A DNA stretch of 64,000 bases from Rhizodiscina lignyota (lineage: Eukaryota). The position numbers and the translations under genes are program-made. This document shows, piece after piece, positions 1-64,000 of this stretch (positions are counted from its first letter, which is position 1; each line of letters begins with the position of its first letter). The notes beneath the pieces were generated by a model. It saw only the letters and a list, made by a program, of their open reading frames with translations, had not been told where the DNA came from and did no database searches. The stretch lies in NCBI GenBank assembly GCA_010015805.1, contig ML978127.1, positions 1,364,001 through 1,428,000 of the forward strand, written 5' to 3'.

Positions 1-1253
1 CTGGCTCCTTGTAGAAGATGAGGACCTCAGGAACGGCTGCCTCGATTTCCTGTACCAGTTTACCGCCGTCACAGAAAACGTCGAATTGATGACTCAGACA
101 CTCAATTTGGAAGCACTTGTGGAACAGCTGGTGCGATTGCTAATGTTCAATGCTAATCCTAGAGTTGAGTATGAGAGACAACAGTCGCAAACCAAAAGAA
201 TAAAAGCACCAGCTGGCCCGCCAAAGCTGTCCACCAATATCATCGACGATATCCTGAAGATTCCGGATAACCGGGAGCTCAGCTCGAACTGGTCAGTGCC
301 CCAGCCTTATTGATTCATGTTACAGATGACTCACAATCCACAGGCTACGTACATGCTACGAAGAAGACAAGGAGGAACAAGTGACCCAGATCGCCATATG
401 GCAGGCCTATAACGACACTTTCAATCCCCAGAAGACTCGCCGCGAAATGATGCAAGCCAAAGACTTCATCCAGAACGTCTCAGCTACCTTTGTTGGCGCG
501 AGCGCGCATATCGATCAAGACCCGAATGGCCAGAACAAATACGTCATCAGGGGTCTGAAACCACGCGTTGTCCCAGTGGACCCGAGGACGAAGACTCCAT
601 ATTTCAAGTGCAACTGGGTGGTGCCTGGAGATGGGGATAAGGAGACGGAATGCGGGGAGTACTATTCAAAACCGAAGGATCTATGGCAGCACGTCATCAC
701 ATCGCACCTGGAAATCCAACAGGACGGGCGTGGTGGACCGAAGTTCGCTCCGGAGGGCGCGCCGAAGTACATATGCCGTTGGGGTGGGTGCGGAAAGTTC
801 GCAGCAAAAGGTGGAACGACGAGTCCGTGGCTTATAAGCAAACATGTGCAAACACATATGCCGGATACGAGCTCGAAGGCAGGCCTGCGACAGAAGGCAC
901 ACCGCAATGGAGAAGAAGAGGCCAGTCCTCCTAGAGTGGGTGCCACACGCTTCTGGCTGAACACGCAGGATGACGACGGCGGGAATGCTGCTGGCCTGCC
1001 ACTTGCTAGCGTACTGGTGCTGAGGAATCTGGCGAGGCAGCTTGCGAAGGTCGACGCGCACTCTGAAGCTGGTGTTGCGCAGGAAATGCGCATGACGATG
1101 GGAGGAGGTGGCGGACAAGTTGAGAAGGATGGGCTGGTGGCAAAGGTATTTGCGCCAGTGAAGGAGCAGCTCTACTTCGTCATGGCTTATAATAAGTCCC
1201 TGAGGGAGTATATCGCCAGTTTGACGACTGCGATAGCGGCAGGAGACGGTTGA
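1..1253 (+). CDS. RSC9: RSC chromatin-remodelling complex subunit Rsc9 (ARID2-like), 3' part only
   Basis: Removing intron 292..343 (GTCAGT..CAG) gives W-LRTCYEED..VTQIAIWQAY..KDFIQNVSATF..KYVIRGL (RFX-like winged helix). This is followed by a C/H zinc-finger-like region and the C-terminal AAGLPLASVLVLRNLAR motif. The gene starts before the window. Confidence 0.8.
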
Positions 1254-1845
1254 TGAGGCACTAATGGACGGGATGGGAATGCATGCAGCGAGGAGTCTGG
1301 CGTCCGGAAAATGCATTTGACAGTTTTTATCATGGCTTAATCTGTCCTTCCTTGCTGAGATTAGCATGGCTCTTGCCTATCGGCGCTGCTTTGATGTACC
1401 ATTAGAATTTTATCGACACTGAATTCAAGTTAAATTAGATTTGCATACCAAAGCGAAGGCCGTTATTCGTCTGCGTTATCTAAAAGTCTCGATGTCCCTC
1501 TTTTTCCTCTCGAGCATCAATCCAATTCGGTCAAAAATCTTAAAATGTACTTCTCACATACCTATTGAGCGTGAATCGACGAAAGTTAGAAGCGTCAAAC
1601 GCGAAATCTGGCGTGTTTGCACAGCATCAATGTAAGTACCTACAGGGTCCACTCACATGCTGTACGCGGACTTGGAGATTCTTCACTACTTGTGAATCAA
1701 GCTAAGTTTTCAGACGGCATTAAATCCATAATTGCTACCACGTCCCAGATCCGGATTCTGAATTTCCTTTCCTCGCCTCCTCGTCGAGCATCAGTTTGCT
1801 GATATCAGAAGCGTTGAGGCGCAATTCCCAAGTGGTTGTGAAGCA

Positions 1846-2575
1846 TCAATTCGCTCGGGTCAGAAGTATTAACACTGATTTTATGTGTCGATCGAGCATC
1901 GGTATGATTATATCAGAAGAGTCAGAGCCCCTTTCCCGCAAATTCGCGCCAGCACTACACATTTCTGCGCAAAGAGATAGGACTTCACGCGACGCAAGGC
2001 AAGATGGCCGAAATAAAGCATTAAACGTCAAACATGTTAATCCTATCGTGCCATCCTAGCTAACCTGTCGCAATTCATGGCTGTGTTGCTATGCCATGCT
2101 AAATTCTATCCCGACGAGCCAATTGTGCCGCTAGGGTTCTGCTCCGCTTATGGTTCTGCGCTGCAATTTTGCATCTCCAGCCATAACTATCATCCCTCAG
2201 TCGTCGCCCCTCAATCATCCTTACTTGCGACTTCCAGTCTAGCGAGGCGTTCTTGAAGGTGCACTCGCGGCAGATAAACTCCAAAGTCGGCTTGATCTAG
2301 CAAGACTCGTCCTCCGGATCCATGAAGCAGTGGAACATGAAGTTTTGATGGTAGTACGACATGTATTGCTTGTAGGAGCTTTTGTACAGGAAGCGGAGCA
2401 TGATCTCGACATCAACTTCAAAATTGTCAGCGGAAAGGTCGATATTGCTCGTGAATGCTTCTTTTAACCCACCCTCAACAGCACTGCGAAAGAACTTCGA
2501 GCGAGGGCTGACTACGGCCTTGTGAACTTTGAAGGTTTTGTCTCTATAATGGATAGTCAGATCAGATATCATTTC
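1846..2575 (-). pseudogene. BTB/POZ-domain protein, apparently disrupted
   Basis: SDLTIHYRDKTFKVHKAVVSPRSKFFRSAVEGGLKEA..IDLS..MLRFLY is a BTB signature. An in-frame TAG at 2297-2299 separates two same-frame ORFs, with further stops or frame changes downstream. The 3' boundary is approximate. Confidence 0.6.
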
Positions 2576-3476
2576 ATGGCCACAAGGTCCTGCTTCGCTA
2601 AGCGAATATACGGACTGCTACTAGAGGCGGAGGCGATTGAGATATAAAGTAAGAGTCGGGGGTTCGGGTTCGGATCTGTTTTTAGAGTGACTCGTGAGTT
2701 CAGTTGGTAGGTTCGAGAGACGTGGGTGAGAGAATGTGGAATTGACTTGGGATGAAATCCGCAGTCTACACCTTGTCTACAATGACATGTTTATTGACTG
2801 CATAAAGCATGGGCGGCTCAGCATGGGTGCAGGCAAGACATTTATCCGTTTGGTGAGGAAGACCGTCGCAACTTTTTTCCATCTCTTTGACGGTGGACGA
2901 CATCTTTGGAGACTGACTCTGGCGATACGTATGTACGCTGGAGATTTTACAGTTAAAGAAATTGAGGAGGCCTTGATGGAGCTTAAGGGGTTGAAACGCG
3001 CTGCCCTATCACCATCACAGGCTGGATTGTAATGAATGATGATCTGAAACAGGTGGAAGTAGATGATGAGCGTAAAGAGCGGATTTTGGACGCAATAAAG
3101 GGATCGTAGGAGGTTGATGATTCTCTGAAAAGCTCCTTGAGGTTCTCGGAGCTATGTACGGATGGTGGAAAGGAGAGAACCCCCTTGCGATTCTTCTGGG
3201 GTGCTACGAACGACGGTACATGGACATAGCCTTTGAGAATTCGCAGAGCATGCTTATCATGGAAATACATACGTGATAGAGGGTCCACTACTCTTGAGGT
3301 AGAAATTGGGAGGAGATGTCAATTATCAAAGCTGAACCGAAGAAAGCTGAGCCCGATTGCAGCCCACGGCAAGTGCCGTCTGTGAGACCCGGCAGTGACG
3401 CGCTCCTGCGTGGCACCCAAATTTTTATTTAGAGCCGCAAGGGCTCGAGACAAAGCGCCGTCAACAAACAACCACC

Positions 3477-6400
3477 ATGGACGAACAGGAATTTTTGCAG
3501 CTCTTGGAGAGCTTGCTTACTCGTACGAGCCTCTTTAAGACTCCAACTGCCATGTATCCACTAACGAGCCCCCTTTAGCACAAACCGAGCGCGTCAAGGC
3601 TGCAACGGCGGCACTGAACAAAAAATACTATACCTCACCGTCTTCTCTCACCGCTCTCATCCACATCCTCACCTCACATCAATCACCTGCTCTGCGACAG
3701 CTTGCTGCTGTAGAAGCGCGTAAATTAGTCTCGAAGCACTGGTCCTCGATTCCCGCAGATCAGAAACCGACGATACGCAACAGCCTCCTGCAGACGTCGC
3801 TCAACGAAGAGAATACGCTCGCCAGGCACTCGACTGCGCGCGTCATTGCGGCAATCGCAAAAATAGACCTCGAAGATGGAGAGTGGACAGATCTGCCGAA
3901 TACACTGCAACAAGCGGCGGCGAGTGAGACGCCTCGTCACCGGGAGGTTGCTGTGTACATCATATACACCTTATTGGATACGCTGGGAGACTTCTTCATG
4001 GAGAACTTGAGCAATCTGTTTGCATTGTTCTCTAAGACAATTCAAGACCCAGACAGCATCGAGGTTCGAGCAAACACCATGCTCGCGCTTAGTCGAGTTG
4101 CCATGCTCCTGGATCCAGAAGAAGATCCAGACTCGACGAAGTACTTCCAAGATTCCATCCCCAACATGGTTGCCGTTCTCAAGAATGCGATAGATTCTGA
4201 GGACGAGGATCACGCCATGCAATGCTTCGAAGTCTTCCAAACCTTGCTTGGCTGTGAATCTGTGCTGTTGCAGAAACACTTCGGCAATCTCGTCAAATTT
4301 ATGCTGGAGCTCGCTATTCAAACTTCAATTGACGACAGCTACCGGACACAAGCTCTCGCATTCTTACATCAATGTGTAAAGTACCGAAGGCTCAAGGTGC
4401 AAAGTCTAAAGATTGGTGAAGAAATGACCGTGAAGGCGCTGCAGATTGTCAGCGAGCTTGACGCCGATGATGACCCTGATGATGAAGACGCCACGCCTGC
4501 TAGGTCTGCTCTTGGTCTACTTGATTCCCTCGCATCTAGTCTCCCGCCAAATCAAGTTCTTGTGCCGTTGCTGCATGCTATCGGACCTTACGTCAGGAAT
4601 CCAAATGCCCAGTTCCGGCAAGCAGGTATGCTGGCTCTCGGGATGTGCGTGGAAGGGGCGCCAGATTTTGTTGCGACACAGCTTAAAGAGATCTTGCCGA
4701 TGGTTCTCCATCTCCTTGAGGACCCGGAAGTTAGAGTTCGCGCCGCGACGCTCAGTTGCATCGCTAGGCTGGCGGATGACTTGGCGGAGGAGATGGGCAA
4801 GGAACACCAAAAATTAATTCCTGCGCTGGTCCAGAATCTCGACACGGCTGCGCGCGGCCTACAAACCCCTCAAGCCGAGCAAAATCTGAATGTTATCAAG
4901 AACAACTGTATCGCCGTCGAAGCGCTCATTGAGGGTCTCACGGTTGAGGATGCTGCAAGATATGTCCCGGAACTTGTACCCAGAATCAGCAGGTTGGTTG
5001 AACAGGATGATTTGAAGACGAAGATGGCTGCGGTAGGCGCTCTCGGCTCCGTTGCGTCTGCATCGGAGAAGGCGTTTGCGCCATACTTCCAGGAGACTAT
5101 GCAAGAGCTCGGCAAGTATGTCGAGTTGAAGGAGTCCCAAGACGACTTGGAATTGCGTGGTGCTGTCTGTGATTCAATTGGCAAGATTGCTCAGGCAGTC
5201 GGTGCAGAAGCATTCAAGCAGTTCGTGGGGCCGTTGATGCAGGCGTCAGAAGAAGCATTGCATCTGGATCATCCAAGACTACGCGAGACAACCTACATTA
5301 TCTGGAGTACCATGGCCAAAGTCTATGAGGAGGATTTTGAGCCGTGGCTACAAGGTGTAGTGAAAGGCCTCCATGATTGCTTGCAGCAAGATGAGAAGGA
5401 GCTTGACATTGCGCTTGGTGAAGAGGCAAAGGACCTCATCGGACAAGAAGTTACGATTGCGGGTCGAAAGCTGAAAGTTACAGCCGCAACGGACGACGAT
5501 GAAGATGAAACCATCGAAGTAGACGACGAAGACGAAGACGAAGACTGGGACGACATCGACGGCGTTACGGCTGTGGCGATGGAGAAGGAGATTTCTCTCG
5601 AAGTCATCGGTGACGTGCTCACACACACCCGGCGGAAATATCTCCCTTACTTCCAAAAAACCGTTGAGATTGTGCTTCAGCTGGTTGAGCATTCATATGA
5701 AGGCGTCCGCAAGGCTGCGCTGGGTACTCTGTGGAGAGCCTATGCATGCCTCTGGGGCCTTGCGGAGGGCGATGGAATGGCTCATTGGCAACCTGGACTA
5801 CCGTTGAAGGTGCAACCGACTGAGGATCTGACCAAGCTGGGTGAGATGGTCATGACTGCGACATTGGCTACTTGGCAAGACGAGATCGATCGGTAAGGGT
5901 ACCCTTTTCCATTCTATTCACCTGCGTGGACTAATTTTAGGATGACACAATTTTCGTTATACCCAGCTCACTCTGACGCACAAAGTGCGGTTGACGTGAA
6001 CGCGAATCTACTTCTGATCTATATTCTACTTCTCTATTTTCTTTTTGACAGCTTTGAGACACATGAGGCCTTACTTCTCAAACTAGGGGCACCGTGACCG
6101 ACATCAACCGCGATCTCGCCGCAACTCTGAAACTCTGTGGCCCTGCCGTCCTTATTGGCAAGTCCGGAACTGTAGTCCCTCAAATCACGAACCAGCTGCT
6201 TGCCATCATCACGAAGCGCCATGTCTGCCAACAAGATCTTGGCGACGACGGTGTCGATGATGATCTCCCAGAGGAGTCTTCAGAGTACGACTGGCTCGTC
6301 ATCGAGACGGCATGCGACGCGCTTGTTTCACTTTCCGCCGCGCTAGGTCCTGACTTTGGCGAGCTATGGAAGGCATTCGAGAAGCCAGTGCTCAAGTATG

Positions 6401-7034
6401 CCAGCGGTGGCGACGCCCTCGAGCGCAACACCGCTGTCGGCACTATTGCAGACTGCATCGGCAACATGGAGTCTGCCGTGACGCCTTACACCTCAACGCT
6501 TATGAAGCTGCTACTGCATCGTCTCGGAGACGAAGATTCGGACACCAAGGCGAACGCAGCTTATGGCGTTGGTTTGCTGTGCGAGAAATCCAATGATGCG
6601 GAGGTACTGAAGAATTACGTCGCGATCCTGGGCAAGTTGGAGCCGATGCTGCATGATCAGCAGAACCCGCGCGTTCTAGATAACGCGGCCGGCTGTGTGG
6701 CGAGGATGATTTCGAAGCATCCGGATAAGACGCCGCTGCAGGAGGTGCTGCCGAAGTTGGTGGAGTTGTTGCCGTTGAGGGAAGACTATGAGGAGAACGC
6801 GCCTGTGTACGGCATGATTGTCAAGCTTTGTGAGTTCCCTTCGCATGCTTTACGCAGGGCCCTGTGTAACTGATTTACCAAACAGATCAATCTGGCGATG
6901 ACACCATGCGGCAATTAACACCGTTGCTGAAACCGGTGCTTGAAAAAGTATTGGGACCACCGGAGGAGCAATTGGAAGAGGAGACGAGAAGCCAGCTGTT
7001 GCAGCTGGTGAAGTATTTGCAGGAGCAGGGTTAG
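3477..7034 (+). CDS. KAP123: Importin beta-4 (karyopherin Kap123), HEAT-repeat nuclear import receptor
   Basis: Exons 3477-3522, 3579-5892, 6087-6829 and 6886-7034 join in frame at canonical GT-AG sites. The protein has HEAT repeats, an acidic loop, DNAAGCVARMI and LPLREDYEEN. Confidence 0.9.
5936..6020 (+). ncRNA. Intronic box C/D snoRNA guiding 25S rRNA 2'-O-methylation at the yeast Am2946-equivalent site (snR71/U29-like)
   Basis: Lies within KAP123 intron 5893-6086. Box C-like AGGATGA 5939-5945; guide ACCCAGCTCAC 5961-5971, complementary to conserved LSU GUGAGCUGGGU; box D' CTGA 5973-5976; small hairpin CGCAC-AAA-GTGCG; box D CTGA 6014-6017. Confidence 0.8.
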
Positions 7035-7551
7035 TGATGACAGGTTATGGCGCTATGACACAAGGAATGGCCATCGCAATGCGAGCGAATGATTGATGAC
7101 GGGTTATGAAATGCATTATGATGGGTGAAGACGCGACGTTGATACCAGATTATAGAGTGCGGTGACAAGGCTAAATAGAAGATTATGGCGAAGTGTATTG
7201 TGCACGTTACGGCGCGTCCTGAAAAGCTGGTTATGCTTGAATAGGTCCAGTGCAAATACAATGTCGAAGGGTGCGATGAGCCACATTTCGAAGGGCTTAG
7301 ATCATGATTCAGAGAATATATTGTGGCCCGGCAATGAAGGGATGCAGATTGAAGCGAGTGGTGAAATCGAGGTCGAGATGAGGACTCTGGGCTCTCACCG
7401 CCTGGCAGAACAAATTGGCCAATCACATGCGTTCCTCGTTCCCGAAAAGCGCATAGATATCGTGACGCCGAAAGAAGGCTTGTCGTACAGTTTTTCTAAG
7501 CAGCAAACATTCCCCTCTCTCCAACAACCCATCTTCGCTCTCTTACCCAAG

Positions 7552-8739
7552 ATGCGGCCAGATGGTGCTCGAGATCCCATCGTCGGGCCAGACAGCGGTC
7601 CGCTACCACCATTCCCTCTCAAGCTATCCGGCAAGGTGATCAAAGGCTTCGGCCGGGGGAGCAAGGAGGTATGCGCTTTCAATATTTCGCTCAATATTGC
7701 CATCAATGGAGAACTCCGAGCATTGGCTACCAAGAGCACTGTTTGCTTCGACATCACATGTCCACTTCGGTCTAATTTGAATGCGAATACTTCGCAAGCG
7801 AGCTTTTTCCTTGTATTCGTGCTGTCGCCATTTCGGCAATCTTTTCCACGTTCTGCATATCCCTTCGTCTGGCACGTTATTGAATGTACTACACCTCGTC
7901 CCTTCCCTTGGGCCTCCAGTCGTCTGTCAATGCCACGTTTTTCTGCACGCAACGTACCCCATGTGCCCACCACGTCCCTCTGCACCACCTCGCCTCGTGG
8001 CCCTTGTGAGCTACACTCGCGTGATCCTCTCCTCCACTCCTTGTCATGCTAATCGCTTCCCTCCACGTGCTGTTATAATACGAGGTCATTGCTGACGAAC
8101 GTGCCACGAACCAATAGCTCGGCATACCGACGGCCAACATCCCTATCGAAGGGTTGAATGTCGGTGGTAACGAGAACCTCGATAGCGGCATCTACTTCGG
8201 CTGGGCGGGCCTAGATTTCCACTCTCATGGCTCAGACGCGAAGCAGCACCCTGGCCTGATGACGAAGCTAAAAGAGGCGACGGCAACCGTTGCCGGATGG
8301 GTGGGCGAGATGATCGCGGGTGATGAGGCTGACGATGCTGAAGAAGGATGGGATGGAAAGGGCCGGGTGCATCCGATGGTGATGAGCGTGGGTTGGAATC
8401 CGTACTATAAGAATGAGGTCCGGAGCGTGGTATGTCTGTACAGTGTCCGCGCGTGCAGGAGAGTGGGAAGACTAATTACCGAAACAGGAAGTTCACATCA
8501 TGCACAATTTCACGCACGACTTTTACGGTTCGCACTTGAACCTCATCATGCTGGGTTTCATCAGACCAGAGTATGATTACGTGTCGAAGGAGAGTCTCAT
8601 TGAAGACATCAAGACGGACATCGAAGTTGCCGGCAAAAGTCTCGCCCGCCCCGCGTGGGCGAAGTACCGCAAAGACAAATGCTTACTTGATTTCCCAGAA
8701 GCGCAAGAAAAAGATGTCAAGGCAGACGGCAAGGCGTAG
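7552..8739 (+). CDS. FMN1: Riboflavin kinase
   Basis: Exons 7552-7668, 8118-8429 and 8488-8739. Motifs [43 protein letters not shown] and GFIRPE. Confidence 0.95.
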
Positions 8740-9166
8740 AAGCACTGTAGCGATGCGTTGATGATACGACTTTAGAATTCATGATAGACCATGATGCTCT
8801 GATAGCACAACAAATACCAGAATAGACTCTGCGAAGCATTACCCGGACCGCGTAGTGTGTACGCTACCCTATATGCCTGACTCCGTCCCGATGCGAAACT
8901 TTTACACCCAAGCCTTTCACGGAAAAAGCGGACTGTCGGTGTCCGTTGGGTAGCCACTAGACATAATGGACGTATCAACACATTCGCCGCGATAACAATA
9001 GCACATGTACACCAAGAGACAAAATGAAAAGCCAAGCCAAGCCTCCTTGTCTGGACAGAAGGTATGCAAACGACAGGTCTTTATCCAAGAACCGGAATGG
9101 AACGTATTCATGGGAAACCCCTGCAACAACATAACATTAGATAGATCAGAAGCGCAAAAATTCGAG

Positions 9167-11468
9167 TCACCGACGGTGTTTCTCCGTCAGAATGGGAAGG
9201 AACTAGGCGATGTCAGCGGCATTCTTACACAGTCATAAATGGATCTCGACTGACCAACAAGGTGAACATCATTGGTGCGTCGAACACATCTCTCTTGATG
9301 TTCCACGTCATCATAGAGTTGACAGTGCCCTCGTTCTTGCCGAGCGCCAACATTTCCTCCTCTCTCTTGATATGATCATGGTCGTGCTCCTTCTTGATAT
9401 GCTTCTTGACCGGACCTTCGGCGCCATTAGTGCCATCTGCACCACCGCCATTCGCGTCCTCGGCAGAGTCCATGTCCTTTGTGCGATACTTGATCAACTT
9501 GCACGGCCGGTATTCGCGACCGGCAGGATCAACGTACGCATGCCTTGCGCAATCTTCCCAGAACTGGACGACTGATTCGTGGTCCAATAGTTCTGCGATC
9601 AAGACTGGTCTCGGCTTTGCAGCCTTTGCGTTGGCACTGTCGCCGTCTAGCGTTGATAGACGCGGTGTGTTGACCGCCCCTCGTGTGCTGGCACCCGTGT
9701 GATTGCCCGTCGACGCACCCAAGTTGATGTTGAGGTTTGGCGCCTTGCCGAGGAGCACGTCTCTCGGCCAGCCAGTCATGTAGCAGAACTCCTTTGTGAT
9801 GTATGCCACCTCGCCCGTACGGCGAAGGATGATTGCTGGCGTACCGGTTAGCGGGAGGATGTCGTGTTCCATTTCGCACAACGCGCGCTGGAAACCCTGC
9901 TCTGCGAAAATGAGATCGCGCTCGGACATCGCTCCATACGTATTGATGAGTGTCGGTCGATATGTAGCCAAAGCCTTTGCGATACGTAGTTTCTTGTCAG
10001 GCGAGTAGTACTTGGTCAAGAAGGCTTGGAGGCTGTGGAAGCCTTCCGTGTAACTGTATGGAGCCTTGACACCATCATAGATGGCATCGTAGTCACGCTT
10101 GCGCTTCTTCTGGGCGGCTGCGTGGATATGAAGTGCTTGGAGGGGAAGGTTTCCACGCTTCATGGCATCGTTCTGTGACTGCGGATGTGGAACTTGATAT
10201 TGTGATGATTGCCGTTGCTTCTGCTGCTTGAAGTTGTAGTATGGGCGTGTCTCGCTTGCATAAAGTGCTGGAGATGCTGGGGCATTGTCGTATGAAGGCC
10301 CGTATTCTTGGTTGGTCGAAGCCGGGCTGGCACTAGCAATACTGCCTGGACCAGCTCCAATAGCATATGCATTGCTGCTGACTGAATCGGTCCGACCAGG
10401 GCCATCATTAACAGGGTTGAACTGGCTGCTCATGCTGTTATGGCGTTGCCATTCGGAGCTGATCATCGGATCCTGATTGAACATGATGCCACCGTTAGAA
10501 CCATCAGCAAATGTTGAAGCGCTGTTGATCGGGCCACCGTAGTTAGCAGGCATTTGCATAGCCCCTACTAGGTGATTCTCGTTCGTAGGTGAGTCTGCAG
10601 CTCCGCCAGCAATGTGCCCAAGCATACCAAATTCCATGGCGCCGAATTGGTTGCCAAAATTAAAGCCAGAGATGTCAAAGTTGAACAAAGCAGGATCAGC
10701 CGGGTCAAAAGCAAATTGCTGAGCCAACTGCGACATTCCGGGTTGTGAAGAAGTCGGAATTGGGGCCATGCCTTGGGCCGATGGGGATTGCTGACTGGCA
10801 ATCGATTGGAATGACGGCGAAGTTGGTGACTGTTGGTTTGTGAAGGAACCATTTGAAGATAACGGAGGTGGGGGCATCGGAGTCTGATTCGATGTGCCAA
10901 ACATCTCAAAGTTGGAAGTTGGCTGAGCTGCTGTTGGATAATAGTTTGTCGATTGGGGAACGGTGACAGTGGCTGCGTTATGATTGTAAGTATTTCCATT
11001 GGAGCTTGTAAAAGGACCGCCAACTCCGGGCATAAGGTTTTCTGCAGCGACATCTTGAAGGTACTTCGCCTTCTTCCTTACGCCGTCTTGACATGAGGCC
11101 TCGATGCCTCGCTTGATGCAACGGTTGCAAGGCCGCTCATCGCCTGGAGCACGTTAGAGAGTCGGCCTTGACACTACAGCATATGAAGGATGAAACGAAA
11201 GTCGAAAGAAAAAAGAAAGAAACAGCGGCATACCGCAAGTCAGATGGGCTCTTTGGCAAGCGGCACAAGCTCTGCGAGCCTTCTTCCTCCTGGGTCTCTG
11301 GGGATCTTTGGCACTGGAGCTCTTGGTCTGACCATTGCCATTTGCATGTGCATTCGATGGCTCGCTTGAGCCTCGACCGTCATTGCTCTGTTCCATAGCC
11401 ATGTCGTCGTCCTCCTCTTCACCGTGAGATGACGGTGAAGGGGACACATCTTCGGCGTCTGGGATCAT
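9167..11468 (-). CDS. ERT1: Zn(II)2Cys6 transcription activator of gluconeogenesis with C-terminal PAS-like domain (ERT1/AcuK)
   Basis: Exons 11468-11234, 11143-9255 and 9202-9167. Motifs [67 protein letters not shown] and C-terminal FLPIL. Confidence 0.9.
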
Positions 11469-12884
11469 AGTCTAATATGTCTTGCGTGTTGCTGAGGCTA
11501 GCTCCCCTCCCAAGGCCGAAAGTACGCCAGCGCCCCAGGAGCACGGATCGCTGATCCAGAGAGGGGGTTGTTCGTTCTTGGAGCCTCTGGTGAGGCACCC
11601 ACGTTCACTCCGCTGCACGTTACCGCCGAATCAATCTTCAGAAAGCGTCGAATCCAGCGCACTGGAAGCCGCCAATGTGGGCAGGGATCGCTGCTGGGGC
11701 AGTCTATCCACGCGAACAGTGATAAGCTACTGATCACGCGGCACTATCAATTGGCAGAGTGTGTTATGCTGTATCACACAGCTTCCAGGCCGCTGCCAAT
11801 AGCGCTGGCCAATCGCGTGAGTGGTGCGAATTTGCGCTCGCTTGCAATGGCAGGGCAAAGTATTGTTATTGCAGTCGCCAATGCGCAAATAGAGGGAGGC
11901 GAAGGTACGGCGACTTCGGATACGGAATGGAGCGTTGTCTTGCGGAAGTGCAATGGGGTCCATGCATTCGATGGTGCAGGTGAGGGTTGAGCGGCGCTGT
12001 ACCACGTCCAGGAGGGTTCATGATATGCATTCCATGCCGCCGGATGCAGTCGCTGGGGTCAAATCTGCTGGCAGGAGGGCGACCTCGTCGTCGGCGGTGC
12101 AAGGGAGCGGCTCGCAGGCGCGTGAGGCGAGGACGTAAGGACGCTCGTTCTGCCGGCGCAGTGGGCGATGGGAGAGCTGATGCTGCTGCGGACGAGCGGC
12201 GGACAGGACGCTGTATGACGGTCGGCGCTCGCAGCTGGCAAGACGCTCAGGGGCACTGCTGGAGATGCGACGAATTGGTGGTGGAGAGGCGGGCTACGCG
12301 GTCATGATGCGTCGGTTGTGAGCTTGGGCGGAGGGGTCTTCGAGGTGCAGTGCGGCGAGAGTGGAAGCCATGTGGGACCAGCCGAGGGCCCCAAACCGGA
12401 AATCTCCCACTCGACAACCCAAGGCCTCCGTCACCCACCACCCACCTTAGCCGCACGCGGGATCGCGCGCAAATCCGAGGCTGACCGCGCGCTGAATCCC
12501 GCCCTCTGCTCCGCGCCTTCGCTGAACACCCACAGCGACCTCAGGTCGTCACTTGGCCGTGACGCAGCCCCGGCGCCCTTCAGCGACCACGTTGACCCAA
12601 ACCGGCGTCCTCGCGCTTCCTCTGCGGCGGGTCGCCATGCTCATACATGCCGATGATATTGCCTGCGCCCTTGAATTGGAATCGCTTCCAATACTTTGGC
12701 TCTGGGCTCTTCATTCTTCTCAATGTCGCACACAGATCACTTAGTATGCTTCAGAACTTGTGTCACGTGGCGTGGATGCTGGGAATTCGACGCTTTTGCT
12801 GTCGTGCGACGCTCTGTCCTCTATTTATAGTCTCTGTCTACACGTATTCTCTCACCGCATCCTCCGTACCGTTCCCTAATGAGC

Positions 12885-15348
12885 TCATGAAGATGCAAAT
12901 CTGCTCTTCCCCCTGAGTCGCTTGCCGTATTTGAAGAAGAGATAGGGGAATCTGCACGATTGCTGTCAGCGCATCCACTTTCGGTCCGTCGGGACGTGTT
13001 TCATACGGCGCCATTGCAAGACTCAAGAATGCGAGCAGTGAGCTGGCCCACGGATAGCCAAGCGCTGGAGTGCCACACCGTTAGTCAATTGTAACTCTCG
13101 GCCAGTATATGGCGTCATTGGCCATGCATAATCTCAACATACTTTCATACATCTGCACACCAAACAGCGGGAATGCCGCGGCAAACGAGGAGCGTGCAAA
13201 GGAATTGGCCGCCAGCGCACTGGCTGCGTATAGAGGGTACTGCCTCATTCGTTAACACACTACTCGGTCTAGACTCAACATGAGCGTACGCAGTCGACCA
13301 GGAACGTGAAGACCCCCGAGAAGACGAGGATGATCCTGATTCGCTGTCAGCCTTCTCTATAGTGCCCGCGCAAGCTCATTGATGTTGTCTCACCCTACAC
13401 CAAACACGCCCGAGAAGATGATTGGCGCTATAGTTCATTCACGTAGTTAGCTTCACCAACAGCATTTACGAGCGGACTCAGCTGCGCCGGCGCTGTACCT
13501 ATCCAGTGAACCTGCATCGAACGAGGATTAGCACGCAGTTATCCGCAAATACGTCCGATCGCCGCTCACCCATGGGAAAGTCGTCCAGCCAAACCCTGTT
13601 GTCCTGCAGTTAGCTATCCGCCGCACTGCAATGCCAGCAGCCTGCCGAGATCGGTGTCCATGACTTACCAAACAGACCGATAGGCACGAGAAATGCCCCC
13701 AGGATAGCGGGAGGTAGCCGATACTCTGGCTCTGAAGCACCGTGCTCGCCGGTCCGCGCTTCAAGATTCCGGCAGAGTCGACGATGATTTCTCTTCCACC
13801 AAGGATCTGACAAGATTGCTATTATCATGCCGACCATGAGGCCCAGGAATGAGAGACCTGTTTGTGACAGCGTAAAGTCATGGTTCTCCTTAAACACAAG
13901 CGGGAATGCGCCAAAGAATAGGTACAATATCCCCAGCAGGATTGCCGATAATATGCAGAGATTCAGACACTGAAGAATTTTGTTAGCGGTGCATCGGCCT
14001 CAACAATGCCCGTGAAGATCCAATTTCCATACCATTGGCTCAAAAAACAGCAGCTGAAACGGGCGATAGCAGCTAATGAACACTGTCATGGGTATCGATC
14101 GCTCATGCTTCTCAAGAGGCGCTATCCATGCCTCGTTGCCTGTGCTTTTACGCAGCTCTTGCGCCTTTCTTCGCAGTAGCACGGGGTGATAGGTCTCTGG
14201 CACGAAGAAGGTGATCAGCGCCAGCTGGACCCCTGCCCAGATCAGAAGGATGTAGAAGCTCCATCGCCTGTACATCTATAAGCTTCCCGTCTATATTCGA
14301 AACACGAACACGTTCATCGTACCAGTTCGTATATTGATTGATGAAACCGCCTACCAAGGGGCCGATTTCAGGACTGAGATAATCCAACGGTTAGCTGGCA
14401 CTGGCCATGGCAAATTCTCCGCACGCAACAATCGCATGAGAATCCAACCAACAGACAAACTCCACATGTGTGGTCTTCCAGAGGTATGGGACAAATTACG
14501 ATAGTCTTGTGGGCCTCGTGGACCTCACAATTCGTTCACACTTACCCCATGAACGGCGAGGCCGAATAAACCATCATCGGTGCCGACAGTTGATCCCTGC
14601 TAAACATATCGCCGATGGTACCGCCTGCGACGGAGAGGAAGGCGGAGCCGGCCAGGCCATCGAAGAAGCGTGCTACCAACATGGTGGCTGTGTTTCGTGC
14701 AACAGCGCAGGGAATCAGCCAGATGAGGAAAAACGAGTACGATGCGATGTATACGGGGCGACGTCCATAGAACTAGTTCACAGCCCTCGTTAGTTCCTGA
14801 TCCTATGGCAATAAATAAAGAAGCATTTTCAGCTTGTTTTCTCACCTCTGACAGCGGGCTTAAGACCATGGGTCCAAGACCTGCGATGCATCAGCTCTCA
14901 CAAACACAGCGCGCGAGATGTTTCCTAAAACAGGTTGCTGACCCAGGCCGAACACAAACGTCGAGAGACCCAGCGTCACGACTTCTCTCGATGAGTGGAA
15001 TTCGGGGATGATCTGGCCGTACGTCGAAGTGTACAGTGACGACGCGTTCGTCACGCACATAGATGATCCCGCTATGATAACCGTGATTGCCCATTTTCTG
15101 GCGTAGCTAAGTTTATTTCTCGGATTTTGTGGATCGTTCTCTTCCCATTTTACTGTGAAATCGCCTTGTATGGGATCTTTGCTCTCCTCGTCTACCGGCA
15201 GCTCCGATTGAATCGGCGCAAAAGTGTCGGCTTCTGTCGTTGGTGAAATCGGAGTGCCCAATCTCCTTTCTTCATCGTCAATGTCGGACCCATAGTCCTT
15301 CTTTTCCTTTGTCGAATCCATTGAGACGCTTTCAGGTGTTATCACCAT
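12885..15348 (-). CDS. MFS drug:H+ antiporter (DHA1 family), multi-exon
   Basis: Motifs VKWEENDPQNPRN..RKW, SE..GRR, GPEIGPLVGGFI..WRW, PETY, PEYRLPPA and YPLYAASALAANSFARS. The last exon ends FKYGKRLRGKSRFASS*. Confidence 0.88.
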
Positions 15349-17195
15349 TGCTTTTCAACTCTTTCGCCTCGGAGTTACCGAATGGGATTCAGCGGGGTCA
15401 CCTTTGTGACAGCATGAATAAACGTTGAAGCCTTGGCCGAATTCCTTTATATTTCTTCCATTCGATTACGATTCATCAGTCGGCGATAATATCTCCATAC
15501 GCGAGACGCGAGGTCTCCACCGGGAACAGTGCGTACACGAAAATCAACAATGTCCAGAGACACAGTATTATACATCATGATCGACCGAAACATTGAAACA
15601 CATGCTAGTATATAGCCGCAAAGAGCTAGTTAGCAACGGGAAAGGAAGCGTGCCTCGCCGGATAGTGTCCAGACCCAAACCCGCAGAACTTGCCGGTTAT
15701 CCAGAATGACGAATTGGGAATTGCTCCGCCAAGGAAAAGAGGCGTACCCTTTCGCCAATCTTCTGCACCTCGTGCATACTGTTAGTGAGCAAATCTCGGT
15801 TTGCCTGCAGGAGCATGTCATAAAATTGCAGATTTTGATTCGACTCATAGTCCTTGGGCTGAATAATGTGGGGGATGGTTTTCCGCAGAGCAGCGGAATT
15901 GAACGACGTACTTCCAGTCACTCAGCGAATCACTTTGGTTCAGTCCTTGAGGTCTTCGCCATTGCAGCTTTGCAGCTTCAGGCCAAAGCTTACGTTCCGG
16001 AAACACCCGGCGAAAGCATACTGTCTCAATTGGCCTCTGATGGAAAAGACTCGGCCGTGTTAGAGAAATATCGCTCTAGCTGCCTCGCTTAGTAACGAGC
16101 CCCTTACCGACTATCGTGTCGGTCGATCTTCGCAGCTTACAGCGGTTAACCCCGAGTAGCCTCAAAGATACGCGTATCAAAGTATGAGAAAGTTCAATTT
16201 TAGCCCTTCTGAGGCTCGCAGCATGATCCCCATTTCATCGTTCTGTATCCACCATTCGGGGTCGGCCGCTGCAGTGCGGTCGTGCCCGGACTTCAATCTT
16301 GAAATAAATTGGGATGGGGCTCCACACTATTCACCTTTTCTAAGGTTTCAGGGAGAAATTTCGTTGCTTAGTATATCTGCGAGAGTTTATAGAAGACGTC
16401 TTTTCCAATTTCGCCTCCGGTGAAGTAATGGAGACCAATAATAGGAAGACCAGTATAAATGAGGATACTGTCACGTCCCTTCTACGGGTACAAAGCATCG
16501 TTGCCGTACTGTTTACCGTCTGTCGACGTACGCAGTGCATTGCCGCGTCATCTGAGTCACGGTGATAGGAAGGCATACATGTTATCTTGGTCATTGAGAG
16601 TTATTACATGGTCTCCAGTAATCGCCTGGCTGGCAATTAATTATTCGTCGTTAGCTATACCATGGGACATCTTAGAAATGCATGATGACCTTCTGTGGCT
16701 GGAAAATGACCTATCACAACGCCTTTGAGAAGCTCAAAAGAAAGGGGAATGTCGCCACATACACAAGGCTTAAGCAGAAAGCGACACCGGTATCGAAGAG
16801 AGTAGTATAAACCGCGCTCAATGAAGAATTTCTATCCCATCATGAGCTTGATTGCTAGAGTTAAAAGGTTTGTCAACCTTGAGTTTCCAGAGGCAGGGGA
16901 GGTCAATTTCAGAGAGGATGAGATATCTCCCGAAGATGTGCCGATGGCCCATGAACTTCCTGCTAGTATCGGAGAGGCACGTAGCAAGCACGAAGTTGTG
17001 AATCTAGTGGATTGATTGAAGAGAGAGAAATCTCTGAAGGAGAAATCCTATAATATGTACACGAATGCACGTGCTCATGCGCTAGGACGTTCTGGGCACC
17101 TCCTGATACTAAGGGCAATAGCAAATTACGAACACTTATATTGAACTTGAGTTTTAGGTCTAATGTGGTTTTTCGACATGCACTGAATAACTAGT

Positions 17196-17325
17196 GGCAT
17201 AACTGCAAAGGGCCCCCGCCCTTCCTAATAAACTCAGTCAGCCTGGTTTCCCTTACTGTCTTCCCGAATCGAAGAGTAAGAGTTCGATTCCGATTCGGGG
17301 AGTCAGTTAGGGAATGCACTTTTAT
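17196..17325. other. Intergenic double-hairpin element with B-box-like GTTCGATTC (candidate ncRNA or foldback relic)
   Basis: A stem of about 24 bp at 17248-17314 and a second imperfect hairpin at 17196-17243, followed by T-runs. Confidence 0.4.
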
Positions 17326-17870
17326 TTCCCAAACCCCCCCCTTTTTTCAGCATCTAGACAGTATTTTTCCTTTTAAGAAAATACGCGTTGTTTAATTTTA
17401 TTTTTAGTTGTGATTCTTCATTGTTTGGCTCATCGCTGCGCGGAGCACGTGACATGGCTGGGAGGCTCGGCACCGGATTAGAGTAACCTTTGGGCCTGAA
17501 TCTAGAAACGCCAAGCCGGGAGAAAGACAAGTACTGAGGTACTTCGATATCTCCGAGATAATCTTTTGCACACGACGCGCCGGATCCTCCAGCCTTCAAT
17601 CGTTTCTTTGCGTGAGTATATCAATTTTGTCGCATCTCTCCCTGCTGCGTGTTTACGCTCTTCATCAGGAGTCTGAGAAATTATGAAAACGAGTCACAAT
17701 TGATTGTTGACCAACAGCAGAACTGAAGCTACATCTTTTCCATTCCCTATCTCAATTATTTTCTTTCTTATAAGATCATATAAATTATTTTCCAGTTCTG
17801 GAAGCTGCGCAGTTGAATTCTGCTGTAGTGTCTTTGGATTTCTCATTTCACCTCACAATCGACAGAAACA

Positions 17871-18856
17871 ATGTCGGCAATAGCTATCAACAAGCTCTTC
17901 AGTGTCGAAGGAGCAGTCGTGGTGGTGACCGGAGGGGGTTCAGGTCAGCATGAAACATCTTTTGCTTCAGTCTTTTGCATCGAGAACTCAATTGACACCT
18001 AACAGGTCTCGGCCGCATGATGGCTAACGCACTCGCCGAGAACGGAGCAGCGAAAGTATACATCATTGGCCGAAGAAAAGAGAAGCTTGAAGAGGTCGCC
18101 AAAGGATGCAAAGGGGGCGTTGTTGTTCCGTTGGTCGGTGATGTGACATCAAAAGATTCCATTGAGTCGATTGTCGAGCAGGTGAAGGCCGACAGCGGCT
18201 ATGTGAACGTGGTTGTCGCTAACTCTGGCCATTCTGGTCCTACAATGCACGGCCTGCCGCAGAACCCATCAATTGCGAACATCCGGAAGCACATCATGAG
18301 CCAACCAATGGAGGACTTTACGCACACTTTTGCTGTCAACGTGACCGGAATGTTTTACACGTGCGTCGCCTTCTTGGAGCTGCTCGATGCGGGCAACAAG
18401 AAAGGCAACATGCCCCCGACAGTCCGGAGTCAAGTCATCGCCACGGGGAGTATTGGTGGTTACAACAAGAACATCGGAGTGGGCTACCCGTACAATGCTA
18501 GTAAAACTGCGGTACACCACCTCATCAAGATGCTCTCCATATATCTTGGACCCCACAAGATAAGAGCGAATGCCCTGGCTCCTGGACGTAAGTCGTGTGC
18601 CAATCGAAATTCCAACTCTGGGCTGACAAAGTACAAAGTGTTCCCGTCAGATATCTCCGCTCCTCTCCTCGCAGGAAAGGACGGCACTCAGGAGGGCGCG
18701 TTTCCTGCAAATTTCATACCCGCAGAGAAAACAGGCGATGATCAAGACATGGCCGGTGCAATATTGTACCTGACCTCGAGAGCCGGCGCGTATCTGAATG
18801 GCAATATCCTCGTAATTGACGGGGGCCGCATGGGTGTTCTGAACACTTCATACTAG
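17871..18856 (+). CDS. Short-chain dehydrogenase/reductase (classical SDR)
   Basis: Exons 17871-17943, 18006-18587 and 18639-18856. Rossmann motif TGGGSGLG, catalytic YNASK, and ANALAPG-LFPS. Confidence 0.92.
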
Positions 18857-19178
18857 ACGCTAGACGTTTCCACCATAGAAAAATCTGCATTATAAACAGG
18901 TATCGTGTTGCTATCTGCAATTGCTTGCCTAAAACATGCACCGTCAGATGATTTTCCATCTATGAACAGAATGATGGCGATGACAATTGTCATAACTAAA
19001 ACGAAAATTGCAGCATTTCCAACAGATCAATCTTCTACCTCCCATCACCCGGACATGGAATGTTCCCATACGTTTGCTGTCGATTACTTCGCAGCTGGCA
19101 ATCTCCTCGGTCCTTCGATTCATTCCTCATCAATCATCGGAGCCGGTCGTCACTCATTATTTACATGTATTCCCATGC

Positions 19179-20264
19179 TCACCTGGTGATAAAACCAAGG
19201 TAATCGGCAACAATCAAAGTCACCATCCTGAAGGCCGAATATCAGCAAACTTTGAACGTCACCAGAGGCGGAGTTGACGGAACTTACGCATGAGGAGCGA
19301 TACGGACATAGTATGTCCCAAACCCACGGTAGAATCTCAGCAGGCCCTCTTCCTTGGCGACTTTCTGGAAGCAGTCAAGCATGCCCTTGTACGGAACCGA
19401 TCCGTCTGCAGCCTTCGTCTGCTTCTGCAGCCTAGTCTTCACGAAGTCAAATGGCAAGGAGAAAAAACTTGCGAAGAATCCAGCAACAGCGGAAGCCGTA
19501 AGAGTTTGCGTGCGCGAAGACAAGGAAGTTCCCTTCAATTGGTTCTTTGCCTCACTGAAGAAAGCCAATTGTCCAAAGTTCAGAGCCATGGCACGTACGA
19601 CCGTAGGATAGCATCCGGACCACAGAGCACCGACACCCTCATTCTTGGAGATTCTCGCGAGCGCATCGATCACGGATTTGTAATTTGCTCGCTTTTCTGG
19701 TGGTTTCAAACCATCACTTTGCATCCGAATAAGTGCCAAGTCGGCCGGGTTTCCAACGAAGGCAGCCAACCCTCCGGCCGTGAGACCAGCACCGGCACGT
19801 TCGGCAAAGCCGACCTTTGAGCCTTTGGCCTCGGCGCGGGCGGCAAGAGATTTCATGAACGTATCGAAGAAGCCCAATCGCGCGGTTGTATAAACAGCTT
19901 GTCGCAGGAGACCTGCCGTCAAGCCGGTGTAAAGATCCAACACTCTCCCGGATGCTATTACTTCCCTCGTTACCGACGTCACTGTTGGCTTCGGTCCCGA
20001 CTTTACACCCTCGCCAGCAAGTTGTAGCCGCACCTTAATCATGTCCACCGGCTGGATCACGCTCGTCGCAGTCATGCCTGCCAGACCGCCATTGATGAAT
20101 GGCAGAGCGCCACGCATGAAAGGTGTATGGAGGAAGTCGGTCGTAGCCTTTTGCGGATTTTCCGCTGCGGCTTTTACGGCGTTCGGCATCTCTTTCGCGG
20201 CGTTGATGGCTTCGTTCGACTTTCGCTTGGCGGCCTCAATGGCCGAAGAACCGGCAGAGGACAT
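19179..20264 (-). CDS. Mitochondrial carrier, 2-oxoglutarate/malate (dicarboxylate) type
   Basis: Three PxDxxKxR-type repeats (PVDMIKVR, PADLALIR, PFDFVKTR), plus RQAVYTTARLG and RIAPH. Intron 19228-19287. Confidence 0.9.
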
Positions 20265-21575
20265 CTTTCGCAGTCAACGGTGGCAGCGATCAAGAGTGGA
20301 GACGGGGGAGGTAAAAGGCGTAGACGACGCCCGAGAGGTCAGAGGTGGGAGTCTGCTAATTGTGATTCAGTCTACGAATTTCGCAACCGTTAGCACGAGG
20401 TCCTCAGTTGTCCATGTGCGAAGCCGTTGGCTTCCCAGGCTTTCGGAAAGCAGCATGCTGCCATATCTTTATGTTCGGCTTGCAATTGAGGCTGATATCC
20501 GATGCCGCTTAGGTCGGGCTCAACCGAGCAGCTCGGAATGGACGATTGTGTGCACGATGTGCGAGTGGCCATGTGTGCTCCGAAACTGCCCGCAATCGTG
20601 GTGGAGGGTATCTGGGGAGCAAGCTTACCTTCGACACCGGAGAGTGCCAAGCCTCCCACAACTATGATCGAATTGCCCAACAACAGCGATATCGGTGGGT
20701 GGAGTCAACAGCAACGTTGGAGCTTTCCCGCACAATGGAAAATCGAGGACAGAGAACCAAACGTCAGAGGAAAGCGAGAGGCTCTTACAAACTGTTGGGG
20801 GTGGGAGGGCACCAATCCTGTACCTTTCTTTGCTTTCCTTCTTATGGCCGTTTGTACACACCACGCATGCGGGGAAGCCTCCATGTCGACCACTCACAAG
20901 CCTGCTGGCACGACAAGCACCCGAACCTCCAATGCTTCCAACCCCCAACCATCAGCCGCTGACCCCGTCCCATGATGTACTTTGGTACACTGTAATATGC
21001 TGCGAATAGCCGCGCAGCACCATCCTCCGCTGATGGGATTCTTCCGTCGTCCTCGGCCGCCATCGCACATGAGCCCTTGAACCGAAACGGCGACATGATG
21101 CCCGCCCTCAGTCGTTTAAGGTTGCATGGACCCTGCGGGTGACGCACACATCAGCTCGGAAGCTGACTTAGATTGTTATGATGCCTTGTTTCGACTTCAA
21201 ACCTGTTGTACACATGTACACGCGACCGGACGGAATGCGATGACATCGTTGGCGGGGTAGAGGTGTGGTCGGGCCTTCGCATTCTTCGGAGGTCGGTTCC
21301 GAGTCCTTCCGTGTCACGTGAATTACGGCGGGCAAATTTCGGTATCACTTTCCGGTGCTGGAGCGACTTCGGATAAATTGTCGGATATCAAAATCTCGAT
21401 CACGGCAAGTAAAGGGATCGCCTCTCACAATTGTTGTTGGCTACGTCCTTCTCAGATTTCTAGCCTTCGAGACCCATCGAGATCTCGCTAACGATAGAAT
21501 ATCTGCTATCTTCTACTTCTAGTCATCAAGAAATTGATGCATTGCCCACTCAACAAGCGCAGCTCAGATCCTTTC

Positions 21576-24063
21576 TTACGACCAAGTTCCATTCGCAGGC
21601 CCAAAGTACCCAGCCGCCGGCAAGTCCAGGAATGGTATCCCGTTTCCATCATCTGTATTTACAAATACCGTATTCCCCCACCAATCTGGGAACACCGCGC
21701 CAGGGTAGCTGATGCAGAAGAAAATGATGATTCCAGATAGCGCCGTTCCAGTGTCCAAAGCCGCAGCCAGGACATAGTTATACTTTGTCCACCACGCGAA
21801 GAACCTCCTCATGATCCACCAGTTGAATATCCAGTTTACGAGCGCCCAGGAGCTGTAGTTGATGCCAGTCGCAGGAGGCACGTTCCACGTACCGACGAAG
21901 ATCAGCGGCCAGTTGATGAGCTCGAAGATCTTCTTGCCAGTGTACTTGTGCAGCAGCCATGTAACGATAGGCATGAGTGCGCCGAGCCAGAAGAAATGCA
22001 GCAGCGAGGAATAGATTTTGCCGACGCTGTAGAGCCGTGCTGGGCCGATCAAGCCCCAGATGACGGAGGAGGAGTACGTCGTGCGGCCATTAGGGCAGGA
22101 GAAGTTGTCGGCCTGGTCTGTAGTGCAGACGTCGTTGATGTGACCCAGCATCCAGGTGGTGACTCCGACCTGAGTGAGAGCGCCAAGCACCTGTTTCCTG
22201 TCAATACAGAGTCTACCAGGACAACGTGGGACTTACAGTTGCAGTTCCTTGTGCAAAGAAGACTACACGTGGCGGTACTTTGTTGTAGTGACCGAGCTTC
22301 ATGTCCTGAGCAAAGAACAATCCTTGGTTGACCACGTCCACGCTTTAGATTCGGAAATTTGTTAGTACTAGAATACAGATGACACTTTTGGGTCAATGAT
22401 ACATACCTGAGATATTTGAATACCATGTTCGCTAGAGGCCGTCCGGAGAACATATACCCTCCGACAAACTCCGCAAGCACATTCAGCTGATTGGCGTCGA
22501 CATTTGTGATTCCCTGGATGATACCGCACGGAATCATATAGATCGCTGGGACGAGCAGGGCAAGAAATACTCCATAAACCGGAAGTAGAACGTCGTATAC
22601 CTCAACCATCGCAATAGCCATTGCTACGACGACGACAGTTAGTCCTGCATACCAGTACCAAGGAGTCTTCTTGTACGATTTCATGAGACGCGCATGGATG
22701 TCTAGAGGTTGGCGGCCTTTCACAGCGGCCCAGATGTCGGAGCCATGCCAAAGATACACATGGACAAGAGCGCTCGTGATCGACGCGAAGGACAAGCCGT
22801 AGACGAAAGCAAAAGAGGCACCAAGGAATGGCGGCGAGTAGTTCCGATATGCCTCAACATTGAGTGTACCGTCCAGATTTGTGACTTGCGTTACGTTGTA
22901 TGCCAGTCCGAAGCGGTCATAGACGTCGGCAGTCATAAGCGGCAGGTATCCTGTGAACCAAGTATTGGTGTAGAATATCGCAGGCACGACTCCCCAAAAG
23001 AAGATTACGAAGCCAGCAAGCACATTAAGAGCAGCCCAAGCAGGAGACAGCAGCGGGTTGGTGTTGAAGGCAACTTGACTCCAGTCGAAGGTAATCGGGC
23101 TCATGCCCAAACCAGTCTGCATGCCGAAGAGCTGGTTGACAACGCGGTTGTTCGGTACAATCCAGCAGATCCAGGTAAAGTACGAAAGCGCCACAAACAT
23201 GAGTCCTGGGAAGAAGTACCACACGAAAGCTGCTGTGGTTACATAAAAGAAGAACCGTAGCCTGGTCACTCTCCAGCCGTTGGCCACTGCATTTGCACGG
23301 GAATGTAGAGTGCTCAACAGGGCACAGATCGAGAGCGTTCCAGGCCAGATGATCCGCGCTGGTTCCACGAGCCATGGAGCAGAGAGACCAGCAACACCAA
23401 AGCCGAGGAGCTGACAGCAAAGCACAACCAAAACATTGAAGCCAGTTTTAAGTTTAAAGCCGTAGAATTTGGCAGCAGCTTGGATGATACTGGTCGCATC
23501 GGCGGACCCAAAACCAATTGAGACATTGGCCATGATAGTGATGACGGTGTGCTCTTTGATATTGAAGTGACGATCTGGATTGATGCACCATGATCCAAGC
23601 GGTCCCAGACTGATGGTCTTGACGGGCAGAATGTTTGCAAGCGCGACACCACATGGGAATGCAAGTAGTTGCATAACCAGTGCAACAATGTGGACAGACG
23701 GCTGCCGTAGCGAAAAGAACTGGTTTACACCGGATCCAAGAATGGTCGCTACGAATCCAAGGAAGATCATGCGGGTTGTAACGACGGGTATACCGGGGTC
23801 ATCCACCTCTGGGACCACCGCTCGAACTGTGCCTAGTTAGCGATCGCCCTGGCTTGATATTTGGGAAGTATAAACATACCCTCAGGATATGGTGAGGTAT
23901 CTTCATCGATGCTATGTTGTCGAAGATCGTGAAAGACCTTGTCAACATCGACCTCGAGTTCCTGCAAATGCCCCTGCTCCAGCTCCGGCGAGACAGAGAC
24001 AGGATCAAAGTCCGACTTTAATTCCTTCTCATTAAAGCCAGTAGGTGACTCAGGATGCGCCAT
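21576..24063 (-). CDS. OPT-family oligopeptide transporter
   Basis: SPYPE|VRAVV (intron 23827-23879), FNIKEH, DIHARLMKSY, QDMKLGHY and KYNYVLAAALDTG. Confidence 0.92.
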
Positions 24064-25209
24064 TTTCACTGCGCTGCAAGACGTAGGTTAGAAGCAACCG
24101 CAATCGGCGTGGTTGACACCAGAGTACCGGATCCCCTCTCCATTTTGTTTCGCTTCCAAAGGCCCACGGAGACATAGACCTCGTGGCGAATGCTGGCATG
24201 CTGGCATCCGTTATCAGTGAATCCTCAAGGAATTTGGATTTTATGATTGATGGAGCCGCCTGGTTGGTGAATTCGAGGCTCTGACATTGGCGGGTTCTCC
24301 TCAATAAGGGAGGTGACAGCATTAGCGGCTGATCGTTGCATATCGGCAACGGGCTTGCTGAGCTTGTCTCCGGCGGAATTCGAAGGACATTGTAGCATTA
24401 ATGTGGGGTATCTTTCCTAAACGCTCAAGGAGAACGTGATAGTGCTACCGGGAGCGTTGAGATGGAGTGATCGTGAATAAGAAAAAAATTATCTTAGTTC
24501 GTATTCTTATCTGTTCATGAGATCGCCCCCAGACATTATCGCGGAGCCATGCTCTTAAATAGCAATCCAAGCCGATAATAACTAGTTCAATCCTGATGCA
24601 ACCTTACGAGCTCACACGAAGGGTCGTGTCTAGAACGTTGATCGATGGGCAAAGTTACTGTACATAAAGCAGTGGAGAATGTTCGGGGGGTTGAGCTTTC
24701 CATGTCCTCACTTTACTACATTGGGCTTGGTTTGAGAATGCATTCGGTAACATCCCAAATTCACCCTGTGCACTGTGCACCCAGTCGAAACATTTTGCAA
24801 GGGGACGATGAATTTTTGAGTGGAGGAATTGATCTGACAGTGAGCGGCACGAACACTCCCACGGCTCACTACCAACATCGACCGTAGAAACAGAGAATGC
24901 AGGAAATTCGCAACGGCCAAGGTATCGGTGCTCTATGCGGCTTTCAATATTTTGCTCTTTCGATTGCTAACTCCCTTCTAAACAGCCCTGCCGAGTCCTA
25001 ATATTCCACTCCTCCACATTACAATCTTCCGAGAAACATACTGAGAACTGCCTACGTGTCTGCACTGCGTGGACAAGAGTGCTCTGATATTTCCATAGAG
25101 TGCTAGCCTATCCTGCTACCGCAAGATTGCAGGCTTCTTAAGTCTCTTCCACACGATCCCTCGGGATATAGTCCATGTGCCCACTCCCTTCAGCCTTTTC
25201 TGGCCTTGT

Positions 25210-26100
25210 TTACGCTATCAAATCGAAGTACGAAGGTCTCATACTGCGACATTTCAGCCAAGCAATTGATTGAGGCTCATGATCATCCACATCAAATGCC
25301 CAGTAGTCGCCCCCCATAACAGCCTGCTCCATGGCCTTCTCAACCGACCGAACCCATGGGGCTTGTGTTAAAAAGTGAACGAAGAACTGCTGTAAATCCA
25401 ATCTACGCAATGGCATGAGAAACCGCCACCACTGCGGCGCTGTGGCCCTAGATTCTTATCCAATTCCAAGCCTAGCTCACCACTAGATATGTAGAGCCGA
25501 AGCGTGAGTTTCGGACACAGCTCATTTATCAGACGTACGGTTCGCTTCCAGTCCATGTATGCAGAATCCACAGGGCACTTTAGATAGATTGGAAGAGCAA
25601 TATCTAGCTGCCTCAATGCCCAAATTGCGTTCTGAGGTGCTGAACGGAGAAAGACGGAGATTGGAAATTGGGTAAGTGTTTCAGGAGGGTTATGGAAACA
25701 CCACCCAGGGAACAGAATCCGTCACTTCTGCAATGTCGATATTCACAGGCATAGTGACGGCAATATTGCGGGTAATACTCCTCGTCCAGATTACAGTAGG
25801 GGGGACAATAGCGAACAGTAAACTGCCTGTCAGTTGATTCGACTTCTCTCAATGGCGTGATGAGATCAGTATACTGGAGGACGCGAAGTTGAAGCTCTCT
25901 CGGCAAGTCGAGGAAACGGAACGCTATGGCAGTGACAACATTCGTTGCAACAGGTACCCTCTCCGCCAATCCCTTGAAGCATGTTGGCGAAAGTCGTATA
26001 TTGCGTCTTGAGAGCTGCGGCATATGCGAGATTGGTTCCACTGCCTGCTCTGCTTCCACAAACGCTTCTCATATATTCGTTTATCTCAGCTACTACCTTC
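25210..26100 (-). pseudogene. Degenerate F-box-like protein gene
   Basis: FRFLDLPRELQLRVLQYTDLITP motif followed by a Cys-rich segment. The coding signal is split over three overlapping frames without clear introns. Boundaries are approximate. Confidence 0.55.
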
Positions 26101-26355
26101 ATATCTATTCATTCATCTTATACCATCACAGCTTCTATTACAATGCGCTTCCTTTCCACACTTCTTTTTCTATTCTTGCTCCTATTTTATTATAAAGTTG
26201 CTTGTCAGTGCCTCGGGCCAGAGGGATGTTACAGCTTGTAATTTGGGGTATCATGCAATTCTATTTCTGGTACATCAAGTTTGGACCGCTGTAGAGTATA
26301 TTTCTCTTCTGAACGGGAGCATTCAACTAGGCATAATTCTGGATGGAAGAAGGCC

Positions 26356-28435
26356 TTAGAATCCCAAGATTCTTCTCAACCCACCGGCTTTCTGCCATAC
26401 TCCATCACCATAACCCAACTCAATGACTCCTCGAACTGTTTCCTCAGCTCTTCGTTCTGCCTTTTTAATGTCCTTCCCTTCCCGTCCGCGGTTCTTCAAG
26501 CCTCCGAATGGAATCGTTAGTGGGCCAGGAATTGTAGTTTTGATACCCACCCATCTGTCACGGCAGACAGCTTTCGCGTTGCATACATTTCTTAGCCCCT
26601 CTCTGCCAGCGAAGCGGCCGTAACCACTACCTCCCACTCCTCCAAATGGAAGTTGCACGGCATAGTAGGCAGCAAAGTCATTGACCGCAACCATTCCAGC
26701 TTTGACATCGCGTGTAACTTTCTCCAAGTCACGCTTATTCCGGCCATAGACTGATGAGCCAAGGCCGAAAGGTGCGGAGTTGGCAATACTGATGGCGTCG
26801 TCAATGGGTGTGGATGCAGCTCGCATAAGAAGCATGACTGGCGCAAAGAGCTCAGTTTGGGCAATCTGCATTGTTGGAGTGACATCCACAATTAAGGTTG
26901 GTTGAAAGTAATGTCCCTTGGGAGACTGGAGATTGTTAAAGCGTTTACCGCCGACTAAAAGACGAGCTCCTTGTGCGACGGCTTCGCTGATCAAGCTTTC
27001 GAGCATTGGAAAGTTCGCGTCAGACACACAAGCGCCAATATCGGTGGGATGGGAGTGAGGTGACATGTCGAGAGGATCACCAGCACGAAGGCCTCGCACA
27101 AGAGGTTCGAGCTTCTCCAGAAGCCTAGGATAGACCCGTCCTTGAGCGATAATGCGCTCGATGCCAATGCAGTTCTGACCCGCTGCTTGAAAGACGCCAC
27201 GCATGAGGATCGCAACGACGCGATTGAGTTCTGTTTCGCTATCTGCGACGTCATCAAGGATGATCGAAGGGTCTTTACCACCTAATTCCAAGCACAATGG
27301 GACCAGACTAGCAGTTGCAGCTCTGGAGACCTCGTGTGCTACCGCGCGACTTCCAATGAATGTGAGGTGTGATATCCCAGGATGCGAGACGAGATACGGT
27401 GCTGTAGATGGCCAGCATACGCAGGATTGGATGAGCTGGGGGGAGTGGCCGCACGCAACGAGAGAGGCGCGAGCGATAGATACGAAGTATGAAGACGACC
27501 ACGCGGTGCGCTCTGACGGTTTTAGAATGATGCTGTTCCCGGCGAATAGGGAGGATATAATGGGTGAAAGGAGGTTATGGAACTACATTGACTGTTAAGT
27601 TCCACGTACTGAGCGCTCGTATCAGATTACCTTACGGGATAGCTGTACGCTGTTAATGGATTGATAATGGCATAGAAGAGATGACTCACTTCCAGCTGAC
27701 AGCAGCTGCAACTACTCCAAGTGGTTCCCAGTGTACTTCATTGGCCTTGTAGCACATCAATAGATTCGTTGGCCGTCGCTCAGGTCGAAGTGACTTTTCG
27801 CCATGCTTCAACGTCCATTCAATCTTTTCCAGGGTCACCAATAGCTCTCCAAAGTATGCGTCAACGCGTGTCTTGCCGCTATCGAGGCAAGCAGCGGTTA
27901 CTATGGTGGTCTGATTATCAAGGATGTGTCTGGTGAAACAAATCAAATTAGCAGCTGCTCGTAGTGGTTGCCGTGGCTGAAGGGTAGAAGCAAGCGTTGT
28001 AAGACACACCTCTTCAATGTTCTCAACCATTTCCGTCTTTGGCTCCAAGTCGTCTTCTTCCACTCCACTTGCGCCTCAGCAGCCCTCTGTACCGCTCTGT
28101 CGATTCCATCCTGTGTGACAGGGTTGACGATACCCAAGATCCGTCCATTCGCGGGATTGTAGCACTGGATGGCAGTCGAGCCCGGAAGCTACATCAAACC
28201 GTTAGTCATTCGTCAACTGCAATGTAAAGTAGTCGGAATCAATTACCTTCAGCCCTGGCTTTTCAAGCTCCTCGCCTTTCCAGCCTGACGTGCATTGCTC
28301 TGGCACGGGCACGCGATATAGAACAGCTGCTTCGTAGTCGGGAGTGAGAAGGTAGATGGTTACAACAATGGCTAGACAGCTGAAGAGTGAGATTCCAAGG
28401 AGATGGGTGCTGCTCTGGAGGTCAATGGCATCCAT
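26356..28435 (-). CDS. MSC7: Aldehyde dehydrogenase-like protein Msc7 with N-terminal membrane anchor
   Basis: Motifs WEPLGVVAAAVSW-N-YP-FHN (via microexon 27636-27642), TFIGS, LELGGKDP, GQNCIGIER, ELFAPV and LPFGGVGGSGYGRF. Confidence 0.88.
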
Positions 28436-28550
28436 CGCCTGAGAATATGCTCTTTGAGTTTACTGAAATTGCGGAACTTTCACGATTGGAAGAGCCGAAG
28501 ATATGGCGATATCCTAGGGCTGAATTGCTCTAGCTTTCTAGGGTTAAGTA

Positions 28551-29165
28551 TTAAGACGCGACGCGTCCAAAGTCAAACTTAATTTTTCCATCATTTATCC
28601 CCAACGGAAGGTCCCCAGTACTGATTACCATAGAGAGCACGAGAGTTCCCCGATGCTCGATTTCCTTCGTACATGTGCGACCTTGCACTCCCGGCCACCG
28701 AACCCGCTGCAACGTAATCTCCCATCGCGACGCGAGCTTCCTCCGCAGTCTTATTATCTTTATATCGATGCCCAGGAAGCGATTGGAGTTCGGTCTCAAT
28801 GGCTTCGCAAGTTGAGGGTCCGTTTGTTCCACGACTGAATGCAATGCCTGCAAGTTGGCCTCCTCACTGACGGGTCTAATTGCTTCAATTTTCTCGCGGT
28901 GGAAACGGGCTTGTGCATCGGCATCCTCCGTGAACATCCTCTTTGCCTTGGAGAGCTGCTCGATTTGATCTTCGCTTGAAGACGAGACTAACACTCTTAA
29001 CCGAGACAGGCGAAGTTGTGCGTGGGAGAGACGAATAGCGGCAGTTTGTGAGTCGCGCCGATGTGTACGGATACTCTGAAATGCAGAAATGCTTTCACTG
29101 ATGAGAATAGAAAGAGTTATTGCGAGACCGGTGTATTCATTCTCAAAATAACATTGAGAGCTCAT
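28551..29165 (-). CDS. Hypothetical 204-aa ORF, possibly a decayed gene remnant
   Basis: ATG-initiated ORF with a helical/coiled-coil-like segment. No motif was recognised. Confidence 0.3.
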   Translation of the reverse strand: MSSQCYFENEYTGLAITLSILISESISAFQSIRTHRRDSQTAAIRLSHAQLRLSRLRVLVSSSSEDQIEQLSKAKRMFTEDADAQARFHREKIEAIRPVSEEANLQALHSVVEQTDPQLAKPLRPNSNRFLGIDIKIIRLRRKLASRWEITLQRVRWPGVQGRTCTKEIEHRGTLVLSMVISTGDLPLGINDGKIKFDFGRVAS

Positions 29166-29435
29166 TTCAATCGTTATGACCTAGGACTGGGCCCAGTTCG
29201 CTTTTTGGATGACTACGAAGCTATTACACGATGGCCTGCCCTGAACAAGCTTTGCCTGATTTATGTCGGCATCTGCTTCTGTCGGTGTGATTGATATGAT
29301 CCACATGGTAATGATATTGGCTTGCTTCTTTTTCTCTATACCTAGCCGAGTGAAGACTCAAGAGGACGTTGGTTCATCCAAAGAATTCCCCCTTCCATCT
29401 GGTGTCCGTTCACAAACAGCCATAATGATGTAGAT

Positions 29436-31534
29436 CTAATGCACAATAACCGCAACATGGTCATCTATTCGTAGTTAGCTTAGCTATCTTCCTAAAACAG
29501 GATTGTACCTCACCCATATACTTCTTAATATCTCCCAAAAAGCACGCCGCAATGATACTCACCGCCCCAAATGCGATACTCACGTAATACACCCATTTGT
29601 ACGCCTGCGCAAACGCCATCTGACCCGCTGCGACAATCGTCTGGTACGCCAGCTCGTTACCCTTAAAGCCTGGCAGCTGGGCGATCGGCTCCAGCTCCGA
29701 AGCGCTGGTTAAGGTGATGACTTCTAAGATAAGCGCAGGGTCGGTAAGATTGAACTTTGTCACCATTGCGCCTGCCGCTGTCAGTGACGAAACATGAGGC
29801 AGGAAGGAAATAAAGGGCTCACCGCCAATGTAGTGCTTCGCCTGTTTGATGAACTGGTTAAAGAAGACGTTGTAGTAGACGCAGTACCCGATACTGCCGC
29901 CAATGACGCGGATAGACAGTGTCAGAGCCGCTATGGTTGCGATGAGATCATCAGGGCAGATTATGGTTGTGATGATCGAGGCAGGCACAACTATACCACC
30001 AATACCGAGGCCGGCAAGGACCAAGAGGCCCCAGACGGTTGACAAGTTGTTGACGTCTGCAACGGCCATTGATCCGGTGCCTGAATTGAGCAGACGTCAA
30101 TATCCCTCGCTTGCCAAAGATGCCAGGCAAATCGAGAAAACATACCAGCAGTCATGATGCACGTCGAAACCACCATCAGCGCACGATTGTGTCCTCTCAG
30201 CACGCTCAGCAGCACCAACACGACACAAGCGCCAGCCAAGATCGAGAATCCAATCGGGATGCCTCGGATGCCGACCCCTATGGGATCATGACCGTACACA
30301 TTGAACGCCTGCGTTGGCCAAAACATGAGAATCGCGAAGAAATTAGCGCCGCTGATGAAGGTGATGACCAGCGTCAACGACAAGACGCGCGGGTCCTGCT
30401 GCAGACGCTTTGGGAACATGGGATATTTAGCGAATTTTGCTTCCCAGATGACGAATCCGGTCAGGAGGATGATGCCGAGAATCAGAGTGGCGAGGACGTG
30501 CGCACTGGACCAGTCGTACTGCATGAATGTAAGCGGTGTGAGCAAAGACTCTGCGTCTGTCGGCTTGTGATGTGGAGCGTACCTCATATCCGCCCCACTG
30601 AAGCGCCATCATAAAGAGCAGCATTCCAGAAATGCTCAAGAGGCCTCCAATCCAGTCAATCTGCCCGAGGACTTCTCTGCGCGTCAACCCCGCAGAGTTT
30701 ACACGTGGAGGAGGGAAGTAGAAGAAGATGGTGAATAGCACACCCAGCGCGGCCCAGACACCGCAGAGTAATCCAATATACCTCCACGTTGAGTGGAAAG
30801 CGATGAGCTGTGCATACAGCACGGCTGGACAAAACGGAACTATCGTGAAGATCAGGGCTGCAACATACGCGCCTCTCTTCCGTGTCGGCGCCATCTCTGA
30901 GGTCGCGGCCAATGCAGTCAATTCATTTATGCCAGCGCCAACGCCGGTAAGGGCCATGCCGCAGATGAACGTATTCATTGTGTGCGCCGTCGAGCTCACG
31001 ATGTTTCCGAGGACGATGAAGCAGCCACCAATGATGGCCACGTAGCGGCGACCCAATAGATCGGATAAGCTGCCGACAAAGGGACACACGGATGCGAGAG
31101 CCAGTAGGTGTGCTAGCACGAACCATACCCAGCGATCCCGTCCCCCAATGTCTCCGTAGATGTACGGCGGCGCCTGAAACTGGTGTCAGCGTATGTATAT
31201 GCAAACCACGTGGGAAGACTTACACCACCGAAGAGGTAAACGGGAATTTGGCTAGCAGTCCATAGCATCGCCATTGCAACGAATGACATGAAGCGCTTGA
31301 AGGTCATCTGCCGACCATTGTTAGAGAATTTTGGCTTTAGAGCGTTCGCTCAACTGCTCCTACCGGCGGCTCATGATCATGGTCCTCATTATCACCGTAA
31401 GTACGGAGGCCATCCTTCTCGTAGTAGTTCGTGTGCCCTGGAACTCGCTCCTTCGTCTTGACGTTCTCCAGCGCAGTGACATTACCCTTTTCGTGCTCAG
31501 CATGGGCATGCTCGAATGAACCTTGTGAACTCAT
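29436..31534 (-). CDS. MFS transporter, TRI12 (fungal trichothecene efflux pump)-like family
   Basis: Multi-exon gene with motifs YYEKDGLRTYGD..HEPP, SQIPVYLFGG, GSLSDLLGRR, FFYFPPPR, QIDWIGG and C-terminal DDHVAVIVH*. Confidence 0.85.
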
Positions 31535-33189
31535 ATTTATGTGTGTAGCCCCTTTCCTTTGATCTCGAGTGGAAAGAATCAACGGCAAAGAGATGCAACT
31601 GATAATGAGTCAAGAAGAATTGAAATACAATACAAGGAGAGAGTGCAATACTATACCTCAGACGTACAACTATTATATGTGAAAATGTGCTATCCACCCC
31701 TCCTGCCTACTGGACTGGTGAATACAAGATCCCTACCTCCCATAATCGCAGTACTAAGCCCCACACAGCGGCAAGTCGCCGAGGCGGAGTAGCCGCAAGG
31801 GACAATCAGGCGCATGGCAAGCATGAGCAGGCCACGAGGCAACCCGAATAATCCCTTCCTCAATTGCTGGAATGTCAGCGCTCTGGAGGGACAAGCCTCC
31901 TGTCGTGCATATTCCGAGTCCTGGTTGACAGCCCTGCAGCATTCCATTCGCGGTACAGTTGACTCCAAATGTACAGATAGGGAATTGAGCGCGATATGCG
32001 ATTCTAGCGTGCCTCGTTTCTGTGGAACAGATTGTCGGACAAGACCACGTCGTCTCCACGAGAGATGCCTCGGTACGCTGCCGAACGAGTAATGCGTACC
32101 ACAACGCGAAAAGACGGAATCTGGGGAATTGGCATGTTGGAGAAGGAGTGGAGAGTCGTCTCCGGACTCCACATCTGGAGTAGAAGGCGGGCAAGGTGGA
32201 GGAGGCGTCCGAGACGAATGTGGCCAATCGTTGTGGCTACAATCCAGAGCAATCCGAGGCATCTTCTCCATTAGGACAACCCTGGATACGCGTTGTTCAG
32301 GTTGAGGTAGATTGGCCGATCAGGTATGTATGCAGGAAGTTGCGCAGATTCAACGATTGTGCTACGACACAAGGCTGCTCAAGATTCCGGAAGCCCTCCA
32401 GACTGTTTGGAACAATTTGATATAAGAAACCTTCTTTATGTATACTGAAAGATTCCTTGAAGTGAGGTGTTGCTAATAAGAAAGACGACGAAAACAGTCC
32501 ACCCTTGGAAGAGCCATGTCGTTTCAACCCATGCACTTGTCATACCCCATTCCGCTTAGGGCATCACGATTCCCATCTAAGCTTTTGCCGAGAGCTTTAC
32601 GATAATAAACCTACAGCTTCTCTAATAACTATTGTCTACTTGATTCAGATTGACCGAGGCAGAATGTTGGAACAGACGTCTTCAATTCGATGCTATTTGA
32701 CGAGTTCTCCCGCTGTGCGGAGCTACCGATGAAGAGAAAGTGCCGAGGATGCATCACCGATGAGACTGGCTGACTGTACATGGAACTGGATTCTGTTCGC
32801 AGCAGTAGCCGCAAACGTCAATTTCCGCCGCGATGTACAAACAACAATGAGAGCAACTGCTCTACTAGTGCAGGAACTAAGGGAAAGCTCTTCCGTGGAA
32901 GAGACAGCGAAAAAGCCCAAGTAAAAGCAATTCATCAAATCCAATCAAGAGCATATCATGTCATTAAACCATGCATCTGCTGGTGATTGTACCGCGGATT
33001 AATCAGGTGCGAGACAGACGAGTCTCTGTCACCGCAGACTTGGACCGCCACCTCCATATGAAACGCCACTCAGATGCCAAAGCCCAATTGAAGCCCTAAC
33101 GCCGCGCTATGCACACTGCAGTCACACTGTGATGTGAACAGGTAGTCAATACCTTCGGTTTCATCGAAAGGTCGATCGAATCGCTCATC

Positions 33190-34664
33190 CTATCCTGGGC
33201 CCTGGGCAAGCTTCCAGGCTTCGTAGCCAGCCCCTTCGTCCTCTTCCACTATCTTCTTTTGCTCTTGCTTCACCCGCTCCGCTGCTTCTGCAGCTTTTAG
33301 TTTCTCCTCTCCCTCTCTCTTGTCTTGCAGCGTTATAATCGTACCCGATGGAGGTACAATCTCTCGCTGGTTCCACATCTTGTTCCATCTCTGGGGACAT
33401 TTGTCTCCGACCCAGCAACCGGCGAGATGGACCACAAGATCGCCTTTACGCCAGCCCATCTCACTGCCGCCTTCGGGATAGGCGTTGAGCACACGCTGGC
33501 TAACAATACCCATGTGGGAGCGGATTTTAGGGTGCTGTGTCGCAAGATGAATCAATGCGTCCTGTTCCCTTCCAGGCCAGTCCTTCATTGTCCTGAAAAT
33601 TGGATCTTTCCACATCTCTAGCAACCATGCTGTCCACTCACTGCGCCGCAGCATAAAACTGCCAGCATTCAGCCCGTTTTGGTCTTGCGCAATGAGCATG
33701 TCGACTTCGTTCGCGTCTGGATCCTTCTCCGTAAAGACATGAAATGGCGTCCGATCGCTCCCAACAAACTCGGTCTCCCTCTTGATGTTCTTCAGTATGG
33801 CAGCATGGCTGAGGATCTTCTCTTCGATGGGCTTGGAAGGGGTCATGATGATAGCATCGAGGTCGAGCCACCAGACCCACTGCGCGTCCGGATACGTTTG
33901 AAAAGTTTCGACAATTGCTGGAAGTTTCTTCCAAACCGCATGCGTATCCTCTCCCATATTGTACTTTGAAATGTTTATGAAGTGATTGATGTAGCCATGG
34001 ACGTCGCAGAACTCCTTTCTGTTCTGTACTGCATTGGGTACAATGTCCTGGATGCCACCGTTATGACCCTTTCCGTCGCTGGCGGTAAGGAGGACTATTT
34101 GATCGGGTCGTGGTCCAGCGGGATCATACGTGATGTCTTTCTGAACATCGAAACTTTGCTTGAGTGGGTTGAAATCTGATGGAGCGGGAGTTTGCGAGGC
34201 CTGTGTCTCTGTAAGATGTGTTGATGTTTGTACGGATACATGGGTAGCTAGTGTAGGTGCAGAAGAGGTGGGAGCAGGTTTCTGAACAGAAACTTTTTTG
34301 GGTTTATGTAGTGCTGAGGTGGCTTTGGGGGTCGAGGGGGTCAAGGGCTGGCTGGTAGAGGGTATTGGCTTTGCAGAAACACGTCCCGTAAGTTCGAGGA
34401 GAGAAGGAAGATGCTTCCGGTGATCAGCACTCCCGATGTGTTCAAATGACGGCAGCCAGCCTCGCAATGCTTGCGTCGCCGACGACTGGTCTCGGGTTTG
34501 TCGGAGAAATTGGAGAGTGCAGATGAAGACGATGAGGATTATGGCGGCAACGGAGTAACTGTATCGTGCCAAATCTGTTAGTCATTGTTCAACTCTGATG
34601 GAGTTTGTACGGATCGAGACTGGAATGGTACTTGCCTTCTCGAAACGCGTGCGCGTGAAATCAT
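33190..34664 (-). CDS. Glycosyltransferase family 34 (GMA12/MNN10-like), type II membrane protein
   Basis: Exon 1 (34664-34636) joins exon 2 (34558-33190) through a GC-AG intron. The protein has a TM anchor, an S/T/P stem, WVWWLDLDAII, QDQNGLNAGSFMLR, EQDAL and GDLVVHLAGC. Confidence 0.9.
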
Positions 34665-36091
34665 GTCTAAGATGCGCGCGACTAAGAATCGGCCCTGAAG
34701 CTGCGTGCTATTACGGAGTAAGAGTATTATGCAGATGGAAACGAGCGTGAGGAGATGAATATCACGCGAAAAGCATTTCAGTGACGTAGAAAATGAGATG
34801 AAATGGAGAAGCTGTGCAAAACGCCGCTGGCTACCTTATGGATTGGATTTTAGTGGAGTAGGAAGGTCCACCGGACAATTGCGTGCGGACACACAGCTTA
34901 CAGCTAGGGTACCACGAGCCCAAGCACGGTATAAATCAAGGCGTATACGTTTCACGATGAGAATCTGACGTATGGTTGTCGGCGGAAAGAGAAGAGGAGG
35001 CAAGGTGTTGAAGGCGGAGGCGTCAAATGCTACATCGACCCCTCCCGCGCCAAGGCGCATGGGCATAACAGGGGTATTAGCGCAGCAAACAAGCCTCGTC
35101 CCGTTACTATTTGCGATTACTCGAGCGGTGGCGCTGCTACCGTTAAACGAACGGATCAATCGCTCAATATCTTTTCATATCACTCAACATTTCCTCACAC
35201 TGTTTCTAATCCGAAGTACGAAGTAGCATTTATTGAATTTTGTCCTATACGACGTCACATTTTCGCCGCACGTGTGGCTGTGACGAGCCGTTTCAGCTCA
35301 AGTGCGAAACACCACGACTTGTTTCAAACCGCCGCGGATCCTTCTACCGAGAGAAGTGATGATCTCAAGAGAGCTATCGAAGAATGCACAAGTTGGCTAA
35401 CACTTCAATTCCGGAAGCCTGAACTAACGGGGAACTGGAGGCTCCTTTTAATCTAGAGCCTATCACGAGGAGTTCGTCTTGCGTCTTCTGTGTTCAGTTT
35501 TCTTATCAGTCTTAACATTACAAAACGAGCTAATATCCCGAAAATGACTGGGAGACTTAGAGATTAAGTACTCCTTGCCTGCGGAGTACTTTTAGACGAC
35601 GTTTGGAAACATCTGAAACCGAGAAACCTTGCACGAACGAGCATGATCCGAAATACAACAAGAAATAACTCTCTTCTTCTCAGATCTTGTATAGAGGAAC
35701 ATACGTCTAAGCTCGAGGGTGACAACATAGCTGATCTTGATAGTCGTCGAGAGGGTAAATCACGAACAAGTTTCCGTCTTCAGCAGAGACGAGCGCATCG
35801 CTGAAAGGATTATTCAATACACTTTAGCCTCCGTTTATTAAGATCAAACAGCTTCAACAAACATGCTCTGTTTCCATACTGAGATGACTGTACAGTAGCA
35901 GCTCCATGTATTGTGGTCATGGCTCGAGTTACGATAGCACCTAGGTATACGAACGGGCAACCAGTGGAAAGGCACCCAGTTACACAAATGGGACTTAGCT
36001 GCATGATTGCACACCTATCTATCCGATGTGACAATGAGCCATGTGAAGCCCAATCACAAATCTCTATTCATCCCGCCTGAGTATTCAGGGC

Positions 36092-37720
36092 TCATTTCTT
36101 CACCTTCCCCGTAACAACAACCAAGCCACTCCCAACCTCAACCTTCCATCCGCCACCGACCAACATCCTCACAACCGCCGGCCCAATCCTACCCTTCCCT
36201 TCCTTGCTATGCGCGCCCCGTCCCGTCACAACCGTCAGGCCACCAGCCACCCTCTCCCCACGGCTCCTGCCCTCTCTCACCCTCACGTCCTCCCACCATG
36301 CCTTTACCTTCTCCTCGGTAATACGCACCGCATCCGCAACGCTCACGCCATGCAGATCAAGCTTGTCGGCGGTCGACTGGCTTGCGACGTGCGCGTCCGC
36401 TTCGGCAGCCGTCGCGGCGCGGAGCTGCGCGTTGTAGTCGCGACCTACCTGGCCGTAGTATGCTGCTGCGCCGCCGAAGAGCCTGTCGGAGCCGGCCTTG
36501 CGGTGGTATGTTGATGCGGAGTTGAAGGCGTTGGAGCGGAGGCTGGCCAGCACGGCAGATGATAGTGGAGTTGCCGAGGAACTTCCGGTAGATGGGGAGG
36601 ACGAGGAGCGAACCATTGGCGAAGAGGAGGTGTCGGTGTCGGAATCCAGACGAATTGGAGCGTACTGAGGGATGATTTTGGCGGGAGGTTGCGTTGCTTC
36701 TGGCGTGCGTGAGCCGGAAGAAGCAGTCAACGCCTTGGCAAGTTCGTGCGCTTTTGCTGTTGACGGATCCGTGATGCGAATGAGGGCAGCGGCGTAGTGA
36801 AGCGGCAGTGACGGGAACTCTGAAGCAAGAGTCGCGACATTGACAGCCAGTACCGGGTCGTCGGGAATTGGCTCGTCGTGCTTCTCAATCTCCTGCTCAA
36901 GGATAGCGGAGATTGTCGCCTTCCTCGACGCTCCGTGCTTGTTGTACAGTGTCTGCACCATCTTCAACGGTAGATTCGTCCTTGACGAGATGAACTCAAT
37001 ATCCCCCGAAGCCAGCTGCCAATGATTCTGCGCTGTGGTCGGCGTAGGAACTGGATCCTCTGACGCAGACCTCTCTTCCTCATGCAACGACCGTCCATTC
37101 TTCCTCTTGCCCTTTTTCTTTCTGCCGCGCGGATTAATCGCCTCATCAAACGCATCCACACCCTTCGCCCTAACTCTCTCTTCCCCATCCGCGACCAGGC
37201 CTTCCTCAAAGTATACAAGATTCAGCAGCACATCCATCGCCCTAGCGAAGCTACCATCGCACTTCTTCAACGTAAACTCAATCGTCGGGACGCTCTGCGT
37301 CGGGAACAGCTCTCCAAGGTGCTTCGCCTTTCCAGCGCCATCCATCTCTTCAAAGTTACCCATGTAGCCGTTCCCATCTGCGTCGGAGCTGGACGCATGA
37401 CTGATGCCCACAGACGACAGATTATGCGACAGATTGGTGAACTCCGTATCTTCAGTGCCTGTGCCCCTCTCCCAGCCCTCTTCCGTGCTCTTCTCGCCAA
37501 CCTTCACTGCACCACTCATGCCTGAGGGATCAAAATCCGCGCCATCGTCCGCGACAGCATCTGCTCTGAGCGCGTCGAGCAGTTCGCGCAGCGTGTTTAG
37601 CTGCGCCTGGTCATTGGTGTCAAAGTCCGCGAGGAGCGCCCTGACCAGCGCGGGGTCTAAAGGAACGTAATCTTTTTCGAGAGATTGAGCGAGTGCCTCG
37701 AATACCTTTGGGTCATCCAT
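36092..37720 (-). CDS. CUE2: CUE-repeat/DUF1771/Smr-domain endonuclease (Cue2-like, no-go decay)
   Basis: Single-exon 542-aa ORF. CUE-like motifs LGELFP and LASEFP, GGAAAYY, and Smr motifs LDLHGVSV..A and VVTGRGAHS. Confidence 0.8.
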   Translation of the reverse strand: MDDPKVFEALAQSLEKDYVPLDPALVRALLADFDTNDQAQLNTLRELLDALRADAVADDGADFDPSGMSGAVKVGEKSTEEGWERGTGTEDTEFTNLSHNLSSVGISHASSSDADGNGYMGNFEEMDGAGKAKHLGELFPTQSVPTIEFTLKKCDGSFARAMDVLLNLVYFEEGLVADGEERVRAKGVDAFDEAINPRGRKKKGKRKNGRSLHEEERSASEDPVPTPTTAQNHWQLASGDIEFISSRTNLPLKMVQTLYNKHGASRKATISAILEQEIEKHDEPIPDDPVLAVNVATLASEFPSLPLHYAAALIRITDPSTAKAHELAKALTASSGSRTPEATQPPAKIIPQYAPIRLDSDTDTSSSPMVRSSSSPSTGSSSATPLSSAVLASLRSNAFNSASTYHRKAGSDRLFGGAAAYYGQVGRDYNAQLRAATAAEADAHVASQSTADKLDLHGVSVADAVRITEEKVKAWWEDVRVREGRSRGERVAGGLTVVTGRGAHSKEGKGRIGPAVVRMLVGGGWKVEVGSGLVVVTGKVKK

Positions 37721-38454
37721 ATTTGAGAATCTGGTGTCGTTGGTTCTGATATACAGTTTCGTAGTCGTGCATAGTCGTTTGTGCGGGTGGTTGCAGGTGC
37801 ATGCAGGAAATTGGACTGATGCCGGTCATATGAGTTGTTGTTTTGCTTTAACACGTCGGTGGCGCGTCTGCCTTGTGATGATTGTGTTGCCTGAGGGATG
37901 AGTGTTGAGAGGCTGATGGAAGACATCATGATGTGTTGGAGATGACAGCGCGAACTGCGGCTCTTTCGGCATGTTCCGGATCGTCAACGGCCAGCAGTCA
38001 GAAGTCTTGAATTAGCAGAGGCATCAGTTTTCACGATAATAAAGAAGGCAAAGTCGGATTCTAATCGTTATGCCATTGCTCTATGCCTGCCTACTGCCGT
38101 ACACGGACCGCCCCGGACTGAACAGCGCCTACACATTATCTACGTGAAGTCCTCAGCCGGAGCCACCATTTTTTGTCATCGCTAGCATTTGCCGACCAAG
38201 CCCATGCAAGTCGTACGTCTGTATCATTCTGAAACTGAAAGGAAAGCTTCGAAAACCGTCCGCTGCATGTGAGCGCTCTTTTAGAGCAGTAGCAGCAATT
38301 TGATGCCAGAAAAAGAAAGGTAAACTACCTCCAGCGCCGGAAATGCTATCAGTGCGATATGCTGGCCGTGGAGCTCATGTGTGTGTCTTGCAATTTGTAT
38401 CATCCTCCGTGTCATCCCCTACTTTTCGTCCCCGTTTCGATTGTATCGTTTGCT

Positions 38455-41400
38455 CTAAGAGAGGTGGAAAGCACCCTGACCCTCCTTGATAGCGACATCG
38501 AGCTTCATGCGCATGGCGTCAAGAGTGCTGTAGTCTGGCAACTTGAGATAGTTGACACACGTCATGACCGAAGGGAGGTAGTCATCAGAGGTGTATGGAG
38601 GCTCGGATGGTTTGCACACGACAGTGAACATTGGGGTCAGCGCTTTGAAGCCTGCAGAACAATCAGTAAAGTATCGGATAGTCGTTTTAGTAAGGGTAAC
38701 GTACCTCCGATTGGCAGCTTTGGACTACCGGTGACGAATTGCAAGAAATTGCGGCGTTGCTGGGGGTCCATGTCGCTCATGACCGTGAGCAAGTTGCGGA
38801 CGCTCTTGCTGTCGAGGTTGAAGCCATGATCGGCCTTGATCGAGTCCATAAGAGCTGGAGGATGCGTTAGTAGATGACCTAAAAGATGCCACAGATTGTG
38901 AAACTTACTTTCCAACGACCAGTCCTCGTCCACGCGGCCAAACAGCATGACAAGCTCCTCCGGGGTGAATGCGCGCACAGCCGCGTATGGGAATACCAAA
39001 CCAAAGCCCTCCTTGAAGCTTTCAATCTGCTTCTTGACACCCTTGCCAAGCGTCATGTCGAGCACGGTATTAACGTACTCGCACACATTGTCCATGGTGA
39101 CGTTGACGTTCGCACCGTTCGGAACCAGCTCGACACTCGGATAGCCGGGGAGCGTAAAGTCAAGAGCCAAGTCCTCAACCTTAGCTCCATCGATTTCGAT
39201 ATCCTGGATGTCGCTAACTTTCTGTGCTGCTGAGAGCTTGGGATTCTCATCGATGCGCTTTTTGGCGGAAGCAAAGCGCTTCACAACCTTCAAGCTGTTG
39301 GCCAGGTCCGCATCGACGCTACGGACTGCACCGAGGCTGGGGGTAACGCCACCAGTAGCTTCAGTATTAGCAATCCGGAAGAAGGTCGGGTTGAAGCTGA
39401 CGTCGATGATACGGGAGTCGAGCATGCTACGAGCGACAAACTTGCCGAGGATGCGGAAGAGGTGCAGGATCTTCTTGCCATTCTCCGAAATCGCCTGATC
39501 ATCACTCATCGGGGCAGGGAAGAGACCACCTTTGCCAAAGGCGTAATCATCGGCGTCGTTGGAATCATTCTCACGCCAGAGCTTCAGCTTCTTCTTCGAG
39601 AACTCCTTGCTGACAGTGCTGTAGAACTCGAGTGTTGGGCCGAGACCTGTGCCAACTTCCTCAAAGTACTCGACTTCAAGAATAGAAGGCGATGAGCCGT
39701 ACAGCTCCATGACCTTGACAGCTGATTCAAGGATCCTCGTGCGCGAGATGCGAACCTTCTGTCTCTGAAGCCTACCCAAGAAAGGACGCTCATCGCGATG
39801 GCGGTGGCGAGAATCACCATTCGAATCCTGGGCATTCTGCCAACGCGTCATGCTCCTGCTATAGCCGAAGCTCGTGCTCTGGAGGAACAAGTGGCGCGTC
39901 TCGAAGGGGAACAAGAAAGGGTAGAAGCGTGCGAGATCCTCGCTCCAGCTTGGAAGGCAGTTGCTCGCGACAATCAACGGCTCCTCCATTTGGCGGTTAA
40001 GCTTGGCCGTCAGCTTGGTATTGACGAACTGCGAAAGTGGCTCTGCATTCAACTTGATTGTGGAATGATGATCGGTCAGGACGTCATCGATATTGGAGTT
40101 CAGGCCATGAAGAATGCTCAAGAGACGGAGAATTCCGGAAGTTGTTGGGTTCTTGTCGAGAGAGGCTGGCAGACCAGTCGTGGGTGAGAGTACTGTCTCC
40201 GGAGGTGGCGAAAGAGCGGATGACTCTGTTGGCGGAGGACCAGGCACTCGCTTAAACTTGATAGTGTGCACTGCTTGCCAAATGTTGCGTGCAGAGACCT
40301 CGCCAGGTTGAGTCGGGTTGAAGTGGACTGCTCGGTAGATAGTAGTCTCGTTGTTGATCGGCTGGTCATTGACGCTGAACTCGAGGTGCCAATCCTGTGG
40401 AACTGCCTGGATTGCGGCAGCATAGGACATCGCACGAGACGAAGCGGTTGGAGTGCTCAGAGCTTGTTGCGTTGGAGTCGGCTTAGATGAGCCTGGCTTG
40501 GATGCAGGAGCACCAGATAGAGGCGTTGCGATACGTGTACCGTCTTCTTTACGCGCCGTGACTTTGCCTGTAGGCGCGACCTCCATGTTGACAGCATCCG
40601 GGTCTGGCTCATCCTCGTCCATCTCATCTTCAAGATCGTCAACAATAGCATCCAGCGCTCCGTCGTCAAGACTATCGTCAGCATCAGTAAGTTTAGCCTC
40701 GTCCGCACACTCTAAGGTGTCTTCTGTCTCTTCAGCTGGTGGAGGCGGTGGAGGCAATGGAATATCTTTCTTCTCCTCACGCTTTCGCCTGGATGACTTC
40801 CGGGGTGTTTCCTGCTTCGTCTTAGGCGTCGAAGCGCTCTCTTGCTCCGACTTGGCAGGAGGTTTTGCTCGTGAGCCACGCTTTAGAATAGTCCGATCTG
40901 CGAGATCACCTGGAGCAGGCGCGAAAGGTGGTGGAATCGGCAAGCGGTGGCGGCCAGAGTCACCACGGCCACCAAATGCAGCGGCATACGCAGCCATCGC
41001 ACTCGCCATGTCTCCCCGTGACTTCGAACCACGAGGACGCTCGGCGAGGCTGATACGCGGGCGGAGATAGTCATCCAGGGCCTTGAAAGTCGCAATCGCA
41101 TGGATCGAAACCATTATGTTGCGATAGGTGACAGGAATTCCAGAGTCTTCATCAGCGTTCAGCTTAAGACGAAGTTGCTTCGCTAGCATGGATGCGGCAC
41201 TACCACGACCAGTGTCAAAGGAGTTTGAATGCACTGTGATGACTTCAAAGTGTTCTGCTCGGCTCAACATATCCTGCAACTTGTGCACGAGAATACTGAA
41301 AGGCGTGGAAGGCGATGCAGAAGTGGAGGTTCGCTGCTTAGTCTCTGTTCCTGGACCCATGAATGCTGCCAGAAAGGCGGATCGTGCATTGATGCTGGCC

Positions 41401-44222
41401 TGAGACGTTTCATCAGAGAATACGTCAAGGAGGATTTGGACGACGTCAGAGGTGAGAAGCTCGTAGCTCGTAACGCTGTCTAGAGCATCACCATCGAAGT
41501 ACCTAGCAAGACGCACGAACAGATCTCCATGCTCTCCCTGTGGATCTTCGAGATAGGATCGCCGAATCTCTTGAGCAAGCGTCTTTAGATCATCGAGTGT
41601 CGAAGCAGCCTTCTTCCTCATTGCCTTGCTCTCATCATTCTCATGCGCCTCGAGGAATTGCTTTGCCTGGAGAGTGATGAGGTCGTCAATGTCTGGCAGC
41701 TCAGGATTTGGCGCGAAACGAGGCTGGTCCCCTGAAGACGAAGAGTCAGAATCCGATTGGTCGCGACCATGAGAATTCTCGTCGTTCTCATCATTGTCGT
41801 CATCTGAGCCGTCCTCATCGTCGTCATCATCCAAGTCGTCGATGACAACGTCCTGATCCATGTCGTGGTCTTCAGCAGAGCTGTTGGTGTCTCGGCCAGT
41901 GCTATGGGGTCTAGCAGACTCAATCGTTACAACTTTGGATGCCTTGGATTTGCTCGGCTTTTCTTCAAGCTGCTTGCATGGACGATCCGCAAGCTTTCGA
42001 ATTTCGGAGATCACACCTTCACGATAGAATTGATAGCGATAGATGGACTCCAATCGTTTGAGCAGAAGCTCAGCAGCCTGGAGAGCAAACGTGACTAAGG
42101 TAGGATGATCTTGCTGAGAGAGAATTGATGCGAGATACGAGGCGTAGGGCACCGTTCGGAGAGCATCCTCAAGGATATCGACGTCGAGGTTGCTAAGCAT
42201 CTTGAGCTGAGCGGTGAGAACCTTTTGACGAACGTTAAGATTGACCGTTGAAGAATAGGCATCTGTAAGAGTGGGAAGAAGAATGATGGCGAAGCGCTTG
42301 ACCTCTTCCCGGCACTCCTTGAGCAGCTCGACTTTCTTCTCGTTCGGCATCTTGTGTGTTCGGCTCACGAGAGCCAAATAATCGGGGCCTGGATAGCCAG
42401 CGTCAAGAATGTTGTCGAGGTACGTCAACCCATCACGCTGAACGCTGGGAAGCAGCTCACAGATCACATTGAGTGTCTCGAAGATCTGCTCCCGTGGGCG
42501 ATGAATGAGCGCCTGCATGATGACCACACTGTCAATCTTGTTTGCAATATCCTCGTCACCGCTTGGAGGAGACACGCCAGTTAAGATCTGGTAGAGAGTG
42601 TCGACAACGTCCATCTTGAAGAGTTCAACAGTGAGCTTAGGACTCGCACGAGCGATGATCGAGAGCACACGTAGGAACTGAGTGTGGATGTTTGGCCCGA
42701 TGAGATTCGTTGTGCCAGGAAGCAAGAGGCGTAAGATGGCCCGCAGCATGTCAGCGTTGATAAGGTCCTCGATCTTGTCGTCCTGATACTTGAAGCTCTC
42801 GACGATACGAGAAACGCATAGGCAACCTTGCTCGAGAACTTTCTGGTCGGCGTTGCTAAGCACATTCAGTAGTATTGGCATGACCTCGCGCACAACAGGA
42901 AACGAGTCATCGGGAATATTCCGACAGCAGTTTGCTGCGGTTGTGACTGCGGTACGCTGTGTGCTTGTGTGGAAGAAGTCGAGGTAGTTCAGACAAGCCG
43001 TGAGACCACCTTCACGAACAATGGAGCCAGGGAATTCGACGGAAATTTTCTCAAGGGTGCTTAGAGCCTGCTCCGCAAGATCGATGAAGTCAATTTCGAG
43101 AAGCTTCTGGCAAAGAATCGGTACCGCTCCACCGTAGACAACGTTTGCTGTAGATGCAGGAAGGGCCTCCATGAGATTGGCGAGGCATCGGCAAGCGAGG
43201 AGCATGATCTCTGGGTTTCCACCGCCGAAGTCGTTACCTTGCATCAATGACACAAGCTCCTTGACATACTGGTCTGGATGGAAGTGACCAGTCAGGTTGT
43301 CCTCATTCGAAACTAGAAGAACTTCAGAAAGCTCTTGAAGAGCAATTAGCTGCACTGAAGGATCGTCTTTCTGTTTCAGATTCTCGAGGATGTTGCGTAG
43401 GCGGCTCGAAACACCAGTCATCATGCCAGTGAGCGCTCTCAATGTGGAGGACATGGAGCCCAAGGGGCCACCGTGTGCGTGACGGCCAAGATAGCCACCA
43501 CTGAATGGACCTTCATCATCGTCGTCATCTTCATCAGCCGGAGGATATCGTGGTGCACTCTCTCCGTCATCGTCGTCATCATCCAAGTTCAAGCGTCCGT
43601 GACTGTGCTCCCGATTGCTCGGATCGCCACCCTCTTCCTTGACCGGAGTGTCATCCTCATGCTTTGTACCTTTCCTTGTGCGGCGCGATGAGGTCGAACG
43701 AGAGTGTGAATGAGGAGTGTCATCTGAACGCGTTAGATCTCGCTTGAATTTTCGGACGAAGGACGCACCTGAAGAGCTCTTCTTGCTCTTCTGCTTCTTG
43801 CGTGACGCTGGGGCAGTTGAAGCGAGTGGACCGTGGGCAGAGGTTTCATCAGAGATGTCTCCCGACGGACTAGTATCATTAGCATGGCTGGTGGCCACAC
43901 CAGTATCGTCGTCATACCCAGCACTTGACATTGCCGCAGTGACTTTGTTCTTTCCTCGTCGACGCGAGGAAGCCGGTGCAAGATCGGTAGATGGTGGGGC
44001 AGGAGGTGGCGGAGCGTCGAACTTTGTGCGTTTGGCTCGTTGACGCGGGGGGACTTCAGGTGTTGGCGGAGACTGCTCTGGACTTGGCTCTCTAGCCTTG
44101 CGTTTGCGGTTATGGGGTGGCGGAGTAGGAGGTGGAGGAGGTATATCTGGCGGGACCGTCGTGTTTGAGGTCGACTGGCCTGCAGAGATCCTCGCAGTCG
44201 AGCGAGTTACTCTTCGCGACAT
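38455..44222 (-). CDS. UFD4: HECT E3 ubiquitin ligase Ufd4/TRIP12
   Basis: ARM-repeat region ([23 protein letters not shown]), [34 protein letters not shown], and catalytic [20 protein letters not shown]. Introns 43870-43917, 43724-43768, 38855-38908 and 38652-38704. Confidence 0.93.
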
Positions 44223-45623
44223 TAGAGACTGTGATATGTGAAATAATGTGTGATGCAAGTGCGAAGTGCGGGTTGAGAAACGAACAGTGTGGGAGGTCGA
44301 GGTTGGAGCTTTGGAAAGAATGGGCAGTGAGTTCTGATGCTTGTTTGATGTGTGCAGTGTGGGTTGTTTGGTGGAGGAGGAAGAGGCAGAAAAGAGGACT
44401 GAAGTAGGCGAGCTGCAGGGTGGTTTGTGCGTGGTGTCGGCGTACCTTTGGGAAGGTGTTGAGTTGTGTCGAGAGAAGGCGTTTGCAGACATTCCCCCGC
44501 GGCAGCTGCACAGCACGTCACCACGAGAGCGCCATCAGCGCCTGCCTGAGGTCTCTAGCAAGTGCTGTGGAGAGGAGACGCAAGAGCGATGCTGCGGAGG
44601 CGATGACGGTGTCTGCGTCTCTGCTGCTGCACCATTCACTCGCGCTGTCGGGGTGAGCGCCTCGACGTACAGCGGAGGTACGAGGAGGGGGTACTTCAGG
44701 CGGGCCCGTTCGAGTGGAGCGGGAGATGCAGGACTACACGCTTCGCACTTCACAGGACGAGAGTCGACGGTGTTGCAGACGTTGCGACGGGCTCTATCCG
44801 CGCGCCTCTGCTTGAGGGGGAGTGTACTGGCAGGTGAGGTTGAAGTAGAGAGCTTTTGGAGCCGCGCCGCCAGCTCATGGCAAAAGTCACCAGTGTACCG
44901 CTCGTTACAAAGCCTCGCGACCACGATTAATCACGGCACTGCCCCTACGCTGGCCATCGTTCAGCGCAGAGATAGCCGAGAATGAGGAGCTGTCGGAATT
45001 AATCTCTCCAATTACGCCCAGTCCAGCGGCTTGCAGATCGAATCGCCTATTAATTCGTCGTCGTACCGCATATATATCGCCGTGACGCTGCTCCAACCAC
45101 CAGCGCAGAAGCGCCAATGGCGTAGTTCCGCATTCGTCTGACTTTACCACTGCGCAGATACAAGCCAGACCTTGCATGCCTTTTCTTTTGGCCCTGCCTT
45201 TGGACACGTGCCCTGCATAGGAGGTACAATCACTTACGACATCTCACCTCCTAAGAGTTCGGAGCCATCCGCGCCGCTGCCAGCTGCTGGTGCCGAATCT
45301 TTCAACTCCCTCTCCACACACGCCGCTATATTACAAACATACCGGCCGGCGCCCTCCTCAATTGACTCACTCACCCTCCCTCAACCCATCTTCCAAAGTC
45401 TCCTTTAAAGGAGACACCGCCTTGAGTGTGAGGCACCCAGCCTCACGCAGACAAATCCGTCTCTCAGCGGTCTCGCCCCAGCCCCGCCAATCACCCCGCG
45501 AATTTGCTCTCTAAGCTCCCACAACTCCCGCAAAACATTTCCATCGACCCGAAAGAGCCTTTCTTCCCATCTGCTCGCTCTCTTGAGACTCCTCCTAGAC
45601 ATCTCGAGACACTCCACCCAGCA

Positions 45624-45857
45624 CTGGCAGCGTTCAAGACACCAATCCGGTGTTTGCGCCGCGGTATCTCCGACACGACCGCGGTGACTGGTTTGGCAAG
45701 GCAGAAACGTCAGATATTTGTTTTAGGAGGCACGCGCCTAAGACAGACCACATTTCAACGGAAAGAGGACACTTGGAACGTTGCACAGCGATATATCGGC
45801 TCTTATCCTCCTCCATCCTCCGGCATCGATCCCAATTCCTCATACGCACCTCTCACA
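45624..45857 (+). CDS. Putative CUG-initiated 78-aa N-terminal extension of NMNAT (mitochondrial presequence-like)
   Basis: In-frame, stop-free and AUG-free. CTG lies in the context gcaCTGg and gives MAAFKTPIRCLRRGIS... Confidence 0.55.
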
Positions 45858-46870
45858 ATGGACAAGACTCAACAACCCCCTGGCTACACATTTCCCGACC
45901 GCAAGCTGAAGAGGAAACTCTCAAGCCCTACGAGGATACCACTTGTCTTGGTAGCATGCGGCAGGTATGGTTTACACCATCAATTGACATGCTCATTTGC
46001 TTTCCTTCTGGACTTGAGACACTAACATGCTTATCTACGACAGTTTCTCCCCCATCACCTACCTCCACATGCGCCTCTTCGAAGTCGCTCGCGACTGGAC
46101 GAAATTCAACACCGACTATGAAGTCGTCGGCTGCTTCCTCTCACCCGTCGGCGACAAGTACGTCAAGGCCGGCCTGGCCAGCGCTCCACACCGATTAAAC
46201 ATGTGTGAGCTAGCAACCCGCGACTCAGAGATGATCGACGTGGATCCGTGGGAGGCCTACATGAAGGAGTACCAGCCCACAGCTATTGTGCTAGATCATT
46301 TCGACTACGAGATAAACGAGAAGATTGGTGGCATCGAGACGGGCGAGGGGCAGCAGAAGGCCAAGGCAAGGATAGCGCTGCTCGCGGGCGCGGATTTGAT
46401 CCAGACGTTCTCTGCTCCGGGGGTCTGGTCGGAGAAGGATTTGGATCATATCTTGAATAATTATAAGATATTTGCTGTTGAGCGGTAAGTTGGTTCACCG
46501 GCAGATGCACGTGCTCCAGTTTGGCTAACCATGATTCGCAGGGCGGGTACGGACATTGATGATGCCCTCGCGACACTTGGCCAGAAGTTCAAGGACAACA
46601 TTTACGTTGTGCACCAACTGATTCAGAACGACGTGTCGTCAACGAAGATCAGACTGTTTTTGAAGCGAGACATGAGCGTGCGATATCTGATTCCTCAGCC
46701 TGTCATACAGTACATCGACGGTAAGCCATCGACAACTTCATCATTGCGAGCTGCACACTGATCGATTCTTAGAGCATGGCTTGTACGGCGACGACGGCAC
46801 CAGCTCCGTGCACGACAAGGAGAAAGGCAAGGCCATAGAACCGGCCAGCAGCTCCAGCAACGGGCCCTGA
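45858..46870 (+). CDS. NMA1: Nicotinamide/nicotinate mononucleotide adenylyltransferase (NMNAT; Nma1/Nma2 family), AUG-initiated form
   Basis: Exons 45858-45964, 46044-46484, 46542-46720 and 46773-46870. Motifs LVACGSFSPITYLH, SPVGDKY, LLAGADL and NDVSSTKIRLFL. Confidence 0.92.
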
Positions 46871-47289
46871 CGCACGGACTAAATGTCGAGAACGGCGAGT
46901 TCAATGTAGACACGCCTCACTTGGATAGAGTAGAGAGCCGAGCTGTACCAAATCACTTGGCTTCGAGATACCCGCAGGACACCCGGCATGAAGGGTGCTT
47001 TAGAACGTGTGCGGAGGCGGCATCCCATGACAGCAGCGCAATCCTGCGCAGATCTCACGATCTCACGATCTTTTGACCATGTATTTATTAGCATACGGCA
47101 GGCGTAGCGCTTGCTTTAAGATAATTCATTGGCATCCAATTATTCCTGGAGCCGGTTCAAGCTATGCCATTGAAGCTCTGCGACGCGAAATGGGTATATT
47201 CGTAGCTTACCAGCAAATCTTCAAGCGAGTACAAATTTCAAGCATGCCGATCGTCAGTCCAAGCATCCTCACAGCCAGGATCGCCTTTC

Positions 47290-49659
47290 TCATAGCCCAT
47301 ATTTCTCCCATATGAAATCGATGAGATCTAGATCCGGGATATTGCCGGCCAAACAGTCTGGTACCTCAACTTCAAAGTCGGTCTCACTCTGCTTTGCAAT
47401 TGACCGTTGCAAGTAGTCGACCTCTCGCAGAATCTCATGGACTTTGAACTCTCTGAGCGGGCCGGAGACCGTCAGGCGCCCTTGCCTATACACCCCACAG
47501 TAGTCTCTGAAGATGTCACAGAAGATGGTTTTTCGTCCTGTAAAGCACGAATCAGCCAACCATCGGCTTTCTAAGTATAAAGAGCAGAGGAGAAAACGCA
47601 CCTTCGAAGCGCTGCAGCCCTTCCATCAACGCGCTGCGCTGCTGTACACTCCACTCTCTCATATCCTTACCCAGCGCATCCTTCCTTGCCTCGAATGCGT
47701 CGACTCGCTCAAACTCCATCCCATTCGCGTCTCTCTCCTTCCTCATCGGCTCCCGTCTTGCAAACATAGCACTTGATTCCAGAAACTCGCTTCTGTTCGA
47801 GCAGGGCACACCAAGGTACTTCTTCCGCTCATTGTACGGCTCCGCCTCCACCCGCGCAAGAAACAAGCGGCTGAGGCGTTTCTGCTGCTCGTACATCCGA
47901 TCCAGCTTTTCTCTCTCCAGCCTTTCTTCCGCTTCTTGTCGCCTCTGCCTTGCTTGCTGCTGCTTCACTCTCCTCTTCTCCTCTGCCGCTTTCTGCAGAC
48001 GAGTGGCCTCACGCTTCAGAGCATCGGACACTTTCCGCAAGGGCGAGATCACGTTGTTGACAATTGGTTTCACGATGCCGTCGTTGGCGTCTGGCTTCGT
48101 CTTCCAACCGTTCTTCCCTATAGCACGTCCACGGAGACTAATTATGACATCTGCAATTGCTGCGACCGCTTCCAAAGCCTCTTCATCGATGCCGCCGTGC
48201 GCGGGACTCTCCGCATAGTTGCAGTATGCCCACAGCACGAAGACCAGGCTTGGGAAAGCTGCAGTGTAGATATCATGGATGGCTTCCTTTGGCTTCTTAT
48301 CCGTGTCTGGGTTTAGCCTCGATGCCAATCTGCGCATATCTGAAAGACCTGCTTCAACAGCGTCTCGGGCGGCCTCGAACTCCTCTTGGTCTGTAGGGGT
48401 TTCGATGAGTATTTCGATCTGTGACTTGACCTCTTTGCACTTGAAGTACAAGTCTTTCACTTGTTTGGTCGTGGGTTTCCCCCGGTATGGCGGTTTGCTG
48501 ACAACCTTTTTGATCTTGGCGATTATTTTGTATTGGCCGCATAGCTTCTTAGCATCTCCTAGATATATCACACCTTCCTCTCCAGAGAGTTCGTCCATGC
48601 CCTCCTCTTCCTCCTCGTCATCGTCGTCATGGTCTTCGTCAGCCGCAGCCTCGGCTTCCTCCTCCTCCTCCTCCTCCTCCTCCTCCTCGTCGAGACCCTC
48701 AGCTTGCTGAATGAATAATTCGTCTTCTTCACTCTGCTTCTTGGCATCCTTCGTCGGTCTACCTCTAGGGCGCTTCTGGTTCGCGGCTGTTGCACGTTTA
48801 GCCTCCGCAGCCGCTCTTTGCTGTGCTGCCTTCTCTGCCGCTCTTTGCTCCACTCTATCTGCCCTGACAGTTGCTGGCGCCTTCCGAGGCGACTCGCGCG
48901 TGCCTTTCGTCGCCCCACGGACTGGTGCTTTCTTCACCGCTTCATCCTTGCGCGGTCGGCCAGGTCCTCTGCGCGTTGGCGTCTCACCAGCAGGCTCCTG
49001 TATATGCTGATTCTGTTTTTGTGCTGCAGTACTGTCCTCCTGTTCCGTTGTAGGCGGTTGTTTTGAACGGTTCGTAGCACCGTGCAAGTTTGTAGAACCA
49101 GTTTTCATCCGCTTTGCACCACTCATGATGGCTCTCTGCTCCTCTGTAAGTGGCCCCGATCGTTTCCTAAGCTTGCCCTCGACTTTCGGTTCTGCTGGCG
49201 CGAACCCAGCTTGTCGTGGTGCCGTCGGAGAGTGGTGTGGAGAGGATCGCCTCCGCTGTGTAGCTGCTACGACATTATTAATGTGGTCCTCTTTTAGTAT
49301 TGCAGCCCCCATCGTCGATATCAGGCTACCACCACTCAGCAGCTCTTCCCGGAGTTGACGCGATGGTGCATCTTCTGCAGGGGTTTTGGGGCGACGCTGG
49401 CGGGTCGAGGGTGGTCGTTGCTCGTAGTAGTCATTGATGGCTAGCACACGCCGCTCAATTAAGCAATGGCATAGCTTTGAAAGAGAAATTGCAACTCACA
49501 AGGTATGGGTTCAGGCGCAGTCTCGTGTGGGTCTGGTAAGTCGCTTCCATGAAGCAGAACTCGCGCCTCCTCCCCACTGCCGTCCTCTTCGTCGTATTCG
49601 TACACCTCTTCAAGCTCATCTGACTCCTCGTGCTCTTGAGTCATATCAACTCTCGCCAT
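47290..49659 (-). CDS. Uncharacterised nuclear protein with two AT-hooks, an acidic tract, a coiled coil and a possible Myb/SANT-like C-terminus
   Basis: Exons 49659-49500, 49440-47602 and 47537-47290. Motifs RRGPGRPRK and KRPRGRPTK, poly-Glu, and WSVQQRSALMEGL..F.G. Confidence 0.75.
48657..48688. repeat. (TCC)10 coding microsatellite encoding poly-Glu
   Basis: Perfect trinucleotide repeat read directly from the sequence. Confidence 0.9.
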
Positions 49660-49862
49660 TTTCCCATCATCGTGTGTAGACTGAGGATGGTGAAAGCCAA
49701 TGGCTTTGGGATGTGAGGCGCCGACGTTGGCAGGGAGATGTACGTGGCGGTGGCTGAAAGCTTGGCGCGACAGCTAAAACACGGTGTCACGGGATTCCCA
49801 TAAAGACTCGATTGTTTGCCATCGCCGACATCGATTTTACGTCTGCGAATCCACCCACGATA

Positions 49863-51552
49863 ATGTCGTCGCAATCAGGATATCGTACTCTTCACAAATT
49901 AGATCCTTTAGGTCCGCACACCTTCTCCACGCCCTCAAAATGTATCAACGATGGCGAGCAGGACGTCCCTTTCTTTCATACATCGATGGCATACATCGAT
50001 ATAACGACCTTTCTCCTCCAACTCAACATCTCCATGTTTCCGCAAAAGTCCCCAGATAATAGTACACCAATCACGTTTCCTCTAAACAGCTCATCAGTCA
50101 GTCTCTCACCAACTGTTCGAAATCTTCAATCTTTACTCTCAAACCTCGCATCAATAATCGACGAAATCCCGCCCGACCCCGGTCCCAGGCGTTTTGGCAA
50201 TATTTCCTTCCGGCGATGGCATGATAAAGTGGCCGAGCGATCGCCAGCTTTATTGAACGAGTACCTACCTTCGGCAGTACTGGATTTCCCGGCTGATCCC
50301 AGCTCTGGTGTCCTCGCACGTGATGAGTTGCAGAGGTACTTCTTGGGGAGCTTGGGAAGTCCGCAGAGACTAGACTATGGGACGGGACATGAGTTGAGCT
50401 TTTTGGCTTTCTTGGGAGGCATCTGGAAACTCGGTGGTTTCGAGAACGCGGAACCAGGGGTGGAGCAAAGGGGCATCGTTATCGGTGTGATTGAACCGTA
50501 TATTTGCTCTGCTGAAGTGTATGGAATTGTGGCTAACGTTGGATAGATATCTTCGTCTAATACGTCGGTTGATAGTAGCGTATACTCTCGAACCCGCTGG
50601 CTCACATGGAGTGTGGGGACTGGACGATCACTTCTTCCTGCCGTACATCTTCGGCTCCGCACAGCTCGCACCTCCAATTCCCCAATTATCGTCCGATTTC
50701 AAGGCTGAGCAACTTCCACAAGAGGGCTCGCTGCCGGGCGCACCAGCCGTGAGCGATGTCACGAAGCAGGAGGCTGTCCAACGAGAGCGAGAAAAGAACA
50801 TGTACTTTAGCGCCATCGGGTTCATCTACGATGTTAAGAAGGGCCCATTCTGGGAGCATAGCCCGATCCTGTACGATGTGTCCGGTATAACAACGGGTTG
50901 GGCAAAAGTCAACAAGGGCATGCTGAAGATGTACAATGTCGAAGTGCTCTCTAAGTTTCCGGTCGTCCAGCACTTCCCATTTGGCTCACTGTTCCGCTGG
51001 GAGAGAGATCCAAATGCGCCGGAGCCTGCTTCATCCGTCCATAACACTAGCCAACCTACACGCACACCAGCAACAACCGCACTGGGCACACAGTTACACC
51101 AAGCACATGTGAGATCCAGGCAACCGGCAGGTCGTGCCGCGGTCGATCCGTACGCACATCCAGCGGCAACCAGGTCGAGAGCAGCACCGATGCGAACACC
51201 ACAAAATTTCCGGACTCCGGGTTACGGTCAGCAGGCGAGGATGGAGAGTGCTGCGCGCATTCAGCAAGAGCTCCCCATACAGAGGATGGCTGTACCTGAT
51301 GTGAATCCGATGGGAGGGACACAAGCACCTTGGGCGACGACGATCAATCCATACGCTCAGATGGCTCAACAGCCGCCGATGGCTAGTGTTCCATATATAC
51401 GTCAGGAATACCCAACACAAGCACCTCGGACGGCACAGCAAGGCACAACGTTAGATGCACGGGTGCTTTGGACAAATTCAAACTCAAGTAAAGGCAAGCC
51501 AGCGGATGGTGGAGGGATGCCGCCGACGAGAGCTCCGTTACCCGAGAGATGA
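49863..51552 (+). CDS. RRD1: PP2A phosphatase activator / PTPA peptidyl-prolyl isomerase
   Basis: Motifs [48 protein letters not shown] and [12 protein letters not shown]. Intron 50498-50546. Confidence 0.92.
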
Positions 51553-52248
51553 GTTTGATGCTCATGTCTTGTTTCACGAAGAAGATGATGTTTATGAACA
51601 ATTAATTATTGGGGTCAACTGTACGTAGTCAGAGCAAGATAGGGCGGGAATATTACCCCGATATCAAAATAGGATCTGCGCCGCATAATGCTTGTAATAT
51701 TAATACCCTACTGCGCATCATGTCACTTCCGAGGCAAAACTGGATGACGCGAAGCCAGCCCTATGTACCTCTCCGTGCATTCTGTCCCGTCCAGCCTTGG
51801 AACTGGAGATTATCAGTGCCAAAGAGCGGGCGCGTCGGGAGGCGTATCTGAAACATTTATGTTGTGCCGCACTGGCCAATGACATGCGCGACATGGCGAC
51901 GTGAAACGGCCACAAGCGGCCGTCTGGGGCGCGTGCTCCGTGTCAGCTCAAGCGAAATGGCGCTAAGGGGGAGCTTGAGCCTTTTGCAGGTTAAGGTGGT
52001 GAAGCTTCCCCAGAGCTCGGAAGGCGCAGCAACACGAGAGCATATAAGCCCTCCCCACACCGGCATCTTCTTTTTCTCTCTCTCCGCTGCGCGCCGGTGA
52101 CTTGCTGCTCCCGCCTGAACACTTCATCTCTTCTGCGCCTTCCTCCACGCGTCCATCGCTGTCAACAAGGCTCGCACAGCACCACCATACTTTCCGACAC
52201 CACTTTAAAAACACCCGACAGCTTCATACTCTGAGCACACCCGCCAAG

Positions 52249-53026
52249 ATGCCTGGAGTTCGTAAGTTATCCTCTACTTCTTCCTTGGGGGAAAGATTGC
52301 CACGCGTTTTACTTTTCTCTCCACCAAAACAGTAGAGAAGCGCATAATTACTTTCGAGAGCCGGGCGTCCAACATGAAGAAACGCCTGGCTAACTTGCTC
52401 CCAGCTCCCGACGCCGTCGACAGGCTTAAGGGCGCCATCAAGGGCCTCTTCAAGAAGAACAGAAAGCCCGCCAAAGAGGAGGAGAAGCCTACGGGCACCG
52501 CTGCTGTTGGCAACAATAAGCCAACTGAGACTAAGCCTGCCGATCCGACCGCCGGCACTGCTCCCACGACTGAGGTTGCCAAGGCCGGCGAGACCGCACC
52601 TGCTGAGCCAAAGCCTGCAGAGGGTGCTACCAAAGAGGTCGAGCAGCGTGAGTTGCACTTCACACGCCCACTTACAATGAACAGCATGTTACGATGCTAA
52701 AGATGCTGGCAGCAGCCGCCGCGCCCCCCGCTTCGACCACGGACAGTGCTACGGCAACCACACCGGCCGCTGCCTCCTCTGGGGTGGAAGCGACGCCCGC
52801 TTCGGATACCCCTGCAGCTACCACAACAAACGCGATGCCGCCAGATACCGCGACCGCAACGCAGGAGACGAGTACCACTCCCGCCACGGCGGCTTCTTCT
52901 GAGCCCACCAAGCTGGTGCCGGAGGGCATGTCCGCGACGAGCGGACCACTCGATGACAACCCGGAGATACTGCCAGAGCCCACGGAAGGAGCGAAGGAGG
53001 AAGAGAAGCCTGCGGTGACGTCATAG
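52249..53026 (+). CDS. Small Ala/Thr/Pro/Glu-rich disordered protein
   Basis: Three exons joined by canonical introns (52262-52404 and about 52649-52712). Reads MPGVPPDAVDRLKGAIKGLFKK...GMSATSGPLDD. Confidence 0.7.
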
Positions 53027-54113
53027 GAGGAGGTTGTTTGGTCTTGATTCACGAATGCGGAGCGGACAGTTCATATACCCCTGGGTGTCGATTTTGTAGT
53101 CTCTTTCGAGGCAGTACTAATGAGAAAACATTCTCCCCTGACATGACTTCTACAGTCTTGCCCTATTGTTCCTTTCGTATAAGTGAATCCCGTGTACAGT
53201 GTGACCTCTTCTCTGTTAACATGCTGACTAACTCAATATGGAGTATATGAGTAAGAGATGTCCCCATCTACACCTCATTTCAATTACTAACACGAAGTCC
53301 AAAGCATAACACCACTTTTTGCCTCTCTGAGTTGGCGTCGAGTATGAGAGGATTCCATGAATAACATGATGTATGCTCTGTCAACAAACCGATCAACTTC
53401 GTACGGAGTAGACGGTTTAGATGTGCACTTCTATGGAAGCTTGCGCACTTTGTATTGAATACAGACACCAGCCTTAGCTGACCTCTCTCCCTCTAATCTT
53501 AACGAATAAAATCAAAGGATAGAAAACTAAATGTAACAAAATTAATAAAATGAAACTGGCCTTACCAAGTGCAGTACCTCAACCTGAAGAGCCCACGTAG
53601 TGTCATAGTGATCAGGTCTAGGCATGGCGTTCCCCAGTATTGCGAGGGTAAACGCCGGTTAGTAGAAAAACTTTCCGTGAGCATCAAGGCAAGGTGATAG
53701 AAGCCACTTTGTAGTTTCCTTGATACGTAATGGATTGATTTTGCGCAACCGGCGTAAACAGCAGACACGTAGAGTACTCCGTAAGCATGCCGCCTTCGAT
53801 TTACGACCAGACAACTCACAGACGTCAAGGAACATGATTAACACTCCAGACACGAGAAAACTGCCAATCCAGCCCCAATCTTGGCTATGTGGGAATATTT
53901 ATAGAACTTACGGAGTAAAGCTAATCTTCTATCGACCAAAGTCCCGAAGCCTGAGAAACTCAGAGTTGGAGCGGGTGAAAATCTCTCCTTCTCTTACTCA
54001 CTGGTACTGGAGACGACATATAATCTCATGGCCACGGCCAGGTATAATATGTACAGCACTAACTACTCCAGCCATGCACACAAAAGTCAATTGAGCTGAC
54101 CAGATACACAGAA

Positions 54114-55391
54114 ATGAAGGTGCTCATCGTAGGCGGTGGCCTGGGTGGCCTCTGCCTCGCGAATGGGCTGCACAAAGAAGGCGTTGAAGTGCGGGTTTTC
54201 GAACGGCACCCATCAGCAGAATCTGACAAGCAAGGCTATTTTATTCACTTGGAGGGCCAAGGTCGAGAAGCCTTGCAGCGCTGCCTGAATGAGCAAGGCT
54301 GGGAACGCTTTTTAGCTACGTCCACATCCGCTGGTTCCACATGGGCCTTTCGCGATCCACAGCTCCAGCTGATCGCTATGCGGGATGATGTCAAGATCAC
54401 TGGCAAGCCTGCCGAGGTCGTCGAACGCAGAGCGATAATACGCTGGGAGTTTCGTAGTGTTCTACTGAAAGCGCTTGGTTCTGAGGAATCCGAAATCGTG
54501 CAGTGGGACAAGACTTTTACCCACTATGAGGAGATTGAAGGTGGACGGGTCCTTGCATGCTTCGCGGACGGAACGACTGAAGAGGGAGACATACTTGTTG
54601 GCGCGGATGGGAGCAAATCAAAAGTCCGGGAACAGCGCCTTCCATATCTCCATCGCGAAGATCTTGGCATTGTCATCATCTGTGGACAATGTTCAATGAA
54701 CGAGACCAGCTCATGCGATTTACCGCTGTTCATGAAGGACTGCTCGCTCAACAACATCATCCCTTACGGCAAGGGTTGGTTGTTCGTGACTTCGTGGTGC
54801 ACACAAGGAAGTCTGAAGAATGAACATGCCGACAGCCACGACGACTATACCCTCTGGGCGTACTTTGTCCCTAAAGATGACACTCCACCCAACATGACCA
54901 AGCTCTCGGCTGCAGAGCTGCGCGACATAGTCCTTGGTGGAGTCCGTGGCTGGGCATCATCCATCAATGATATAGTCCAGAAAGCGAATCTTTCTACGAT
55001 TGTACCGGTCTATTTGCGATGTGCTCCTCACCTCGAGCACTGGGATTCGAGCAACATAACGCTGATTGGCGATGCGATACACAATATGACGCCAGCTGCT
55101 GGCGTTGGAGCAAATACGGCATTGCGTGATGCACAGATTCTGACAGACCTTCTTGTAGAATCTGCACGAGGCAAAACAAGCGTTGCGGAAGCCATCGGGA
55201 AGTATGAAGCTAAGATGAGGCCTTATGCGAACGCAGCTGTTGCACTGTCACGGCAAATCGCCGAAAGCGCCACTTCAAGCTCTTTATTCCAGCGCTTTAT
55301 GTTTCGGACGGTGCTGCGACTGGCTCAAGCCAGCCCATTTGTGATGAGGGCAACAATTGGACGAGGGGCGGTGGAGTCGTACATGAAATAG
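54114..55391 (+). CDS. FAD-dependent monooxygenase (aromatic-ring hydroxylase/UbiH-like fold), intronless
   Basis: Fingerprints VLIVGGGLGGL, DILVGADG and ITLIGDAIHNMTP..GVGANTALRDA. Confidence 0.92.
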   Translation: MKVLIVGGGLGGLCLANGLHKEGVEVRVFERHPSAESDKQGYFIHLEGQGREALQRCLNEQGWERFLATSTSAGSTWAFRDPQLQLIAMRDDVKITGKPAEVVERRAIIRWEFRSVLLKALGSEESEIVQWDKTFTHYEEIEGGRVLACFADGTTEEGDILVGADGSKSKVREQRLPYLHREDLGIVIICGQCSMNETSSCDLPLFMKDCSLNNIIPYGKGWLFVTSWCTQGSLKNEHADSHDDYTLWAYFVPKDDTPPNMTKLSAAELRDIVLGGVRGWASSINDIVQKANLSTIVPVYLRCAPHLEHWDSSNITLIGDAIHNMTPAAGVGANTALRDAQILTDLLVESARGKTSVAEAIGKYEAKMRPYANAAVALSRQIAESATSSSLFQRFMFRTVLRLAQASPFVMRATIGRGAVESYMK

Positions 55392-57376
55392 GAGGAAGCC
55401 TAGACTCAGGCTGCATTGCACCAAGTCATGTGTGACGCTAGAGGGAAATGTCAGCTTCAAACAAGGGATTTTCAGCTGGGAGGTTATGGCATTTGCAAAA
55501 GATCGGTTACTGGGTCGTGCATCGGGATTGACATGGCATGCAGGTGACAAAATAGTTGAGCCCGATTGAACTGAACGGCGGTAGTAAGAACAAGTTGTTC
55601 TAACGACTGCACCAAGCGTTGGGATAAAAAGGGCGCCAAATGGCTCCCAGACGACTCCGGCATTTGATCGGTGGTTGTGGATCCGATGTTGGAAACAACG
55701 TGTGGATCTTCAGAAGGAGGAAGTGGAAATCTATCAATCGAAAGGGAAAGGGAGAAGCCATCAGATATCAAAGCGAGCGAGGAAACAACGCGCTAATCCT
55801 GAAGAAGCGAGGAGTTAACCTGAATGGGCAATATGCCGTCCTGCACCGGCTCTACCTGTATATCACCAGTGGTTAATCAAGGGAATCGTGGTATAATTTA
55901 ACATAATACATAATTGGATCGAGAAACTCTTTGCAAATGCTTCAGAGGTGATCTCGACCTTACAATCAGATAACTCTCCACTAACTTATCTAATCTGATG
56001 GAACAGATCGGATGTGATCGGAAAAATCTCGCAATATGATTACACTCATTTCAAATAGGTAACATGTCGTTCACTGCGCCCTTTACCCCTTCTCCTAGCT
56101 GTCTTCTCCGGTGTTTGAGTCTATTTCAACCTACAAAGTCGATATATATCTCATTCTGAAAGAATTATCCTGTCATTGAGCCTTCCACCGTACGTTTTCG
56201 TAAGCCTAGAGTCTAGAGTCCCCATGGATTTCTGGGAATACCTCGAAAATGAACCACAGCCTCTCCGTCCAGAGCTACGACTGTCGGACCGTAACCAAGC
56301 TCCGTGCCAGAGCGATGCTCATATCCATTGCATATATCACTCCACTCCCGCTCCTCCGTACAGAATTACTTGGCGCCCATTACGATATCGCATTTGAAGG
56401 TACCGACCTCTCACAAATGCCACAATCAAGGTAACCCTGGTACACAATATCTTCATCCCACAGCTTCAATATTATTTCCAACTCGAACATATTCATTTAA
56501 CTATTCGTTTTCTCATGAGGAAGAGCTGGGGCAAAAGAGCACCAGCGGTACTCTTCTTAATGTCCACTAAAGATGGGACACGATGGGACGCCTTGGCACT
56601 CCTGATACCTCGCGTTGCCGGACTACACTTGCATTATCAACGTTAGAAACGGGAGAGACATGATTGTGGCTACGGTGTCTTCAAAGCGCATTGGCCTCGT
56701 ATTATCCCCCCTCACACACCTCTTTACTTCAAATCCACACACTGTTCGCGTGCGGCGAATCATACAGCTATTTTGGCCATACTTGGCATGCACTACACAT
56801 CCACCTTTTCCGACTTCACCTTTCGGAAAACGTTCCGCCTTCAGCAAATGCTGCATCCAAACCTCATCGGTGGTTTACCTATTTCCGTTTCGCAGCTATC
56901 TCACCCCATGACAGACCCGGATAGAGTGGTTGTATTGCAAGGTTCCCCGCGTACTTGGCATCCATATCGTCCACTCCGCAGCCCCCTTTCCTGCCTCCCC
57001 GCAAAACAAGCATGACGCACATGGTATGCAATTGGCAAGCGGCTCTCGGGGTCCAGTAAACGCTTGCAAAAGCATTTGAGATGTTTGGCACACGTCAAGA
57101 CCTGGCTCATTCAGCTTCCCGCGTTATCTATGGATCGCTTCAAGAGTTCGCGGCCGCTCACGACTTGGGGGAGAATCCTCCTCCGCATGGACGGGGAGAT
57201 GGCAGCCTCTCGTAGATCGAACGGGCAAGTCGGGAGCGCTATATAGAACGTTGGCGCCCATGGGCCCAGTTGCCGGTTCGACCCAGCTGTCGCCGCATCT
57301 TCTTAGCCTTGCGGTGCTTGTCAATCTTGTCAATTGCTTCGCTTGCTTCAATTGACGTCGCTGAAATACCGCCAAC

Positions 57377-59313
57377 ATGAGGAACCATATGGCGGCAGGA
57401 TGGTTCTACTCACCATCGCAGATTGTCAAGTATTTTGCTACCCGTCTATGGGTGTGTGATGTCGCCGGCGGAATTTCCGAGCTATGCTAACAGATGGACA
57501 GCCAAGTCTTCGTCCTCCCAAGGTTCTCACTATGCCCGTCTCAAACCGACTCTATACTTACAAATCCAGGGCGCCAAATTAATCAACCCGTACCAAGCGC
57601 TTGCGCAGCTGAACAGGCACCATTGGCTCATGTTCGGAGTTGGCTTCTTGGGATGGACTTGGGACGGTATGAATCGCCCCCTCAGTCCATTAGAGTGAGT
57701 TCTGCTGACCTCCACGATACAGCGTTCGACTTTTTCACGGTCTCTCTGTGCCTCACCGAGATCTCAAAAGATTTTGGAGTCAAGAATTCCGCTGTCTCAT
57801 GGGGCTTGACTTTGACGTTGATGCTGCGTTCAGTTGGCGCCCTGATATTCGGTGCAATGGCTGATAGATACGGACGCAAATGTAAGTTCTCTTGCGCCGA
57901 TAAGCCGGCCATTAGATCTTTAGACAATTGCTGACGCGCTGACTCCTGAAGGGCCGATGATCATCAACCTTGTTCTGTTCATCATCTTGGAATTGGGATC
58001 TGGATTTACCAATAATCTGAGCCAATTCTTAGGCGTACGCGCACTCTATGGAATCGCTATGGGAGGTGAGTACTCACTGTTCCTCCATAATACACCTGTG
58101 TCTAACGTGTGAAATCTGTAGGTATGTTTGGCCCAGCCGCTGCTACAGCTCTCGAAGATCTTCCATACGACGCTCGCGGCATCCTCTCAGGCCTATTTCA
58201 GCAGGGCTATGGAGTCGGTTATCTCCTTGCATCAGCTTTCTATAGGGCTCTTGTACCGACAACGTCGCATAGCTGGCGCAGCCTATTTTGGTTCGGCGCC
58301 GGCCCTCCTGTGCTCATTATTGCCTTTCGACTTTGTCTGGGAGAGACAAACTACTTCCAGATCTTGAAAGCGGAGCGTGAGATGGAACACAGAATCAAAA
58401 TGGAAAACCGCGCGCACGGAGAACATACTGAAGAGAAGCGCACCGAGTTGAAGGCATTCCTGCAGAACGCCTGGGTCTCTATCAAAGACAATTGGGTCCT
58501 ACTGATTTACATGTTTGTGGTCATGTCAGGCTTCAACTCTGTCTCGCACGGTTCACAAGACCTATACCCGACGTATATGAAGGACCAATTGGGATTCGAT
58601 GCATCGCAAGTTACCATTGTCAGCTGCGTTGGCCAGATTGGCGCTGTCATCGGTGGTATGACAGTTGGCTGGATTAGTTCGATGACAGGTCGACGACTAG
58701 CTATGGCAGTTTCATGCATCATCGGTGGCGCCCTTGTTCCCGCATACATTTTCACTAGGGACATGAGTGTCACCGCCGCGTGTTTCTTTGAGCAAGTTTT
58801 CGTTGGAGGAGTGTGGGGACCAATTCCGATACATCTGATGGAGCTCGCCCCACCAGGACTGCGAACGTTAGTGGTTGGGCTAACTTACCAGCTCGGTAAT
58901 CTTGCTTCAAGTGCTTCAGCAACTATCGAAAGCGTAATCGGCGAGAGATTCCCGCTTCCACCTGCTGCGGATGGTACCAGTCGTTACGACTACGGCCGTG
59001 TCATCGGCATTTTCTTGTAAGTACTTGAAAACTGTCGTATTTTCCAGTACGGAGTACTAACAGCTCCCGCAGAGGTGCTGTGTGGGCCTTTATCCTCTTC
59101 TTCGTGATCCTTGGGCCCGAAATGACGCAGGAAGAACGAGAGGAACGCGCACAAGAAGCCAAGGAATTCGAGGAGCTCAGGCTTTCCGGAGCCAGTCTGG
59201 CGGAGATGGGTGCTCAGCGTATTCGGACTAAGGAGTCAAAGGCAGAACATCTTGAGCAAGTGGACGAAGATCCAGAAGGCAAGGAGGAGAAGAAGGTAAC
59301 GGAAATGGTGTGA
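57377..59313 (+). CDS. JEN1: Carboxylate/H+ symporter (Jen1-like, SHS family of MFS)
   Basis: Motifs GWTWDAFDFF, LRSVGALIFG..ADRYGRK, ARGILSGLFQQGY, NSVSHGSQDLYPT and GLTYQLGN. Multi-exon. Confidence 0.9.
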
Positions 59314-60050
59314 GACTTGACAACACCACACCTCAACCGCTGTTGCCACCTTTGTCGCATCGGTGTGATTGCCTAATGGCTTGCATGATTACACGATAGC
59401 CGCTCTTTATCAAATATTGAATTTAATCGTTGCAGCTCGATAGGAATACCAATAGAATGAATCAATCCAGTACTACCGCCAAGTGCACCACTGAGTTCGT
59501 CATCTTCGACCTCCTCAAATCAGCCCTCGGATTTGGTGTGAGTAGATGTTTGTGCCCGCCGACAAAGAAAGATCAATGACGTTCTTGGTCCTTACAAGTG
59601 AAATAGAGCGCTGTGCGAGCTGGAGCCATATCCAGATGCACGTGCCGTATATCCCATTCGCAGTAAATGAAGCGGCGGTTCGTACTTGCCAGTCCGATCA
59701 GACGAATCTGACCTGGGCTGAGGATAGAATATCCATAGGAGGCGGAATATATATCCTACCATTCACAGCTTTATCATCAATGCAGCAAGCAACTAATGGT
59801 TGGAAAGACCATATGGCGGGTTCCGGTATTGCGAAGCAGACACAAGGTAGTAGAATGACTTTCTACAGCATCAAGATGAGGCGGTGAAGCCAGTCGTCAC
59901 GGAGACAAAGTTCCCGCTCACCACCATGGCTATGCGCTGAATTGGAACTTTTTTGAGCTTGCACGGAATCCTTGCAATTGGAGTACGGTACTGCACAAGC
60001 TGCACAACAAAACAACTTCTCAGTCATGTTGGAGGTTGTTGAAGAAAAAT

Positions 60051-60083
60051 AAGAAGAAGAAGAAGATAGATAGATAGATAGAT
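60051..60083. repeat. Compound microsatellite (AAG)5/(AGAT)5
   Basis: Read directly from the sequence, in the region between converging 3' ends. Confidence 0.85.
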
Positions 60084-60304
60084 CAGAGTATATTTATGCA
60101 CTGTTGCGTCAGAAATCCTCGCGGCCTACAAGAGAGTGAGAGGATGGATCATGGGTCAACGACCAAATCAGCGTTTCTAATGCTCCAGCTTCCATGACAT
60201 AACAAGGGCGCGTAAAACATAGGACTTTCACCGACACTAACTCTCATGGGATTTGGTATTTTGGGTTACTTTTGAGTCTTTATACACTCTCACTACTGTT
60301 CCTC

Positions 60305-62048
60305 TCATCGCTCCGCAACAACACTTCCCCTCCTCATCACAATAGCCGCAACATCTTCATCAACAATCGGCCCCTTGTACACCTTCCTTGCACGTACAAA
60401 GTACCATATCCCACTTAGAATCATCACACCGCCTGTCACTACAACCGAATAATTCATCGTACTCGCCGTTACAGGGGTCTGAGGTGGCCAGACCGACCAG
60501 AAAATGACGAAAATCATGTACACGCACGCATACGCGTTGTTGATGGTGCCCAAAATACCCGGAACACTCCAGGGGCCCCAGATCAGACGCGCTTGTGCGA
60601 CCTGGACTTCAGCGGGCGAGTGTGAGATTTTAGGCTCCATTTCGTTGCTGGGGAGGGCGTCGCTTGGGAGCTCGGTCTTTCCTTCGAGCGGGTCCACTTG
60701 CAGATCTGGATCCGGCTCTGTACCGTATGGCATGATGTGTCCCTTGATGCGGTGGTACAGCAATAAGGCGCATGGAAGGAAGTAGGACCCGTAGAACCCG
60801 GTGATTGTGAGTGAAATGACATCGTTGAATGCTGTGTATGATCCGATGTAGATGAGAGTGAGCAGAGCGGCGATGATGCACACAGCGAACACCGCTACGT
60901 ACGGCACACGTGTGCGAGTTGAAACATGGCTCATCCACCGGGAAGCTGGTGTGCCCCTGTCGCGCGCGAACGACCAAGTCATTCGGCTTGCAGTAGTCGT
61001 GATACCCAAAGCACAGGCCCACGTGAGTGCAAGGACAATGGAGCCAGCCGCAACGGCGCCCGAGACGGTCCCAAAGCTGTTGTAGAAGACCTGGATGAAC
61101 GGGAAACCGGTTGCCGTTTCGAGGACGGTGTCGATGTCGCCGAGGCAGAAGAGAACCGTGATCATCATGCCGAAGCCGATCAGTCCGTTCACGGTCATGG
61201 CAGTCACGATAGCACGTGGGATGTTGAGCGCTGCATTGTCGACTTCTTCCGCCATGTGGACAGATGCATCTGCGCCGACGAAGGTCGCCACATTCCCCAG
61301 AAAGCCTATGCAATAAGACAATCCCTGAGTTGACCAGCCGCCTTCGTTGAGTGAAGTCAGGAAGACCGTGTGAGCGCTGCCTATATCCGCAGTGGAAAGA
61401 AGAGCAGCCATAATGGCCACGTACGCGGTGAGATGGAGCGCCATCCAGAAGAGTTCAAACCGGGGGATAATACCAGGAATAAGGACGTTGATGGCGACAT
61501 TCACAGCAATCACAAGCCATGTCAGGAGCGTTCCTTGCCACATTTTCGAGTCGTAATCCGGATACCGGAGGATCAGAAGTCCCTGAATAATGGTTCCAGC
61601 GAAGAGCGATTCCGTGGCTACCGTAGCAATCCAGGCGAGGGAAGTGAGCCATCCAATGACATAGCTCGATGCCTTCTTGTAGCCCTGAGGTGCAAGCATA
61701 TATACCCTGCTCTATATCAGTAATTATCTTTGTTTCTGGCAAAACTTTTGGAATTTACCAATAATACTGCCCACTGGCAATAGGCGCAATACTCGCCAGC
61801 TCAGCAATACAGATATAAACGCTCAGCGTGCTCAGCCATGCGATAATGAATCCGTACACCAATCCCCCAGGGCCGCCATTGTCGAGCCCTTGCGAGAATA
61901 GAGCGAGGACCGTCTCCCACGTGATCAGCTCGCAAATGGCAAAGGCGAACAGCGACCAGAAGCCGAATCGACGCTTGAGGACCTGCTTCTTGCCGAGCTT
62001 AGCAAGCGTGTCGGTGTCGTTGGTGAGCTTGCTGAGGAGTTCCGGCAT
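60305..62048 (-). CDS. APC-superfamily amino acid/GABA/choline permease
   Basis: Motifs LGKKQVLKRRF, GGPGGLVYG, AELASIAPIASGQYYW (intron 61707-61758), HMAEEV, SRMTWSFARDRG and TMNYS. Confidence 0.92.
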
Positions 62049-62941
62049 CTTGAGTTCCTCTTGACGAGCTGGCCCAAGACGAAGCTCTGAGAAAAGCTTG
62101 AGAGAGCTTGGAGTAGCTTGGGAAAAGCCATTTCTGGGGTGCGTCAAGCTTTATCAAGCGTGTGTGCTTCCGCGCGAGACGGCCCTTCCCCAGCGCGGCG
62201 CATTCCCGAGAGTTCGCTCGGGTTGATAGGCCGGTCGAGTCGTTAGCGGTGCCGGCTTGCATCTGGCGCGGGTGAGCTTTTTCTTGGGCTTTCTTAGGCT
62301 CAAAAATCGCTTATCCCGAGGTCGTCAGCTGAGTCGCCAAGCGTCCCCAAATCTTCCCGGGCCTCGAAAGGCGGAGGGAGTTTCGATGGCATAATAGCTC
62401 ATGGCGCGGATGCGGGGGACTGTAGGATTGTGGAGATCTCCCGTGAGGCTGTTTTTGAGTTGCATGCAGGCACCTTTACCATGAGGTTGGAAACCTGGTG
62501 CATTAAAAGACTTGCTCAGAGCTCTTATGTACGGGCTGCAATTGACTCGGGAATAGGATGGAAATGAGGACCACCTACTTCCCAGCCACCTGACGTAACC
62601 AGGCAGTTTACGACTCTCCAAGTCTCACACGAGAGATAGGATTCGTTTCAAAGGTGCAAAGAGTCCCAAGGGCCCTTTCCTATCACTTCCGGAGACATGG
62701 TGCTGGGAAGCGTTCGCAGATAGACCTCGCGTGGGATCCACTCGCGCACTCTTTCCCTACACTGAGCCAATCTCCTCACCAGAAGGGCATTATCCGATCC
62801 AGCGCTGTTCGTATCGGTGCTCACCGACATGAAATTACTACATTCGGTATCTATATCCCCACAATCAACCATGGGCCCCGCAGAGCCCCACGCGCCTCAG
62901 GCGTCTAATCTGCTAGGTAATGCTGGCAATCTGGTATCTAT

Positions 62942-64000
62942 TCACGCGACAGCCCCTTGACGGGATGGTTCCAGATGCGCCGGACCGCTGCGGAGTTCTC
63001 CCTCCACCAGACCATACAGCGCATGCACGCCGGCGCCGTACATGCCTCTTCTGAGGACTTTGGCAGCGTCAGCAGCCGAATCATCGACATCGAGGCGTCT
63101 CTGCCCGATGTGCTTTCGAGTGGGTTCCGATCCAGAGAAGCTATCGACGCCAGGCCGGACGACTTCGATCCTTACTTTGGCCTCGCGCTCTTTATCCTCG
63201 CAGAAGACCCTGAGACCCACAACGCAGACTGCGTTCCATGGGTCGTTATGGTCGTCTTCGTCTGACTCGTCTTCGTGCTCACCTTGGCCGCCGTTGGGAC
63301 CAAGGCTGCCAAAGGCACCGAAAGCACCACTGCCAAAGCCAGACCTGCCTCTGCCACCTCCCAAATCATCTTCCATGTCGCTGTCCGAATCATCAGGCCC
63401 ATCAAGCTCACTATCCCAGCTTAAGTCATCGTCGCTGATGTCGCTGAGGCTCAAGCTCTTTCCTTTGGCATTCGCCTCAACAACGCTTGGGCGCTGAATC
63501 TTCACAGTCGGCAATGGACTCAGTGTCCCACGTCGGCTGGGAGGGTTGCCTCGGGAGAGTGTATCTTTCCTTGCTGCCGGCCGTCCTGGAGTAGTTGCGG
63601 CGCGCTGAGGAGCCATTGGTGGTGTGGCTGGTCGAGGCGACGAAGTAACTTCTCCGTTCGAGGTGATCGAGTGATGCAACTGACTCGGCCCAGGCGTAGC
63701 GGCTGGTGTGGGTAATCCGCTGATCACTGAAGGTTCCTCCCCATTAACCGCAATTCCCAGGCCACTCGGCTCATGCGTCTTATCAGCATCCGAGAACTTG
63801 AAGTTCTCTAAGCTCTTCTCAATCGATACAGAATCCGTAGCATTTTGACTCTGAGCAGCAGTAGCTGCCTCCGCCTCTCTTCTCTGTCTCTCCAACTCTC
63901 TCTCCTCCCGTTGCCTCATCTTCTCTTGCTTCCTCATCTCTATCTTAATGTTCTTCAACTTTAGCTTCTTATGCTGTCTCCTTCTCCCTTCGTGCATCTT
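62942..64000 (-). CDS. C-terminal part of a fungal calpain-like cysteine protease
   Basis: Charged/disordered linker followed by DPWNAVCVVGLRVF, a motif I recognise from the C-termini of fungal calpain-like proteins. The catalytic domain lies outside the window. Confidence 0.6.
   Translation of the reverse strand, partial: KMHEGRRRQHKKLKLKNIKIEMRKQEKMRQREERELERQRREAEAATAAQSQNATDSVSIEKSLENFKFSDADKTHEPSGLGIAVNGEEPSVISGLPTPAATPGPSQLHHSITSNGEVTSSPRPATPPMAPQRAATTPGRPAARKDTLSRGNPPSRRGTLSPLPTVKIQRPSVVEANAKGKSLSLSDISDDDLSWDSELDGPDDSDSDMEDDLGGGRGRSGFGSGAFGAFGSLGPNGGQGEHEDESDEDDHNDPWNAVCVVGLRVFCEDKEREAKVRIEVVRPGVDSFSGSEPTRKHIGQRRLDVDDSAADAAKVLRRGMYGAGVHALYGLVEGELRSGPAHLEPSRQGAVA

Follow-up and report, generated by a model that had tools for sequence, protein, structure and literature searches.

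A candidate CUG-started mitochondrial isoform of NMNAT in Rhizodiscina lignyota, and open upstream reading frames in related fungal loci

In budding yeast, the GRS1 and ALA1 genes each encode two isoforms: the mitochondrial isoforms are made from upstream near-cognate codons and the cytosolic isoforms from an AUG. Mitochondria have to charge tRNAs of their own, whereas NAD is, on the usual view, something that they can import; in budding yeast, import via the carriers Ndt1 and Ndt2 is believed to take the place of synthesis in the matrix. The textbook view of fungi derives from budding yeast, and the subcellular site of NAD synthesis is an open question. An arrangement similar to that of GRS1 and ALA1 is described in PMC7049704 for the LeuRS and ArgRS of Cryptococcus, whose mitochondrial isoforms start at an upstream ACG or AUU and whose cytosolic isoforms start at an AUG. 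Another described system is Neurospora crassa cpc-1, which has a non-AUG N-terminal extension that is conserved across Pezizomycotina (PMC5487733). As reported there, the extension was recognised by the absence of stop codons, by conserved CUG, AUU, and ACG codons in good contexts, and by a dN/dS of 0.285; non-AUG initiation in vivo, measured with a cpc-1 reporter, can be less than 1% of initiation at AUG. Humans have a mitochondrial NMNAT paralogue, NMNAT3. The review in PMC12470169 assigns a purpose to the first 25 residues of NMNAT3 and gives this protein a possible role in the synthesis or buffering of NAD/NMN in the matrix; the same source describes its role in mammals, as against that of the NAD importer, as disputed.

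We analysed a stretch of 64,000 nucleotides from the Dothideomycete Rhizodiscina lignyota (the window), which contains an NMNAT (nicotinamide/nicotinate mononucleotide adenylyltransferase) gene that is orthologous to Nma1/Nma2. In a DNA assembly (X1), which may itself be the source of the window, a single near-identical contig spans this region. All of the features described here are on the + strand. The gene has four exons (45858..45964, 46044..46484, 46542..46720, and 46773..46870, with the stop codon at 46868-46870), and its spliced translation is identical to the annotated 274-aa protein P0004. The identification follows from the domain, from named fungal orthologues, and from the intact gene model. 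Exon 2 encodes the cytidylyltransferase-like core and matches PF01467 (E = 7.8e-11, 42.8 bits with a cutoff of 21); the protein is 100% identical to a 274-aa Rhizodiscina lignyota protein named nucleotidylyl transferase / NMNAT, has 604 relatives, and contains GSFSPITYLH, which we take to be the nucleotide-binding motif. The public model begins at the AUG at 45858, which lies in exon 1 in a strong context (cacaATGg, with A at -3 and G at +4). The upstream extension that we describe below is absent from this annotation, as an earlier note on this DNA had expected of standard gene callers.

We think it probable (roughly 0.6) that this gene makes two proteins from one AUG-free leader by leaky scanning: a CUG-started mitochondrial form and an AUG-started nuclear/cytosolic form. 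The transcript would start upstream of 45624, and a minority of scanning ribosomes would initiate at a near-cognate codon, most likely the CUG at 45624, which would give a form that is about 78 residues longer. The basic and acid-poor N-terminus of the long form would act as a mitochondrial presequence, and this form may be processed near the sequence R-Y-I-G-S-Y-P. The remaining ribosomes would scan past, meet no other AUG, and initiate at the AUG at 45858 to make the annotated 274-aa enzyme. Once imported, the long form would make or buffer NAD in the matrix.

The leader has no ATG in any frame from 45177 to 45857, where it adjoins the NMNAT AUG; the last ATG on its 5' side is at 45176. Among 2,362 ATG-free gaps on both strands of the window, this gap of 681 nt is the longest (the runner-up is 494 nt). 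Given its composition, about 5-6.5 ATGs would be expected in the leader, and the probability of finding none is 0.0015-0.006. Within the leader, the NMNAT frame runs for 142 codons without a stop (45432..45857, closed at the 5' end by a TGA at 45429-45431), versus 39 and 87 codons for the other two frames. The open frame and the lack of ATGs were both claimed in the earlier note, and both hold when recomputed. The chance of an open frame of 142 codons is about 1%, which is a rough estimate from base composition. Over the extension, the NMNAT frame also has the best codon-usage log-odds of the three frames (+0.081, or around the 5th percentile among true coding windows), but we give this score little weight because it partly restates the lack of stops.

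We compared a 177-aa query, comprising the upstream frame and exon 1, to 1.84 billion representative proteins and obtained five matches. These include the two closest relatives, P0223 (E = 1.4e-20, query residues 21-177) and P0224 (E = 9e-20, query residues 15-177). The extension by itself scores 30.8 bits against P0223 and 36.7 bits against P0224, versus 10.5 bits for the best of 500 shuffles. In the alignment of the three sequences, L65-A66-A67 (query numbering, with the Leu at the CTG), ARQ, L98, and RxIGSYP are invariant. By these comparisons, the upstream stretch behaves as coding sequence and is conserved as protein in both relatives. A search with the three-sequence alignment found no additional relatives, and a search of the ESM Atlas with the extension gave no usable match.

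The earlier note had raised two other structures for the leader, namely splicing to the TTTTAG at about 45726 and an upstream exon with its own AUG, and we found neither. We rejected an intron that ends at 45726 because the relatives' proteins, including ARQ and L98, align through this stretch. When we compared P0223 and P0224 to positions 44000-46100 with tblastn, each gave one significant HSP, in the NMNAT frame, and nothing significant was found further upstream, so we rejected the upstream AUG exon as well.

There are 17 near-cognate codons in the NMNAT frame upstream of the AUG, and the best candidate for the start is the CTG at 45624..45626 (ccagcaCTGg). As the earlier note had it, this codon is in frame, in the context gcaCTGg, with a purine (G) at -3 and G at +4. 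Initiation at this codon would give a basic N-terminus with few acidic residues, which is true of no near-cognate on its 5' side. It also lies at the upstream edge of protein conservation, with similarity to P0223 and P0224 of 27.6 and 26.2 bits after the CTG and just 0.3 and 5.9 bits before it; this limit was set by comparing the relatives as protein, and other near-cognates exist. The initiation codon is most likely this CUG. It is unlikely, though less so than the other alternatives below, that the extension is translated from another near-cognate codon or from several together. Candidates on the upstream side are TTG 45504 and ATT 45537: the NMNAT frame is open and scores as weakly coding-like over the 64 codons that precede the CTG, and in P0223 and P0224 the ORF extends for more than 150 codons further upstream. 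Nevertheless, the similarity to these proteins on the 5' side of the CTG is insignificant, starts at 45504-45543 would place 3-4 acidic residues among the first 30, and the invariant Leu-Ala-Ala begins at the CTG itself. On the downstream side, ACG 45675, GTG 45684, and TTG 45693 are in frame, have G at -3, and also yield basic N-termini. In cpc-1, initiation seemed to be distributed over several near-cognates, according to PMC5487733.

The earlier note also pointed to a GC-rich stem downstream of the CTG. The stem exists (45657..45686; 9 bp between 45657-45665 and 45678-45686, with one G-U pair, a 12-nt loop, and -16 kcal/mol), but it does not stand out as a meaningful element. For a 43-nt segment, z = -1.12 and 26 of 200 shuffles fold equally well; for 96 nt, z = -0.08. 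As its stability is no better than that of shuffles, we rejected the stem as evidence for an enhancer of initiation, and we leave it out of the list of functional parts. A further hairpin of 7 bp (45637-45655) begins 11 nt past the CTG; the z value of -0.08 is for the whole 96-nt stretch.

If translation starts at the CTG, then the 78-codon extension (45624..45857) is a putative mitochondrial presequence and linker, judged by its composition and its conservation in P0223 and P0224. Its length is inside the range of the AUG-started extensions in other lineages (67-99 codons). The peptide quoted in the earlier note checks out: residues 1-47 include 11 K/R and a single acidic residue (D17). Residues 1-40 include 9 K/R and 1 D/E and have a maximum hydrophobic moment of 0.87. 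The rule for cleavage by MPP is an R at -2/-3, and R-Y-I-G-S-Y-P (45789..45809), in which every position but the second is the same in all three relatives, is by this rule a possible processing site. Across 30 extensions, R/K are commoner in frame 0 than in the other frames (0.142 versus 0.112 and 0.105) and D/E are rarer (0.028 versus 0.05), with p of about 1e-3 to 1e-4; frame 0 is also richer in S/T. In the window's own extension, frame 0 (R/K 0.16, D/E 0.05) is hardly different from frame 1 (0.12 and 0.04). From these composition heuristics and frame controls, we infer that the extension directs mitochondrial import.

A less probable alternative than a different start codon is that the extension is translated but serves as a disordered regulatory segment, a degron, or another type of targeting segment, which we consider quite improbable. 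The window's extension has a KED acidic patch as well as D17, three of the loci with AUG-started extensions (L017, L018, and L021) have acidic residues within the first 10 positions, and budding-yeast-like NMNATs have long N-terminal regions that are not mitochondrial. The compositional bias of frame 0 argues against this alternative, as does the fact that most of the AUG-started extensions open with acid-free segments that are rich in R/S/L. Also, a weak start followed by a strong start is the layout that PMC7049704 describes for mitochondrial/cytosolic pairs.

The earlier note treated the extension as a feature of one gene and suggested that NMNAT leaders be aligned across Pezizomycotina. 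We grouped 80 metagenome loci into 60 clusters (not including the window), and 42 of these were usable for the frame test. (An Aspergillus-like locus, L004, was dropped as censored, though it has a stop 15 codons upstream.) In 34 of the 42 clusters, frame 0 is the frame that stays open the longest upstream of the canonical AUG (p = 3e-10; such p-values overstate independence because the clusters are phylogenetically related). The median number of open codons is 90 for frame 0 and 21.5 and 37 for the other frames. If yeast-like and basidiomycete-like clusters are removed, frame 0 is longest in 31 of 38. Among the eight clusters that lack this signature are Xylariales-like loci and L016, an intron-less contig that is Mycosphaerellales-like. 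Judging from sequence, Pezizomycotina-like NMNAT loci have an open in-frame extension as a rule, and the feature is clade-wide rather than specific to this gene.

In the same 42 clusters, we counted ATGs over the 210 nt that precede the proximal AUG. There were 6 out-of-frame ATGs versus about 42 expected, and 25 in-frame ATGs versus about 21 expected. Leaky scanning requires that there be few out-of-frame AUGs, so this depletion fits with leaky scanning. Where there is an upstream in-frame AUG, it has a pyrimidine at -3 and lacks G at +4 (17 of 17 loci), while at the downstream AUG in those loci position -3 is usually a purine (14 of 17) and position +4 is usually G (15 of 17). These patterns bear on the possibility that the two isoforms come from alternative transcription start sites, with a long mRNA and a short mRNA that starts between 45624 and 45858. 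Other dual-targeted genes are known to work this way, such as yeast CCA1 as described in PMC11974929, and some aaRS genes of Cryptococcus have transcription start sites between both starts (PMC7049704). If each isoform had its own mRNA, then neither the depletion of ATGs nor the weak and strong contexts would be needed, and leaky scanning predicts both; we consider separate mRNAs to be very unlikely.

The type of upstream start varies across lineages. Mycosphaerellales-like loci (L023, L029, and L030) and Elsinoe-like loci (L001 and L013) share an in-frame g(c/t)cACGCTGcc, and in L029 and L030 there is an in-frame stop 4 codons upstream of the ACG-CTG. In relatives, the intron-less contigs L023 and L049 extend further 5' than the ACG-CTG and the upstream AUG, which is no more than suggestive that the mRNA includes the upstream start. 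The extensions of the ACG-CTG type have dN/dS of 0.35-0.67, or weak constraint, based on protein-guided alignments; the earlier note had proposed a check for values below 1, and these values, from other lineages, bear it out. Some public models also include the extension: three NCBI models from Aureobasidium (P0143, P0148, and P0157) are labelled as 'partial' and have the extension without a Met, and a model from Chrysothrix (P0181) has an AUG-started extension. As for the conservation of a near-cognate codon, which the earlier note also proposed to check, the ACG-CTG is shared among the five loci above, but a MAFFT alignment of 31 extensions placed the starts inconsistently across lineages. 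An HMM of eight extensions of the Elsinoe, Dothideales, and Aureobasidium type gave the window's extension a score of -0.1, which 787 of 1000 shuffles equalled or exceeded. Because the HMM does not recognise the window's extension, homology of the start sites across lineages is unsupported, and so is a match that we had seen by eye (AFKTP/AFKVP) between the window and other lineages.

The least credible alternative, and a highly improbable one, is that the upstream frame is an untranslated leader in this organism that is open by chance: a probability of about 1% per gene is not negligible across a genome, frame 2 stays open for 87 codons, and the far-upstream ORF of P0223 seemingly overlies in part a promoter-like CCAAT element, which indicates that chance does produce long open frames in sequence of this kind, but the conservation of the extension as protein in P0223 and P0224, the clade-wide frame result, and the AUG-free leader all argue against it.

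Leaky scanning to give two isoforms is our preferred reading. The locus has a stop-free in-frame extension that is the longest of the frames, conservation at the protein level, no intervening AUG, and a strong downstream AUG, as expected for a gene with two starts. The proposal in the earlier note gained support from the conserved frame, the depletion of out-of-frame AUGs, and the AUG or ACG-CTG starts elsewhere; its hairpin gained none. A broader reading, to which we would give even odds, is that filamentous ascomycetes route part of their single NMNAT into mitochondria via a weak upstream start and hence synthesise or buffer NAD in the matrix, in place of the sole reliance on import that is assumed for budding yeast. 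This would cover Dothideomycetes as well as Arthoniomycetes-, Lecanoromycetes-, and Eurotiomycetes-like lineages, with a poor-context AUG in some lineages, ACG or CUG in others, and repeated turnover between them. The mitochondrial isoform would then be old, widespread, and missing from almost all gene models.

We found no description of a mitochondrial NMNAT isoform made from an upstream start in fungi in the literature that we searched, which left most subscription journals uncovered. What is new here is that a known kind of dual isoform, made by leaky scanning, probably extends to NMNAT. This case is of interest because it implies NAD synthesis inside the mitochondria of filamentous ascomycetes. 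If true, NAD metabolism in fungi would gain a step in the matrix, and AUG-only gene models would be systematically hiding an organellar isoform. There would also be a natural system whose two NAD pools are balanced by start-codon choice, and this balance could therefore respond to stress via the stringency of initiation.

Among known NMNATs, the window's protein has the same orthologous catalytic core as Nma1/Nma2 (PF01467) and shares the N-terminal core Y-x-F-P...GSFSP. The N-terminal regions of yeast-like loci (of the ADLEEVPHGI type) are long and acidic, start at an AUG, and are unrelated to the basic extensions of the loci above. Human NMNAT3, as described in PMC12470169, has a gene to itself and starts at an AUG of that gene, whereas one fungal gene would serve both compartments via two start codons. 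Like cpc-1, NMNAT has a Pezizomycotina-wide in-frame extension with dN/dS below 1 (0.285 for cpc-1 in PMC5487733 and 0.35-0.67 for NMNAT). Unlike the NMNAT extension, that of cpc-1 is, in the account of PMC5487733, interwoven with uORFs and not a targeting signal; the NMNAT leader lacks any uAUG, and some NMNAT lineages use an AUG start. The closest parallels are GRS1, ALA1, and the aaRS genes of Cryptococcus, in which, as far as they are described, a single gene has an upstream in-frame non-AUG codon in a fair context, which opens a basic presequence, and a strong AUG further downstream. Here, the client is an enzyme of NAD synthesis instead of a tRNA synthetase, and the case is proposed from sequence. 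The likeness extends to the start codons: the start of Cryptococcus LeuRS (gccACGAUU; PMC7049704) resembles the gccACGCTG of the three Mycosphaerellales-like loci, and turnover between weak AUGs and near-cognates among fungi, which PMC7049704 describes, is also seen in the NMNAT loci.

The NMNAT gene in the window has four exons on the + strand (45858-45964, 46044-46484, 46542-46720, and 46773-46870), with a PF01467 match in exon 2. The spliced exons translate exactly to P0004, a public 274-amino-acid protein that carries the name nucleotidylyl transferase / NMNAT (Rhizodiscina lignyota). Upstream of the annotated AUG, the NMNAT frame (frame 0) is free of stop codons for 142 codons (45432-45857), and a TGA at 45429 closes its upstream end. 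ATG is absent from all frames from 45177 to 45857. This 681-nt gap is the longest of the 2,362 ATG-free gaps on both strands of the window; given the composition, the chance of such a gap is 0.0015-0.006. The open frame includes a CTG at 45624, in the context gcaCTGg, from which the earlier note had proposed a mitochondrial-targeting extension. The open frame, the ATG-free leader, and the CTG were all found again in the window's sequence, and the CTG-started peptide and its charge counts agree with the note. The 9-bp stem that it had placed downstream is present, but its stability does not exceed that of shuffled sequence. A 7-bp hairpin (GACACCA...UGGUGUU; 45637-45655) starts 11 nt past the CTG codon. 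The spacing of a hairpin from a weak start codon can favor the use of that codon, and this hairpin is closer to the favorable spacing than the 9-bp stem is. In folding, the full 96-nt region does not outperform its shuffles.

In a first protein search, annotated orthologues began at the canonical Met, and long basic N-terminal extensions were found in 5 of the 120 proteins listed (P0036, P0074, P0089, P0094, and P0109), all of which are ORF calls on contigs. For a sample with DNA, which was meant to be unbiased, we scanned metagenome contigs using an alignment of 43 NMNATs as the query. This gave 441 matching stretches, 365 of which encode relatives, and we kept 80 loci, or 60 clusters besides the window. 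Taking the P of Y-x-F-P as a conserved anchor, we measured how long every frame remains free of stops ahead of the canonical AUG, and left out 18 clusters (upstream sequence lacking, censoring by the contig's end, or no AUG within 60 codons). Frame 0 was the longest frame in 34 of the 42 usable clusters (binomial p = 3e-10, which overstates independence, as the clusters are related), and the median open lengths were 90 codons for frame 0 and 21.5 and 37 codons for the others. Without the yeast-like and basidiomycete-like clusters, frame 0 was longest in 31 of 38. Noncoding sequence at such distances would not keep a frame open. Compared to other frames of the same DNA, the frame-0 translation is higher in R/K and S/T and lower in D/E (n = 30). 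Among the exceptions to the frame-0 pattern are a Mycosphaerellales-like contig without introns (L016) as well as Xylariales-like and basidiomycete-like loci, so the upstream extension is common but not universal. In L016, unlike in its relatives L023, L029, and L030, a stop codon interrupts the frame 24 codons before the AUG; its lineage has either lost the extension or uses a much shorter one.

In about 15 clusters, which among named organisms come nearest to Chrysothrix or, at a distance, to Aspergillus or Hypocenomyce, an AUG lies in frame 67-99 codons ahead of the proximal one, and most of the extension peptides that start there open with acid-free segments rich in R/S/L. All 17 loci with this upstream AUG carry a pyrimidine at its -3 position and lack a G at its +4 position; at the downstream AUG, 14 of them have a purine at -3 and 15 have a G at +4. 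Other lineages lack an upstream AUG. Among them, the Mycosphaerellales-like loci L023, L029, and L030 and the Elsinoe-like loci L001 and L013 all carry g(c/t)cACGCTGcc in frame, at the point where the conserved peptide begins. An in-frame stop lies just four codons above this motif in L029 and L030, which pins initiation there to a non-AUG codon. The motif is about 88 (L029) or 86 (L030) codons upstream of the anchor, and the Mycosphaerellales-like and Elsinoe-like loci, though diverged elsewhere, have a longer form, g(c/t)cACGCTGcc(t/g)tt, that is identical. Within these groups, dN/dS (from protein-guided alignments) is 0.35-0.67 in the extension versus 0.00-0.08 in the adjacent core.

The 210 nt before the proximal AUG, across the 42 clusters, contain 25 in-frame ATGs (~21 expected) and 6 out-of-frame ATGs (~42 expected), and this depletion is what leaky scanning between two starts would require. 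The NCBI models for Aureobasidium (P0143, P0148, and P0157) are "partial," with a Met-less extension, and the public Chrysothrix model carries an AUG-started extension. Two intron-less contigs, whose nearest relatives have an intron, extend upstream of the ACG-CTG (L023) or of the upstream AUG (L049), which suggests that mRNAs include these upstream starts; intron loss is an alternative account of these contigs. The comparisons show the architecture itself and its conservation.

The window's own extension did not resemble those of other lineages by alignment or HMM, as expected of fast-evolving presequences. With the upstream frame plus exon 1 as the query (177 amino acids), a full HMMER search over 1.84 billion representatives found five proteins, including the extension's two closest relatives, P0223 and P0224. 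These are singletons on ~1.4-kb contigs; both match the query across almost its full length (42-45% identity) and end where exon 1 does. For the extension by itself, the scores are 30.8 bits (P0223) and 36.7 bits (P0224), and the best of 500 shuffles reached 10.5. When the extension is divided at the CTG, the downstream 78 residues give 27.6 and 26.2 bits, respectively, and the upstream 64 residues give 0.3 and 5.9 bits. Two motifs do not vary among the three sequences: Leu-Ala-Ala at the CTG, and R-x-I-G-S-Y-P 20 residues ahead of the canonical Met. Hence, the conserved coding part begins about at the window's CTG at 45624, with P0223 and P0224 compared as proteins. Of the near-cognate codons whose use would give a basic, acid-poor, amphiphilic N-terminus, this CTG lies farthest upstream, and its 78-codon extension is inside the length range of the AUG-started extensions. 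Downstream near-cognates (ACG at 45675, GTG at 45684, and TTG at 45693) are possible additional starts.

Y-H/N-T-L-S-N/G-L/I, with R at -2 or -3 before it, is conserved in P0143, P0148, and P0157 and in L001, L013, and L014, 10-20 residues before the canonical Met. The same place holds R-P-F-T-A-A-D-V in Chrysothrix-like loci and R-x-I-G-S-Y-P in the window's clade. These three motifs could be lineage-specific presequence cleavage sites.

Farther upstream, window positions 45107-45133 match, in another frame, residues 6-14 of a far-upstream ORF of P0223 (7/9 identical, E = 0.4). This stretch contains a CCAAT box (45114-45118), ~740 nt upstream of the AUG; TATATA lies at 45071-45076 and TATATT at 45327-45332. 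Perhaps the stretch may be a conserved promoter element and not coding sequence; if so, transcription would start between ~45120 and ~45620. A very long ORF on the minus strand (38637-44534; 1,965 codons stop to stop) is divergent to NMNAT. A protein read from a Met in it begins around 44220, which leaves the two genes with a common intergenic region of ~1.6 kb.

Overall, these comparisons make it very likely (roughly 85%) that the conserved upstream extension is translated. It is plausible, at slightly better than even odds, that the CUG at 45624 is the main start, and the putative mitochondrial destination of the extension is likely. The idea of a CUG-initiated mitochondrial NMNAT gains partial support. 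We infer the start codon, import, and processing site as follows. Ribosomes would scan the long AUG-free leader, and a fraction of them would use the CUG and produce a precursor that bears a presequence at its N-terminus. This precursor would be imported and possibly cleaved near R-Y-I-G-S-Y-P; the remaining ribosomes would initiate at the strong AUG at 45858. Once in the matrix, the enzyme could use ATP and an imported mononucleotide to make NAD (or NaAD), or the reverse reaction could buffer NAD/NMN.

A full-text literature search, with subscription-only papers outside its scope, found no report of a mitochondrial NMNAT isoform or alternative NMNAT initiation in fungi. The novelty is the client, NMNAT, and the mechanism is already known; what lends interest is the breadth across filamentous ascomycetes and the bearing on where NAD is made. 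Yeast GRS1 and ALA1 reportedly make mitochondrial isoforms by near-cognate initiation, which is the mechanism proposed here. The aminoacyl-tRNA synthetase genes of Cryptococcus use the same mechanism: gccACGAUU starts a mitochondrial LeuRS, and weak AUGs and near-cognates have substituted for one another in different fungi (PMC7049704). The ACG-CTG of L001, L013, L023, L029, and L030 is a pair of adjacent near-cognates, as is the ACG-AUU of Cryptococcus LeuRS. Our detection approach parallels that for the cpc-1 extension of Pezizomycotina (PMC5487733). Finally, the possible buffering of NAD/NMN by the reverse reaction in the matrix is as discussed for NMNAT3 (PMC12470169).
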